This document shows, piece after piece, positions 1-64,000 of a stretch of 64,000 nt of DNA (position 1 is its first letter; every line of letters starts with the position of its first letter). The notes under the pieces were generated by a model. It was not told the DNA's origin and ran no database searches. It was given only the letters and a program-made list of their open reading frames with translations. The stretch spans positions 19,904,001 through 19,968,000 of the forward strand of contig NW_024704743.1 of the NCBI RefSeq assembly GCF_018977255.1, in the 5' to 3' direction. Source of the stretch: Callorhinchus milii (lineage: Eukaryota). The position numbers and the translations under genes were made by a program.

Positions 1-1475
1 TTTACCACGTCATTGAGACGTCTCAAAGCATTCCATAGAGTATATTGTAAAGTGGATTGACTGTATATTTTGTGGGAGAAACGTTGAATATTTAGTACAA
101 CTACTTCTCTATGTCGCTACTTTTGCAGTGAATGCCATTGACATTCAGTACAAGTACCTCTCTGTTGTAGCCGCTTTTAATGCATGTCATTGACAAGGTT
201 TATGTGGTCTGTTACTTCCAGAAGTGGTTACCAGCCTGCGTAAAGCTGAATAGTATTTACAATGAAATGGTCAACGCATAGCGGTTAGGTGCCATAGAAA
301 GAAAATTAAAATATAGGAAAGGGGGAGGAAGAGGAATGGTAGTGAAATTGCTTCCTCTAATCCTTGCCTTTCCTTACATTCTTAGGTTTCAATATAACAT
401 AAAGTATAAACAAATAAAGGTTAGTGGATGGGTGGAAATGGATAACAAGGCAGCAGTTGTCGAGGGTGCACGACTTCATAAATTTCAAGAGCAAAGCTTG
501 AGCAGTTTATTAGTACCTCGAGTCTCAAGACTGGAATACTCACTTATTACTTTCCCTGCCAGCATTCCTAACATGACACTAAAACACTGCCTGACTGATG
601 GGAGTGGGGGCTAAAATTTAGCGATTTCCAGCTAAATGCTAATGCCGGCATTTTTCAGCGCCCTCTTTGTTTCAGTGCCTAAAACTGCCGCTAAATGCTA
701 GCACCAGTTTTGTAATTGTTTAAATCCTGCAAGTAGAGGATAGACAATAAGCTGTCTTCTGCTTGCAGGATTCAAACCGAGTTAAAGTCAATATCCCTGG
801 CCACTGGAGCCCAGCGAGCACAGTGAAGTGGGGGCGCACAATCCTGGGCTCGCAGAATTTTTTTTTTAATTTATCCTTTTTGAGCCCTGTCCAGCTAGGT
901 TTGAATTCCAGATAATTAGGCCACAAATATATAGTTAATTCACTTTACAGTATATTCTGTGAAGCACTTTGAGACGTCTCAAAGGTGTGATAAGGGGCTA
1001 TATCAAATGCAAGGATTATTATTATTATAACTGGAGTCTGGTAAGCCGTGGCTTTACTGGTGATTGGCTACAGCGTTTCACCCACAAAATACACAGTCAA
1101 TCCACTTTACAATATATTCTGTGAAGCGTTTTGAGACATCTCAACCATTAAAGAGCTATATGAAATGCAAGGATTATTACTTATTATTACTGTGTGTGCA
1201 GTAACTGAGTCATGGTCTTGCATAATGAAACAGAAAGAAAGAATTTTAGGAGTGGTTCTCCAAAGTTTGGCACATTTACAAACCTTGGTGTAAACAAATA
1301 ATAGGATTATTATCAAAAAGTTATCAAGTCGGTGGTGGAAATTAATGAATCTTATAAAATATTTTTTCTCAGTTGATGAATTACAAACCATAATCCAAGT
1401 GCAATTGAACTTTATGGGTTTATTTCTTTGTGTAAATATCACTTATCAAATGCCTCTCTTGTAATAAGACCTACA

Positions 1476-1899
1476 AGGAGAAGTTGAGTTGACTAGGCCT
1501 ATATTCTCTAGAATACAGAAGAATTAGAGGGGATCTTATAGAAACCTATAAGATTCTTAAGGGTCTTGACAGAGTAGATAGTGTGAGGCTGTTTCCCTGG
1601 TTGGAGAATCTAAAACTAGGGTTACAGTCTCAGGATTAAAGGTCAGCCCTTCAGACCTGAGTTGAGAAAACATTTCTTCACTCAAGAGAGTAGTGAATTT
1701 ATGGATGCTCAGTCATTGAACATATTCGAGACTGAGATCAATAGATTTTTTAAAAACTAACGGGATTAAGGGATATGGGGATAGGGCGGGTAAATGGAAT
1801 TAGATTAGAAGATCAGCCATGATCTTATTAAATGCTGGGGCAGGCTCGAAAGGCTGCATGATCTACTCATGCTTCTATTTCTTATGTTCATATGTTCTT
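1476..1899 (+). mobile_element. CR1 LINE 3' fragment
   Basis: ctaggcctatattctctagaatacagaagaattagaggggatcttatagaaac (LGLYSLEYRRIRGDLIE); 3' end gatcagccatgatctta...ttcttatgttcatatgttctta. Confidence 0.85.
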
Positions 1900-3006
1900 A
1901 TAATAATAATCTTGCATTTGATATAGAATCTAACATGTCAGGGGGACATCTCAAAGAGCTTCAGAGGATTTACTGTAAAGTGGAGTGACTGTGGATTTTG
2001 TAGGCAAATTAGGCAGTAAATTTGCACACAGCAATGTCATGAAAGGCCACAAACAGCCATGAAATTAATGTCAATTTTATCCGAGGGACTGTTTGGATTG
2101 GAAAAGTAAATCCAGAACAATATTTTAGGATGCACCAAGACAGTAGAACAATAGGTCATAGGCTTAGAGTTCAAGGAGCAATTTCAGGAATAAGCCAGGA
2201 AGTTTTTCTATACACAGAGGGTAATTAATGACGAACAGGTTATCAGGAAGGGATATTGAGGTGGGGACACAGGACTTATTTAAAAAACAGCTTGACGCTG
2301 TAATGGGAGGACGGGAGAGTGGATATTCTGAGAGGATGAGATCATATGGGCTGAGCGGCATTCTTCATCCGCACTAATCTTGTGATTTTATGAGGTCACC
2401 GAGAAAAACTTCTCTTTTTGAATATTGCCATGGGACCTATAACATCCACTGGAATCCTGCAGCTCAGTGGTTAGAGCACTCGCCTCACAAGCGAGAGGAC
2501 CTGGGTTCGATTCCTACACAGAGCGAAACATTGGGTAAGTGGCATTAATCCACACTCTTAGTAGTTTATTTAGTAGTAAGTAGGAATCCGGTTGTTAGTC
2601 GATTGGCGGATCGCTTTTCCAGCGGTATTAATTCCTTCAAAAAATAATAATAATAATAATTTGGTCACTCAATCCACCACTGTTTGTGGGTCACTGCTGT
2701 GTGCAATTGGCTGCTGCGTTTCGCCCACAAAACAGTTAATTCAATTTACAGTATATTCTGTGAAGCACTTTGAGACGTCTCAAAGACGTGATAAGGCACT
2801 ATATCAAATGCAGGGAATATTATTATTATAAGCAGGCAGACTGTACCTAAGTTTAACATCTTAAACTGAAGGATGCCACCTCCGACAATGCACAACTCTG
2901 CTGGCACTGCACTGGAGTTTCAGCCTATACTGTAAGTTCAAAGTCCCCATGTGAGCTCTAACCCACAGCCTCTTCACCCAGAGGTGACATTGCTACCAAC
3001 CGAGCC
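1900..3006 (-). mobile_element. Old Deu-domain tRNA SINE (SacSINE1-like) interrupted by a CR1 fragment (~2080-2390) and a young SINE (2451-2830)
   Basis: Tail at ~1900-2070, body at ~2400-2450 continuing at 2831-3006 (gtttaacatc...cacctccgacaatgcac...gcactggagtttcagccta...tgctaccaaccgagc). Confidence 0.65.
2451..2830 (+). mobile_element. Young tRNA-derived SINE, long form, full length
   Basis: A box (agctcagtggttagagc), B box (gggttcgattcc), L2-like tail ending in (ATT)n; matches other copies in the window. Confidence 0.85.
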
Positions 3007-3974
3007 TGGTTGAACCCAGCGTGGGATTGATCATACAATCCAAGCTCCATCTCTTACAATAACAAAATCTTTGAAAGACGTTGGCAGATGTGGTTTATTA
3101 ATGTAAAGATTAGAATGCAGAGGGAACCCGTTCTCATTGTCTTTTAGGTCCTTTGGTCATTGAAACTTTCTCCTTTGTTTTTAGTTACGTTATTTTGTTG
3201 GGAGTAAATTTATTTAAACGTTGCTTATGCAGTCTAGCTTTTGATGTTGCCAGTAATTTTCATGGCCCATTAAACTTCAGTATATTTGCACTTGGATGTT
3301 TTGCCTGAAATTAAACAGAACATTAAAAACAAATAAAAACTCACCTTCACAGGATAATAACAACTTGCATTTATATAGCACCCTTCATGTATATTGAATA
3401 CAAAGAACCATGAAGCAAGAGTTGAGTTGTTCCATGAAAACAGGTGAGCTCCGAATTATTAATGCTATCACACTTGCCAGGAGAACTTTATATCATCCCA
3501 AGACTGATAAATGAACTTGCACATCCCAAGAAGGAAATTTACTCCAATGTGCACAGGATTGCACACAACTCATCAAAAAGCAAGCAATATGTATCCCCCT
3601 TTTTTATTTTTTATTCTCACGTCACAAATAATGCAATTCATGGGGGAGAGGATGAGGCATTCAACTGGGAATGCATTTACAGCTCTCCATCGTTTACAAG
3701 GACTAAATTGCAAAATGTTCAAATAAACAGGATTAAATTGTTGTTGCTGCAAAAGGTAATTTATGTGTTTAACTGCCAAAAGGGAAGACAGCGGTGCATT
3801 TGCATTTAAATGATCAAAAACTGCAATCTGCCTGTCAGCATCACTATGTCTGATAAGTAAAATGACTCAATTATTAGTCGGTGCTTCAAAGTAAGAGTAT
3901 AATAATTTGAAGTTTAACAAATAAGATGGATTATTAAGAATACTTTAACAGATTGCAATCTGTGCATTAGTTAG

Positions 3975-5260
3975 AAAACAACTTGCATTTAAATAGTGGA
4001 TTTCATATAAAAGAACATCTCAAATTGCTCAATAAAGTGGTGGACACCAAGCAGAGAAATAATAAAAAGAAACGAGATTTAAAGATGTTGACCAAAGGCA
4101 CAATCAAAGATGTACGTTTTTAGGAGGTTTATGAAGACGGAAATTCAGGTAGAACGGCAAAATGATTTTGGAAGAGACTTCCAGAGGGCAGGATATTGTG
4201 GATGAAAGTTCAGCCGCCTCTTATATAGAAGCAAGGGGAATGCACAACAGACCAGAACAGTAGAACATACGGGATGGAACAATGAGGTAAAGAAGATTTC
4301 CATAGTTTGCAAAAGAACTGTGGAGTAATTTCAACACCAGTACAAGTAGCTTGAACTTTATTGTCTGAAGGTACTAAAAGCCAATACAGTTTGGCAAAAA
4401 TTAGTTTAATAAATGTGATGATCCTTGTGTGAGAGAGAACACAGACTGCAGAATTCTGGATCACTTAAAGCTTTTGGGAGGCTGGAGCTACGGAGACTGG
4501 CAAGGAAAACATGGAAATATCTATCCTTAAGATAACATAGACAGGGATAAGCGTTTCAGCAACAGTGCAAGTAAGGTAAGGTATAGGTGACGTTCTTGTG
4601 GAAGTGGAGGAAAGCAGATTTTGAGACTGACTGAATGTTGGGTTTGCAACTCAGCTGAGGATCAAAAGCTGAACACCAACACTATATATACACCAACTGG
4701 TTCAGTCTGAGTAAACAACCAGGAAAGCTAATCAAACTAGTCACATAGTTGCAGGGGAGAACCAAACAAGATGGATTCAATCCTGTTGACAGTCAGTTAC
4801 AGAAAGTTAGATCTTATCCAGGATTTACTAGCAGACAGCCATGGATTAGAACAGCAAGAGTCCTGGAATCAAAGGTAGTAGTTCAGGTAGAGTTGAGTAT
4901 CAGCAACACACACTGAAACTAATCACATGGTTATGGAAGCTGCTATGACAAATCAGTATCCACATTGAAATCTAGGAGACGACCAAGGATAGAGCCCTGT
5001 GGTGTACCAGTGGGCACAAGATAAGGAGCCACTGTATTGGAAGTAGTGAATGTGTTGCGACAGGTTGGAATGGAACAATGAAAGTGCAACGGTCAACTTT
5101 GAAGGTAGCAAACAGGTTGGGGATATGAAGAGGGACAGTGTGTTATGTGGTCACAGTGACACAATGTCAACTTTGACTAGGATGGTCTAAATGGTATGAG
5201 TGGAGCAAAAACCTGACTGGAATGTGTCAAACAGGGAACCAAACAACATCCCAGAGACCT
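3975..5260 (-). mobile_element. Old, diverged L2 LINE 3' fragment
   Basis: Tail acaacttgcatttaaatagtg followed by decayed ORF2 sequence (IQNSA motif; reverse complement of caaggatagagccctgtggtgtacc gives a GxPQGSIL-like motif). Confidence 0.65.
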
Positions 5261-5857
5261 ATAGATTTTTTAAATTTTAAATCAATGGTGCAGTCAGATT
5301 ATGAGAACACCCCTCCTCCCTGGAACAACATTGAAATCAAGCCAGCAGTCCTGACCATAACTCTACCTGCCTAAAAAGTCAATAGGCCTGAAATTGTACA
5401 TAATCTTAGCCGGAATGAATATATGCGGGAATTTAAATTGAAATAGCCTCTTTTGACGACAATATTGTTTGATGATGGCATTGTTAGACAATTCTATATC
5501 AATCTATTAAATTGCTCTGTAAAATAACAATGACATTTTTGATTTTCTTCTTCATCAACAAGTTTAATAGAATTTTAAAATGTTCAAAACCCCTCCTGGA
5601 ATTGCTAACTTTGTGATGGCTTAATCATCTACTGTCGCAACAGTGCCAACTAGAGAGAGCTGAGAGATGCATGGACTGTCATGCTTGAGCAAGTCAAAGA
5701 AAAAGAAAAAAAGGAAATGAAGGAACACTGCCAGCAGTAATACTGTTTTGAATGCTTAAAGATGTTTACGATGTCTTCTGCTCCACTAGCACCAAATGTT
5801 CTGAGTACTGCCCAAAGAGTAGAACTTAGGTTTTGAGAACTACAATTTGAATCTGAC

Positions 5858-6035
5858 TTAATAATAATAATCCTTGCATTTGATATAGTGCCTTATCACG
5901 TTGTTCAGACGTCACAAAGACTTCACAGAATATATTGTAAAGTGAATTGACTGTGTATTTTGTGGATGTAACGTAGCAGCCAATTATGTACAACAAACAG
6001 TCGTGAATTGAGTAACCAATTTTTTGTTGTTTTGG
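5858..6035 (-). mobile_element. 3' half of young SINE
   Basis: (AAT)n-ccttgcatttgatatagtgccttatcacg...gtaaagtgaattgactg, matching the full-length copies. Confidence 0.85.
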
Positions 6036-6324
6036 AAGGATTCTTTCAGGCCACAAGTGAGAATGAGGCAAATCAACTGATGCTTGAACTCAACTTTTTC
6101 AACCCCAAGAACTGGACTGAATTGTATCTGCATCACATCCCTGAGCCTGAGGCTGGCTGAAATCTTCCTTCTTCTCTCTGCAACTTCGAAACACATTAAT
6201 AAATGAGATGATAGTCAATAGTATCATCAGGAGGATGTCTCAAAGCGCTTCACAGGAATTCTTATAAAGTTAAATAAATGTGTATGTTGTAGGCAAATGT
6301 GGCAGCAAATTTACACAATGCAAT

Positions 6325-7049
6325 ATAAGCTGATGGTACAATCTTAAACGGGGTGAAGGAACAGAGAAACCTGGGGGTTCACATAAGTAAATCTTTGAAG
6401 GTGGCAGGAAAGGTAGATAAAGCTGTTAAAGAAGCATACCGGATACTAGGCTTTATAAATAGGGGCATAGAATACAGAAGTCAGGAATTTATGATGAACA
6501 AAGTACTGGTTAGGCCTCAGCTAGAGTACTGTGTTCAGCTCTGGGCACCACACTTTAGGAAGGATGTCAAGGCATTGGAGAGATTTACCAGGGTGATACC
6601 AGGAATGAGGGACTTCAGTTATCAGGAGGGACTAGAGAAGCTAGGATTATTCTCCTTGGAGCAGAGAAGGTTAAGAGGAGACTTAATAGAAGTTTTCAAA
6701 ATTATGAGGGGATTCAATAGAGTGAACAAGGAGAAACTATTTCCACTGGCGGGTGGGTCGGTCACCCACGGACACCGATTAAAATAGTTGTTAAAAGACA
6801 TAGAGGGAAGGTGAGGAGAAATTTTTTCACACAGCGAGTTGTTCGGATCTGGAATGCATTGCCTGAAAGGGTGATGGAAGTCGATTCGATAACAACTTTT
6901 AAGAGAGTAGATAATTATTTGGGGAGGACAAGTTTGCAGGGCTATGGGGAGAGAGCGGGGGAGTGGGATTGAATTGGATAGCTCTTTTCAAAGAGCCAGC
7001 ACAGATACGATGGGCCGAATGGCCACCTTCTATGCTGTATAATTTTATC
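6325..7049 (+). mobile_element. CR1 LINE 3' fragment (ORF2 C-terminus and 3'UTR)
   Basis: ORF 6353-6787 has LVRPQLEYCVQLWAPH and LGLFSLEQRRLRGDLIEVFKI; typical 3' end gatgggccgaatggccaccttctatgctgta. Confidence 0.92.
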
Positions 7050-7805
7050 TGGGGAAGGGTTGTTGCAAAGACATAGTAACAAACTTTGTTCTCTTTTCCA
7101 ACACACAAATATCGCATCCAACTTCTGGTTTTATTTGCACAATTAAAATAGCCTGTCAACAAAATTGTTCTCGTTGACAAAATTAAATTTTGATTCTACC
7201 CAGGCATAAATACATTAATCCAGGCAGATTGTTAATGTTAAATCTTTAACATTTAATGTTCAATCTTTAATGTAATGTTAAATCTTTCAGAAACTAATTA
7301 AATTAATAAATGTTTCAATAAATGTGGAATTAGCTTTAGTTTCTGTAAATTATACCTCAGAAATGTTCACCCATGATATTAACCATTTTCGTGGTAGTAA
7401 AGTCAATAGTATATAAATCACCAAGAAGCCTGTAACTATAAAATCAATAAAGTGATTTAAATCATCACCTTATCACCTAAGCCTGAGCGTAGCTAGGCAT
7501 CATGTAAACAGACAGTCGTTTTCTGATCAATGAAATCCAGCAACAAAATTACCTACTATATCTCTTCCTTCGTAAATATTTTCTTTGATCTGGTTGATAA
7601 GCTGTCAGTATTTTTCCTTTAAACCGTTTAAAACCCTTTCAACCTAAGGTTTGTCAATTGTAAAAAGATGTGAGCGATTGTCAGTTTCGTCAATTATAAT
7701 TCAAAATACATTTTGAACATTAATAATAATAATCCTTGCATTTAATATAACGCTTTTTCACATCTTCGAGACGTTTCAAAGTGCTTCACAGACAATACTC
7801 AAAAG

Positions 7806-8070
7806 TGAAAACAAAATCAGAAGTCGCTGGGAGCACTCAGCAGGTCGGGCAGCATCTATGGAAAAAGGAAAAGCGAATCAATGTTTCGCATCCACGACTC
7901 TTCGTCAGAACTGAGGGCTGAGGGTTTGAGTTCTGACGAAGGGTCTGGACCCGAAACATTGACTCACTTTCCTTTCTCCATAGATGCTGCCTGACCTGCT
8001 GAGTGTTCCCAGCGACTTCTGTTTTTTGTTTTCAGATTTCCAGCATCTGCAGTATTTTGTGTTTTGTTCT
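7806..8070. mobile_element. Penelope-like element remnant: ~105-bp inverted repeat with hammerhead-like cores, inserted in a SINE tail
   Basis: 7806-7912 is the reverse complement of 7929-8034; CTGACGA...GAAA core on each arm; the interrupted SINE tail (7721-7807) resumes at ~8071. Confidence 0.7.
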
Positions 8071-11000
8071 ATGCTCTAAAGAAAATTGACTATACATTTT
8101 GACTGTACATTTTATAAGCTAAACTGAATCAAACTGCCCTGAGAAAAGTGACTGAATGAGTACTGAGACATAATGATGGATTGGAAAAACTGTTCTTCTC
8201 GATGGTTTACCTGTAAAATTCACAACCTTTCCTTTAGCTTCAAGGGGAAGGAAAACTGTGGTAACTTGCCTTTACTTGTTTTCTAAAGCTGGAAGCTGGT
8301 GTATAAATTCCACAGCATCTGTAAAGCAATCAACAAAAATGTTTTAGACAAAATTGCTGCCACACAACAAAACATGCACGAAACCTGCGTATTCTGGCTG
8401 AGTAATAGCAACAGAAGACATCACTTCCAGCGTGCTCCAGTGAATGGATTTTCCAATATCCAGGACATTTCGACGATTGAAGCCCTGCAATGCCACTTAA
8501 AAAAATACCCTTTAAAGAGCATTGCAAAGCTTCTTTTGCAACAGACTGGTTGTCAGAACTTGTGTAGATACAAATGACACTGACTGTTCTATTTAAGTTC
8601 AAAGAGCACTATTTTTCTCGACACTTGTGGTGGTGGTGGTGGTTGGGGTGGGGGGAGTGACTATAGCTTGATGGATAAGACACCTGTGAAGGTGATTCTT
8701 CATGGCTGTAATTGTTCCAAACGATAGCTGTGAAGCACTGCTGCATTCTGCTCAGCCCACCCAGATTCTAAATTGTTTTGGATCATAAAGTTTTTTAAGA
8801 GAGATAATGGAGTTCTCTGTCAGGAAATTTTAAAGGTGTTAAAAAAGGTTGTTGGTGCAAACATTGTCAAGCTAAATGCAATGCAATGCCTCTGACTATC
8901 ATTACATCGTCACTGTGACTCCTGGCTTTATTTTCCAATAAAGCTGGGCCTGACTTTATTTTCCAATAAACACTGAAAACGCCTGCTGAGAGCAGTTTTT
9001 AATAATTTCTTATTCCCTACATAGAACAATGCAATATTTCCCCTACTGAGCTGGTAGATACAACAAGAGCAACCTAATGTTCTATTTATGCTTTGCTTTT
9101 TGAATCGATTTAGTGAAACAAAGCTATGTTAAATCCACAGCAGAAAGGATGGACAAAGCCCACAAACCCCCATTTCAACAACAACTTCCTCTTTGACCTT
9201 GCTTACGGTTACCTCCTCTCGCCACCCACCCCCCCCTCCCCACACCGGCTCAGCATCAGGCTCCGCTGCTGTTTAACTCTCCAAGATGCTGCCTCGCTTG
9301 AAGGGTGCTGTGTAATTGCAAGTTGCTGTTGCTTCCAGCGCCTTGGGACGTCCTCCAAATGTGAAAGGCGCTATACAAATGTAATTTTGTTGTTGTTGTT
9401 GAAATAGTCCGATAAACATTCTTGGGTAGTCTGATTACATCGCCCTCAAGAATTTATCACATTATCAGCACTTTAACAAAAAGTAAACTGCGTTCACCAC
9501 CCGTTAAAGAAGCTTAGCACACATAACCTCAAAAGTAATTTTGGAGCAGGAAATAAGTCGATTTTGAGACATCTTGAGGATATGTTATATCTATATCAAA
9601 TGCAAGGATTGTTATTATTATTATTATTATCATATTTAGCAGTGAATCGTTGGAAGTGATTTCAGATTGTTTCCAGCAGTACAATTGGGGTGGAAATCAT
9701 CAATACAAACCTTGAACTGTAAATGACCAAAATACATCTTGTATTCTTACAATTGATTCAAAATAGCTAAATTAAATCCAGATTTCAAGATGCTGGATAT
9801 TTCCAGGAAAATGTTTCATGCAAAATAATTTTAAAATGAGAGCCTACTGATAAAGGAATATAAAACTATCTGTTCTACTGTGGTAATACACTACCATCAG
9901 AGTACTTTGAAAGTACGAAGGCGACAACAAAATGGCTTTTAATTTATTTTTAATTCTCAAGGATAATTAATCAAGGTGCTTATTTGAATTCCAGTAGAAG
10001 AAACTTATGCACAAATTTGTGGCTTAGTCATGCAATAAATCTAGGGATTTCACAACCTGGTCCAAGAGGTTTCAATTCCTGTTAATCATGGACAAACTAC
10101 AACAATAACAACTTGCACTTGTATAGCCCGTCCACACAAGGTAGTATCTCAATTATTATTGGCAACATGTGCTACACATGACATTTTTTCACATCATATT
10201 GCAAAATACTGCAGTTGCCTTTTTTCTCTCCTCCACGGCTTACAAGAAAAGGATAAAATTAGAACATTTGCTGTATAGCACCATATTGTCTGGACAAAGA
10301 GGATTGACCAATGTCTTACAACGGTGCTTGGAATCTCCCAGTGACAAGGGCATTCAAGGTTGCTGTTACCAGAAGCAGTTCAGTTGCTACAGTTGTTTGA
10401 AAAAAGATTTCCTCCTCCGACAAACAAGACACATCAATTAGTGTGGCCCTGATGATTTTTTTTAGTCAGTCAGTTATCTGACAAATGTGGAAACCCATCA
10501 ACATGCTTAAAAGTCTCCAAAATACTGAGATTTCCAGATTTGTATGGCTTTCTATATGGAGGGGCCTCACTCTTTCTCTGAGGAACTGCCTGTTTTCCAA
10601 ATCACAGAAAATTAGGTGGATCAACAACAGCTTCCATTTATATAGGCGCAAGTTGACAAAGGGCATGATTTGGGAATCCCAGTGTGTTCATTGGGGTACG
10701 TCTGCAGTTTAAGCAGCTTAACCACACATCTTACCACTGCAAAGAATAATAATAATAATCCTTGCATTTGAAATAGTGACTTATCAGGGATTTGGCTTGC
10801 AGTGTTAATAGAACCAAGTCAGAATAATCCCTGGCCACAGCATAGCCCTACAAGTCCACCATCACCAGTGCCCTGGAGCACTGTGAACTAGCTCTGTTCC
10901 AAGCAGTATGGTCACTGGTTGGACATTTCAATTCGTATTTTTAAAACGGAGATAGATAACAACAACTAAAACTTGGATTTATATAGCGCTCTCCACGCCG

Positions 11001-11959
11001 GATGGCGTCTCAGAGCACTTCGAATAGGTAATTGTTAGGTCAGGGCATTAAGAGATATGGAGCAAGAGCAAGTAACTGGACTTGAGGTACAGATCAGCCA
11101 TGATCTTATAAAATGGTGGAACAGGCTCAAGCGGCTGACATTATTCTGATCTAAACGTTTTTGCTGAACTCAATTTTTCATTCCCGATTTGCTATTTTCC
11201 TTTTTTTCTCTCTGCACTTCCATTGCAGTTAGTTGTGCCTTCAAAGGTTTTCCTGATAATTAACCACTTCATTTTCATGAATGATTTTTATGCATTGCAA
11301 AAATATTCTGCATTAGCCACTTATTCGAATCAAGATTTAAAACATAAATATGGCTTTTCAGTTACAAAATCTGTCAAATCTTAACGCTGGTCTTATTGTC
11401 AAGGATCATAAGCTTCAGAAAAATTGCTCTAATTTTGTTAATGTTCTGAGTGGCTCCCATCTCTTTGTAGTTTTCTTTGAAGTAAAAATGGTTATTACAG
11501 CCTTGGAGGGCAATACCATTCTAATTATCATAGCTTGTTAACTAAAAGGTCACATACTAATAAGGTGAAGCCGATGTCTGACAAATGCTAGCTCCTGAAA
11601 GGGGTTTAGATTACAGGAGTAACATTTTTATTTTATTTGGCATTAAACTGATGGAGCTTCTTTATCATTACCCGTTCTGGAAATGGAAAGTCAAAATACA
11701 GGAAAGAAAATCAGCAGGGAAAACATTAATTCTAAAATTACTTTCCCTAGCTTGAAATGAACTCATTCAGAAATTAAAAGTTTTAAACAAATAGTGGTAA
11801 AACTTCCATTTCCCCCAGTAAGTGATTTAAAAAAAATAGAAATCATCTAAGGTAGCTTAGTAGGTTTAGGACTCAGAGGTTCTGGGTTTGAATTTCAATG
11901 AGTCCACTCAGCTCTTTCCTTTTTCGACCCTTGTTTACAAATATTCTCCCGTGGAGGGT

Positions 11960-12385
11960 AAAAGTTGGTAGCACTCTCACCTTCGAGTCAAAAGGTTGTG
12001 AGTTTGAGCACCACATCAGGACTTTGAACTCACGTGATCTAGGCTGACACTCCAGTGAAGTTCTGGAGGTGCGATGCACTGTTGGAAGTACCGATATAAG
12101 AACAAGATGTTAAACGAAAGTCCGCCTGTTCTAGTGAGTGCTAAAGATTCCAGGGCACACTAGATAGAGAAGGGAGTTTCTCCCAGTGTCCCAGCCAAAC
12201 TAAATGAAATAGAATTTAGCCCACATCAAACAATTTGCGACATAGAGTAAACTGGTTACTCCAGATTAACACTCCTCACTCCAAATTACAAAATACAATC
12301 ATTACGGTAAATCCTGTGAAGCACTTTGAGACATCCCCCAGATTTGAAAGGTGTTATATCAATTGTAAAGATTATTTTTATTTAA
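11960..12385 (+). mobile_element. Old Deu-domain tRNA SINE, degraded
   Basis: agttggtagcactctcacc head; ctaggctgacactccagtg...gatgttaaac...agggagtttctcccagtgtcc body; L2-like tail at ~12310-12385. Confidence 0.65.
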
Positions 12386-15300
12386 GTACAATTCCACTGG
12401 AGTTGAAAAGCTTACAAGAAGGGTGACAGATTGAAACCGCTTAACTCCTGAGTAATCCCAGGCATTGTTTTTTTAGCTCACCAATTAGACTCAGAGGTGT
12501 AGACATGTTCTGAACTGTCTGACTCATCAATGAAACTTGGAGGAGTAGGCGTGTGTTCAACCCTGCGGTTTCTAGATAGGTATCGTGTAAAATGTACCAT
12601 GAAAATTATCGTGCTTTGTTAGCTGTATAGTTATTTTTTTTAAAAAAACATGCACTTTAAACAAAGAAAATCAAACAGCGCTTCATTCACCTACTGATTG
12701 TCCTACATTACAAAACAATATAAACCAAACCCACTTCAGTGACAATTGATCTTTCAGTCCATGCACAATAGCAAATAGGTTGGAATTTTTTGTGAATGAC
12801 CTCTGTATTGTATTAATTTCTAAAAAATGTCAATATAATTGTTAAAAATGCTTGGAATGCTGGCATTTATAGTCATATGATGTCAAAGCCTAAAGAAGTA
12901 GGAACTGAAATCATCTGTGAAATGTCCTGAATTCCAGATACGATTGTTTATTTTGTAATATGACGTCCTCCCGACGTGAGAGACGCTCTATAAATGTAAT
13001 TTTATTGTTTTTTAGATTATAATCTATATGTGAATCAACCCAAATTAGAATGATAATTAGAATAACAATTTGGAAAACATACAAGTCAAATTAAAAGAAA
13101 AATACATAAAATAATACATAAAAGAAAAAATAAAAGATCAAGGAGAAAAATACAGTAAAACCCAATTTGAAGATGCCCCTTTTGTATGCTGATTCACTTA
13201 TAAGATGGGAAAGGTGGGTGTCCTGTGAACCCACACGGCTGGTTTGGAAGTTCAGACCAGCTGGCTTGCCACACACTAAAAAGGGGCCAACTTTCAGGTC
13301 ATAGGCTATGTTACTTCTTGTACTCTGTACACGCATGCTATGTCCAAGCAACTTCCCACTCTAAAAAAAATGGTGACTTCCAGGTCATTTAAGAGCTCAG
13401 AGATGCTACCCTGCGAAGCGCCCTGAGATGCCGTCCGGAGTGCAGTTATATAAATCCAAGTTGTTGTTGTTGTAGTCAGTGTACTCCATGTCACAGATTT
13501 TTTGATGTGGGCTAAATGCTATTTGGTTCATTTTGGTAAACTTAGTGAATCTGCTCATGTGCGATTACATATAATTTAACATTATACTTACTGCATTGTA
13601 TTTAGGAGCAATGGAACAGGAATCGGCCATTAGGCCCATCAACCCTGCTCCGGCATCCCAATTATACACAGTACAAGCTGGGCCAGATGGTTTACAGGAG
13701 ATGGGGTAGGACAAACAAGGACGTAAAACAAAATTGGGTCACTCAATCCACGACTGTTTCGCTGTGCCCAATTGACTGCCACGTTTCGGCCACAAAATAT
13801 ACAGTCAATTCACTTTATAGTATAAACTGTGAAGTGCTTTGAGACATCTCAAAGACATGATAAGGCGCTATATTAAATGCAGGAATTATTATTATGTAAC
13901 AAGCTCAAAATATGCTCCATTGAATAAAATAAAATCCAGCTTTATAAAAATCAAACAAGGCTGTGGATTTGAGGAAGGGGGGGTTAATTCTTTACACATT
14001 AAGTTCCAAGTACCCTGGCATAGTTTATTATGTAAAGAGGAATGTTTACGCAATCTACATACGAAAATGTATTACCTTGGTAAACAGAATACCAATTTGT
14101 CAAGAGTGGCGTAATGCCTTTTAATCTTATTGAACAGTGTTCACTATAGTAATCCTAATCACACACTTGAGAGTTCATCAAGCATCCATTTTCATCAGGT
14201 AGTTCAATTCATCACCTCAAAATGATAGCTAGAGTTTTAAAGAGGTGGGTGGAAAGATCACATTAAAAGAAGATTGAATGCTCTGTCACTAAAATAGTGT
14301 CAAAATAGCATGCAATTCTTCAATATAAAATATCACCACAAGGTGGCTGACTTCTTAATGCCAACTTTTTCACATTCTGAAAATTACTCTAGGAACAAAA
14401 CTAACCTTGGCTCCTCTCACACCATTCCTCCCCTCCCCACCACTCAATGCTTTCAAGGAACAGGGGGTGTGAGACGGGATGCAAAGAGAGGCACAACTAC
14501 ACAACAGCACAACTTGATTCTGCCCTCAGCCTTGTAATTATGAGAAAGGTCCTACATTCAGAAGACAAAATGGTGATTCTGTTTAAAAGTATAACAATTG
14601 CACATGTTTTAAATATATTCTCCATCTTTACGGCGATTTACCTTGGAATATTCTTGCAAATATATAAAAACAGGGATACGGAAGTGCCACAGACAAATGC
14701 TAGAGCTTTAAACTTGTCAGCAATTTCAGCATTTGAAATCACAGATAATGCTCTAGAATACTTCCAGTACTGTATTCAGGTTTACAGATTTGAGTCCAAA
14801 CAGATCAATATAATCTCTGAAGTTTTAAAGGATGGTAAATAGAAATGATCTTAAACTAATCACATCACCTTCACACTCATTATTGATGTCATTCCAGAGC
14901 TTTTATACATACAAACATTTATATCCTAAACTTTGAGAATCCTATTATTTGTAGACCCAAGGAGTTGACTTGCTGTTGCGTAACTATGGGATACAGATGT
15001 GATGAATGACAGCTTCTCACATCAGCAGCAAGAGTCTGGAGACCTTCAACATGAAATTACGAATGTCTAGTGCTGGATACAACTGAAGCAGGCAACTGAA
15101 GGCCACAATTTCTTAGTCTTCTGCATTTCATTTTGAGAAATCCAGAAAAATGGCTTCCATATTTTGACACAATAGAATTTTCCAAAATTCTTCATAGTCT
15201 CAAATTTTTAAGACAATGGCAATAAAGCTAAAGCCATGAGAAATTTCAGACCTTAGAAATGATACAGAAGCTAGTACAATGCAAAAAACTGCTTCTTAGA

Positions 15301-16221
15301 TTACAGGCAGAACATGACCATTGCCACAGTTTAATTCAAGAGGCCCACCACAAGCTAATCATCTGGGTGTCCGGTTGAACCAATTAAAGGAACTGTGTAT
15401 AAATCCAAAGAATATTAGCCAAGCTCTTATCTTATTCTGTCTCTAGTCTCATTTTTATTTTTGGCTTAAAATCTTACACTGTATATGCATAAATAACTAA
15501 CGGCAAATAAATTAAAACAAAATTCTGTTTCCGGCAGTGGTTTGCAACACTGCTGGTACAATAAGCTTTGCTGACACTTGTAATATGAAATCAAAAGTGA
15601 TTTTCCACGTCGAAAATCCTCATAGCTTTCTGTACAATTGGCTGCCACATTTCGCCCACAAAATATACAGTCAATTAATTTTACAGTATATTCTGTGAAG
15701 CGCTTTGAGACATCTGGAAGATGTGATAAGGCGCTATATCAAATGCAATGATTTTTATTATTATTATTACTGTTCTTACTTTATGTTCAAGCGCTCAGAG
15801 ATCCTAACCCACATGAAGGGTGCTATATAAATACAAGTTGGTGTTGTACGACTGAATACTGATTAACATTGTTGCTCTTTACAAGTTTGCATGAGTTTAA
15901 GTTTCACAGTTCTGCTTGATTCGCCCAGTGATCTTCAGAATGTTCCAAGCCCAGCCTCTATCTGCTTAAACCCAGTTTATTCAATTTTTTTGACACAGTG
16001 AATCTGATCTAATCTAACAAAATCTCACCTGTACTCAGGGAGTTGTCATTTTCTTCAATAGAAAAAAAAAAATCTTTTAATAGAACAGGAACCATGGCGG
16101 TCTTACCCTCCTTTCTTAAATGCTTTGAATTTGAATTTGAAATTGAATTTGAAGAAGAATCTCTTCTCTTCCACTTGCTTCCACTCTCCCTGCCTTCAAA
16201 AAAAACACGTAAGTACCCTTT

Positions 16222-16495
16222 TTAATAATACTAATCTTTGCATTTTGATATAGCGCTTTTCACGTCTTCTAAACGTCTCAAAGCGCTTCACAGAATATGC
16301 TGTAAAGTGAATTGACTGTATATTTGTGGGAAAAATGTGGCAGCCAATTGCGTACAGCAGTGTCCCACAAACAGTCATGGATTGAAAATGACCAATTTAT
16401 TATTGTTTTTGTTTTGGAGGGCTTATTATTAGGCGTGTGGAGTAAGGAAACTAAGGAATTGAACCCAGGTGTCTCGCTGGCAAGGCGAGTGCAAA
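16222..16495 (-). mobile_element. Young SINE, short form with internally deleted head
   Basis: Near-consensus tail and body; head partly deleted (gaaacta|aggaattgaacccagg). Confidence 0.85.
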
Positions 16496-18000
16496 ATGTT
16501 TCCTTCCTGTCCCTCCCTATTTGATTCTTCCCATCACAACTGTTAACATCATTCCTATGTGAAAGACGTAAATGTAATTTGTTGTTGTTAACTGCTCCGA
16601 TAGTTGTCGTTAAGTCATCGTGAGTGAAAAGGGCTTCATAAGTGCAAATTATTGTATTTGTACAATCCTGCTCATCTGAGCTGCAACTTGCCAATCAACA
16701 TTTCACAAATGTATTCCGCAAACCAGGAACCTCACAAGGGGGTGTGGTGTTGAGAGAAAGATTATAATAAAATCTAGCCCTTTGTTTATCTTAGAAACAT
16801 AGGAAGGCAGGGGGAATCTGGCTGGGTGGCAACCTCACCTGTGTTATGAACTACACCCTATTGTAAAATAGTTTACAACCTCACCAACCCAACAAAACAA
16901 TTCACCAGCCCAACCCATCGCCTAAGGAAAATATTTTTATCCCAGCCTAATTTGCAAATTTCAGAGATTTCTTTCAAACTTTTTTTTAATATAAAAAAGT
17001 TATCCATGTGCACAAAACATTTAATATTGCTCACCATTCATGGGAATGTCTTATTTTCAAACGTCAATCAGAAGACTTAGGAACCGAACAAGAAAGATCG
17101 AAAGTAGGCACATGAAGTTTTCAAACAGAGTAGGGTTGCAGTTTTGGGAAAGGCAGAATCCTGAAAAACTTTTAATATTCTTGTGACAAAGAAAAAAGTT
17201 ATAACTGTAAATATACAAGCACTGCAGATGTATAAGCACTAAAACAAATTGATGAATAAGCACAATTTATATTTATGTCACCTTGAAGTTAGCTCAGCTC
17301 CAAAGAGACCCCGCTTATTTCCTCCCCAGGAAGGATATTCTTAGTGCCTTAAGACAGATTAGTGCCTTAAAATCGCTCTGGGATATTTCATAGATGTATT
17401 GCAAAACGGTCTCTAATGTATCTATTGTAGCTAATACTCTAATTCCATTTCCCTGTTCTTTCTCTGTTCCTTTTTATATTATTCCTCATCCAGTGTTGAT
17501 CACTTCTCTTCATAGCTGTGGGACATTGCTTTGTGCAAACTGGCTTCTGTGTTCGCCTACAAATGTCCACAATAAACACACTTTCCACTTTATGAAGCAC
17601 TTTGAGACATCCTCCTGATATGGAAGCACTATATCAAAGTGCAAGAATTATTATTAAAATAATAATACCTGATCCAGTTGCACATCATAAAAATATATTT
17701 TGTGAATATTTTCCAATTGTTAGTGGATTACTACAGTGGACGGATTTTAGACACTTTCAGTCAAATATTTGCCAAACATTAAAAAAATGCAGAAAGTTAT
17801 GCTTGCAAATGTAAATTTTTTAAATGTCGAATTTCTCCCTTCCACTCCTCATGATGACGTGGACTTCTGCTGGGTACATCTGTAAAAGCACCTTCTATCC
17901 TTCACACAAATTGGTCTTTCTTTCTGCTTCAGCCAGACAATCCTGCATAATGATCAGGGGCAGGAAATAGATAGACATTTCCTGAGCCCAAAGCACAAAA

Positions 18001-18356
18001 ATAATAATAATCCTTGCATTTGATATAGCGTTTTTCACGTCTTCTAGACGTCTCAAAGCATTTCACAGAATATATTGTAAAGTAAATTGACTGTATATTT
18101 GTGGGCGAAATGCGGCAGCCAATTACGCAAAGCAGTCGTGGATTCAGTGACTAAATTATTATTGTTTTTTTAAGGAATTATTATCCCCAGAAAAGCAGTC
18201 CAACATTCAACCAACAACTGGGTTCCTACTTACTTCTCGATAAACAGAGGCATGTGGAGTAAGGAAACTTGCCCAGCATTTCGCCCACCCGGGAATAGAA
18301 CCTAGGTCTCTCGCTTGCAAGGCGAGTTCTCTAACCACTGAGCTACAGGACTCTAC
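18001..18356 (-). mobile_element. Young tRNA-derived SINE, long form, full length
   Basis: Reverse complement starts gtagagtcctgtagctcagtggttagag, anticodon arm ctcgc-cttgcaa-gcgag, ends in (ATT)n. Confidence 0.9.
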
Positions 18357-20219
18357 TAGCTCCACACTAAAGCCAACTGTAATAATAGCAACAACAACTT
18401 GCACTGAAATTGCGCCCCCACGCATTAGTTCTTTTTTTTGTTGTGGTTCCCTAACTGCAAGTGGCTGACTCAGCAAAGACCAGAGATCAAACCTGTGACC
18501 TTCATGACTAAGTGCTACACTGGGCCTTTAACCTACCAGGCTATCAGGTAAACCTGCTGTCAGAAAATTAAATCATTTAGTATTGGTTCTCTCCTTGCTG
18601 ATAACGTTTCAACAATCTTCGACAGCAAGCACAGAATACTCTCCATTTGCAGGTACATTTGCTGAGATTTTGCAGTGTGCTCATATAATCCAAATCCTCT
18701 GATTTCTATTGATATTAAGCTGCTGAAATCGCTGCAATTTTAGTCCACTGTGGATCACAAGAGAAATTTGGATGAAGAAAGCTCTTCAGCCATTTGAACT
18801 CACCATTCTAGGGAACACCCGTGCTATTGTCCTACCATTACAGGATTGAATTATTTCTTAAATGAGTCCAGAGCATACCTCACACACAAACTAGCCTTTG
18901 TTACCTTGTATCTGTGCACTCTTGTTCTGCTGCCATATCTAAAAGTATTGATTCGGGTTTACTTTCTCAATCCCACTTAAAACTTTATTTAGCTCTATAA
19001 GGCCCCTCCGGACATCTTTTCAAGGTGAAGACTTCTAAATTGTCTTATCATGAAGACGTGAAAAGCGCTATATCAAATGCAAGTATTATTATTATTATTA
19101 ATATTATTGCTCATTCCTCCAAAGCTTATAGCTCTCCTCTGCACTGCCTCAAGGACGTAGGCAGTTCCCTTACGTCAGAATGTTATGCAACGCTCCAGGT
19201 TCAGCCTGATCAGAAACAAAATACTAGATCTTTCAGCTTCTCCCTTGGCAAATTCTATACATCCACAAAGTATGCGTGCCTCCTATTTTTACTTCAAGAA
19301 GAAAAGTTAAAGATGGTGATTGCTCGACAATCATCTGAGGCCATGAAGTGAGAGACAGAATGCCAATTCTGAAGACGGATTGCTGGCACCAAAGTGATTG
19401 CGGTTATTGATGAATGGCTTTATCTGACGCGATGCAGACTGGTTTAAGATACCCGAGCACATGGAAATCAGAATGGAACAGATCTTGGGATTCTGCAGTC
19501 AGGATGTGGTGTTCGCATCAGCAATCCATCTTCAGTAATGGCTCGTTCAAACACTTTATCTAGAGAAGCAGACCTCTGATGTATAATTTTGAATGTACAC
19601 CCTCTTGTTCTGCTGTCCTGCCATATCTGAAAGTATTGTTTGGGATTTCTCAATCCCAATGACAATCTTATGTACCTCTTTAGGATCCCCTCTGAGGCAT
19701 CTCTTTTCAAGCCTGCAGGGCCCTAATGTATCGTGACTTATTCCAATCATTACAGAATCAGCTCTTCACTTCATCCAATACAATTTAGACTTAAATAGCT
19801 CCTTTCACAAAGTTCACGGTTGTTTGTGGGACACTGCTGTGCACATAACTGGCTGCTGCCTTTGCCTGCAGCATACACAGTCGTTCCATTTTACAGTTAA
19901 CCCTGAAGCACTTTGAGATGTCCTCCTGACGTGAAAGGCTCCATATTAAATGCAAGGACTTTTATTGTTTTATGGATATCAGGCCCGCCATACTGAAGGT
20001 TTAAAAAGATCACTTGATCTGATACTCAATCATCATCCATTCATGCTACTATAGCGGTTGCCCGCACCCCACAAATGGAGTATCTGCCTGTTGATAAAAC
20101 TGACATTACAAAGCCAGGTTATCCACAGGGTCACCATCCTTTACTAATGTGTACTTGTTACAATTACTTGGGCACTGTTTCTATGCTTCTACAACTGTTA
20201 TCATACGTGGTTGTGCCAA

Positions 20220-20640
20220 ACAACTCAACAACAATTTGTATAGCACCCTTCATGCAGGATAGAGTCTCACAGTATTGAACAATAGTACAGTTTGATGCTG
20301 AGCAGGGGAGAAAGAGATGACCCTAGGCTTAGCCGAAGAAGAAAGTCTTCAAATCGAATCTGAATATAGGCAAAGAGTGGGCAAGGTGAAGGGACTGAGG
20401 CAGGGAGTTCCAGAGATTCAGGGAATAGTGGCTGAAAGCATGTTTGCCAATGGTGGAAAGGAGGGGTCGAGGAATGTACAGAAGGGGGTGGGCAGAGTGA
20501 GGCATTAGAAGGTTGGAGAAGTAGGGAGGTGCTAGGGCATGAAGTGATTTGTAGGCAAGTGCGAGGATCTTCAAATCAATCTGTTCTGCAACAGAGAGCC
20601 AGTGCAGCCTGGCAAGGACTGGGATGATGGGGGATACTGT
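20220..20640 (-). mobile_element. L2 LINE 3' fragment
   Basis: ORF 20329-20574 KILALAYKSLHALAPPY...AFSHYSLNLWNSLP...LKTFFF is the typical L2 ORF2 C-terminus. Confidence 0.85.
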
Positions 20641-21599
20641 AAATAAACATGCTCAAAGTCACATTTATAAAATGTAATTATGAGCCATGTCAGGCAGCAC
20701 TGGGCAATGTACACACCAACAAAGGGAAAAATCACCATTCTTATTAGATTAATACCTAGAATTGGAGTGATTTGTTATCAGCTGATTTTATTTTCTTAGG
20801 GCATTATCCCTAGAGCAGGTTGTCAAGTTTCTCGGCACACATCGTTTGCTCATTAATGAATAGCGGGCAATCCCTTGATAAAACTATGCAGAACACTATA
20901 CGCTGTAAATATTTTGCAAAGATTAACTGAATCGTCCAATGAGGTATCTTCAGAGGAAGCAAATCACCTTTTTCTACTGGTTCCGTGTGCACCAACCTAT
21001 CCATATCGCTGACGAGTCAGTTAATTTAGCGAATCTCCTACCCATTTTCTTGCCCCCTGTTCCTACCTGCTATCTATTACCTCTCAAGTATTACCTTGAA
21101 AAACACCCTCCAACAAACCTCAACCAGTCAATGAACCTGACATGTCTTGTACTGGATAGTCCAGGAGAATCCTTTGCTGTCTTCTCTTGGCGTAAATGCC
21201 TCTTTCGCTACCATGAGCCTTCCATCAGCCCGAGGGAAGTAACGAGCTTTGCTAAGTGGCACAGAAGGCTTCATATCTCATCCTTGCCTCACCATCAGAT
21301 TGAATGCTGCATCATGATTCACTGCTCACTGTCATTCTGCCTTCAGCTTGTGGCATCTTAATCATTCAGAAGTCACCCAAGAAACCTTATCTCTTCTGAT
21401 AACTTTTGTAATTCTACTATTAGATCTGCTAAATGTAACTTTACAGTTCAGTACATCCTCAGATAAGTCAAGATAATTTACCTTCTGCCCATAAACCACT
21501 CCTCTCAATCAGGTTCTCCTCCTTACGTGGTGCTCTTTGTAATGCTCCTGAGAAAAAGCTATGGCTATAGCTCTTGGAGTCAGACACTGAAAAATTAAA

Positions 21600-22210
21600 A
21601 GAAAGCTGTGAGAAATTACCCAATTCTTAACGGAGTGGAGAAGCAGAGAGACCTTAGAGTACAGATACATTGGAATTTAAAGGTGGGCGTGCAAGTAGAT
21701 TCGACCATAAATAACAAATGGAATTCTAGGTTTTATGTATTGGAACACAATAGCAAAGATGTTTATTCAAGATGTTGGGCCACAGTTGGGAGCATTGCTT
21801 CCATGTTTGGCTGCCTCATTACGGAAAGTGCATTGAAAGAATACAGAGGACAGTCACAAGGATTATATCAGAGATAAGAGATTATAGTTACGTAATGAGG
21901 TTTGAAAAATTAGGATTATTTTCGCTGCAGCAGATTAAAATTCCGAAGTGTTTCTGAAAGAGTAAAGAAAGACAGACTATTTCCCCGATTGGGAGTCAAT
22001 CACATGTGAGGATTATTTTGAGAAGAAAATAAGGTGAGTTTGCAAGATATTTTTTAGGATGAAGAAATGTGAACTGGTTTATCCACAAACTGCTGTTAAA
22101 AACAAGGCCCGTGACAACATTTAAAAGGAATTGGATAAATCTTGGGGGGAAAAAGTAATATTAAAGGATTTGGAAAAAGAGTATAAGAATAGGATTAAGA
22201 ACAGAGCTCA
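21600..22210 (+). mobile_element. Old CR1 3' fragment
   Basis: KQRDLRVQIH; EHCFHVWLPHY...ERIQRTVTRII...EKLGLFSL motifs, frameshifted. Confidence 0.75.
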
Positions 22211-23364
22211 AGTGGGCAAGCTAGCCCCATTATTTATATATAAATATGGAAAAATCATGATGCATCTACTTTACTGGAAACCATCTGGAAGAGGGGATTA
22301 AACATTTACAATAGGAAAACTCCCTGACCAATACGAACAGAGCTGATATATTTGGCCTCAATAATATTCACTAAAATTAGCTTTTTCTGCCTGGTCGAAA
22401 GCAGACACAGAATTTTGTGATGTCTGGAAAACAGCCACTTTTGGATCACCTGTATAATTTCTAGTCGTAAGAACATAAACAGAAAACAAAGGAAAGTCTG
22501 TTTCGCTGCATATAATAGGTGCTCAGTAAGTTTCTTAATCATGTGCTTTCCACCAATGTATTGCAATTAATGGAAAGCCAACATCAACAAAATTGGATCT
22601 CAAACAAAAGTACAGACATTTTGATGCCAACACTTGTCACTGCAATCTCTTTAAAATTTCACAAGCTGATTATAAAATAAAAGAAAAAGCCACATTTCTA
22701 CTGACGCTTAATCTAGTGAATTCAAAAGCATTGCTTTGTACATGGGAATGGTTACCAGGAGGATTTGGATAAGTATGAATTAACATTCACATCTAAAGAC
22801 TTTTCTGTATTCACAGCCACAGGATGGGATTAGAAGGTCGTAAAGAGAAACAAATACAACAATTGACATAAATATGTATCTCATCTGTTTTTGTATATGA
22901 ATGTAGCAGAATACCATGTATTTCTTGTAAAATCACTCAAAAGTGTTTTCATTATTACCGAATGCAGTGAATATGTATTTTAATGGATTTGACTATTTAA
23001 AATCCACATGCAAGATGCATTAGAAAAATAGTTTGCATCTACTGTTCCACATGATTGGAGTGACTTCTACAATACATAAAAAAGTATTATATATTCACTC
23101 AGGACATCATCTAGCACTGTTAAGGGTGGTACACTCAGGATGATATGTACGTCATTAAGCTCATGAAAGAACTGCTGGATTCTTATGAATCAGTTGCAGT
23201 ATTGTGTCGATTTCTGGGCACCGAACCTTAGGAAAGATGTCAAGGCCTTGAGAGAGTTCAGAGGAGATTCGCCAAGATGATTCCAGGGATGAGACACTTC
23301 AGTTAAGAATACAAACTTGAGTAGTTGGCTCCGGTTGTTTTTTTTTTAAACTAGCACAAAGACA

Positions 23365-24340
23365 AACAACAACAACTTGCATTTCCTCTCACACAGTGTA
23401 GATGTTGGAGCTGTGGATGTTGGAGCTGGGGAGACCGGCAAGGAGGGCATTTGAAAAGTCGAGTCAGGAAGTGACGAACACATGGACGAGTGTTTCAGCT
23501 GCATCTGGGGTAAGGTATAGTTGGAGGCGGTCAATGTGGCAGAGATGGAGGAAGGCAATCCTGGTCAGGGACCAGATGTGGGGAAAAAAGGACAGCTGTG
23601 GGTCGAACCTGACGCCTACGCCTACGTTGCGCACTGGTTCGGTGAGTCTGAGGGACAGGCCGGGGAGGTTGAAGACATCATTATCACAGGACAGAAGCTG
23701 TTGATGGAAGCCAATGTACACTTAGTTGCACTCATCCAGCCTTAATGTCCACCAGAGAAGCCAAGAGAAGATTGGCGGACCTCGAGTCGCAGCTGTAGGT
23801 TTGTGTGTCATCCACATACATGTGGAAGTTTATCCCGTGTCTGCGGATGATATTGCCCAGAGGGAGCATATAGTTGAGGAAGAGGAGGGGGCCAAGGATG
23901 GAGCCCTGGCGTACACCACAGATGACCAGGCAGGGGCAGGAGGGGAAACCGTTTGAAGAGACAAAGTGAAGGCAGTTTGTTGGGAAAGCCTCGAAGCAGT
24001 ATAGTGTGCTCCCACTGAGGTGGATGAAGGAGGAGAGGTTGTGGATGAGGATGGTGTGGTCGACTGTGTCAAATGCAATGGAGCAGTCCAGGAGGACGAG
24101 GAGGCAGAGGGAGCCTTGGTCACAGAGGTGAAGGATGTCATTCATGACTTTGACAAGTGACGTCTCTGTGTTATGGACAGGGTAGAACCCAGACTGGAGG
24201 GGCTCGAGGAAGGAGTGGAGGGAGCAGTGAGAGTAAAGCTGGTTAGCAGCAACACCTTCCAGAGCTTTGGCAGGAAGGACAGGTTAGAAATGGGATGGCA
24301 AGACAATTGAGAGAAGGCATCAGAACTATAAAGGAATTTT
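23365..24340 (-). mobile_element. L2 LINE fragment with RT domain, internally deleted
   Basis: ORF 23732-24145 LLVLLDCSIAFDTVDHTIL...GVRQGSILGPLLF...HMYVDDTQ; ORF 24142-24420 PISNLSFLPKL; (AAC)n tail at ~23365. Confidence 0.9.
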
Positions 24341-24796
24341 TGGGGGGTCAGCCAGGTGTCTGACACAAGCAGAAACATGCTTAAGAGTATCCAAAGTAAA
24401 CAGAGTTCCTTGCATCCCAACTACACATGGAAATTCCAGAGATATTTATTGGAATGAAATGTGCACTTTCTCCTTGGAGGGAGTATTAATTGCAGGTTGG
24501 CAAGAGGCAAGATTTGGGGATCTCAGAATGTGCGTTGGGATACTGCTGGAATCTAAGTAGCTAAAACTGCATATTTCGATAAGGAGATTTCGATAAGGCA
24601 CATAAGAAATACTATTTCCAGTGTTCTGTATGGTAAGTCAATGACTGAGGAGCATAAATTCAGAAAATTCAAAAAAAAACTAAAGGAGAAGTTACGAGAT
24701 TTAAAAAAAATAAAACAGAGAGCAGTTGGGACATAGAATGCCCTGACAAAACATGGCTAAAATAGAACAACTTTTGAAAGGATATTAGACAAAAAG

Positions 24797-24990
24797 AAAC
24801 AACAAAATTCAATTTGTAAAGCACCTTTCACATCAGGAGGACGTTCCAAGGTGCTGGTCAGTCAGAATTTCGGACCTGAGCTGGGGGTCGGGATTGGGGA
24901 GGGTGGAGGGCAGGTGGGGGAAGCAGCGTGTTAAAAGCACAGTCGAAGAGTGGCTCTTGAGATGGGTCTTGAAGGAGGCAAGGGTCTGGA
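24797..24990 (-). mobile_element. L2 3' end fragment
   Basis: aacaacaaaattcaatttgtaaagcacctttcacatcaggaggacgttccaaggtgctgg tail plus G-rich 3'UTR. Confidence 0.8.
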
Positions 24991-25507
24991 AATACTAATA
25001 ACAGCGTCACTGTCAGGGTCAGAAATCCATAAGTTTGTTAGATGGAAGTATTCGTTTTGATGATAATCATCATGAGAATATTTCTTCCCCCGCCTTGAAA
25101 ACCCAATTAAATATGTAGCTCTTTGACCTTAGCTTTGGTACAACTATTAAATTCCCATTCCTTTCTCTTCTGCTCAGCTTTGTTGAAGCGAGGCCGTGAT
25201 GGAACTTCCTTAGGTGCAAAATTGTGAGGATCCACTCTGCTGCCTCTGCCATTGCTGCTGCCACCCCTCCCACTTACACCCAATCCTCTCTGTACGCTTT
25301 CAAACTTATTTCTCCCTCTTCTCTCTCTAATTTTCTTCAGTTGAATGTCGACAACATGGAGGCTCTCCTGCTTGGCTCGCGTCAGCGCCTTCTCACTTCA
25401 GGCACTGACAGCATCAACCTACATGGATGCGCAAACCACCACACAGACTCCATCCCAGAGTCCCTTCAACCTCATCCCTTCCCTTGCCTCCTGCAAGGCC
25501 CATCATG

Positions 25508-26098
25508 ACAACAACAACAATAAAATTACATTTATAAAGCACCATTCACATTGGGAGGACGTCCCAAGGTGCTGGACAGTCAAAAGTTTCGGACCCGAGC
25601 TAGGGCTCGGGATTGGGGAGGGTGGAGGGCGGGAGGGAAGTAGGGTGATTGGAAGCACAGTCGAAGAGAAGGGTCTTGAGATGGGTCTTGAAGGTGGCGA
25701 GGGAGGGGTCGAGGCGAAGAAACTGTAGGATGGAGTTCCAGAGGGTGGCGGCAGAATGGTTGAAGGCCTGCCCGCAATGGTGGGGCGGGCGAGGCAGGGG
25801 ATGTGAAACAGGCTGAAGTCTACTGAGCGGAGGGAATGGACAGAATGGTAGCGGGGTTAGGAGAGGTAGGGGGGAGCAAGACCATGGAGGGCTTTGAAGG
25901 TGAGGACCAGAATCTTGAACTGTATCCTCTGTGTGATGGGAAGCCAGTGGATTCGGGCGAAGATGGGGGTGATAGCATCACGGAGCCTGGTGCGGGAGAG
26001 GACATGGGCTGCAGAGTTTCTGGATGATCTGCAGCCTATGGAAGGAGGAGTTGGGGAGGCCGACAAGCAAGGAGTTTGCATAGTCAAGCATGGATGTT
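25508..26098 (-). mobile_element. Young L2 LINE 3' fragment
   Basis: NSAAHVLSRTRLRDAITPIFARIHWLPITQRIQFKILVLTFKALHGLAPPYLS; (AAC)n tail. Confidence 0.92.
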
Positions 26099-29000
26099 AT
26101 GTATAGAAACAATCTAGGGTACAGGGAAGAGCAAGGAAGTAGGATTAAATAGTCAGCTATTCCAGGGATGGACCTTTATCTTCTACGTTGTTGAATCTTT
26201 AAGTTTACTTTACAATACCCACCATGTGGAATTGGAATTCTCCCCCATCCCCAACTCTGCCCAATCTAACTCAAACAATAAGCTTGTGTGTGCACTTGTT
26301 TTAAAATTGTACTGTACGACAAGAGAAAATGAAACCAGCAAACAACAAAGTGGCATTCTAATGAATACACTTTTGATCAGTCACCATTCAAATCTCACTT
26401 ATGCGCAACTCAGCACCAAAAGAAGTACTGCCACTTTTCATTTATCATAAAATGTGAGGAAATTATCATTCTAATATATTTTTTGACTTGAGGTGGTTTC
26501 CTTTTGTTTACAGCTTAACATTTCATTATAGCCTAACGCTAAAGAAACAGACCTACAAAAAATCCTGGAACAGGCCATTATAATGCATCAAGTTCAATAT
26601 TATTTACCGATATTATTATTTTTCTGTCAAATGGTATTTCTCATTGTTACCACAAGAACCAATATTCCAAATATCAACAGTTTATTGAAAATTCTTGTTT
26701 TTTTTCTGTGTTGTTCAAAAGACATGGTTTATCAAAATACCTGTTTCCGTTGGCCTTTTTTTGCTTTTCCGGGTGTATGTTTGGTAAATAAAAAGAGAAC
26801 TTGAAATGGAAATCGCTTTACGATGATTTTTTTTATCCTGGTACTAATAATGAAAAGTAATATTGTATCCTTATGAGATCTTTATATGGTTACGTTACAT
26901 TGCTTCCCAGCTTCTTTTGTTTACTTGGCTAAAACCATTTAAGTACCATCATGTGTCTACAGGCCTTTTCTATTGCTGAATCAATGTATGTTGCTCGAAC
27001 AAATCAGGGTGACAGTTTTACTGGTTCGGAAAAGAAGAGCAAATACAGACAGTTCCTCTGGCATGCTTGCTTGGTAGATTAATTAACATAACTCCAGGAA
27101 CAAGTTGAAAACGTATATGTAATAAAGCGGTTTTCATGTGGACTCAGACTAAAAAAGAAATACCTTTCATAATGGCCTCAGGAGAGTAACAGCTGCAAAT
27201 CTGTAGGGACTTATCTCCTTCTGTGACAACTTGGGGTTTTGATCATCATTCATTAATCAATCAATATATGACATTTTAACGTCTCATCAGATAACCAACT
27301 GTTATGGCTGTTACTTATGGAATGAATAGATGTCATAATATCCTCAGGTTCTTGATTCCTGATCCTTCTGTTGCCTGCAGTAAAGACAACAGCATTTGAA
27401 AGTTCATCTTTTTAAGCAAAACTCATTGATTTATAAAGACTGACAGTTCCTAAAAGGACAAATGATAAAAAAGAAAGTCAATGTTGTTCAGTTATTTAAA
27501 TTAATCATTCAAGTTCATTGTGCGAGTCATATTTAATGTATAATTAAAATTATAATCAGATTCCGTCACTGTTAAGTGCTCCGGGACGCTACCCCACATG
27601 TAGTGCGCTATATAAATACATTGATTGGTGAGTTGTTGTACCAATAAGTTCTTCTGTACATCTTACCTTGAGAAATAAAAATTTTAGTGCTGTACAATTA
27701 GCATATAATTTGTGACAGATCACACCTCTCAAATGTGAGGTAATAATTATTTCTATTGACATTAACAAATATTTAGTGTTCCCTTTTACTGATAGAATTA
27801 TCAGGTGAGGATACAGCATACTGTTGGGATACAGCAGAGGGAGCTTTACTCTTTAACTATCCATATTGTATCTTACCTTTAAATGCAGGAAAACTAGTAG
27901 TTGACAGATGTGTGAAGTATTCACATTTCAAATCTCTGTCATGGCTCACTGATTAGAATATAAGAATTTAACAAACCACAGTATAGAATCTCAACACAGC
28001 ATATACTGTACAGATATACATAACGTACCCATTATCCCATTTTGAAAGAATTTAGAAGACGTGAAGTAAATAAACTGCATTTTTATAGCTCCTTATTGCA
28101 TTGAAACATCTTGAAGTGCTTCACAAGTTATTACTGTCAAATTATGCTTTTGCAAGCAAACTTTTTTTAGAAATCACATTTATTAAATTTTAGGGTATAA
28201 AAATGACAGAAACACACACAATATAGAAACATGTTCAAATCCTAGCAATTTGATTCAGAGGAAGTGATTTATGAGCTTTGACAAAAGTTTGGTAAGATAT
28301 TTAAGATACTTCCATGACGAGTGAGGGATTTTAAAGATAAAAGTTCATCTTGAAAATCTGCTGATTTTAAACAAAAATCAGATCAATAGAGCAACAACAA
28401 ATGCATCACATTGAGAGAAAAGTTTAAATCTGACCATTAGCTTAAGAACTGGTTACATCCTCTTACCATACAATGCACTAACCTTACACTCCCACCAGAC
28501 CAGCTGGTTTCACTTGACTTTCCGTTAACTTATTATTCATTGAGTTAACCTCCCTGTTGAAGATTAATTAACAAATACTAATATAATCCATACTCCATAC
28601 ATTTTATGAGATGTAATGATATACAGATGCAAGTTTATTTAAATGGTTGATACCCCTGCTGTGTCCGCATACCATTTCAAGTAGAAGTTAAATGACTTGT
28701 GGGACATGTTTCTCAAACTGTGGCCTTCAGGGTTATATTTCAGTGACTGTGGCCTTTCTGCAATAAAGCAGAAGACAAAAAATATGATTTGTTAGAGACA
28801 CAGGAAATGGTATATATTTGGATTTATGTAATACTAATTGGTTCATGATTTAAAAAGAATTTTGATGAAATATTTCAAAGAAATTAAACTGAACATGAAA
28901 GCAGACCTACCTTGTAAGGTATTCTTCAATATCCGTTACTCTTCATAGATGCACTGAAAATTGTGAACTGGTGTGAAACTCAAGACATTCATTTCAAATG

Positions 29001-30348
29001 ATTAATTGTGTTGTCAATGGGAATCAACATCTTTTGAGCCTTTGAGTGGTATAATACAATACTTGATAATGACAAACATCTGAAAAAATCCAATGTGCTC
29101 ATCCAACATTTCAATGTTAATTTTGTTAATAATTCACGGTTAAGTGATCCACTGCGTCTACACAATTTTTAAAGACCACAAAAAATATTTAATCTTTATA
29201 TTGTTGCAAATAATTTAATGCAAATTAAGCATTCTACAAAGACAAAATATCTCGGGAGTGAAACTGCAAGAACTTATGCATTCATCTATTCATGCGGTCG
29301 TCAACAAATAGTGCACAGATAGAGGATTAGATTGTGTGCTGGTATCTTTGATCAACATGAAATATACAAACTTGAATTATTTCAGGTAGCAGGTAATGAA
29401 AGCCTAAAACATCTCCCTCGGTGTACACAGACCTTCAGAGATCAAAAAATGAGAAAGCAATCAAATACAATTTTAGAAGGAAAATCAGGATGACCATCAT
29501 TTTAAATATTTTTGCAGCAAAGTCATGACTGTTGCATTCAGAACTGACACCAGTTTGTTCCAGTGTGTGAATGTGTGCGTGAAGATGTATGTGAATGTAT
29601 ACGTCAAAAATGTTAACAATCAGAACATCACACAGCATCACATGCACTTCCAGACTCGATTTAAACTAAAACTGGTGATTTCCGCTCACTTATGTAAACA
29701 TACTGACATGGTACTTCTTTCAGGCTGACACTTCAGCATGTTACGAGCTAATCAAAGTAGAATCCCGTTATAATGCATTTCATCATAGCCCAGGTTCGCT
29801 TGAAGGCAACAGTGTGGATCCCACATTTACTTACTAACAAATAGGCACGGAAAGCCTCAAAATCGCTTGCTTCAAAATCCCAACAAGATTCCCAATACAT
29901 GTTAAAAATGACCACATATGCAATGAGCAGCAAGTGCTATCAACGGCAACATGATCCTTCAAAATCAGCCATTATTAAGTGACATTTTGAAGCGAGCCGA
30001 CTTTCCACATACAAAACATATAGGGAAGCATTGATCAGCCTTCGTGCCCTGTTACAGCAAATGTTGAACCCAGACTACAGTATTATAATGCAGCTCCAAT
30101 GCATCTGAAATTATCAAATAATACCACCGTCCATGTTCAGACATGGTCATTGCACCACACATTTACCCCTCTTCCCTCTCACTCACTCCCACCAGGCAAT
30201 CAATGTTTTCAGAACAGTCTACTTTAACCCTTCCACACAAGAATGCAACATATTTTTACTAAACCATTCAGTCCACACAGAAATATTTTTAAACCATCAT
30301 AGAGAACATATCCTTCACTGAAGGCGCCGCACGCAGAGTATTACATAC

Positions 30349-30456
30349 ATTACTGATTTGTTCTTGTGTCCTTTTTAATCTTTGCATTTCAGGAGTATCG
30401 GTAACAATGCTGAACCCCAGTTTACGGCTCTTCTCAAAGTTTTCTTTGTATTTGAC
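30349..30456 (-). CDS. NEBL: LIM-nebulette (LASP2) internal coding exon, second nebulin repeat (equivalent to exon 4), 108 nt, phase 0-0
   Basis: ttttcttttcttccag|GTC AAA TAC ... ATC AGT AAT|gtatgt gives [36 protein letters not shown], in frame with the 54.6 kb exon. Residues VKYK, SIVTDTP and RLKRTQEQ fit NEBL rather than LASP1 (VRYK, SVVADTP, RIKKTQDQ), from recall of the human proteins. Confidence 0.9.
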
Positions 30457-32251
30457 CTGGAAGAAAAGAAAAAAATTGCATTTTATCAGATTAAAAGCAG
30501 CGTCCAAATAAATAACTTCATCTTTTTAACACATGTCTCTCTGGTTTAACACGTTGGGCCTACTGAGAGATATTTATGTATTAACACAGCATCTTTCTTG
30601 GAGATGCTGACGTGCATTTACATTCACTTTCCCAACCTTCTTTTATAGGATATATAGGGTCAATGACTGTGGTGTGATCTTGTCAATTGGCAGCTCCAGG
30701 GTATTTCTACCAAAAATGATGCTCCCACCTCCCAATACGGAAGGTGACAGCAAGAAAGTAAGTGGAAGCTTTTAAGAGGTAGAAAAGTTAGAACAAAGGG
30801 GGTTTGAAACAAGTATAAAGCTTTTTTAAAAAGCAGGACATACTAAATAAAACAAAAGAGGTGTAGCTGGAGAGCATCAGTAAAGTTTCAAATGTTTTTA
30901 CTTTAAATTGTTAAAAGTTTCTGATTAATATTAAAACCAGGAAGCCTCTGCAAAAGCACTTTGGGATTGATATGATAAGGCACTATATGAAATCTGAATA
31001 TTAAACACAAGGATTATTATTTATATTATTGGTCAGGACACCAGGGGAAAATTCCTTACTCTTTTGAAACATTGTCAAAGGATCTTTAACTGCCTGAGCA
31101 GACAGGTGGGACCTCGATTCAACAACTCATCGCAGGAATTTTCTTTTCAAAGAGCAGGCACAGAAAAAATGTGTCGAATGGCCTCCTTCTGTCCTGTATA
31201 ATTCTATGATGGGACCTCCATCGATACAGTGACTACCCTAGAATTGCACTAGAGCATCAGCCTAGACTTACATTACTTCTGATCTGCAGTGCTCATTGAT
31301 GCCAGCTAAAGTTCCACATTGTTTATTGTACATCAGTTTATTACATCAGTGGAACTGAGGTAACTGTGAGTATTAAAGCAAAAGTATTTAAAAGATCCAT
31401 TATTTTTGGTAATGCATTTGGTCAGCCTCTCTCATTCATACAGCGCTGGCATAAAACCCTATATGTACTGCATTGCCAGAGCTACGTCCTTCAGATGAGC
31501 CATTAAATTGAGGACATGTCTGACTGCTCCAGATAGCACAATTTCATAAGAGAAGGTAGTTTCTATCGGTGTCCAGACCAACAATCCCCAAAATAAAATT
31601 GGGCATTAATTTCATGGCTGTTTGTGAAGAACGTTGGGTGTAAATTGGCTGCAATGCTCGCCGTCAAAATAAAATCATTACAGTTTACAGTAAGACGTGG
31701 GAAGCACTTTGAGATGTCCTCCCGATGTGAAAGGCGCTGTATCAAATTTAAGTTCTTTTTACATTATAAACACATCACAACAACGAAAAGAGGAATTATC
31801 CTTCCCTTCTTCAACCAGGTCGGCTGAATATTTTTCCTTGAAGGTACCATCCCTTTAAATTGCTAGCACCACACAAAGATGTGTTTTCAATTTCAAAATG
31901 GTCTGGAATGATTACAGACACTGTTGGGTACTGTAGGAAAAAAAATCAGCTATCCCAAGCTCTTATAACCACTTAACAAAACCATTTGCTCCTCGTTAAT
32001 ACAGTATTTGAAATAACCATATGCTGCTAAAAAAAATGGTATTTTAAGCAGCATTTGAGATGTGCTGAACGCATTGTACCGTTCAGAAGCTAATAGACCA
32101 ATTGTCCACAATCATGACAATCATCACATTAGTTTTCTTCTTTGGCAGACTAAGAGCAGTGTTGGTGTATTGCAGCCTGGCTTGCTCATACGGAAAAGTA
32201 CAAAATATCTCCATGCTCCTGAAGTAAAATGTACAGCACTTCAATGACGTT

Positions 32252-32570
32252 GTGGAGTCCTGTAGCTCAGTGGTTAGAGCACTCGCTTTGCAAGCGAGAG
32301 ACCCGAGTTCAATTCCAGGCAGGGTGAAACCTTGGGCAAGTTTCCTTACTCCACACGCCTAATAATAATCCCTCCAAAACAAAATAAAAAAAATTGGTCA
32401 TTTTCAATCTACGACTGTTTGTGGGACATTGTTGTGTGCAATTGGCTGCCGCGTTCGCCCACAAATATACAGTCAATTCACTTTGCAGTGTGTTCTGTGA
32501 AGCGCTTTGGGACATCCTCCCGACGTGAAAAGCACTATATCAAATGCAAGGATTATTATTATTATTATTA
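32252..32570 (+). mobile_element. Young tRNA-derived SINE, short form, full length
   Basis: Cloverleaf-like head (anticodon loop TTTGCAA, anticodon TGC), CCTTGGGCAAGT motif, L2-like tail, (ATT)n. Confidence 0.92.
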
Positions 32571-33049
32571 GCATGTGAAAAAAAACGATCGGTGTGATGT
32601 GACCCTTCGCCTGGTTTTATTAGAGATTTCCAGCATTCACATTTATTTGCTCTGGCTCTAACCACACATCAACTGATTTGGTAGCTCATCAACTTAGATG
32701 GAGGCTTTAAAGAACGGTTTATGGGTTTGTAAAGTTCTCACAATATGGCACTGATTTGCAGCGGACTTTTAAACATCAGAAAGGCCAAATTAGAGCTTCT
32801 TAGGGAACAGGCTCGGTATTTCTCAGATAGACACCTGCTGAGTTAAAAAATGGCTAGACAGAACAATTTGATTGCCAGCAATCACTAACTGCAGGACAAG
32901 CACCTCATTTATCACAGAAGCACTTCTGAAAGTGGCCATGTACACTCACAGCTTTACCCTCCTGCAAGCCTGCATTTTTTTAAATGTTTAAAAATACAGC
33001 CTGTTGTGGAACACACAGTCTGGTTTGGATACTCTTAAGGATGCAGATG

Positions 33050-33545
33050 GGATTCTGCATATGTCAAAAGCTTAATATATCCTTCTCAAGGTTAAGTGCT
33101 CAAAACTGAACACAGTATTACAAATGAGGTCTAACCAACAATAAATAGCTGGAGCTGCATGTCCTTACTTTTATATTCCTTTAATAAAGGCCTTATTTAT
33201 TGCTTTCTGAACCTGCAAACTAGATTTTAGTGATCTAGACTTGAACCCCTAGATCTTCATCCTCATCCACCCTCCTAGTGCTTCCCCATTTAGAACATGC
33301 TCCCAAACACTATTCTTCTGTCCAAAGTACTGCCTCACACTTTGCAATGTTAAACTCCATCTGCCACAGTTTTGCCCATTCACTTAATCCATCTACATCT
33401 CTGCATTTTAGCACTTCCTCTTCACAATTCACAACACCGCCGAGCAAATTGTCATCAGCAAATTTAAAAACAGTTCTCTCCATTCTGGTATTCTGGTCAT
33501 TGACAGACAGGATGAAAAGCTAAGGCCACAACAGTAATCCCTGGG
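33050..33545 (-). mobile_element. Old CR1 fragment
   Basis: aaactgaacacagtattacaaatgaggtctaacca is the reverse complement of an LVRPHLxYCVQF-type motif; ttgtcatcagcaaattt is the reverse complement of KFADD. Confidence 0.75.
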
Positions 33546-35044
33546 GAGAGGCATGACTTGTTACTGCCATGTTTCGCCCACAAAATATACAGTCAATTCA
33601 CTTTACAGTATATTCTGTGAAAAGTTTTGAGACGATTCAAAGCCATGATAAGTCACTATATCTGCACAACATCCTAAACTCAGCCGTGTGAGTTGGATCC
33701 ACTGGAGATCTTGGGCTGCAATTCAGGGCAATTTAAAGTTCAAGCCACCACATGAACTCAGAAACTTTATTCCTCAATCATTCTCTTACAAGTTGTCAGT
33801 CCCTAACCACTGCTACCTCCTACAAATTGTCCTCTCTTGAGCAAAAACATGTTTCAAGGTTAAATGAAAGAAAATTACATATACAAACTACCACATGTGT
33901 GTAGCAACAACAAAATTACATTTATAGAGCACCTTTCACGTCGGGAGGACATCCCAAGGCGCTGGACAGTCAGGGATCAGGAAATTTTAATATGCAATAT
34001 TTTTCATAAATTTTTGTTTCGAGTAATTTGTCCAGTTGTTGTTTAGCGGCCAAGATAAATAGAAGAAAAACAGCTGCACTGGCAGTCAAATAGAGGGGAA
34101 TTATTTTCCCCTACCTGCTGGCTTATATAAAAATACACTGGGTATAAACAAACCAGAAGCAACATGAACATTTGGGAAGAAAAATTCCTGCTTGTTCAGC
34201 AGTTTTGATCAGGTTTACTCCTGATGCGATGTTTCAAAGTCACCATATTTGGCAGCAAGAGAAACTGATCACTTGTTTTATGTGAGTTGAACTAAATCCA
34301 GTGTCTGTTTCAAAATGAATTGAAAAACAAGTGTTTCACCAGGGAACTGAAGAATTCTTGGACCCCTATCTTTATATTACAAGAATCACATAGGTACAGA
34401 CTTATAAGCCAACAGTGACTTAGATTTATTGCTTCTTGAACCAAATGACTGGCAATCACGTTTGATTCAATGCTCAGATTGGCTCTTTTCTGGTCTTTCT
34501 TTTATCAGGCTGAATCAACAGTAAACAAATTCAATGAGTTTCTCTACTTGTTTAGAGATTTTCAATTTCAGTGCATTTTAGTTCAAAATACTATAATGTA
34601 AGCCTCTCATGACTTGAAAACACATTTTACAGACATTTGTTCAAACAGTTCATTTGTGAATTCAATTACTTTGTACCAATAGTTTACAGCAGTTCCCCAT
34701 TATTTATTTCTTCCCTTTACTGTCACAGATTCCTACCCAAATTCACTCTTGACATCTTTCTCTCTGAGGACATTTGACCTTGCAGTGACCATCAGATTCA
34801 CAATGAAAAGTAATGTTCACACTGCCCCCACACACATACATATATTCTTCTTGACCCTTTTAACATTTCTTAAAAAACTCTCTTTGAAACTCTTAGAACT
34901 TAAAACTTCCGGTATGTATGTCCTGGCCAACAATTTCTCAAATAAAATTGATCATTCACTTTATGACCAATTGTGGGACATAGCATGGGTTAAGGTGCCT
35001 GCCACGCTTGCCTACAAAATGCAAAGTCACTACACTTTAGTCCG

Positions 35045-35350
35045 AAATGTTGGGCAAGCTTCCTTACTCCACAGGCCTCTGTTTACCTAGCATTAAATAG
35101 GAACCCAGTTGTTAGTCGATTTGCGGATCACTTTTCCGGGGATAATAATCCCTCTAATAAAAAATAAAAAACAATAATAATTTGGTCACTCAATTCACAA
35201 TTGTTTGTGGGACATGCTGTGCGCAATTGGTTGCAACATTTTGCCCACAAATATACAGTCAATTCACTTTACAGTATATTTTGTGAAGCGTTTTGTGGCA
35301 TCTAGAAGACATGAAAAGTGCTATATCAAATGCAAGGATTATTATTATGA
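35045..35350 (+). mobile_element. 5'-truncated young SINE (long form) nested in an older SINE tail (~34945-35435)
   Basis: ttgggcaagcttccttactccacaggcctctgtttacctagc...(ATT)n; the older tail resumes at ~35351 (tttgcagtaagtcctgtgag...gagacatcctcccaatgtgaaagg). Confidence 0.8.
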
Positions 35351-37216
35351 TTTGCAGTAAGTCCTGTGAGTTGCTTTGAGACATCCTCCCAATGTGAAAG
35401 GTACTACATCAAATGCAAATAATTATATTATTATTGTTCAGATGGGAAAAAATTAACATTAAATAATTCTCCCAAATGTTACCCGGAAAACAGTATTAAG
35501 ATACAGAGCAACCAGGTATTAAAATCCAGTTTATATTTTAATTAGACTCTGCTGATAGTTAGTAGCTATAATATACCCCTTCACAAAAAGTACAGATGAA
35601 CAAACTGACCAAGTTAAACTCTTGTTTATCTGGAACTCTTTCAAACTCTCTGCTTCACTTGCTCTCTCCCTTCCTTCAAAGCTCTCTTTAAAACATATCT
35701 CTTTGCGCTTTTGATCAACATCCTTAAAATCTCCCTTTTCGCTCTCTATTATATCTGTTCAGCACAATGATTCATTCACCCTATGTGAAAAGGTGCTATA
35801 AACAAGTGCAAATTGTTGTTGCTGACAACTTACTTCATGCATTGATTAAGGCAGCAATGCAGTACTCTATGTTCCCAAACTCAATCTCAGTTTGTTACCA
35901 GTGTTATTTCTCACAGTTTCTCAAAGCTAAAATGACATGTGCAATAATCACTCCACTGTTTGTGTGAAAGAAAAGTAACCAGCAGGTTTTAGTGGGCTTC
36001 AGGAGCTGTGTGTGAAAAATTGCTGGACATAAGGGATTTAGTCAGGTCAGTAATCCAAGTATCATTTTTGACTGCTATACAACTAATGTGCAGTAAACTA
36101 TGTGGCCTCAACCAAGTGAGTCACTATCATCCCAGAATTAATGGATTCTTCAGCAGATGTTATTTGCAGGTGAAAGCAATTATGCCATTAAATTCACCAA
36201 GAAAGATGTTTGTCTCCAGAGTCAAACAATTGTGCTATTAGTTTCTACACATATGCTAAAATAATCATTCTTGGTAAAAAAAATACTTAAAAGCATATGG
36301 TAGAAATGTTTTTGTGACCTTCCTCCCAAGCTACTCAAATGTGCAAAGCGTACCACCAAATTAGCAGTTTCCACATAAAGTGTGCATGTCTCCTTTATAC
36401 TTTTTACATCAATGCAAAATATAATTTATCTCATCCTCAGCCAAAGGTAGCCTTAAAAAAGTTTAGTTTCCTCCTTTCGTGCCTCGCCAACCAGCGCCTA
36501 ATAATTTCCAAAATTAGGTAAAGAGAATGCTTCCCACTGGGGCATTTCATTCCAGACACAGGGACATTTCCAAGTGTAGATGGTATGTGGAGCTCTCAGT
36601 CTCGTTTGGATATTCTTAAGCTGGGCAATAGCCTTCTACATGTGTTAAACAAAAATTCAGCAATTCTCTCAGACGTGAATGCAATGCAACAAAAAGGCCC
36701 ATCTTGCCTCCAGCATTTCTCTCTCTGTTGCAACCTTTCTGGTCTTTACCAATTTATTGATATTGATTGGTTTGGCACTTGTCTCCTCTGAATTTTCCTC
36801 TCAAGCATTGAAAACCAGGCTCTACCACCTTTTCCTTCTCTCTGCGTCCTCGAATGTTTAAATAAGTATTCAGCACACAGTAACCTGCTTTTAATTCATT
36901 TATTTTCAAACAGTTAACAATGGCAAACTCTTTAAGTCCCTCAATTGTCCAAATTGACCATGACTTGATTTCACGGGATCACAACAGAGGTATAAACGAT
37001 CAAGGTCCGTTAACCTCATGCTTCCAGAACAGCTTTCCAAAGCTTCCCAAAACAGCAAACCTTTTCTTAAATGTGTTCAGTGTCATGGCTTAACACCCTA
37101 ACTGGTAGCCGAATCATACAATCTTACATGCACGGAAGGAATCCATTCAGCCCATCGTGCATGGGCCACTCTTGATAAAGCTATCCAGCTTTGAAAACAA
37201 GAGAGCAAACAAGAGT

Positions 37217-37239
37217 TTGAGAGAGAGAGAGAGAGAGAG
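37217..37239 (+). repeat. (GA)n microsatellite
   Basis: Run of about eleven GA units. Confidence 0.9.
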
Positions 37240-39404
37240 CATGTAACTGGAGGGCATCAATTTAAGATACACTGCAGTCAATAAGCAAGCAAATGGGGAG
37301 ATTAGGCATTGGAACTAGACATATACCTTAAAAAGACTCAGCTGCAGGGTGAGACCGAAAGGATCACTCTCGACGGAGTCAGCACAGATACGATGGGCCG
37401 AATCGCCTTCTTCTGTGCTGTAAATTTCTATGGTTCGATTTGATAAAGTGAGTCACAGAGATAATCAAAGAGGGGGGGAGGGGATCACTATTTTTGTGGA
37501 TGGAAGGGCTGGTATAGCGTAAGCACTACAATGACAGTAAAATTCCTGATGTAACAAGCCATTGGTTAGTATTGCAGGTGCACATATCATTTGCTTGATG
37601 ACCTGATATTTGCACTGTTTTATATGCTCAATTTGTGTGACATTGGGCTCTCTACTGTACTTGCCTTTGAGTCGTTCTGAATTATTACTTACAATCCAAT
37701 AAATTAATTAAACAAAGGGAATGATTGACTAAACACACCTAACCAACAAGGTGGGCAAAATAATTTGAAAATAGGTCCATGCTGTTTCCAAAAGGGGAAC
37801 ACATTTTGGGTCAATAATTACCACCATCTGTAGGAGGTGGAGTTAAACCCCTTGCAGATGATGCAAGTCCACAGGGCGTGTTGCAGACTGTTAGACCTTA
37901 ATGAACAAATAAAGGCATATCATCTAGGAGGTTACCTCAATGTCAGAGCTAAGCATATTTTATCACCGTTTCTAGACTTGGTACAGGATAGGCTCCATCT
38001 GACAGCATAAATGGTGAAACAATGCAAGTAATGGTCACAGAACAGAAATTAAACTTTTGAATATGTTAACATGATAGTCTAATGCCAACATGGCCGAAGA
38101 CTTTTAATAATAGGGAAGTATGTGACGCACAAATGTGGCTTTTCTTATAAATTTGAACTTTAGGATCTTGGAGACGTCCAACAGAAAGAGCAGATTTTAA
38201 AACAAAGGTCACAAATGCAGAATTATTAATTAGTTACTACTTAATGAACAAATAAATGGATATCATCTAGGATATCTGAATTATCACACCATACCATGGT
38301 CAGGTTTGAAGCAAACTGTATTCAGCCTGGGGCAAGGACCAGCTGAAAGGCAAGTAGAAGGAAAAGTCCAAACAAAAAAGAATATCTAACATAAAGCACT
38401 GGAATGCAGCAAATAGTTATTCTTCATCGCACTGTACCAGCCCTTTTCCTCTCTCCACCATCTTTCCTCGGTCTCTCCCACTCTGCCGGTGTCTCCCACT
38501 GCTCCTCCAGCAAGAACAACTATTGTGCGCACATGAAGTAATGCAGATGCATACAAGGTTACTGGGATCACTATGTAGCCAGGGCCATAGTACAGCCAAA
38601 TGGATCATGCAGATAATTGGCAAATAATCAGCATTCTACTGTCACTCCCATCAGAGGGAAACAGACAACACTGGAACTCAATTATGTGCTATAAAGGTGG
38701 AACCTCCCTCCCTCATTAAAATTATTACATAATTGAGAGCCTTAAATCAATTAATATCAACTGTAAACAGATCTTTGGCTCTGCATTCTGTGACACAATT
38801 TGAAAAGGACAAGGAGTTTCTCTTGGTGTGCTGTCCAACAATCCCCCTGATAAAATTGGTCATTCACTTCATGGCTGTTTGTGGGACATTGCTTGAGTGC
38901 TCTGAAACTATGCTGGGTAAAGGGTGCTATATCAATGAAAGATGCCGTTATTGTTGTGCATCAATTGGTTGTCACATCTGCCTACAAATGCACAGTTACT
39001 ATACGATACACTGAATCCTGTGAAGCACTTTGAGATGTATAGAAACTGTACCTGTAGACAAAAGAATTAAAATGTTCATAAATCACAGAAAACCTGAAGG
39101 AAATCGTAATTGAAAGCAGTAGCACCAAACAATGAGAAGAAATAAGAACTGTGAAATCAGCTTAGCTTGTTTAAAATTTTAAGCCTTTCATGGCATTAGT
39201 ACAGGGGGAGCCTGAAAAAAACTTGTAGTTATTTTATGTCAACAAACTTCTACAGTTGAAATTGCAACAAAACCCATTCCGAGAAAGTGGCTGCATTTCT
39301 CTGCAAGCGCAAAAGCAATGATCTGCTCAAAATTGCTACTGATTGATTAGGGGACTCATTGAATCATCAGCGACACAGGTTACAATTTTTAATGTAACGA
39401 AAGT

Positions 39405-39590
39405 AATCATTATAGATGATCAGGGGAAGCTAGATAGATACATGAGGGAGAAAGGGATAGAAGGTTATGCTTGAAGGCTTTTTTGAGGAAGGGCAGGAGG
39501 AGGCTCATGTGGAGCATAAACACCGGCATAGACCAGTTGGGCCGAATGGCCTGTTTCTGTGCTGTATATTCTAATGTATTCTAATGTATC
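39405..39590 (+). mobile_element. CR1 3'UTR fragment
   Basis: gggaagctagatagatacatgagggagaaagggatagaagg...gggccgaatggcctgtttctgtgctgta(tattctaatg)2. Confidence 0.85.
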
Positions 39591-39752
39591 ACACACCAAC
39601 ACATATCCACACCGATGTATGTGATCATTAACACTGCGACATCTTTGCTCAGTTGGTAGCACACTGAATTTAGTTACATTGAATGTGATTTTATTTTCAA
39701 CAAAAGACATCGAGGTCCAGAACCCACAACCTTCTGACTCAAAGGCAGAACA

Positions 39753-40080
39753 GCAACAACAACAACAACAAGATTACATTTGTATAGCGGCTTTCACGTC
39801 GGGAGGACGTCCCAAGCCGCTGGACAGAGTACAGCATTTCAGACCCGAGCTGGGGTCGGGGGAGTGGGGGGAAGGGAAGGGGGGTGGCCGATGGCATGGT
39901 CAAAGAGAAAGGTCTTGAGGCGGGACTTGAAGGAGGTTAAGGAGGGGGCGAGGCAGAGTGACTCGGGGATGGAATTCCAGAAGTTAGGGGCAGAGTGGCT
40001 GAAGGCTCTCCCACCAATGGTGGGGCAGGTGGGTCGGGGGACGTGGAGCAGGCCAGAGCCGGCTGAGCGGAGGGAATTGG
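39753..40080 (-). mobile_element. Young L2 3' fragment
   Basis: (CAA)n-gattacatttgtatagcggctttcacgtcgggaggacgtcccaag tail followed by LWNS-type ORF2 end. Confidence 0.88.
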
Positions 40081-40779
40081 CACATTATCAAGACATCAAT
40101 GATATTTTGTCTCCAATCAGTTAACTGAAAAAACAATCAATCAATAGGAAAATACCACAAAACCAAAAGCTCAATCTTAGTGGCTCGAAAGTAGCCACAC
40201 AGTTAATGTTGGAATCAAAGCTGTTGTCTACTTGGCTCTTACATGCTTCTTAACTCTCCATCTTGTTAAACTTTACACGACCTGTTACCTATACATTGCA
40301 TCAATCATTTAAAGAAGTAGTGTTCCTGTACTATAACATATACGTGTGGTGTTGCCACATTACACACCATATTCTGCCCCTGTGTCTGGCACTCCATTCC
40401 AGAGTCCCTCAAACTCGCTCCCTCCCATCGTTCAAGTCATGTTTCACAATGTACCTCTCTGAGCACACTTTGGGTGATCTTTCCCTTCCCTACCATCCAC
40501 CTCCAACTCAGGGGCCCAGGAGGATACCATTCATCTTATCAAACCTATTCCACCATTTCATTAGATTTTGGCAGGTTTTTAATACCAATATCTTGCCATT
40601 TTGCCATTATCCCTTAAAACATCTAGTATACAACTATTTGCTAATCTCTATTTTAAATGTCCCTATTGATTCCACCTCTAGAGCTTTTTGGGCTTTTCAT
40701 GAACTTTTGTGTGAAGAAATATGATCTGACTCTGACCTCATCCCTCAGTTCTAAAATGTCTTGACTCAGATGTTAAGGT

Positions 40780-41410
40780 TGTGCCCTTTTATAATGGATA
40801 TAAGGGAAGAGTCATCCACTATCTAACCTGTCAATTCCTTGTAATATTTTAAATTCCTCAATTAACTCACCCCTTAACCTTTGCTTTAAAGAATATAATC
40901 CCAGTCTACCAGCCTCTCATCGTAGCCAGAAACCTCTTCAGTCCAGACATTAATTTAGGGAACCATCAGTGGACACCCTCCAAGGCTAATACATCTTTCC
41001 TACAATTTGGTGCCCAAAATTGAACTACTCCAAATCGGACCAGAACTCTATATAAACTGGAGCATCTCCCTTTATATTACAAGTGTCTTGTAATAAATGT
41101 CAGCAAACCATTTGCCTTAACGAATACATTCTGCACTTGCAAACTAAGTTTGACCAATTAATGGATTTATACCCCTATATATCTCGGTGCAACAATTTAC
41201 AACCTACTCTCAACCATTATTCTTCCATCCAATGTGCAAAATCTCGCACTTTCAATATTAAACTCTACCTGCCATAGTACTGCCCACTTGCTTAATTGTC
41301 TCTGCATTTTTAACCTGTCTTCTTTACAATTTACACCTTCTAATTTAGAAATAATCTTCTCTATGCACATGTCCAAGTACTAGATGAACCAGGTAAATAG
41401 CTGGGACCCA
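40780..41410 (-). mobile_element. Old CR1 fragment
   Basis: attaactcaccccttaacctt (reverse complement of RLRGELI) and tttggtgcccaaaattgaactactccaa (reverse complement of an LExVQFWAP-like motif). Confidence 0.7.
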
Positions 41411-41739
41411 CTTCTAGAACACGCAGTCAACAGTCTGCTTTGAGAATATAACTGCAAAGTATTATAATGGGTATTGGACAATGTTTGACTGTTTTGGAGT
41501 CATGTTGCACCCAGAAGTTTGCAATAAATAACCAGAATTGTATCTGTTTTCATTGTGCTCCTCCCTGGCTCAGTGGTTAAATGTACCATATTGTTATATG
41601 ATTTATGAGACCCTGAGAGCTGCCAACACCTATACAACTAAAGACAAAGTGCGAGCTTGTAACAACAAACAGTTCTATTTATATAACCCTATTCATACAG
41701 GTCTAAAGGCAGGAGGAGACAAGCCAGAGAGATGGCCCT

Positions 41740-42610
41740 CACAGTACTGAGATTTTGCTGGTCAAAGTCACAAATGACATTGTCACCATCTGTGACCAGG
41801 ACTCTCTCTGTCTCTTTGCTCTCTGCTGCCTTTGATACCATTGGCCAGTCTTCTCCGCCATCTCTCCTCCCTGCTCCACCACCTGTTCTGTCCTTTCAAT
41901 ATGAACATAGGAATTAGGAGCAGGAGTAGGCCATTCGCCCCTCGAGCCTGCCCCGCCATTCAATAAGATCATGACTGATCTTCTAACCTAACTCCATCTG
42001 CTTGCCTTATCCCAATATCCCTTATCTTTTTATTTCCTACCTCAGCAACTTTATATCGTCACTTTCAATGCCTTCTCCTCCCACTCCCACAGGCCACTTG
42101 CAACATTCCTCAGAGCTCCATCCTCAGTCCTCTTCTTCTCACCATCTATACACTCCTTGGTGATACCATCTGTAGACATGGGTCCATTTTCACATGTATG
42201 CAGATGACATCCAACTCTACCTCTCTGCTTCTAACCTTAATTCCAGGCTACTGATGTTCCGACTGACTGATTACACAAAACCCTGGAATGAGCTCCAGCT
42301 TCCTCCACCTAAACCATTGCAAGATAGAGACTCTTCTGCTTGGCTCCCATCAGTACCTTCTTATCTCAGACCAGGACAGCATCAACCTGCATGTATGCTC
42401 ATTTCATCTCGTGGAGCCAGTGTGCACCCTTGGTATCCTGTTCGACACTCAACTGACCCCAAGTTGCTGAGACCCTTATTTATGCCTTCATCACGTCCAT
42501 GTTAGACTATTAAAACATCCTGCTTGCCAGACTCCGCAGCTGCTCTGACCTCATCCCTCTGCAGCAAAACTCTGCAGCTTGTGACCTCTCCTACACCAGG
42601 TTCTACGGAG
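41740..42610 (+). mobile_element. L2 RT fragment with a nested CR1 3' end (~41900-42030, minus strand)
   Basis: LLSAAFDTI and MYADDIQLYLS motifs; the insert gaacataggaattaggagcaggagtaggccattcgcccctcgagcctg is a reverse-complemented CR1 tail. Confidence 0.8.
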
Positions 42611-45600
42611 GCACCACACTTTTGGATAAGAAGTTAAACAAAGGTTTTGCCTGCCTGGTCAGATGAGCATTAAACATCTCATAGCACCTTTCAAAAAGCG
42701 AAGGGAGTTTTTTGCTGGTATTCTGACCCAAATAAAAATGGTCATTCGCTTCATGACTGTTTGTGGGACATTGCTATGTGGAAATTATCTGCCACATATG
42801 CCTACAGTATGCCTACTGTATATTATTGCATATCCTGTGACACGCTTTGAGACTCTCTCCAGATGTGAAAGGCACTATGTCAAATGCGAGTATTATTATT
42901 AAAATGTAAAAGGATATTTGCATAGCTATTACTGGAATGGTCTGCTTCTAATTACACTTTATTAGTGAAGAAATCTATTCATAAAGAAAAATTGGTGGTG
43001 ATGGCAATTGTGTAAAAATGCGGAAGATGTTCCGATATGTTTAGCTATTCTCAAAGGTTAAACATCGTTTCTACTTTTACTAGAGAACTGCAACCATCTG
43101 ACTTTACATTGCAAACAGTTTAGCAACATCAGTTAGAAGACTGACATGCACTATATACTCCTCTTTGCAGTTACTAGGGAATAAACAGAGAAAACCAAGC
43201 AGATGGAAATGCAGGAAGGAAGGAAATGGAAATAAGTTGCGAGTTACTTGACATGACTAGGAGTGAAGCCGAAAGTAAAGCAAGACCTGCCAGGAGTGAA
43301 CGAATTGATGAGAGCAGTGAAGCTCAAGTGAGAAGGAATCCAACAAGCTTAAAGACAATTGTCACTAAACAGACTTCAAGGAGGCCATGTCACAAAGTAA
43401 AGGAGGAGCTATCAAATTAAAACGGCCAGAAACGGAGAGAGAACAGATGAAGAAGAAACTGATATGACGCATACGCATCCGATTTTAAAATAGAATTTTC
43501 TTCTCTCCCAAACAACAGATTATTTAAAGTGTTTGCTGTATGGAAATGCACGCAATAGCTGAGTTGTAACACTGCCAGCTTCGCTACAAGAATACAAGAT
43601 CAGCTCTGCTCATCACAACATGAATTGAAGGCGGAGGCCATTCTGTCAGCTGGGAGTCTTTCAGCTCAACATCAAGGCTGGATTTCAGTCAATGCATTTC
43701 TCCTCACCAACAACACATTTATATAGCACTCTTCACACGTGGTAGCGTCTCAGGGACTGAAACTGAACAACAGGAGTGCACCAAAATGGTCCTATTTTGA
43801 TCACGCTTATAGTCACAGCCCCGCCAGGCTCCGCCACCGTGAAGCACTCTGAGGCGCTACCCTGGGTGAAGAGCGCTATATAAATGCAAGTTGCTAGAAC
43901 AAAAAAAATCTGAATCATTTCATTCAATGACAAAGAGATAAATGTAGCAGCAATTTGTTACTAAATATTATCCATTTTACCATGTCCAACAAACAGGCCA
44001 GATTTGTACAGTACAACTGTACAACTCCTTTAAGATGTTGATGTGAAATTAGTGATACGGATGGTCGATGCCATAATATAAATTTCACCATGTTTCTGTA
44101 TAGTGAGATCAAAGGCATGGAGGAAATTAAACAAATCTGCACCATCATGTTACATCAACTATATGACATATAATAACTTAAAGCACTGCAGTCAAATAAA
44201 ACTGTTCCAGCCACCTTATGTACTGCATTATGGTGTCGTGGCAACCAGCACAAAATGCTAAATGGAGGGTGGAGGGTAGAGGAAGGAAGGAAAGAGAATA
44301 TGACGCAGTACCATTAGAACTCAACACATTCTGCTAGTGTCCATTTATGAAACACACAGTCACTATATTTTACAGTAAATCCTTTGAAGCGCTTTGGGAC
44401 GTCCTCTCAACGGGAAGGGGGTGAGGATTATTATAGGATTATTATTATTCTGTTCTGCAACAGGATAGTGCATTTATCCCACTTCCCAGTTAAACCTTGC
44501 TCAGGTAAATTATTGCCATTTCATTCTCTGCGATGACTGCACCTGAATTCCAAATTTCAAGCTTAGCTGTTAGGGCACGAGATGCACAGTTCCACAGCAT
44601 ATTCTATTAAAGAAGCATCAATGTAGTGAAATAACTAATTTTGTGAATCTGCCTTCACCAATCTCCTCATTTAAAACAAAAAATCCTTTGTGTTTTTCCT
44701 TATTATTTAGAACCAACATGTGATGCTCTTGTGAGAATTTAGCAGCATTTTCAACAGGGTGGGAGAAACAATCTGTTCCCAGACACCAAACCTGATCTCC
44801 AATCTCCCACATCAACATTCACAAGGGACCATTTTTACACCCATGGCTTCACTACACTTTTGAGCAAACTCTGTGAAGCATTTTGAAACATGCATAATAA
44901 CATACATTATACATAAAATCCCCAGGAACGGAGGACAGCAAGTAACATCAGGCAGGAAGAATTTCTATGATGTCTAATTGTCCTCCCACTTAATACTGTA
45001 ACACATTTAAAATGACCCAATGGCACTCTTTACTGAAATCTTGCTGCTTGTGAATGCAGAAAACGTGGAACTATTTTTAAACGATTTTAAATGGTGTGCC
45101 AAACATGGTGTCCCATAACATTTCACAAACACGTAACAGAGGAATATCTGCTTGCCAAGAAATGCTACCAGCTGGACTATTGTTGAATCCTGATGCTCTT
45201 GTCAACTGCCAATATAGCATTAGCTTTCAGGTAATCAGGGAAAGACTGCAAAGGCATCAAATTCATGTATTATTCAAAAAAAATTCTTGGGGGAGGCAGA
45301 CTGAAAAATATCAGACATATTATACAGAATCTACAGCACTGAAACAGGCCAACTACTCGGTGCCAGTATTTATATCCCACTTGAGCCTCCACCCATCCAA
45401 ATCCCCACCTTCCAACCAACGCAACTTTATTCCCTTCTCTCTCATATTCCCATCGCATTTCCTTTAAAATTCATTGATGTTTTCTGCTTCAAACACAACT
45501 TGTCATAGGAACCAATTTATGGATTAATTAGAACTATTTATACAGGGTGAACTAGGCTCAGTTGGTTCTGTGTTAGAAAGTTGTGGTTGAAGCCCACGTC

Positions 45601-46300
45601 AACAACAACAACTTGCATTGATATTGCACCTTTCACATTGGGAGCACATCCCAAGGCTTTGAACAGATGATGTCAGGACTTGAACTCATAGCCTAAGGTG
45701 ACAATCCAGTACAATGCTGCATCATCCAACGTGCTGATCTTCAATGAGACAATAAAACAACATTTGTACTTATATAGTATATTTCTTTGTGCAGTTTGCA
45801 AAGCGGAGGGAGTGGGTGGGAATGTGAGATTGGAGGAGACTGCAGAATTGGGGTGGAACAAGTGCATGGAGGGATATGAAGTCAATCCATTGGAAGGGGG
45901 AACAGGGAGATAGTTGAAGATGCGGGTGAATAGTGATAGGCATGAGAAGGTTATGGGCTACGGAGTTATGGATGTGCTCGAACCTGGAGGATGGAGCTAG
46001 GGAAAGTAGTTAAACCAAAGGCCTGTGACACCATTTCAAAAAGAGAAGGAAATTTCCCCTGGTGACCTAACCAACATTCCTTCAGATAAAATGGTCATTC
46101 AGTTTATGGACGATTTTGGGACCTTACAAAACAGCTGCCATGTTTACCAATAGAAAAAATCATAAAATCATAGAAAAAACAGTAATTAATGTGAAGCACT
46201 TGGGAGAAATTTTTACATGACAAGGTGCTGAAAACATGCAATGTAATTTAACCTTGAAAAGAAATTTAACAATTCTTTCTGATATTAAAAAAGGCACATA

Positions 46301-46656
46301 ACATAATCATTGTATTTGATATAATGCTTTATCACGTTGTGACGTCTCAAAGCACTTCACAGAATATATTGTAAAGCAGATTGACTGTGTATTTTTGGAG
46401 TGAAACGCGGCAGCCAATTGTGTACAGCAACGTTCCCACAGTCATGGATTAAGTGACTTTTTTTGGGGGGGGTTTTATTACTCCCGGAAAGCGATCCCCC
46501 CAAGTTAGCTAACAACCACGTTCCTACTTACTTCTAGCCAAACAGAGGTATGTCGATTAAGGAAACTTGTCTATGGTTTCACCCCACCTGGTAATTGAAT
46601 CCAGGTCCTCTCACTTACAAGGTGAGCGCACTAACCACTATGCTGCAGGACTCCAC
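46301..46656 (-). mobile_element. Young SINE, long form, more diverged copy
   Basis: Head (reverse complement gtggagtcctgcagcatagtggttagtgcgc) through to the tail. Confidence 0.85.
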
Positions 46657-47683
46657 TTACAACGGCACAGAACACAGAATTGTTTAGTCCGCTGCTGGCA
46701 CAATACCTGGCCTTTTGAACAATATTGTTCGAGGATGATTTGAATGGAAATTACATAAATAATACGACTATACTGTTAAACAAATTGCTGTGAACTTGCA
46801 CATTCACCTCCTTCTTAACCATCACTATGGTAACAGTTCAGGTGGCTCCAAGCTGTCACATTGGAACTTCCTCCCCACTCTCCTCTGTTGCAAGCATATT
46901 TCACAGTTTACATCAACAAACATCATAAAAATATTTAGTATTACTTCAAGACAAGATAAATAAAATAGATAGCATGTTTGTGTCAAACACTAAGCAATTT
47001 TCAATTTGCTGCACAAACATATATAATCTCATTGGTTGCTTATATTTTTACAAGAGACTCATTTATTGCAATGCACAGATGGTAAACAGTGACTGATATC
47101 CTGCAGGCAATAGCATCTGCAAGCACAGTTGTCCCTTGTGATGGTGTACTATTTCTGTCCTTTTGCAAATATGGGAAGGTACACAATATCAACTAATAGA
47201 TGAGAATCTTAATAGAATTACAAACTTGAATAGTTTTGAAGTTAGTATGTGGAGTAACTAATTCAGCCCTGGGACTTTCTATTGTAGTACTGATTTCTGT
47301 AGAATAGTTCATCTCGTAAAAATATGGCATCAACTGATGATTGCAGAAGCAAGTCAAAAACATTACACATAGTAAATTAAAAATGATACTGTCAACTTGA
47401 CTGACACAGCACAGACAATGTAAATAGAGGTCAAGGACAATAAAGGAAAGAATTATGGATCTTTGTAGACTTTCTGGGCATGAGGAAAGACAGGAAAACT
47501 CAACAGATAAAGAGGTTAGTAGATGGCAAAACACCAGACATTAAATTCGCAAACCTCTAAATGATTTTCCTGCTTTCAATTGACTGAGGAAAAAAAGAAC
47601 ATTTGCCTAAAACACAAACCAGACTCCATAAATAATAGGTAGGAAGTATACATTATGAAAATAGTGTCTAATGTAGTTCACAA

Positions 47684-47862
47684 ATCATAGAATATTACGG
47701 CACAGAAAGAGACCATTCGGCCCATCGTGCCTGTGCCAGCTCTTTGGAAGAGTTTCCCAATCATTCCCACTCCCCCACTCTTTCCCCATTCCCCTGCAAA
47801 TGTTTCATTTTCAAGTACTTATCTAATTCCCTTTTGAAAGTTGTTATTGAATCTGTTTCCAG
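47684..47862 (-). mobile_element. CR1 3' end fragment
   Basis: atcatagaatattacggcacagaaagagaccattcggcccatcgtgcctgtgcc is a reverse-complemented CR1 terminus. Confidence 0.85.
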
Positions 47863-48459
47863 TTATTAAAGGTCGGATACTCCAAGACCTAGTCCAGCAA
47901 CACGACTTGTACATTTTAAAGGAGCGACAGACTGAAATTAGTAATATTTAGACATCTTCACATCTTCATAGATCATAGAATACAACATGGTGCTTTTGCC
48001 GTTCTCTTTAAGAACTATCCATGTAGTCCCACTCCCCTGCCTTTTTATACAGAGAAAACCTATTATGACTAACACCACATTATAGCAAGACACAATGCCA
48101 AAATGGGCACCACAATATCACTTACATGCTGCACATGTGTGTCAGCTTCCCATGCTAACAAAAACTGCCCACTTCTGGGTCATGAGGCTGCTGCCAACAT
48201 CACTTCCTACACGAATGCACTCGACATGCATGTGCTTCATGCATGTATCTTGCATATACAGCATGTTAAAAAGTGGCGTAGGCAGCACTTTAAGGACTCA
48301 AAGGATTTTTTTCATTTCTCCCCCCAACCCCCCAAATCAGCTTACTATTCTTTGTGTGCACCTCTCCCCCACCCCCCTACCACCCATTCCAAGTAATTGG
48401 TTGATCTCCAAACTCTCCTGCTCAGTTCGCTTCTCCAACTCTCTTATAATCTGTAGCCT

Positions 48460-48771
48460 GGAGTCCTGTAGCTCATCGATTAGAGCACTTGCTTTGCAAG
48501 CGAGAGACCTGGGTTTGATTCCCAGCAGAGCAAAACCTTGGGCAAGTTTCCTTACTCCATACGCCTGATAATAATCCTTCAAGAAAATAAACAATAATAA
48601 ATCGGTCACTTCAATCCACGACTGTTTGTGGGACACTGATGTGCGCAACCGGCTACCACATTTCGCCCACAAATATACAGTCAATTCACTTTACAGTATA
48701 TTCTGTGAAGCGCTTTGAGAACGTCTAGAAGATGTGAAAAGTGCTATATCAAATACAAGGATTATTATTAT
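48460..48771 (+). mobile_element. Young SINE, short form, full length
   Basis: ggagtcctgtagctc head through to (ATT)n tail. Confidence 0.9.
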
Positions 48772-50475
48772 AACCATTTTCCTCTCCTACTTCTTCTCCC
48801 GTTATTAATTTTCAAATGAAAACACAAAATTGAACCTTATATACTACACTCATACAAACTATGTTAGATATACTTATTGTGACATCAGTCTTAAAATATC
48901 TCTCAACAGTGACCGTCTCTCCAAAAATGATCTAATGTTAAATAAATGATTCACAATTAGTGCCAACATCGGATGTTCTAGACTGTTCTACTTTATTTCC
49001 ACACTTCACACAGTACTGCACTGTTCGGTTACTGTTTAGTCATCATATGAGTGTTATCGATACTTTGAATTTCAAGAAACCCGATGACTGCAGCAGGGTT
49101 GAATATAACATCATATTGCAATTATTATTTAAAATTACAGTGTGATATAATGAATTGCAGAACTTGTATATGAACCATCTGTTAGTACATTCAAGTCACA
49201 CAAAAGGCATTATACATTTTAAAAAATAATCATGTTATTTGTCATATTCATGAATAATTACTGAATTACCCAATGGGCTGAGTAATTTAATTAGACCTAC
49301 ATGAACAGTGAGATCCTGCACCTGTGCTGTCTGACCCCATTTTCGTCACAGTACAAGGTGAAAACACATTTTCTATAGCAAAATTTGCACCTTTTGAAGA
49401 TTTTTGCATTCAATCAAATGCACTTGCTCTTACTTTTTGCATCTCATTTCATTTGCCTAATTGAGTTGCATTATACTTGCAAATGTTGTTAACTTAATCC
49501 TTCATTTGTGCTTGCTTGTCCTCCCATTATTTTGATTTTCCCTGTTTGATTTTCACCAATTTTTTTATTAATGAAATGCAATGTTTCAAAAACCACATAG
49601 CAACAAAAACACAGCGACCAATAGTCTATTGATCTGTTGAACCTACCCACACAACTTTTCACAAGATTCTTTCAACACATCTCATCATCTGATAACCTCA
49701 ATTACTTAGTTCTGTTTTGGAGTGTTTTTGCTCTGCTTAAGACTAGTAATTTGTTCTACACGCTTGTAACTGTTTTACTTTTTAATAAAATCTCCTGCAC
49801 TTCCGATTAACTTTTGTTGGCCTTACATTGAAGTTACTTTGTCTTTACATTTTCTACACATTGCAGAAGAAAAACAACTCATTATTTGAAATTTCTAAAC
49901 CCTTCAGAAAAAAGCCTCTTTTGGGTCCCCACTTTACATTAGTTTTCCCAGAGAGATAAGTACTTGGGTGGCCAATTGTTGCTTCCATAGCAGCAACTTT
50001 TTGTAAAAATAAAAATCCTGTCTTTAATGTCCCAAATGCCCCTTTTGAGTCTAGCCTATTTTCCTTCTCAGAGAGAGAGCGAGAGAGATTAGTAGAGGCT
50101 AGCCTCAAAAAAGGTTGGGATTCCTGGATAATAACCAATAGAAACAGTCTGTCTCAGTTCACAAATTGCACCAGAATGCCAACCCTCTTTTGAGCCTAGA
50201 CTCTACTGTAATCTCTCTCAGGGATAGAAGAGTGAGAACAAGAGCAGCAGATGCTACGCTCAAAAGGGGAATTTGGGACCCTGCAAATAGCCAATAGAAA
50301 CACAGCGAAAAAGAAATAATCTGTTCCTTTTGGCTATTGCCTAGGAATCCAAGCCCCCTTTGAGGTTAGCCTCTGCTTCTATCTTTCTCACTGAGTTTCC
50401 AACATTCTCTCTTTTGCTCTATAATAGTCTCTATCTCTTTTTCTTCTTAAGAGAGTATGACTGTCCACCAGGAAT

Positions 50476-51187
50476 ACAACAACAACAACAACAAATTACA
50501 TTTGTATAACGCCTTTCACGTCGAGAGGACGCCCCAAGACAAGCCAGGGATTTGGACCTGAGCACAGGGTTGGGATCTGGGGGCAGGTGGAGGGCAGGGA
50601 GAGTAGGGGTAGGAGGTGGCAGAAGGCAGGGTCGAAGAGGAGGGTCTTGAGCTGTGTCTTGAAGGAGGCAAGGGAGGTAGCGAGGTGAAAGGACTGTGTG
50701 GGATGGAGTTCCAAAGGGAACAGGGAGGCTGAAGGACCGACCGCCGATGGTTGAGTGGGCCGGGCAATGTTGCGGAGGTGGGGGAAGGCAGAGCAGGTCA
50801 TGGCATGGATGTGGGACAGAAAGGACAGTTGAGGGTCAAACAAGTTGGAGGCAGAGAGATAGAGTTGGGTGTCATCTGCATACATATGGAAGTTGACCCC
50901 ATGTCTGCGGATGATGTCACCAAGGGGGAGTATACACATGCTGAAGAGGAGGGAACCAGAGCACTGAGGAACACCGGACAAGACAGTGCGGGGGCTGGAA
51001 GAGAAGCCGTTTTTTGCAGGCAAAGTTGAGACAGTGTGAAAGGTAGAATTTGAACCAGTCAAGGAGAGAACTGTGAAGGTTGAGGTGAGAGACGAGGCAG
51101 TGGAGGATAGATCAAGGAGGATGAGGAGACAGAGGGTGCCCTTGTCACAGGTGGACAAAATGTCATGTGTCACTTTGACCAAGGATG
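50476..51187 (-). mobile_element. Internally deleted young L2 (RT motifs plus tail); source of ORF 50496-51182
   Basis: [24 protein letters not shown]; (AAC)n tail; sequence jumps relative to the 23.4, 25.5 and 52 kb copies. Confidence 0.9.
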
Positions 51188-51651
51188 TTAGTCACTCAAT
51201 CCACGACTATTTGTGGGATACCACAGTGCTTTGCCCACAAAAATACAATCAATTCACTTTACAGTATATTCTGTGAAGCGCTTTGAGACATCTAGACGAT
51301 ATGATAAGGCGCAATATCAAGTGCATGGATTATTAATTATTATTATGCGGTTTTAGCTGGTTGACTCCAGCAGTATCCCAACACACTCTCTCGGTTCCCC
51401 AAGCTTTGGCTTTTGACAACCTACACCTAATACTTTCCAGAATTAAGTAAACAGGATGCATCCCTTCAGGGACAAAATGAGCATTCCATTCCAACATCTC
51501 AGGAATTTCCTTGTACAGATGGGATGTATGAAATTCTCAGTTTGGTTTGAACACACTTAAGATTTGGTGCTGGGTTTCTGCATGTTTCAGACACCTGGCT
51601 GACCAACACAAATTCTCCTCGGAAACCTGCATTGTACAATACAATCCAAAT

Positions 51652-52720
51652 ACAACAACAAAATTACATTTGTATAGCGCCTTTCATGTCAGGAGGACGT
51701 TCCAAGGCGCTGGACAGACAAAGTTAAGGACCCGAGCTGAGGATCAGGGTGGGGGAGGAGGGAGGGCAGGAGGGGAAGCAGGGAGATCGAAAGCACGGTC
51801 AAAGAGGAGAGTCTTGAGTTGGGTCTTGAAGATGGCGATGGAAGGGGCGAGATAATAATAATAAAATAATAATCCTTGCATTTGATATCGCGCTTTTCAC
51901 ATCGGGAGGACATCCCAAAGCGCTTCACAGAACACACTGTAAAGTGAATTGACTGTATATTTGTGGGCGAACGCGGCAGCCAATTGCACACAGCAATGTC
52001 CCACAAACAGTCGTAGATTGAAAATGACCAATTTATTATTGTTTTTGGTTTTGGAGGGATTATTATTAGGCGTGTGGAGTAAGGAAACTTGCCCAAGGTT
52101 TCGCCCTGCCTGGAATTGAACTCAGGTCTCTCGCTTGCAAAGCGAGTGCTCTAACCACTGAGCTACAGGACTCCACAAGATGGAGGGACAGTGTGATGGA
52201 GTTCCAGAGGGTGGGCGAGAGTGGAGGAAGGCCCACCGGTCGATAGTGGGGCAAGCAATTGGGGGACATGAAGCAGGCTGGAGCCCGCTGAACGAAGGGA
52301 ACGATCAGGGTGGTAAGGGGTTAGGAGGTTGGAGAGGTAGGGGGGAGCAAGACCATGGAGGGCTTTGAAGGGGAGGACCAGGGTCTTGAACTGTATCTTC
52401 TATGTGATGGGAAGCCAGTGGAGTTTGGCGAGGATGGGGGTGATTGGGTGGCGGAGCCTAGTGCGGGAGAGGACACGGGCTGTGGAGTTCTGGATGATCT
52501 GCAGGCTGTGGGAGGAGTTGGGGAGGCCGACAAGCAGTGACTTTGCATAGTTGAGCCTCGATGTAATGAAGACGTGTATGAGGGTTTTGGTGGCCTGCAG
52601 TGTGAGGCAGTGGAGGAGCCGGGAAATGTTGCAGAGGTGGGGGAAGGCAGAGCGGGTCATGGCGCAGATGTGGGGTAGAAAGGATAGTTGAAGGTCAAAC
52701 AAGACCCCAAGGTTCCCCAA
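51652..52720 (-). mobile_element. Young L2 3' fragment interrupted by a SINE (51852-52176)
   Basis: Tail at 51652; ORF 52400-52750 NLGVLFDLQLSF...IQNSTARVLSRTRLRHPITPILAKLHWLP. Confidence 0.9.
51852..52176 (-). mobile_element. Young SINE, short form, full length, nested in L2
   Basis: Near-identical to the reverse complement of 32252-32570. Confidence 0.92.
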
Positions 52721-54380
52721 ATACAATACAACTTTACATTTATATAGCATGGGTCACATCAAGAAGATGTCTTTTGCCAAGTCACCTGACAGCCCTGATT
52801 TGGCACTTGAGCTGAGGGTGGAAGCGGAGGAGTTGGGCAAGGGAAAGATAATCGAATGCGTGGTCAAAGAGGAAGATCTTGAGACGGACCTGAAAGAGAT
52901 GAGGGAGGGAGCGAGTCGAAGGGACTCCAGGAAAGAATTCCAGAGAATAGGGTCAGAAAGCCTGACAGTGGACATGGTTGCAGAGTTCTGGAGAGTTTTC
53001 AGCTTGTGTAGGGCAGTTGCGGAGTCAGGAAAGCAGAGCATTTGCACAGTCCAGCCTGGACATGATAAATGCATAATTAGGGTCTTGGCAGACTGAGGGA
53101 GAGGTAATGACATAGGCAGGCAATATTACAGAGGTAGAGGAAAACTGAGCAGGTCAGAGCAATGGATGTGAGGTTTAAAGGACAGTTGGGAGTCGAAAAA
53201 CACAATGATGTTGCGCACCGGCTCCATGAGAGAGTGTGCATTCAAGCATATTGATGTTCTCTGTGCCTGAGGCAAGAAACTGCTGACTGGAGGCAAGCAG
53301 GAGAGCTTCAGTCTAGCCAACATTCAAATGGAGAAACTTAAAGTTCATCGAGGACTTGATGTCTGACAGGCAATCAGTCAGAACAGCAATGGTCCTAGAA
53401 TAAAGGGCAGAAGCAGAGAAATAGAGTCGGGTGTCATCCGCACACATGTGGCAGATAATTCCATGCCTGTGGATTACATCGCCGAGCAGGAGGATACAGA
53501 TGTTGAAAAGGAGAGCACCAAGGATATAGCCCTGAAGAACATTGCGTGTGACAGTCACATGCGGGAGGAGAAACTGTTAGAACAGTCAAAGTAGAGATGC
53601 TGAGATAGGTAAGAGTGAAACCAGCATAGACCAGAACCATGAAGGTGGAGATGAAAGGAGAGATATCAGAGAAGGATAGCATAATTGGCAGTGACGAATG
53701 TGGCAGAGACTGAGACGAACAAGGAGGTAGAGAGAGCCCTGGTCACAGATGGAGAGACTTTGAACAAGGCAAGCTCAGTACTATGGGCTGAGTGGAAACA
53801 AGATTGGGGTGATTCATGTATGGAGCTCCGGGAAAAGAATGAGTGAAGCTGGGAAGCAGGGACCCATTTGAATACCTTAAAAGGCAGGTTAGAAATCAGA
53901 TGGTGGTTGGAGAACAAGGATGAGTTGAGGGAGAGTTTTTTTGAGAAGCAAGCTGATGACAGCCTTTTTGAAGGGGTGTAAGTATGTCGGTGGACAAAGA
54001 GATGTTGATGATGTCCTTTAGCAAGTGGGCAATGGACATCATCAAATGGAGGTGGGAGGTCAGGTTAGAGAGATGTGGGGTCAAGTGAACACATGGTGAA
54101 TTTCATGCGGGAGATGAATGATAGAGGAGAAACGGAAGCAAAGATGTGGAGGGAGGGATGGGTTGAGGCCAGAGGGGATGGGAGAGTGGGAGAGGGTGGC
54201 GACATTAGAGCAGCAGAGCAGATCTTCTCCATTTTGGACCCAATGAAGTACATCATCTAGTCACATTTGGAGGAGAGAAAAGGCACAGCGTGAGAAAGTG
54301 AGCGAAGGAGGTGGTGGGTGGTGGAAAAGAGGAGTCTGGGGTTGTCCTTGGCCAGCAGAATGATCTTGGAATAGAAAGAC
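52721..54380 (-). mobile_element. Older L2 LINE fragment (RT region, many frameshifts)
   Basis: Tail at 52721; CHMCADDTRLY, QSCFHSAHSTELAL, ISNLPF and CSLDP motifs in the fragment ORFs. Confidence 0.85.
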
Positions 54381-54593
54381 AATTTATTCCACGAACGTAC
54401 ACAAATATCAAATCTCTGCGCTACCCAACAAAAATAAAATCCAGCACGTGTGAAGTGGTGAAAACAAAGGAGAAATACAAACAGAAGTAAGATCTTAACT
54501 TTTGTTTAAATTTAAGGATAAGAGGCTGAAGCAAAACCTCTATGAACTGACAAACCTCTGCAAAATATTCCCTCAAGTAAAGAATCACACTAC

Positions 54594-54678
54594 CTGACTC
54601 TGGAGCTCACTCTGTTGCTTCAGACGAATGTTTTCTGGTGTATCGGCAACTATAGTGAACGACTGCTTTGGGTAGTGC
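54594..54678 (-). CDS. NEBL: LIM-nebulette (LASP2) internal coding exon, first nebulin repeat (equivalent to exon 3), 85 nt, phase 2 to phase 0
   Basis: Reverse complement reads ttgctgtttcag|G CAC TAC CCA AAG CAG ... CAG AGT CAG|gtagtg, translating to [28 protein letters not shown], the post-LIM segment of LASP1/LASP2. Canonical AG/GT sites. Not in the ORF track because it is short. Confidence 0.93.
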
Positions 54679-55812
54679 CTGAAACAGCAAGATAAAATGA
54701 CAATCAGATTCTTTTCATATATAAAAAAACACAGAGCTTAGGTTAAATACAGGAATGAAAGAATACATATTCCCCTTTCACTAGTTTAGATTTATAAATA
54801 ATTAAAGCAGATACAAAAACATACAATTCATTTTAGCCCTGGCACTACACATATTCACTTTCTCTTAAAAAATACTACTATTTTGTGCTGGTTGAAGAGG
54901 GAGTGGAGGTTGCAACTTGCTTTGAAATCTCTACAAATACTGCAAATTGGCTACAAGTGATGTACGAGCTACTTCTTAAAATTACCTTCTCCTCCTGTGA
55001 AAATGCACCCGAGAACTGAAATTCCTATCAGTGTTACATGTATCCACTTTGACAATACTATATTATCAATGGTGCATGTCCAACGTAACTGTAATTTCAT
55101 TCTCTATCTATTCTCTAACAGCATGTCTAAGACTGGTAACTTTATGTTGTAACAAAATGGTGAGGGGTTGAGCATCTCCGATTATTCAACTGCATTGGTG
55201 CTCCAAACCCTTCCCCACCTTCAAATGGAAATGTTTTCACTGAAATTGGCATCAATCCAAATACCTTGTGCAAATGTATCACAAGTGTCATTGCTATGCA
55301 TTTTGAAGGCTATAATTTGAATGTTCATTGCCCACCACCACCACTTGTTATAATAACTGATAGCAACATTTGACACACTGCCTTCATCGTATCAAATCTC
55401 AAAGTACTTCACACAAGGTTAATTATTTGGTAAATGCAGCAGCTGATTTGCACCTGAAATGTAGCACAAATGGCAATGGGATGAATGAACAATTAATCTG
55501 GGGGAGGTGAATTTTGGAAGAGAGAGGCATATTCTCCATTTCACTGTGAGAACGCCCCAATCTTCTTTCAAATATTGTCATGTGATCTTTAAAAGCCTGT
55601 CAGAACAGGTAAACAGAACTTTGGTTTAACTTCTCATCCGCAAAATTAGCAGCTTCAAGAGTGCAGCACCCCCACAGGTAAGTAACAATTACAACCTGCA
55701 TTTACATAGCCCCTTCATGTAGGATAGTGTCTCAGAATGCTTTACAGTAGTGAGGCTGAGCAAGAGAGAAGAGGGAGGTTACCATTGGCTTGGTCGAAAA
55801 GGTAGGGTTTTT

Positions 55813-56175
55813 GTGGAGTCCTGTAGCTCAATGGTTAGAGCACTCGCCTCGCAAGCAAGAGGACCTAGGTTTGATTCCAAGCAGGGCGAAATATTGGGCA
55901 AGTTTCCTTACTCTACACGCCTCTGTTTACCTAGCAGTAAGTAGGAACCCGGTTGTTAGTTGATTAACGGATCACTTTTCCAGGGGTAATAATTCCTTCA
56001 AAAAAATATAATAATAAATTGGTCACTCAATCCACGATTGTTTGTGGGACACTGTTGTATGCAACTGGCTGCCACGTTTCGCCCACAAAATATACAGTCA
56101 ATTCACTTTACAGCACTTTGAGACGTCTCAAAGATGCAATAAGGCACTATATCAAATGCAAGGATTATTATTATT
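55813..56175 (+). mobile_element. Young SINE, long form, full length, nested in an old minus-strand L2 tail (~55685-56290)
   Basis: Head with anticodon loop CTCGCAA; gcctctgtttacctagcagtaagtaggaacc insert; flanks are collinear L2 3' sequence. Confidence 0.9.
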
Positions 56176-56789
56176 TTAGCTGGGGTTCAAAGATCGATAA
56201 AGTCGGGACAAGGCAGAGAGTTCCAAAGGTTAAGGACTTAGTGAAAGAAGGCTTCAACACTGGAGGGTCAAGGTAGATTATGAGCACAAATATTAGTATA
56301 GGGTTAAAACTAACAACCTTCGGCCCGGGGGCAAGAATGCTACAAACTTGTGCCAAACTGACACAGCAGCTATTCAAAATAATTGGCACAGCATCAAAAG
56401 ATTTGCTCTGCTTCTGCTGTCATGTTAAGTTGAGACGATATCCAAACCCAAGAGAAGGTTAACAGTATTATCTTACACAAACATTCCTGCAAGATAATGG
56501 TGTTAATCTCCTATTGGTTTGTTTATTATTTTGAAAAGGTATTTAATTGAAGGGCTGCAACATGGTAAAGCACTAGACATACTGTGTTTTGTTTTGCCTT
56601 CAACAATGGGCTATGTCTTTCCATGTTATTTTTTCCTTTCACACATCTAAACAGCAAGTCACAGATCCCGTAAGGTAAAGATGAGAAACTAGCCCAGTTC
56701 TTGATTCAGACATCACTGATATAAGTCTGACACACTTTCAGGACATGCAAAGGAGATGTACAAGAGAAAAATATCTTAGTATACCTATC

Positions 56790-57202
56790 AGGAAAGGCTG
56801 AACATACTTGGACTCTTTTCTCTTGAAAAGAGGAGGGTGACCTGATAGAGGTCTTTAAAATGATGACAGGTTTTGATAGAGTAGACATAGGGAAGATGTT
56901 TCCACTTGTGCGGGAGACCAAAACCAGGGGCCATCAATATAAAATAGTCACAAATAGATCAAGTAGGGAAGTTAGAAGAAATGTCTTCACACAGAGAGTA
57001 GTGGGAATGTGGAACATGCCACCACAAGGAGTTGTTGAGGCAAATAGCATAGATGTATTTAAGGGAAAGGTACATGAGGGAGAAAGGAATAGAAGGTTAT
57101 GCTTGAAGACTTAGTTGAGGAAGGGCAGGAGGAGGCTCATGTGGAGCATAAACACCAGCATAGACCAGTTGGGATGTATATTCTAATGTATTCTAATGTA
57201 TC
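56790..57202 (+). mobile_element. CR1 3' fragment
   Basis: GDLIEVFKMMTGFDRVD...TRGHQYK...VFTQRVVGMWN; (tattctaatg)2 tail. Confidence 0.88.
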
Positions 57203-59949
57203 TTCAATTATTAATACAATTCTTACAACTGCACAGGCAGCAAACTAGCTAAAAGTATCTGTACACATTGCTTTCGCATCAAAAGTATACAGTCCAAATC
57301 CCTGACTGTCCAGCATTTTGGTATATCCTCCCAACGTGAAAGGCGCTATACAAATGTAATTTGTTGTTGTTTGGCTCTAACTAGAATTGGTATGGAATTG
57401 GTATGCAACTTCTCAACGTTCGCAAACTAAATTCAGTGAGACAGTCAATGACTAAGTAGATTGGATATGGTTTGATAAAGCGTGCTGTGTAGGTATTTTT
57501 ATTCCATGCACCATATGGGTCGGTTAGGCTCACTCTGCACTTTGGCTTCCAGGTTAAAGCTTGTGGGTTTGAGGTCCACCAGAGGATTTAAACTTCAATG
57601 GAAGATATGGGACCAACAGAACCAACATGCAAACTCACCAAAATGACACTGCAATACGTGATTTACTTCTGTCACTTGCAGAACATTCCTGGCATGTTTT
57701 AGCTTCCATGACAGCAGTCATTACACTTCAAAATAAACTCATTACACAACATGCTTTAAGATATTTCAACATGAATAAGGTGCTTAGAGCAGTATTTTTT
57801 TATTATTATGCCTTCTTATGGAATGGATCTTAGACATTACAGGGACGAATTCTAGTCTTAAAATTAGCTTCCACAAAGGAACTGTTCATCATAATTCTCA
57901 TGTTTGTGCACTAGATTAGCACATGTGTTGCTATTTCACAGATTGGTACAGAAAGTACTTGCAAACTGAGGCACTTTACGAAAATTGTATTTATACATGA
58001 CGTATTATAAAAACGAATGAAGATTTTAAATGTGCAAAGCTCAGCATTCATGCAGCTGAGTTCAGCAATGTTGAGGGTCTTAATCGCCTAGAATTACAAG
58101 TAAATACAACAACAACAACAAAATTACAGAGCGGATCATGGCGCAGATGTGGGGTAGAAAGGATAGTTGAGGGTCGAACAAGACCCCAAGATTCCAGACT
58201 GGCTTAGCAAGGTGAATACATGTAACATTCAATGCTAGAGTCCACAGAACACATCAATATTGCCTTTATTGCTTCCTCATTGCATCCTAATTGTGCTTGT
58301 CACTAAAATAACTACATAAACATATGCTTTTAATAATGAGAACAAGGATATTCAATCTCCACCACTGGAAGAGTCTTACAAATGTTAAGTAAAACTTCAT
58401 CTTGAAACTTTTACAAAGGATTTGTGAATACGGCAGACAGCATGCACCATTCCTTCATGACTTCTGCTAAGTCCATGCACAGCATCAGACTCATCAAATA
58501 TGTAAAGGAACTATAAGAAATACACCTGGAAGAGACTTCATCGAGGTTATTGTAATAAACAAATGTAATAACGTCAAATTTTATTTCAGATTTTTGCTAA
58601 CCTGACAATCCCTCAAACCAAAAGATTATAATAAAATACTACAAAAATAACACTGCTCAAATACCAGGAACAAGATAAAATATAAAATGTTTCACCCACA
58701 AATACAGTCAATCCACTTTACAGTATATTCTGTGCAGCATTTTGAAACATCTCAACAAAGTGATAAGGGGATACATATCAAATCCACAGAATATATATTA
58801 CAATAGTATCTAGGTGTTAAAATAAAATTGCACAAATTAAAAATTCTAAACAATCATGTTTGCTCACCCTGTCACCCTTCTCTTTCTTTCATTCTTTTGT
58901 CTTGTTTTTATAACTTTCATTTTATTTTTCCCTAACTAATCTAAGCTGTGCTTTTTTTTAAAAAAAAGAAACACTGTTTGCCCACTGTGTCTTTTACTTT
59001 GCCTTTTAATCCCATTTGACTCACCAGCTTCCACTTTGTCTCCTCCAATAGTTTCTACCCTTACCCTCGCAAAGTGACCTCAGAGCTGTACTGTCAGTTC
59101 ACTCTTTTTCCTTGTCTACGTGCTCCTTCTTGGCGACTTCATCCACAGACATGCGGTTAACTTGCACTTGTATGTGGCTACACGTAATTGTATTATCAGT
59201 CCTCCATTAAATCAAGTGTAGGAAAGGAATGATAATTGACAGTTCTGTACCAATAAGGCGTATTTACTGGATGTTAAGCCTGAGGCAGTGACCATGTCCA
59301 GCAAGAGGGAAACCCTGACCTTCGATGGCACAACTACATTTACTGCAAATGTGGTGTGAATATTACCTACTACTTGTCAGTTAAGCGAAAAATAAAATGC
59401 CACGCATTTCTGATTGATTATTAGGGTAGATCTCATTGGAAAACATCAGGACTCGTTTATCCACATTCCGGGTCCAACCAGATTAGTCATATTCAAAGTG
59501 GGATTTAATATCTGCTAAATTTGAATCGATTGCTGCACGTTGCCGCAAGTTTGTTATGGTTTGGAACTATCAGCTATACATGATAGTTCAACATTTACAT
59601 GTTTACACTTGATTTAAAAGCAATTAAAGGAGAACCAATAACACAATTTTAAATTTCGCAATATAAGACAAGCAACTTTTGGAACTCTTGTATCTCGGTA
59701 ATCCTACCAAACAAATCAACAACTCAAGCAGGTCAGAGCTGAATGGAAGGCATTATAGACAAGTACAGGGTACCACTGGAGGTTAGACTATTTAGTCAAT
59801 CTGCTGCACTTCACTGTACAAGGTCACATGCATATCAAGACAAGGTGTTTTATCAGTGTTCTGCTGCTAAACGGCAGACTGCAGCATCAACAACAACTAC
59901 AAATTACATTTGTAAAGCATCTTTCACGTCATTCATTGAATTACGTAGA

Positions 59950-60180
59950 ACATTGCAGCGTGCAAACAGGCCATTTGACTCAACTAGTCCACTCTGGGGT
60001 TAATCCTCCATGAGATTCCACCTATCTTAATCTCCTCTCCATAAACCTCTATTCCCTTCTCCCTCAGGTGTGCATCAAGCTTCTTGTTAAATACTTTGAT
60101 GATTTTTTGCTTCTCCAACAAGGTCCACAGTCTCACCAGCCTTTGCATAAAGAAGTTTGTGCTAAACAACCTATTAGATT
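59950..60180 (-). mobile_element. Old CR1 3' fragment
   Basis: NFFMQRLVRLW...FNKKLDAHLREKGIEVYG. Confidence 0.75.
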
Positions 60181-60311
60181 ATTTTGATTTTGTACAGAGC
60201 ATCATTCTTCCTCCAAACATTTAAATATTTGTCATGATGTGAATGAACCATCGGAAGAAACATAAATGTAAAAAGTGTTTGACTTTATACAGATGATAGT
60301 GATTTTTTTTG

Positions 60312-60387
60312 CATTAGACTTTAAACACAAAATGGTCTTTGGCCTATTACATTAGACTCAAAACACAAAATGATCATTGGCCCATAT
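60312..60387 (+). repeat. Diverged 38-bp tandem duplication
   Basis: cattagactttaaacacaaaatggtctttggcc versus cattagactcaaaacacaaaatgatcattggcc. Confidence 0.8.
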
Positions 60388-61159
60388 TGAGGTTTAAAAA
60401 AATGAGTATTTAAAAAAATCGACAATTACTTCATCAGTCTTAGTTACGATTTCTGAACTGTGTGAAAACACATGTGCAGAGGACTAAACGTAATTAATGA
60501 TTGAAATGTTTTTATTAATTATGTGATTAACAAACCTTTCCATTGTTTGTTAATTAAATAATGAAGGGCACCTGTAATTCCAACTTTACACATGCATTTA
60601 CACATGGTGCATAATAGACTTCCAATCTCTCGTACCATTCAATTCAATTCACCAAATAATTATAGAATTCCCTCTTGAATTTCCTGATATGTTCTGCCTC
60701 TGCAGACTTTCTGAGTGGTCTATTTCACGTTCATCATGCTCTGTGGAAAAAAAATTAAATCTGAACTCTGTTCACCTTCCCTCTTCTCAGCTTGAGTTTG
60801 TGTCCTTTTGTCTTAGCCGTGACTGTTTTGACGTTTTTTTTGGCAGTATAAGGAATGTAAGTTAAAAAGGGCACAGCTCTATGAAGTTAAAATGAATCAT
60901 AGAGTATAAAATTATACTGGTATCAAAATCAAGCAAATCTACATTAAGTGTTCTTAAAATCTGTATAAAATCAATAATACAATATCATTTTGAAAGTAAG
61001 CTTACTTTCTTACAGAGAACTCTGCTTTTTTTCTCAACCCGGCCTATGGGTCGCTTCAACTTTTGCCAACCGTTTCAATTAATTTATTAAAAATAAAGCT
61101 TCCCTCACATCACAAACCACAAATGATGCCAGTATGATGCCAGTAAACAAAAATGTGAA

Positions 61160-61310
61160 CACTCAATCTACGACTGTTTGTGGGACACCACTGTGCGTGT
61201 TTGCCCACAAAATATATAGTTAATTCACTTTACAGTATATTCTGTGAAGTGCTTTGAGACGTATCAATGATGTGATAAGGCGCTATATCAAATGTAAGGA
61301 TTATTATTAT
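61160..61310 (+). mobile_element. 3' part of young SINE; similar tails at ~1-85(-), 920-1030, 1070-1190, 13735-13895, 15635-15770, 33565-33660, 51188-51345 and 58690-58800
   Basis: cactcaatctacgactgtttgtgggacac...gataaggcgctatatcaaatgtaagg(att)n. Confidence 0.85.
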
Positions 61311-62079
61311 TTTCTTTGTGGCAGCTCTAGAACATCCTCCTGGCATTCGATAATTTCTTTGACAAAAACAGATAGCTTTTTGTCTGATATGTAGCTTCCC
61401 GATTAGTTTTGGTTTGCATATTGATTGTTAGTAAAACTAAGTAAAAGGCAGGAAAGGAAACTGGAAAACAGCTCAATTTGCTGAGAACCATCAAATATGC
61501 ACAACACACAGGGACAGAGCTCAATCCACTGGATGGAGGTGGGGGGGAATCGTTTTAATATAAAAATGTAATCGTTCATGTAGAAGTGTTTCCCTTAAAA
61601 CATAAAGCTTTAAATGTTGTTGATTTCTCTAGAGAAAATATAAATGACAGTTGTAAGGAATAAAGCAGATATGTAATCCCCTAACAGTTTGTATAATTAC
61701 ACTATGAAACAGCAGGATTCTGGAATGACTAACACAATATTTAAACCACAGACATGCATTACTAAAATACGCAAAACAGCCTCAACATTTCACTAAACTT
61801 TGTTCCCATTTTTTAACAATCATCAACATAACTAAAAATGCAACAGAAAAGTACCAGCAAAATACAAGTTATTCTTTTCAATACCTGACTTTGCACTTAA
61901 AAGTGCCTGTAATTTTTTTGTATTTTTGTAGTTTATTTCCCCCAAAGTGTTGTTTTTTTTCCAGTGAAAAGTTGTTTTTTTTCCAAACAAAGTGATCGTT
62001 GTATAGGCGACCTCGGTGTGTTTACTGGATGTTTATTCACATTTTTTTATGGTGTCATCAGAATTCTTGCTAGCCATCA

Positions 62080-62465
62080 GCCTGACTCAGTTGGTAGCAC
62101 TCTTGCCCCCGAGTCAGAAGGCACATTGTATGTTTAAGGCCCCTGGTGAAATTTTGAACTCACATAGTCTAGTCTCACACTGCAATACAGTGCTGGGGTG
62201 GTATTGCATTATTGGAGGTGCTGTCCTTCAGAAGAGAAGTTAAACCAAAGTCCCAACTGCCTGCTTGGATAAACATTAAAAAATCATGGTGTTAAATTAA
62301 AAAGAGAAGGGAGTTTCCCATGTAGTCCTGGTCTAAAGTTTCCACAGTAATGCATTTCAAGACTTTCTGTAGGACATTGCTGAGCACAAATTGGCTGCCA
62401 TGTTTACCTACAAATACATTGTCATTCCGGCAAATCCTATGTAACAAAATGCAAGGATTAGATTT
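62080..62465 (+). mobile_element. Old Deu-domain tRNA SINE
   Basis: ctcagttggtagcactcttgcc...gagtcagaagg head; gtattgcattattggaggtgctgtccttcag...gttaaacc body; tgctgagcacaaattggctgcc 3' part. Confidence 0.65.
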
Positions 62466-62706
62466 ATTTTACCACTATTTTTAAAAATAATCTTTGCACA
62501 GCAATGCAGTTGTATAACGTGTTCTAATTGGCCTTGTACTGAAGGTGTTTCATTCTGAACAGGTTGAAAATAAATCATCTTTGCACATGGCCAAAACAGT
62601 TCATTAAAACGATTGCTTCCAGAGCAAGCATGCAGTTGGGGTAAATATGAACTGTAAACTTTCAGCTGGTATTTAGCCAATGTGTGAACAATTAATACAA
62701 TAACAA

Positions 62707-62944
62707 GTGGAGTACTGTAGCTCAGTGGTTAAAGCATTCGCCTCACAAGCGAGAGACCTGTGTTCGATTCCCGGCAGGGCAAAACCTTGGGCAAGTTTCT
62801 TTACTCCACACGCCTGATAATAATCCCTCAAGAAAAAAAACAATAATAAATTGGTCACTTCAACCCATGAATGTTTGTGGGACACGGCTGTGCGCAATTG
62901 GCTGCCGCGTTTTGCCCACAAACGTACAGTCAATTAACTTTACA
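62707..62944 (+). mobile_element. Young SINE, short form, 3' part displaced by the adjacent CR1
   Basis: Intact head and body stop abruptly at caattaactttaca, where CR1 ORF2 sequence begins. Confidence 0.88.
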
Positions 62945-64000
62945 ACAAGGGACAGAAAACCCTAGTGGGAGTAGTTTATAGACCCCCGAACAGCAGTCAC
63001 AGTATCTCTCAAAGTATAAATCAGGAAATTAGCAGAGCATGTAGTAAAGGAAAAACATTAATTGTGGGTGATTTTAATCTGCACATAGATTGGGACAACT
63101 AAATTGGGAAAAGTATGATAGAGGAAGAGTTTATAGAATGTATTAGAGATAATTATCTAGATCAGTATGCCGAGGAGCCAACCAGGGAACAGGCCATATT
63201 AGACCTTGTTTTGTGCAATGAAGCAGGACTGATCAGCAAACTGGAAATTAAGGCTCCTCTAGGGCAAAGTGATCATAATACGATGGAATTTAGCACTAAG
63301 TTAGAGAGAGAAGTAGTTAAGTCTGAAACAAAGGTTTTAAATTTAAGTAGAGCCAATTGTGCTGGTATGAGAGAGGATTTAGCCAAAATAAACTGGGAAA
63401 TTAGATTTAAGGATATGACAGTAGACCAGCAAAGGCAGACATTTAAGGAGATAGTGCAAAATTCCCAGCGAGCACGTATTCCTTTGAGGAATAAGAATGC
63501 CATGGGAAAGGTGGCCCAACCGTGGCTTACTAGAGCAGTTAGGGAAAGTATAAAGTTAAAGGAAGAAGCCTATAAAGCAGCTAAGATGAGTAGTAAACCC
63601 GAGGATTGGGAGAACTTTAGGGATCAACAAAGGAGAACCAAAAAAGTGATTAAGAGGGAGAAAATGGAATATGAGGGCAAACTAGCGAGGAACATAAAGA
63701 CAGACTGCAAGAGTTTTTATAAGTATATAAAGAGGAAGAGGCTGTCAAGGGTAAATGTGGGTCCGCTACAGTCAGAGACAGGGGGAATTATAGTCGGGGA
63801 CAAAGACATGGCAGAGTTATTAAACAAGTACTTTGCTACTGTCTTCACCTTAGAAGACACTGAAAACCTACCAAGCATAGAGGGGAACCAAGAAGAAAAT
63901 GTTAGCGAGTAACTTGGAGGAATTAATATTAGTAAAGAAATGGTTTTAGGTAAATTATCGTGTCTTAAAACTGATAAATCTCCTGGACCTGATGGCCTAC
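62945..64000 (+). mobile_element. 5'-truncated CR1 LINE ORF2 (end of APE endonuclease, linker, start of RT region), inactivated, running off the window
   Basis: Translates as KGQKTLVGVVYRPPNS...IVGDFN...PTREQAILDLVL...LGQSDHN...PWLT...KSFYKYIKRKR...LNKYFATVFT...KSPGPDG, with in-frame TAA stops at 63100 and 63910. Confidence 0.93.

What the first reader, a model, noticed from the sequence alone, without database searches (positions are those of the whole stretch)
7806..8070. Divergent pair of minimal hammerhead ribozyme motifs in a long inverted repeat (Penelope-like)
Seen on the plus strand: GAGTT (7928-32), CTGACGA (7933-39), A, stem II GGGT-CTGG-ACCC (7941-52), GAAA-C (7953-57), ATT, GACTC (7961-65). 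GAGUU pairs with GACUC to close stem I, giving type I hammerhead topology with almost no stem III. A mirror copy on the minus strand (7876-7912) reads CTGACGA-AGAGTCGTGGATGC-GAAACATTG, with a damaged stem II. The arms 7806-7912 and 7929-8034 form a ~105-bp hairpin. Known: Penelope-like retroelements carry minimal type I hammerheads whose palindromic stem III is completed in dimers. Inference: GAAACATT is a CpG-decayed GAAACGTT palindrome, so these copies are probably impaired relics. The minus-strand copy would nonetheless be transcribed within the NEBL pre-mRNA.
Basis: partly seen in the sequence, partly recalled or inferred. Interest (0 to 1): 0.7.

Follow-up and report, generated by a model that had tools for sequence, protein, structure and literature searches.

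The report
Head-to-head Penelope-like stub, decayed hammerheads
This is a real but ordinary 263-base scar: two back-to-back copies of the end of a very abundant Penelope-like jumping element, each with a worn self-cutting RNA motif, in an intron of a cartilaginous-fish nebulette gene, where the two halves pair with each other and are unlikely to cut anything.

Summary
Arms 7806-7912(-) and 7929-8034(+) are 89% identical. The right arm meets the published minimal-hammerhead descriptor (1 hit in 200 shuffled windows) and the left arm fails it.

Public contigs laid on the right arm show a very abundant repeat (13,479 contigs in one run) that ends at 8066-8068. Head-to-head pseudo-LTRs with a TSD, a one-sided 30-40-bp tail and a minimal hammerhead are the described signature of endonuclease-bearing Penelope-like elements. 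I could not show the RT/GIY-YIG ORF link or stem covariation.

Both copies have lost the palindromic helix III. In either transcript the antisense arm is made first and sequesters the motif (32-52 kcal/mol folding penalty). The host gene is NEBL on the minus strand, matching Callorhinchus milii. Verdict: new member of a known kind, most likely an inert relic. One oddity remains: eight private substitutions all lie on the left arm.

The parts
7721..7805 (-). 3' part of a tRNA(Ala)-derived SINE, the insertion target (left side)
   Evidence: blastn of the left flank hits many SINE copies in the window up to the last base; five of them lie 155-245 bp behind tRNA-like heads found
7793..7805 (.). 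Left target-site duplication (13 bp, decayed; may extend to 7809)
   Evidence: 10 of 13 identical to 8069-8081; 2 of 3000 random position pairs score as well at fixed ends, 26 of 3000 with +/-2 slack; SINE paralogues hit by both flanks overlap by 12 nt
7806..7912 (-). Left arm: inverted pseudo-LTR end without tail; its outer 4 nt (TGAA, 7806-09) equal the next SINE target bases (microhomology)
   Evidence: 5 of 7 SINE paralogues shown continue TGAA after the site
7876..7912 (-). Damaged minimal hammerhead, sense to NEBL: broken stem II, weakened stem I, non-palindromic helix III
   Evidence: fails the descriptor; hammerhead fold +1.9 kcal/mol against an alternative MFE of -5.1
7913..7928 (.). 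16-nt junction/loop; read on the minus strand it weakly resembles the family's upstream bases, so it is probably the 5' end of the left arm
   Evidence: inference: 5-7 of 12 letters match the loose-end consensus rows, counted by eye; sequence
7928..7965 (+). Minimal type I hammerhead motif, antisense to NEBL: stems I and II intact, 1-nt loss in loop II, helix III palindrome lost at 7958
   Evidence: descriptor hit; isolated MFE is the hammerhead fold, -8.7 kcal/mol; family letters
7929..8034 (+). Right arm: direct pseudo-LTR end
7984..8079 (+). ATG right after a pyrimidine tract and TAG, with a 31-codon open frame through the tail; possibly the N-terminal stub of the element's ORF (unproven)
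   Evidence: translation; no homologue found
8035..8068 (+). 34-nt one-sided tail; degenerate repeat (period 31) of the preceding unit
   Evidence: family cover drops from 147,973 to 80 depth units after 8072, with loose ends at 8066/8068; 22 of 37 matches at lag 31, 29 of 5000 shuffles as good
8069..8081 (.). Right target-site duplication
8070..8101 (-). Continuation of the same SINE (right side of the insertion)
30346..30459 (-). NEBL (LIM-nebulette) exon, the nearest conserved exon upstream in transcript direction
   Evidence: 37 of 38 aa identical to C. milii protein P0005
54591..54686 (-). Preceding NEBL exon
   Evidence: 30 of 32 aa identical to P0005, mismatches at the exon edge

Best explanation
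7806-8068 is a single, old, heavily 5'-truncated insertion of an endonuclease-bearing Penelope-like element (PLE), reduced to two head-to-head pseudo-LTR ends. Proposed mechanism: (1) The element's GIY-YIG nuclease cut both strands of an AT-rich site in a SINE about 13 nt apart (TSD shown; enzyme inferred). (2) Each freed 3' end primed reverse transcription on uncleaved element RNA, one at the outer start site (8068) and one at the inner site 34 nt upstream (8034-equivalent), the latter helped by a 4-nt match to the target (ends and microhomology shown; priming inferred from the anole PLE, which extends both strands from two internal start sites). (3) Both cDNAs ran through the hammerhead, stopped at or just past its 5' edge and were joined head to head (structure shown; process inferred). 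The hammerhead belongs to the parent element, where it works, if at all, as a dimer or with protein help. Here it is most likely inert: helix III has lost its palindrome in both arms, the NEBL-sense copy has a broken stem II, and in either direction of transcription the antisense arm is made first and captures the motif in a ~105-bp duplex. Any effect on NEBL would come from that intronic dsRNA (for example as an editing substrate; recalled knowledge, untested), not from self-cleavage.
For: min-HHR descriptor hit, 1 in 200 shuffled windows (descriptor). Very high-copy family with a sharp 3' end at 8066-68. Family-majority G at 7958 restores the ACGU palindrome: 4-bp helix -1.7 against +5.2 kcal/mol. 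TSD and interrupted SINE. One-sided 34-nt tail. 13 of the 15 joints shown (21 more not shown) are opposite-strand, so inverted pairs recur in the family. Literature match: inverted pLTRs with TSD and optional 31-bp tail (PMC3846280); inverted 5'-truncated copy and 30-40-bp tail (PMC8557442); 34-37-bp repeat in Penelope (PMC2377424); two RT start sites, both strands extended, HHR cleavage not needed (PMC11167929); opposite-strand min-HHR pairs (PMC4209133). Sequestration: 34 of 37 hammerhead nt pair with the other arm at P>0.9 on each strand; forcing the fold costs 52.2 (minus) and 32.1 (plus) kcal/mol. Decay at the helix III CpG (C>T 10-13%) is about that of the non-catalytic CpG at 8013/14 (C>T 6-13%, G>A 6-10%).
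Against: No RT or GIY-YIG ORF was linked to this family: protein searches with both frames found nothing, phmmer gave one spurious tandem-repeat hit, ESM Atlas gave no usable hit, and collection scans gave no family member. Rfam finds no hammerhead. Covariation is untested. The two arms have aged unequally: 8 substitutions sit on the left arm where the right arm carries the family-majority letter, which a single event with equal ageing does not predict well (binomial 0.008 for substitutions alone, 0.04-0.09 with indels; post hoc). The ends here are T/G-rich on the hammerhead strand, whereas the anole PLE starts in an AC-rich loop. No listed contig spans the head-to-head junction (laid one arm only).
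Confidence: 0.85

Rival explanations
1. Two separate insertions of different age: an older left arm, and a younger copy that later inserted next to it or overwrote the right arm by ectopic gene conversion.
For: 8 of 8 private substitutions lie on the left arm; the right arm equals the family majority except at 7958, loop II and the T-run. PLEs can nick their own pLTR (PMC11167929).
Against: One TSD encloses both arms and the SINE resumes in register on both sides. Both arms share the minority letter at 7958. The tail is on one arm only, as in single PLE events. 'Family majority' is biased, because contigs were laid on the right arm and three of the eight sites lie at thinly covered alignment ends.
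Confidence: 0.08
2. A self-standing fold-back non-autonomous element (MITE-like or retrozyme-like) that is copied as a ~260-nt hairpin unit, rather than an independent truncation product.
For: Very high copy number, recurring opposite-strand joints, and many copies whose shared 5' sequence starts near the hammerhead edge.
Against: The 13 opposite-strand joints shown have 13 different coordinate pairs, with 1-2 contigs each per run, so junctions differ from locus to locus. The 16-nt spacer is not high copy (bin 7913-7932: 720 depth units against 10^5-10^6 in the arm). No tandem array, which defines non-LTR retrozymes.
Confidence: 0.04
3. The NEBL-sense hammerhead has been co-opted and cleaves or processes the intron.
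For: It lies sense within the NEBL transcription unit. Intronic type I hammerheads exist in amniotes (PMC6155905, passages).
Against: This copy fails the descriptor, its fold is unfavourable even in isolation, it costs 52 kcal/mol in context, and it is the more mutated arm.
Confidence: 0.02
4. Chance resemblance to a hammerhead inside an unrelated repeat, or an assembly fold-back artefact.
For: No Rfam hit; no ORF link.
Against: Descriptor chance rate of 1 per 200 windows; the family majority restores the palindrome; arms differ at 12 columns; TSD present; two DNA-like runs each have a contig identical over 8041-8500.
Confidence: 0.01

Closest known systems
Minimal hammerheads (min-HHR) of metazoan PLE pseudo-LTRs (Cervera & De la Pena 2014, PMC4209133; main text parts 1-2 of 4 and the supplement PDF text read, figures only as garbled text)
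   Same: CUGANGA + one extra nt, G10.1-C11.1 closing a 4-5-bp stem II, GAAA-N-N-U-H, short stem I, palindromic C-G at 15.2-16.2 in the family majority; dispersed copies; opposite-strand pairs
   Different: No cartilaginous fish among the 56 motifs listed in Fig. S3 as I read it. The two cores here are only about 25 nt apart, against ~100-700 bp reported. Both copies have lost the palindrome.
Inverted-pLTR insertions of EN+ PLEs: Adineta Pen2/Pen2a (PMC3846280; passages and Discussion read), general scheme in Craig et al. 2021 (PMC8557442; passages), D. virilis Penelope 34-bp repeat (PMC2377424; passages)
   Same: Head-to-head inverted pLTRs, TSD around the whole unit, 30-40-bp tail on one end only, 5' truncation
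   Different: No ORF remnant at all (263 bp). TSD is 13 bp against 8-10 bp in Adineta. 16-nt unpaired junction rather than an overlap or palindrome. Clade (Poseidon, Neptune or other) not determined.
Poseidon of Anolis, PAc (Frangieh et al. 2024, PMC11167929; parts 1-2 of 4 read)
   Same: Hammerhead about 100-130 nt upstream of two alternative 3' ends (here 94 and 128 nt from the start of stem II; first site at 111-118 nt in PAc); AT-rich target; uncleaved RNA used as template
   Different: PAc starts in an AC-rich loop and its ORF begins at stem II. Here the ends are T/G-rich and the only ATG-led frame seen starts at 7984.
Animal non-LTR retrozymes (PMC7229834, passages; bioRxiv 10.64898/2026.07.22.740005, parts 1-3 of 5 read)
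   Same: Type I hammerhead, probable PLE pLTR origin, non-coding
   Different: Retrozymes are head-to-tail tandem arrays, mostly with canonical hammerheads, and make circular RNAs. This is an inverted pair that cannot form the tandem dimer.

Membership tests
PLE min-HHR (type I) | Descriptor: stem I 3-7 bp, CUGANGA(+N), stem II 3-7 bp, loop 3-10, GAAANNUH - right arm | tested here: met
   (my re-implementation of Fig. S7); 1 hit in 200 shuffled windows
PLE min-HHR (type I) | Same descriptor - left arm | tested here: not met
   stem II broken at its second pair
PLE min-HHR (type I) | Palindromic 15.2-16.2 allowing dimeric helix III - these two copies | tested here: not met
   ACAU gives two C-A mismatches, +5.2 kcal/mol
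PLE min-HHR (type I) | Palindromic 15.2-16.2 - the family | tested here: met
   G at 7958 in 76-87% of depth in 4 of 4 runs
PLE min-HHR (type I) | Covariation in stems I and II across the family | tested here: inconclusive
   Only per-column data. 7961 G>A (3-10%) keeps a stem I pair; loop II base varies (G/A/T); a second subfamily has A at the first stem II position and one contig piece seen in X1 and X2 shows the matching T. No alignment of copies was obtainable.
PLE min-HHR (type I) | Self-cleavage as dimer or with protein | not testable with these tools
   needs an assay
EN+ Penelope-like element insertion | RT plus GIY-YIG ORF attached to this pLTR in some copy | tested here: inconclusive
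   none in the 263-bp insert; blank searches; no whole genome held
EN+ Penelope-like element insertion | Inverted 5'-truncated copy adjacent at the 5' end (head to head) | tested here: met
EN+ Penelope-like element insertion | 30-40-bp tail at one end only | tested here: met
   34 nt, 8035-8068
EN+ Penelope-like element insertion | Target-site duplication around the whole unit | tested here: met
   13 bp, 10 of 13 identical, SINE resumes in register
EN+ Penelope-like element insertion | Dispersed, multi-copy | tested here: met
   13,479 and 11,167 contigs laid in two DNA-like runs
Non-LTR retrozyme | Head-to-tail tandem units, each with a hammerhead | tested here: not met
   two copies, inverted
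Rfam hammerhead families | Covariance-model match | tested here: not met
   helix-III-less motifs are not expected to score (inference)

The most novel reading that the evidence does not exclude
The palindromic helix III of the PLE minimal hammerhead acts mainly as an RNA dimerisation signal, like a retroviral kissing site, rather than a cutter. It would hold two element RNAs in one dimeric RT-endonuclease particle, so that both nicked target strands are primed from the two start sites and both cDNAs end at the hammerhead's 5' edge, giving these head-to-head stubs. This fish family, with very many copies and many TSD-flanked inverted pairs, would then be a natural data set for reading the PLE integration intermediate. 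Shared versus private arm variants (here one shared minority letter and eight one-sided substitutions) would show whether the arms come from one RNA, two RNAs of one source, or two sources.
Probability: 0.07. Interest if true: 0.6.

Novelty: new member of a known kind. Interest (0 to 1): 0.2.

Why it matters
The locus itself matters little: it is one decayed stub among very many. The family has modest value. It appears to be a very abundant PLE hammerhead family in a chimaera-like genome. I found no paper describing it: searches (listings only for most hits; Repbase and Dfam could not be consulted, and bioRxiv supplements were closed, including the tables of the 2026 retrozyme preprint, which sampled one chondrichthyan). 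The origin of head-to-head PLE junctions is still debated (self-priming on an antisense template, against internal two-site priming). Many short TSD-flanked pairs like this one would allow a statistical test.

Tried and rejected
Rfam: no hammerhead; the miRNA-family hits reflect the long hairpin and lie far below gathering score. Own-genome search: no genome held.

Pattern scans for family members: viral contigs 0 and 0; GTDB genomes 0 and 0; phages and plasmids blastn none. Metagenomes gave 1 locus, L001, where only the 22-mer matches inside an unrelated long coding frame, with no hammerhead beside it; rejected as chance.

ORF link: two frames of the right arm gave no candidate. phmmer with the 31-aa frame gave one hit, P0096, a tandem-repeat protein matched through summed weak stretches; rejected. 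ESM Atlas gave no usable hit.

Expression: no RNA holder listed. The two 'RNA?' runs have no cover over most of the unique right flank, and contigs cannot show expression or editing. Neither counts as evidence.

Depth ratios (about 96,000x and 81,000x the unique flank) are summed contig depths, not copy numbers; used only as 'very abundant'. The depth fall 5' of 7973 is confounded by subfamily differences and the loop II indel, so I did not read it as truncation at the cleavage site.

Fold-back self-priming of a single cDNA: disfavoured, because the tail-less arm cannot template the tail and the spacer resembles upstream sequence of the left arm rather than the right (weak, 5-7 of 12 letters).

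Full report
OBSERVATION. The arms 7806-7912(-) and 7929-8034(+) align over 108 columns at 88.9% and differ by 9 substitutions and 3 one-base indels. A 16-nt spacer lies between them, and no other copy was found in the window. 7790-8080 folds into one hairpin (-181.2 kcal/mol, z -20.3). Rfam finds no hammerhead. I re-implemented the min-HHR descriptor printed in the supplement of Cervera & De la Pena 2014. It hits one place in the window on both strands, the right arm, against 1 hit in 200 dinucleotide-shuffled windows; the left arm fails. In isolation the right motif's minimum-energy fold is the hammerhead fold (-8.7 kcal/mol), while the left motif's hammerhead fold is +1.9.

HOST. An exon at 30346-30459(-) matches nebulette; the best identities are to Callorhinchus milii proteins (97-100% over the region searched, against about 80% for sharks, rays and tetrapods). 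tblastn with 9 of the 95 hits places two LIM-nebulette exons at 54686-54591 and 30459-30346 on the minus strand and does not find the next exon in the window. For the long isoforms (P0005, P0006) the element is therefore intronic, with the left arm sense (inference). One shorter model (P0042) ends its coding sequence at 21512, which would leave the element beyond it. The genome is inferred to be C. milii or a very close chimaera.

TRUE EXTENT. Earlier scan notes on this genome mention 14-15-bp TSDs, which prompted me to look here. The left flank 7721-7805 is the 3' part of a tRNA-derived SINE with many copies in the window, and the right flank resumes the same SINE, overlapping by 12 nt in paralogues hit by both flanks. 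7793-7805 and 8069-8081 agree at 10 of 13 positions. With ends fixed at the independently defined boundaries, 2 of 3000 random pairs score as well (26 of 3000 with +/-2 slack; a few draws skipped). The insert is thus 7806-8068, 263 bp. The outermost four bases of the left arm, TGAA, are also the next four bases of the SINE in 5 of 7 paralogues shown, a microhomology. The right arm has a 34-nt extension, 8035-8068, absent from the left arm. It is a degenerate repeat of the unit before it (22 of 37 at lag 31; 29 of 5000 shuffles and 0 of about 5000 random 34-mers as good).

FAMILY. I laid 4 of the 24 listed runs (X1, X2, X5, X6; all contigs) on 7913-8500 at 80% likeness; 13,479, 11,167, 4,101 and 2,682 contigs were laid. 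In X1 summed depth peaks at 1.14 million against 11.9 on the unique flank, stays at 148,000 over 8053-8072 and falls to 80 beyond. Loose ends cluster at 8066/8068 and 8025/8026 (688 loose-end rows not shown). These depths are no copy number but show a very abundant dispersed repeat. At 7958 G makes up 76, 77, 81 and 87% of depth, and 7957 C>T makes up 10-13%. The family is thus palindromic ACGT and decays on both strands, at about the rate of the non-catalytic CpG at 8013/14. An extra base after 7945 (G in 34-64%, A in 5-17%) shows that the family's stem II is GGGTC/GACCC with a 3-nt loop; the left arm keeps that length and the right arm has lost a base. Loose-end consensus rows show two subfamilies that share AGTTCTGACGAA and have little agreement further upstream. 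13 of the 15 joints shown (21 more not shown) are opposite-strand, all at different coordinate pairs, so inverted pairs are common but their junctions vary. Covariation could not be tested; the hints are listed in the membership table. In X1 and X2 a contig matches 8041-8500 without differences; it reaches 28 letters into the element, short of the tool's 31-letter bridging rule. No listed piece spans the head-to-head junction.

WHAT IT IS. The combination is the described signature of endonuclease-bearing PLE insertions. An inverted 5'-truncated copy lies next to the 5' end and a 30-40-bp tail often sits at one end only (PMC8557442, passages). Inverted pLTRs come with a TSD and an optional 31-bp tail, most often head to head (PMC3846280, passages and Discussion). 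Penelope has a 34-37-bp terminal repeat (PMC2377424, passages). Min-HHRs occur in pLTRs, mostly as dispersed single motifs and sometimes as close opposite-strand pairs (PMC4209133, parts 1-2 of 4 and supplement text). The defining RT/GIY-YIG link was not shown, so I file it as a PLE stub by architecture, with the clade open.

HOW IT AROSE. In vitro, the anole PLE protein cuts and extends both target strands, starts at two internal sites whose spacing is the tail, and does not need hammerhead cleavage, which is itself protein-assisted (PMC11167929, parts 1-2 of 4). Applied here by inference: a staggered cut gave the 13-bp TSD; one strand primed at the outer site (8068) and the other at the inner site (8034-equivalent) with 4 nt of microhomology; both cDNAs copied uncleaved RNA through the hammerhead and were joined at their truncated ends. 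The shared A at 7958 fits one source RNA that was already mutated. Independent decay (the A state is at most 13-24% of depth) or conversion between arms would also give it. Against a simple single event stands the asymmetry. At eight substitution sites the left arm's letter is not listed at 5% in any run, so the right arm has the majority letter (binomial 0.008, or 0.04-0.09 with indels, post hoc). The table is polarised on the right arm and three of these sites are thinly covered, so this is a lead, not a result.

DOES IT WORK? Probably not. Helix III as found would hold two C-A mismatches (+5.2 against -1.7 kcal/mol for the majority letter). In 600-nt context 34 of 37 hammerhead positions pair with the opposite arm at P>0.9 on either strand, and forcing the hammerhead fold costs 52.2 (NEBL-sense) and 32.1 kcal/mol. 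In a divergent pair the antisense arm is always transcribed before the sense motif, so co-transcriptional folding offers little escape (follows from the layout). Even intact min-HHRs cleave weakly and only as dimers, and 8 of 9 Xenopus retrozyme dimers tested did not cleave. No expression evidence was obtained.

NOVELTY AND VERDICT. Eight earlier AI notes on this genome describe what reads as the same kind of stub and reach the same reading; they are unchecked and count as leads only. I found no paper on this family (searches, mostly listings; repeat databases and bioRxiv supplements not available). It is a new member of a known kind and most likely an inert relic: interest 0.2. The boldest reading not excluded is that the palindrome dimerises two template RNAs and so produces such head-to-head stubs (probability 0.07, interest 0.6 if true). 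Hammerhead numbering beyond the positions named in the cited papers, ADAR action on intronic hairpins and the retroviral dimer analogy are recalled, not from calls.

Noticed in passing
window 7806-7912 vs 7929-8034: Unequal ageing of the arms: eight substitutions (7 transitions) lie on the left arm where the right arm has the family-majority letter; two of them create CpG sites. Unexplained.
   Followed up: partly
window 7961-7986 and 8019-8035 (+): Two splice-acceptor-like stretches in the pLTR (branch-point-like GACTCAC, pyrimidine tract, TAG then ATG at 7984; pyrimidine tract, CAG at 8033-35). The left arm carries the first one sense to NEBL, so exonisation is conceivable but the site is buried in the hairpin.
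   Followed up: no
window 2461-62782, eight loci: tRNA-Ala-like SINE heads pass the Rfam tRNA threshold and six are called by ARAGORN; they are SINE heads rather than tRNA genes (inference from SINE bodies behind five of them).
   Followed up: partly
window 21512-21595 (-): A C. milii UniRef model (P0042) uses this stretch as an alternative last coding exon of nebulette.
   Followed up: no
window 6329-6787, 23732-24283, 50496-51191, 63103-63912: Open frames that look like LINE (CR1/L2-type) reverse-transcriptase or endonuclease remnants by eye; not searched.
   Followed up: no
window 8253-8332: Extra depth in the two RNA-like runs over a short stretch with single-copy depth in the DNA-like runs; probably paralogous sequence at 80% likeness.
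   Followed up: no
window 7232-7289 and 8921-8970: Short AT-rich tandem duplications (3 x 18 nt; 2 x 22 nt at 28-nt spacing).
   Followed up: no
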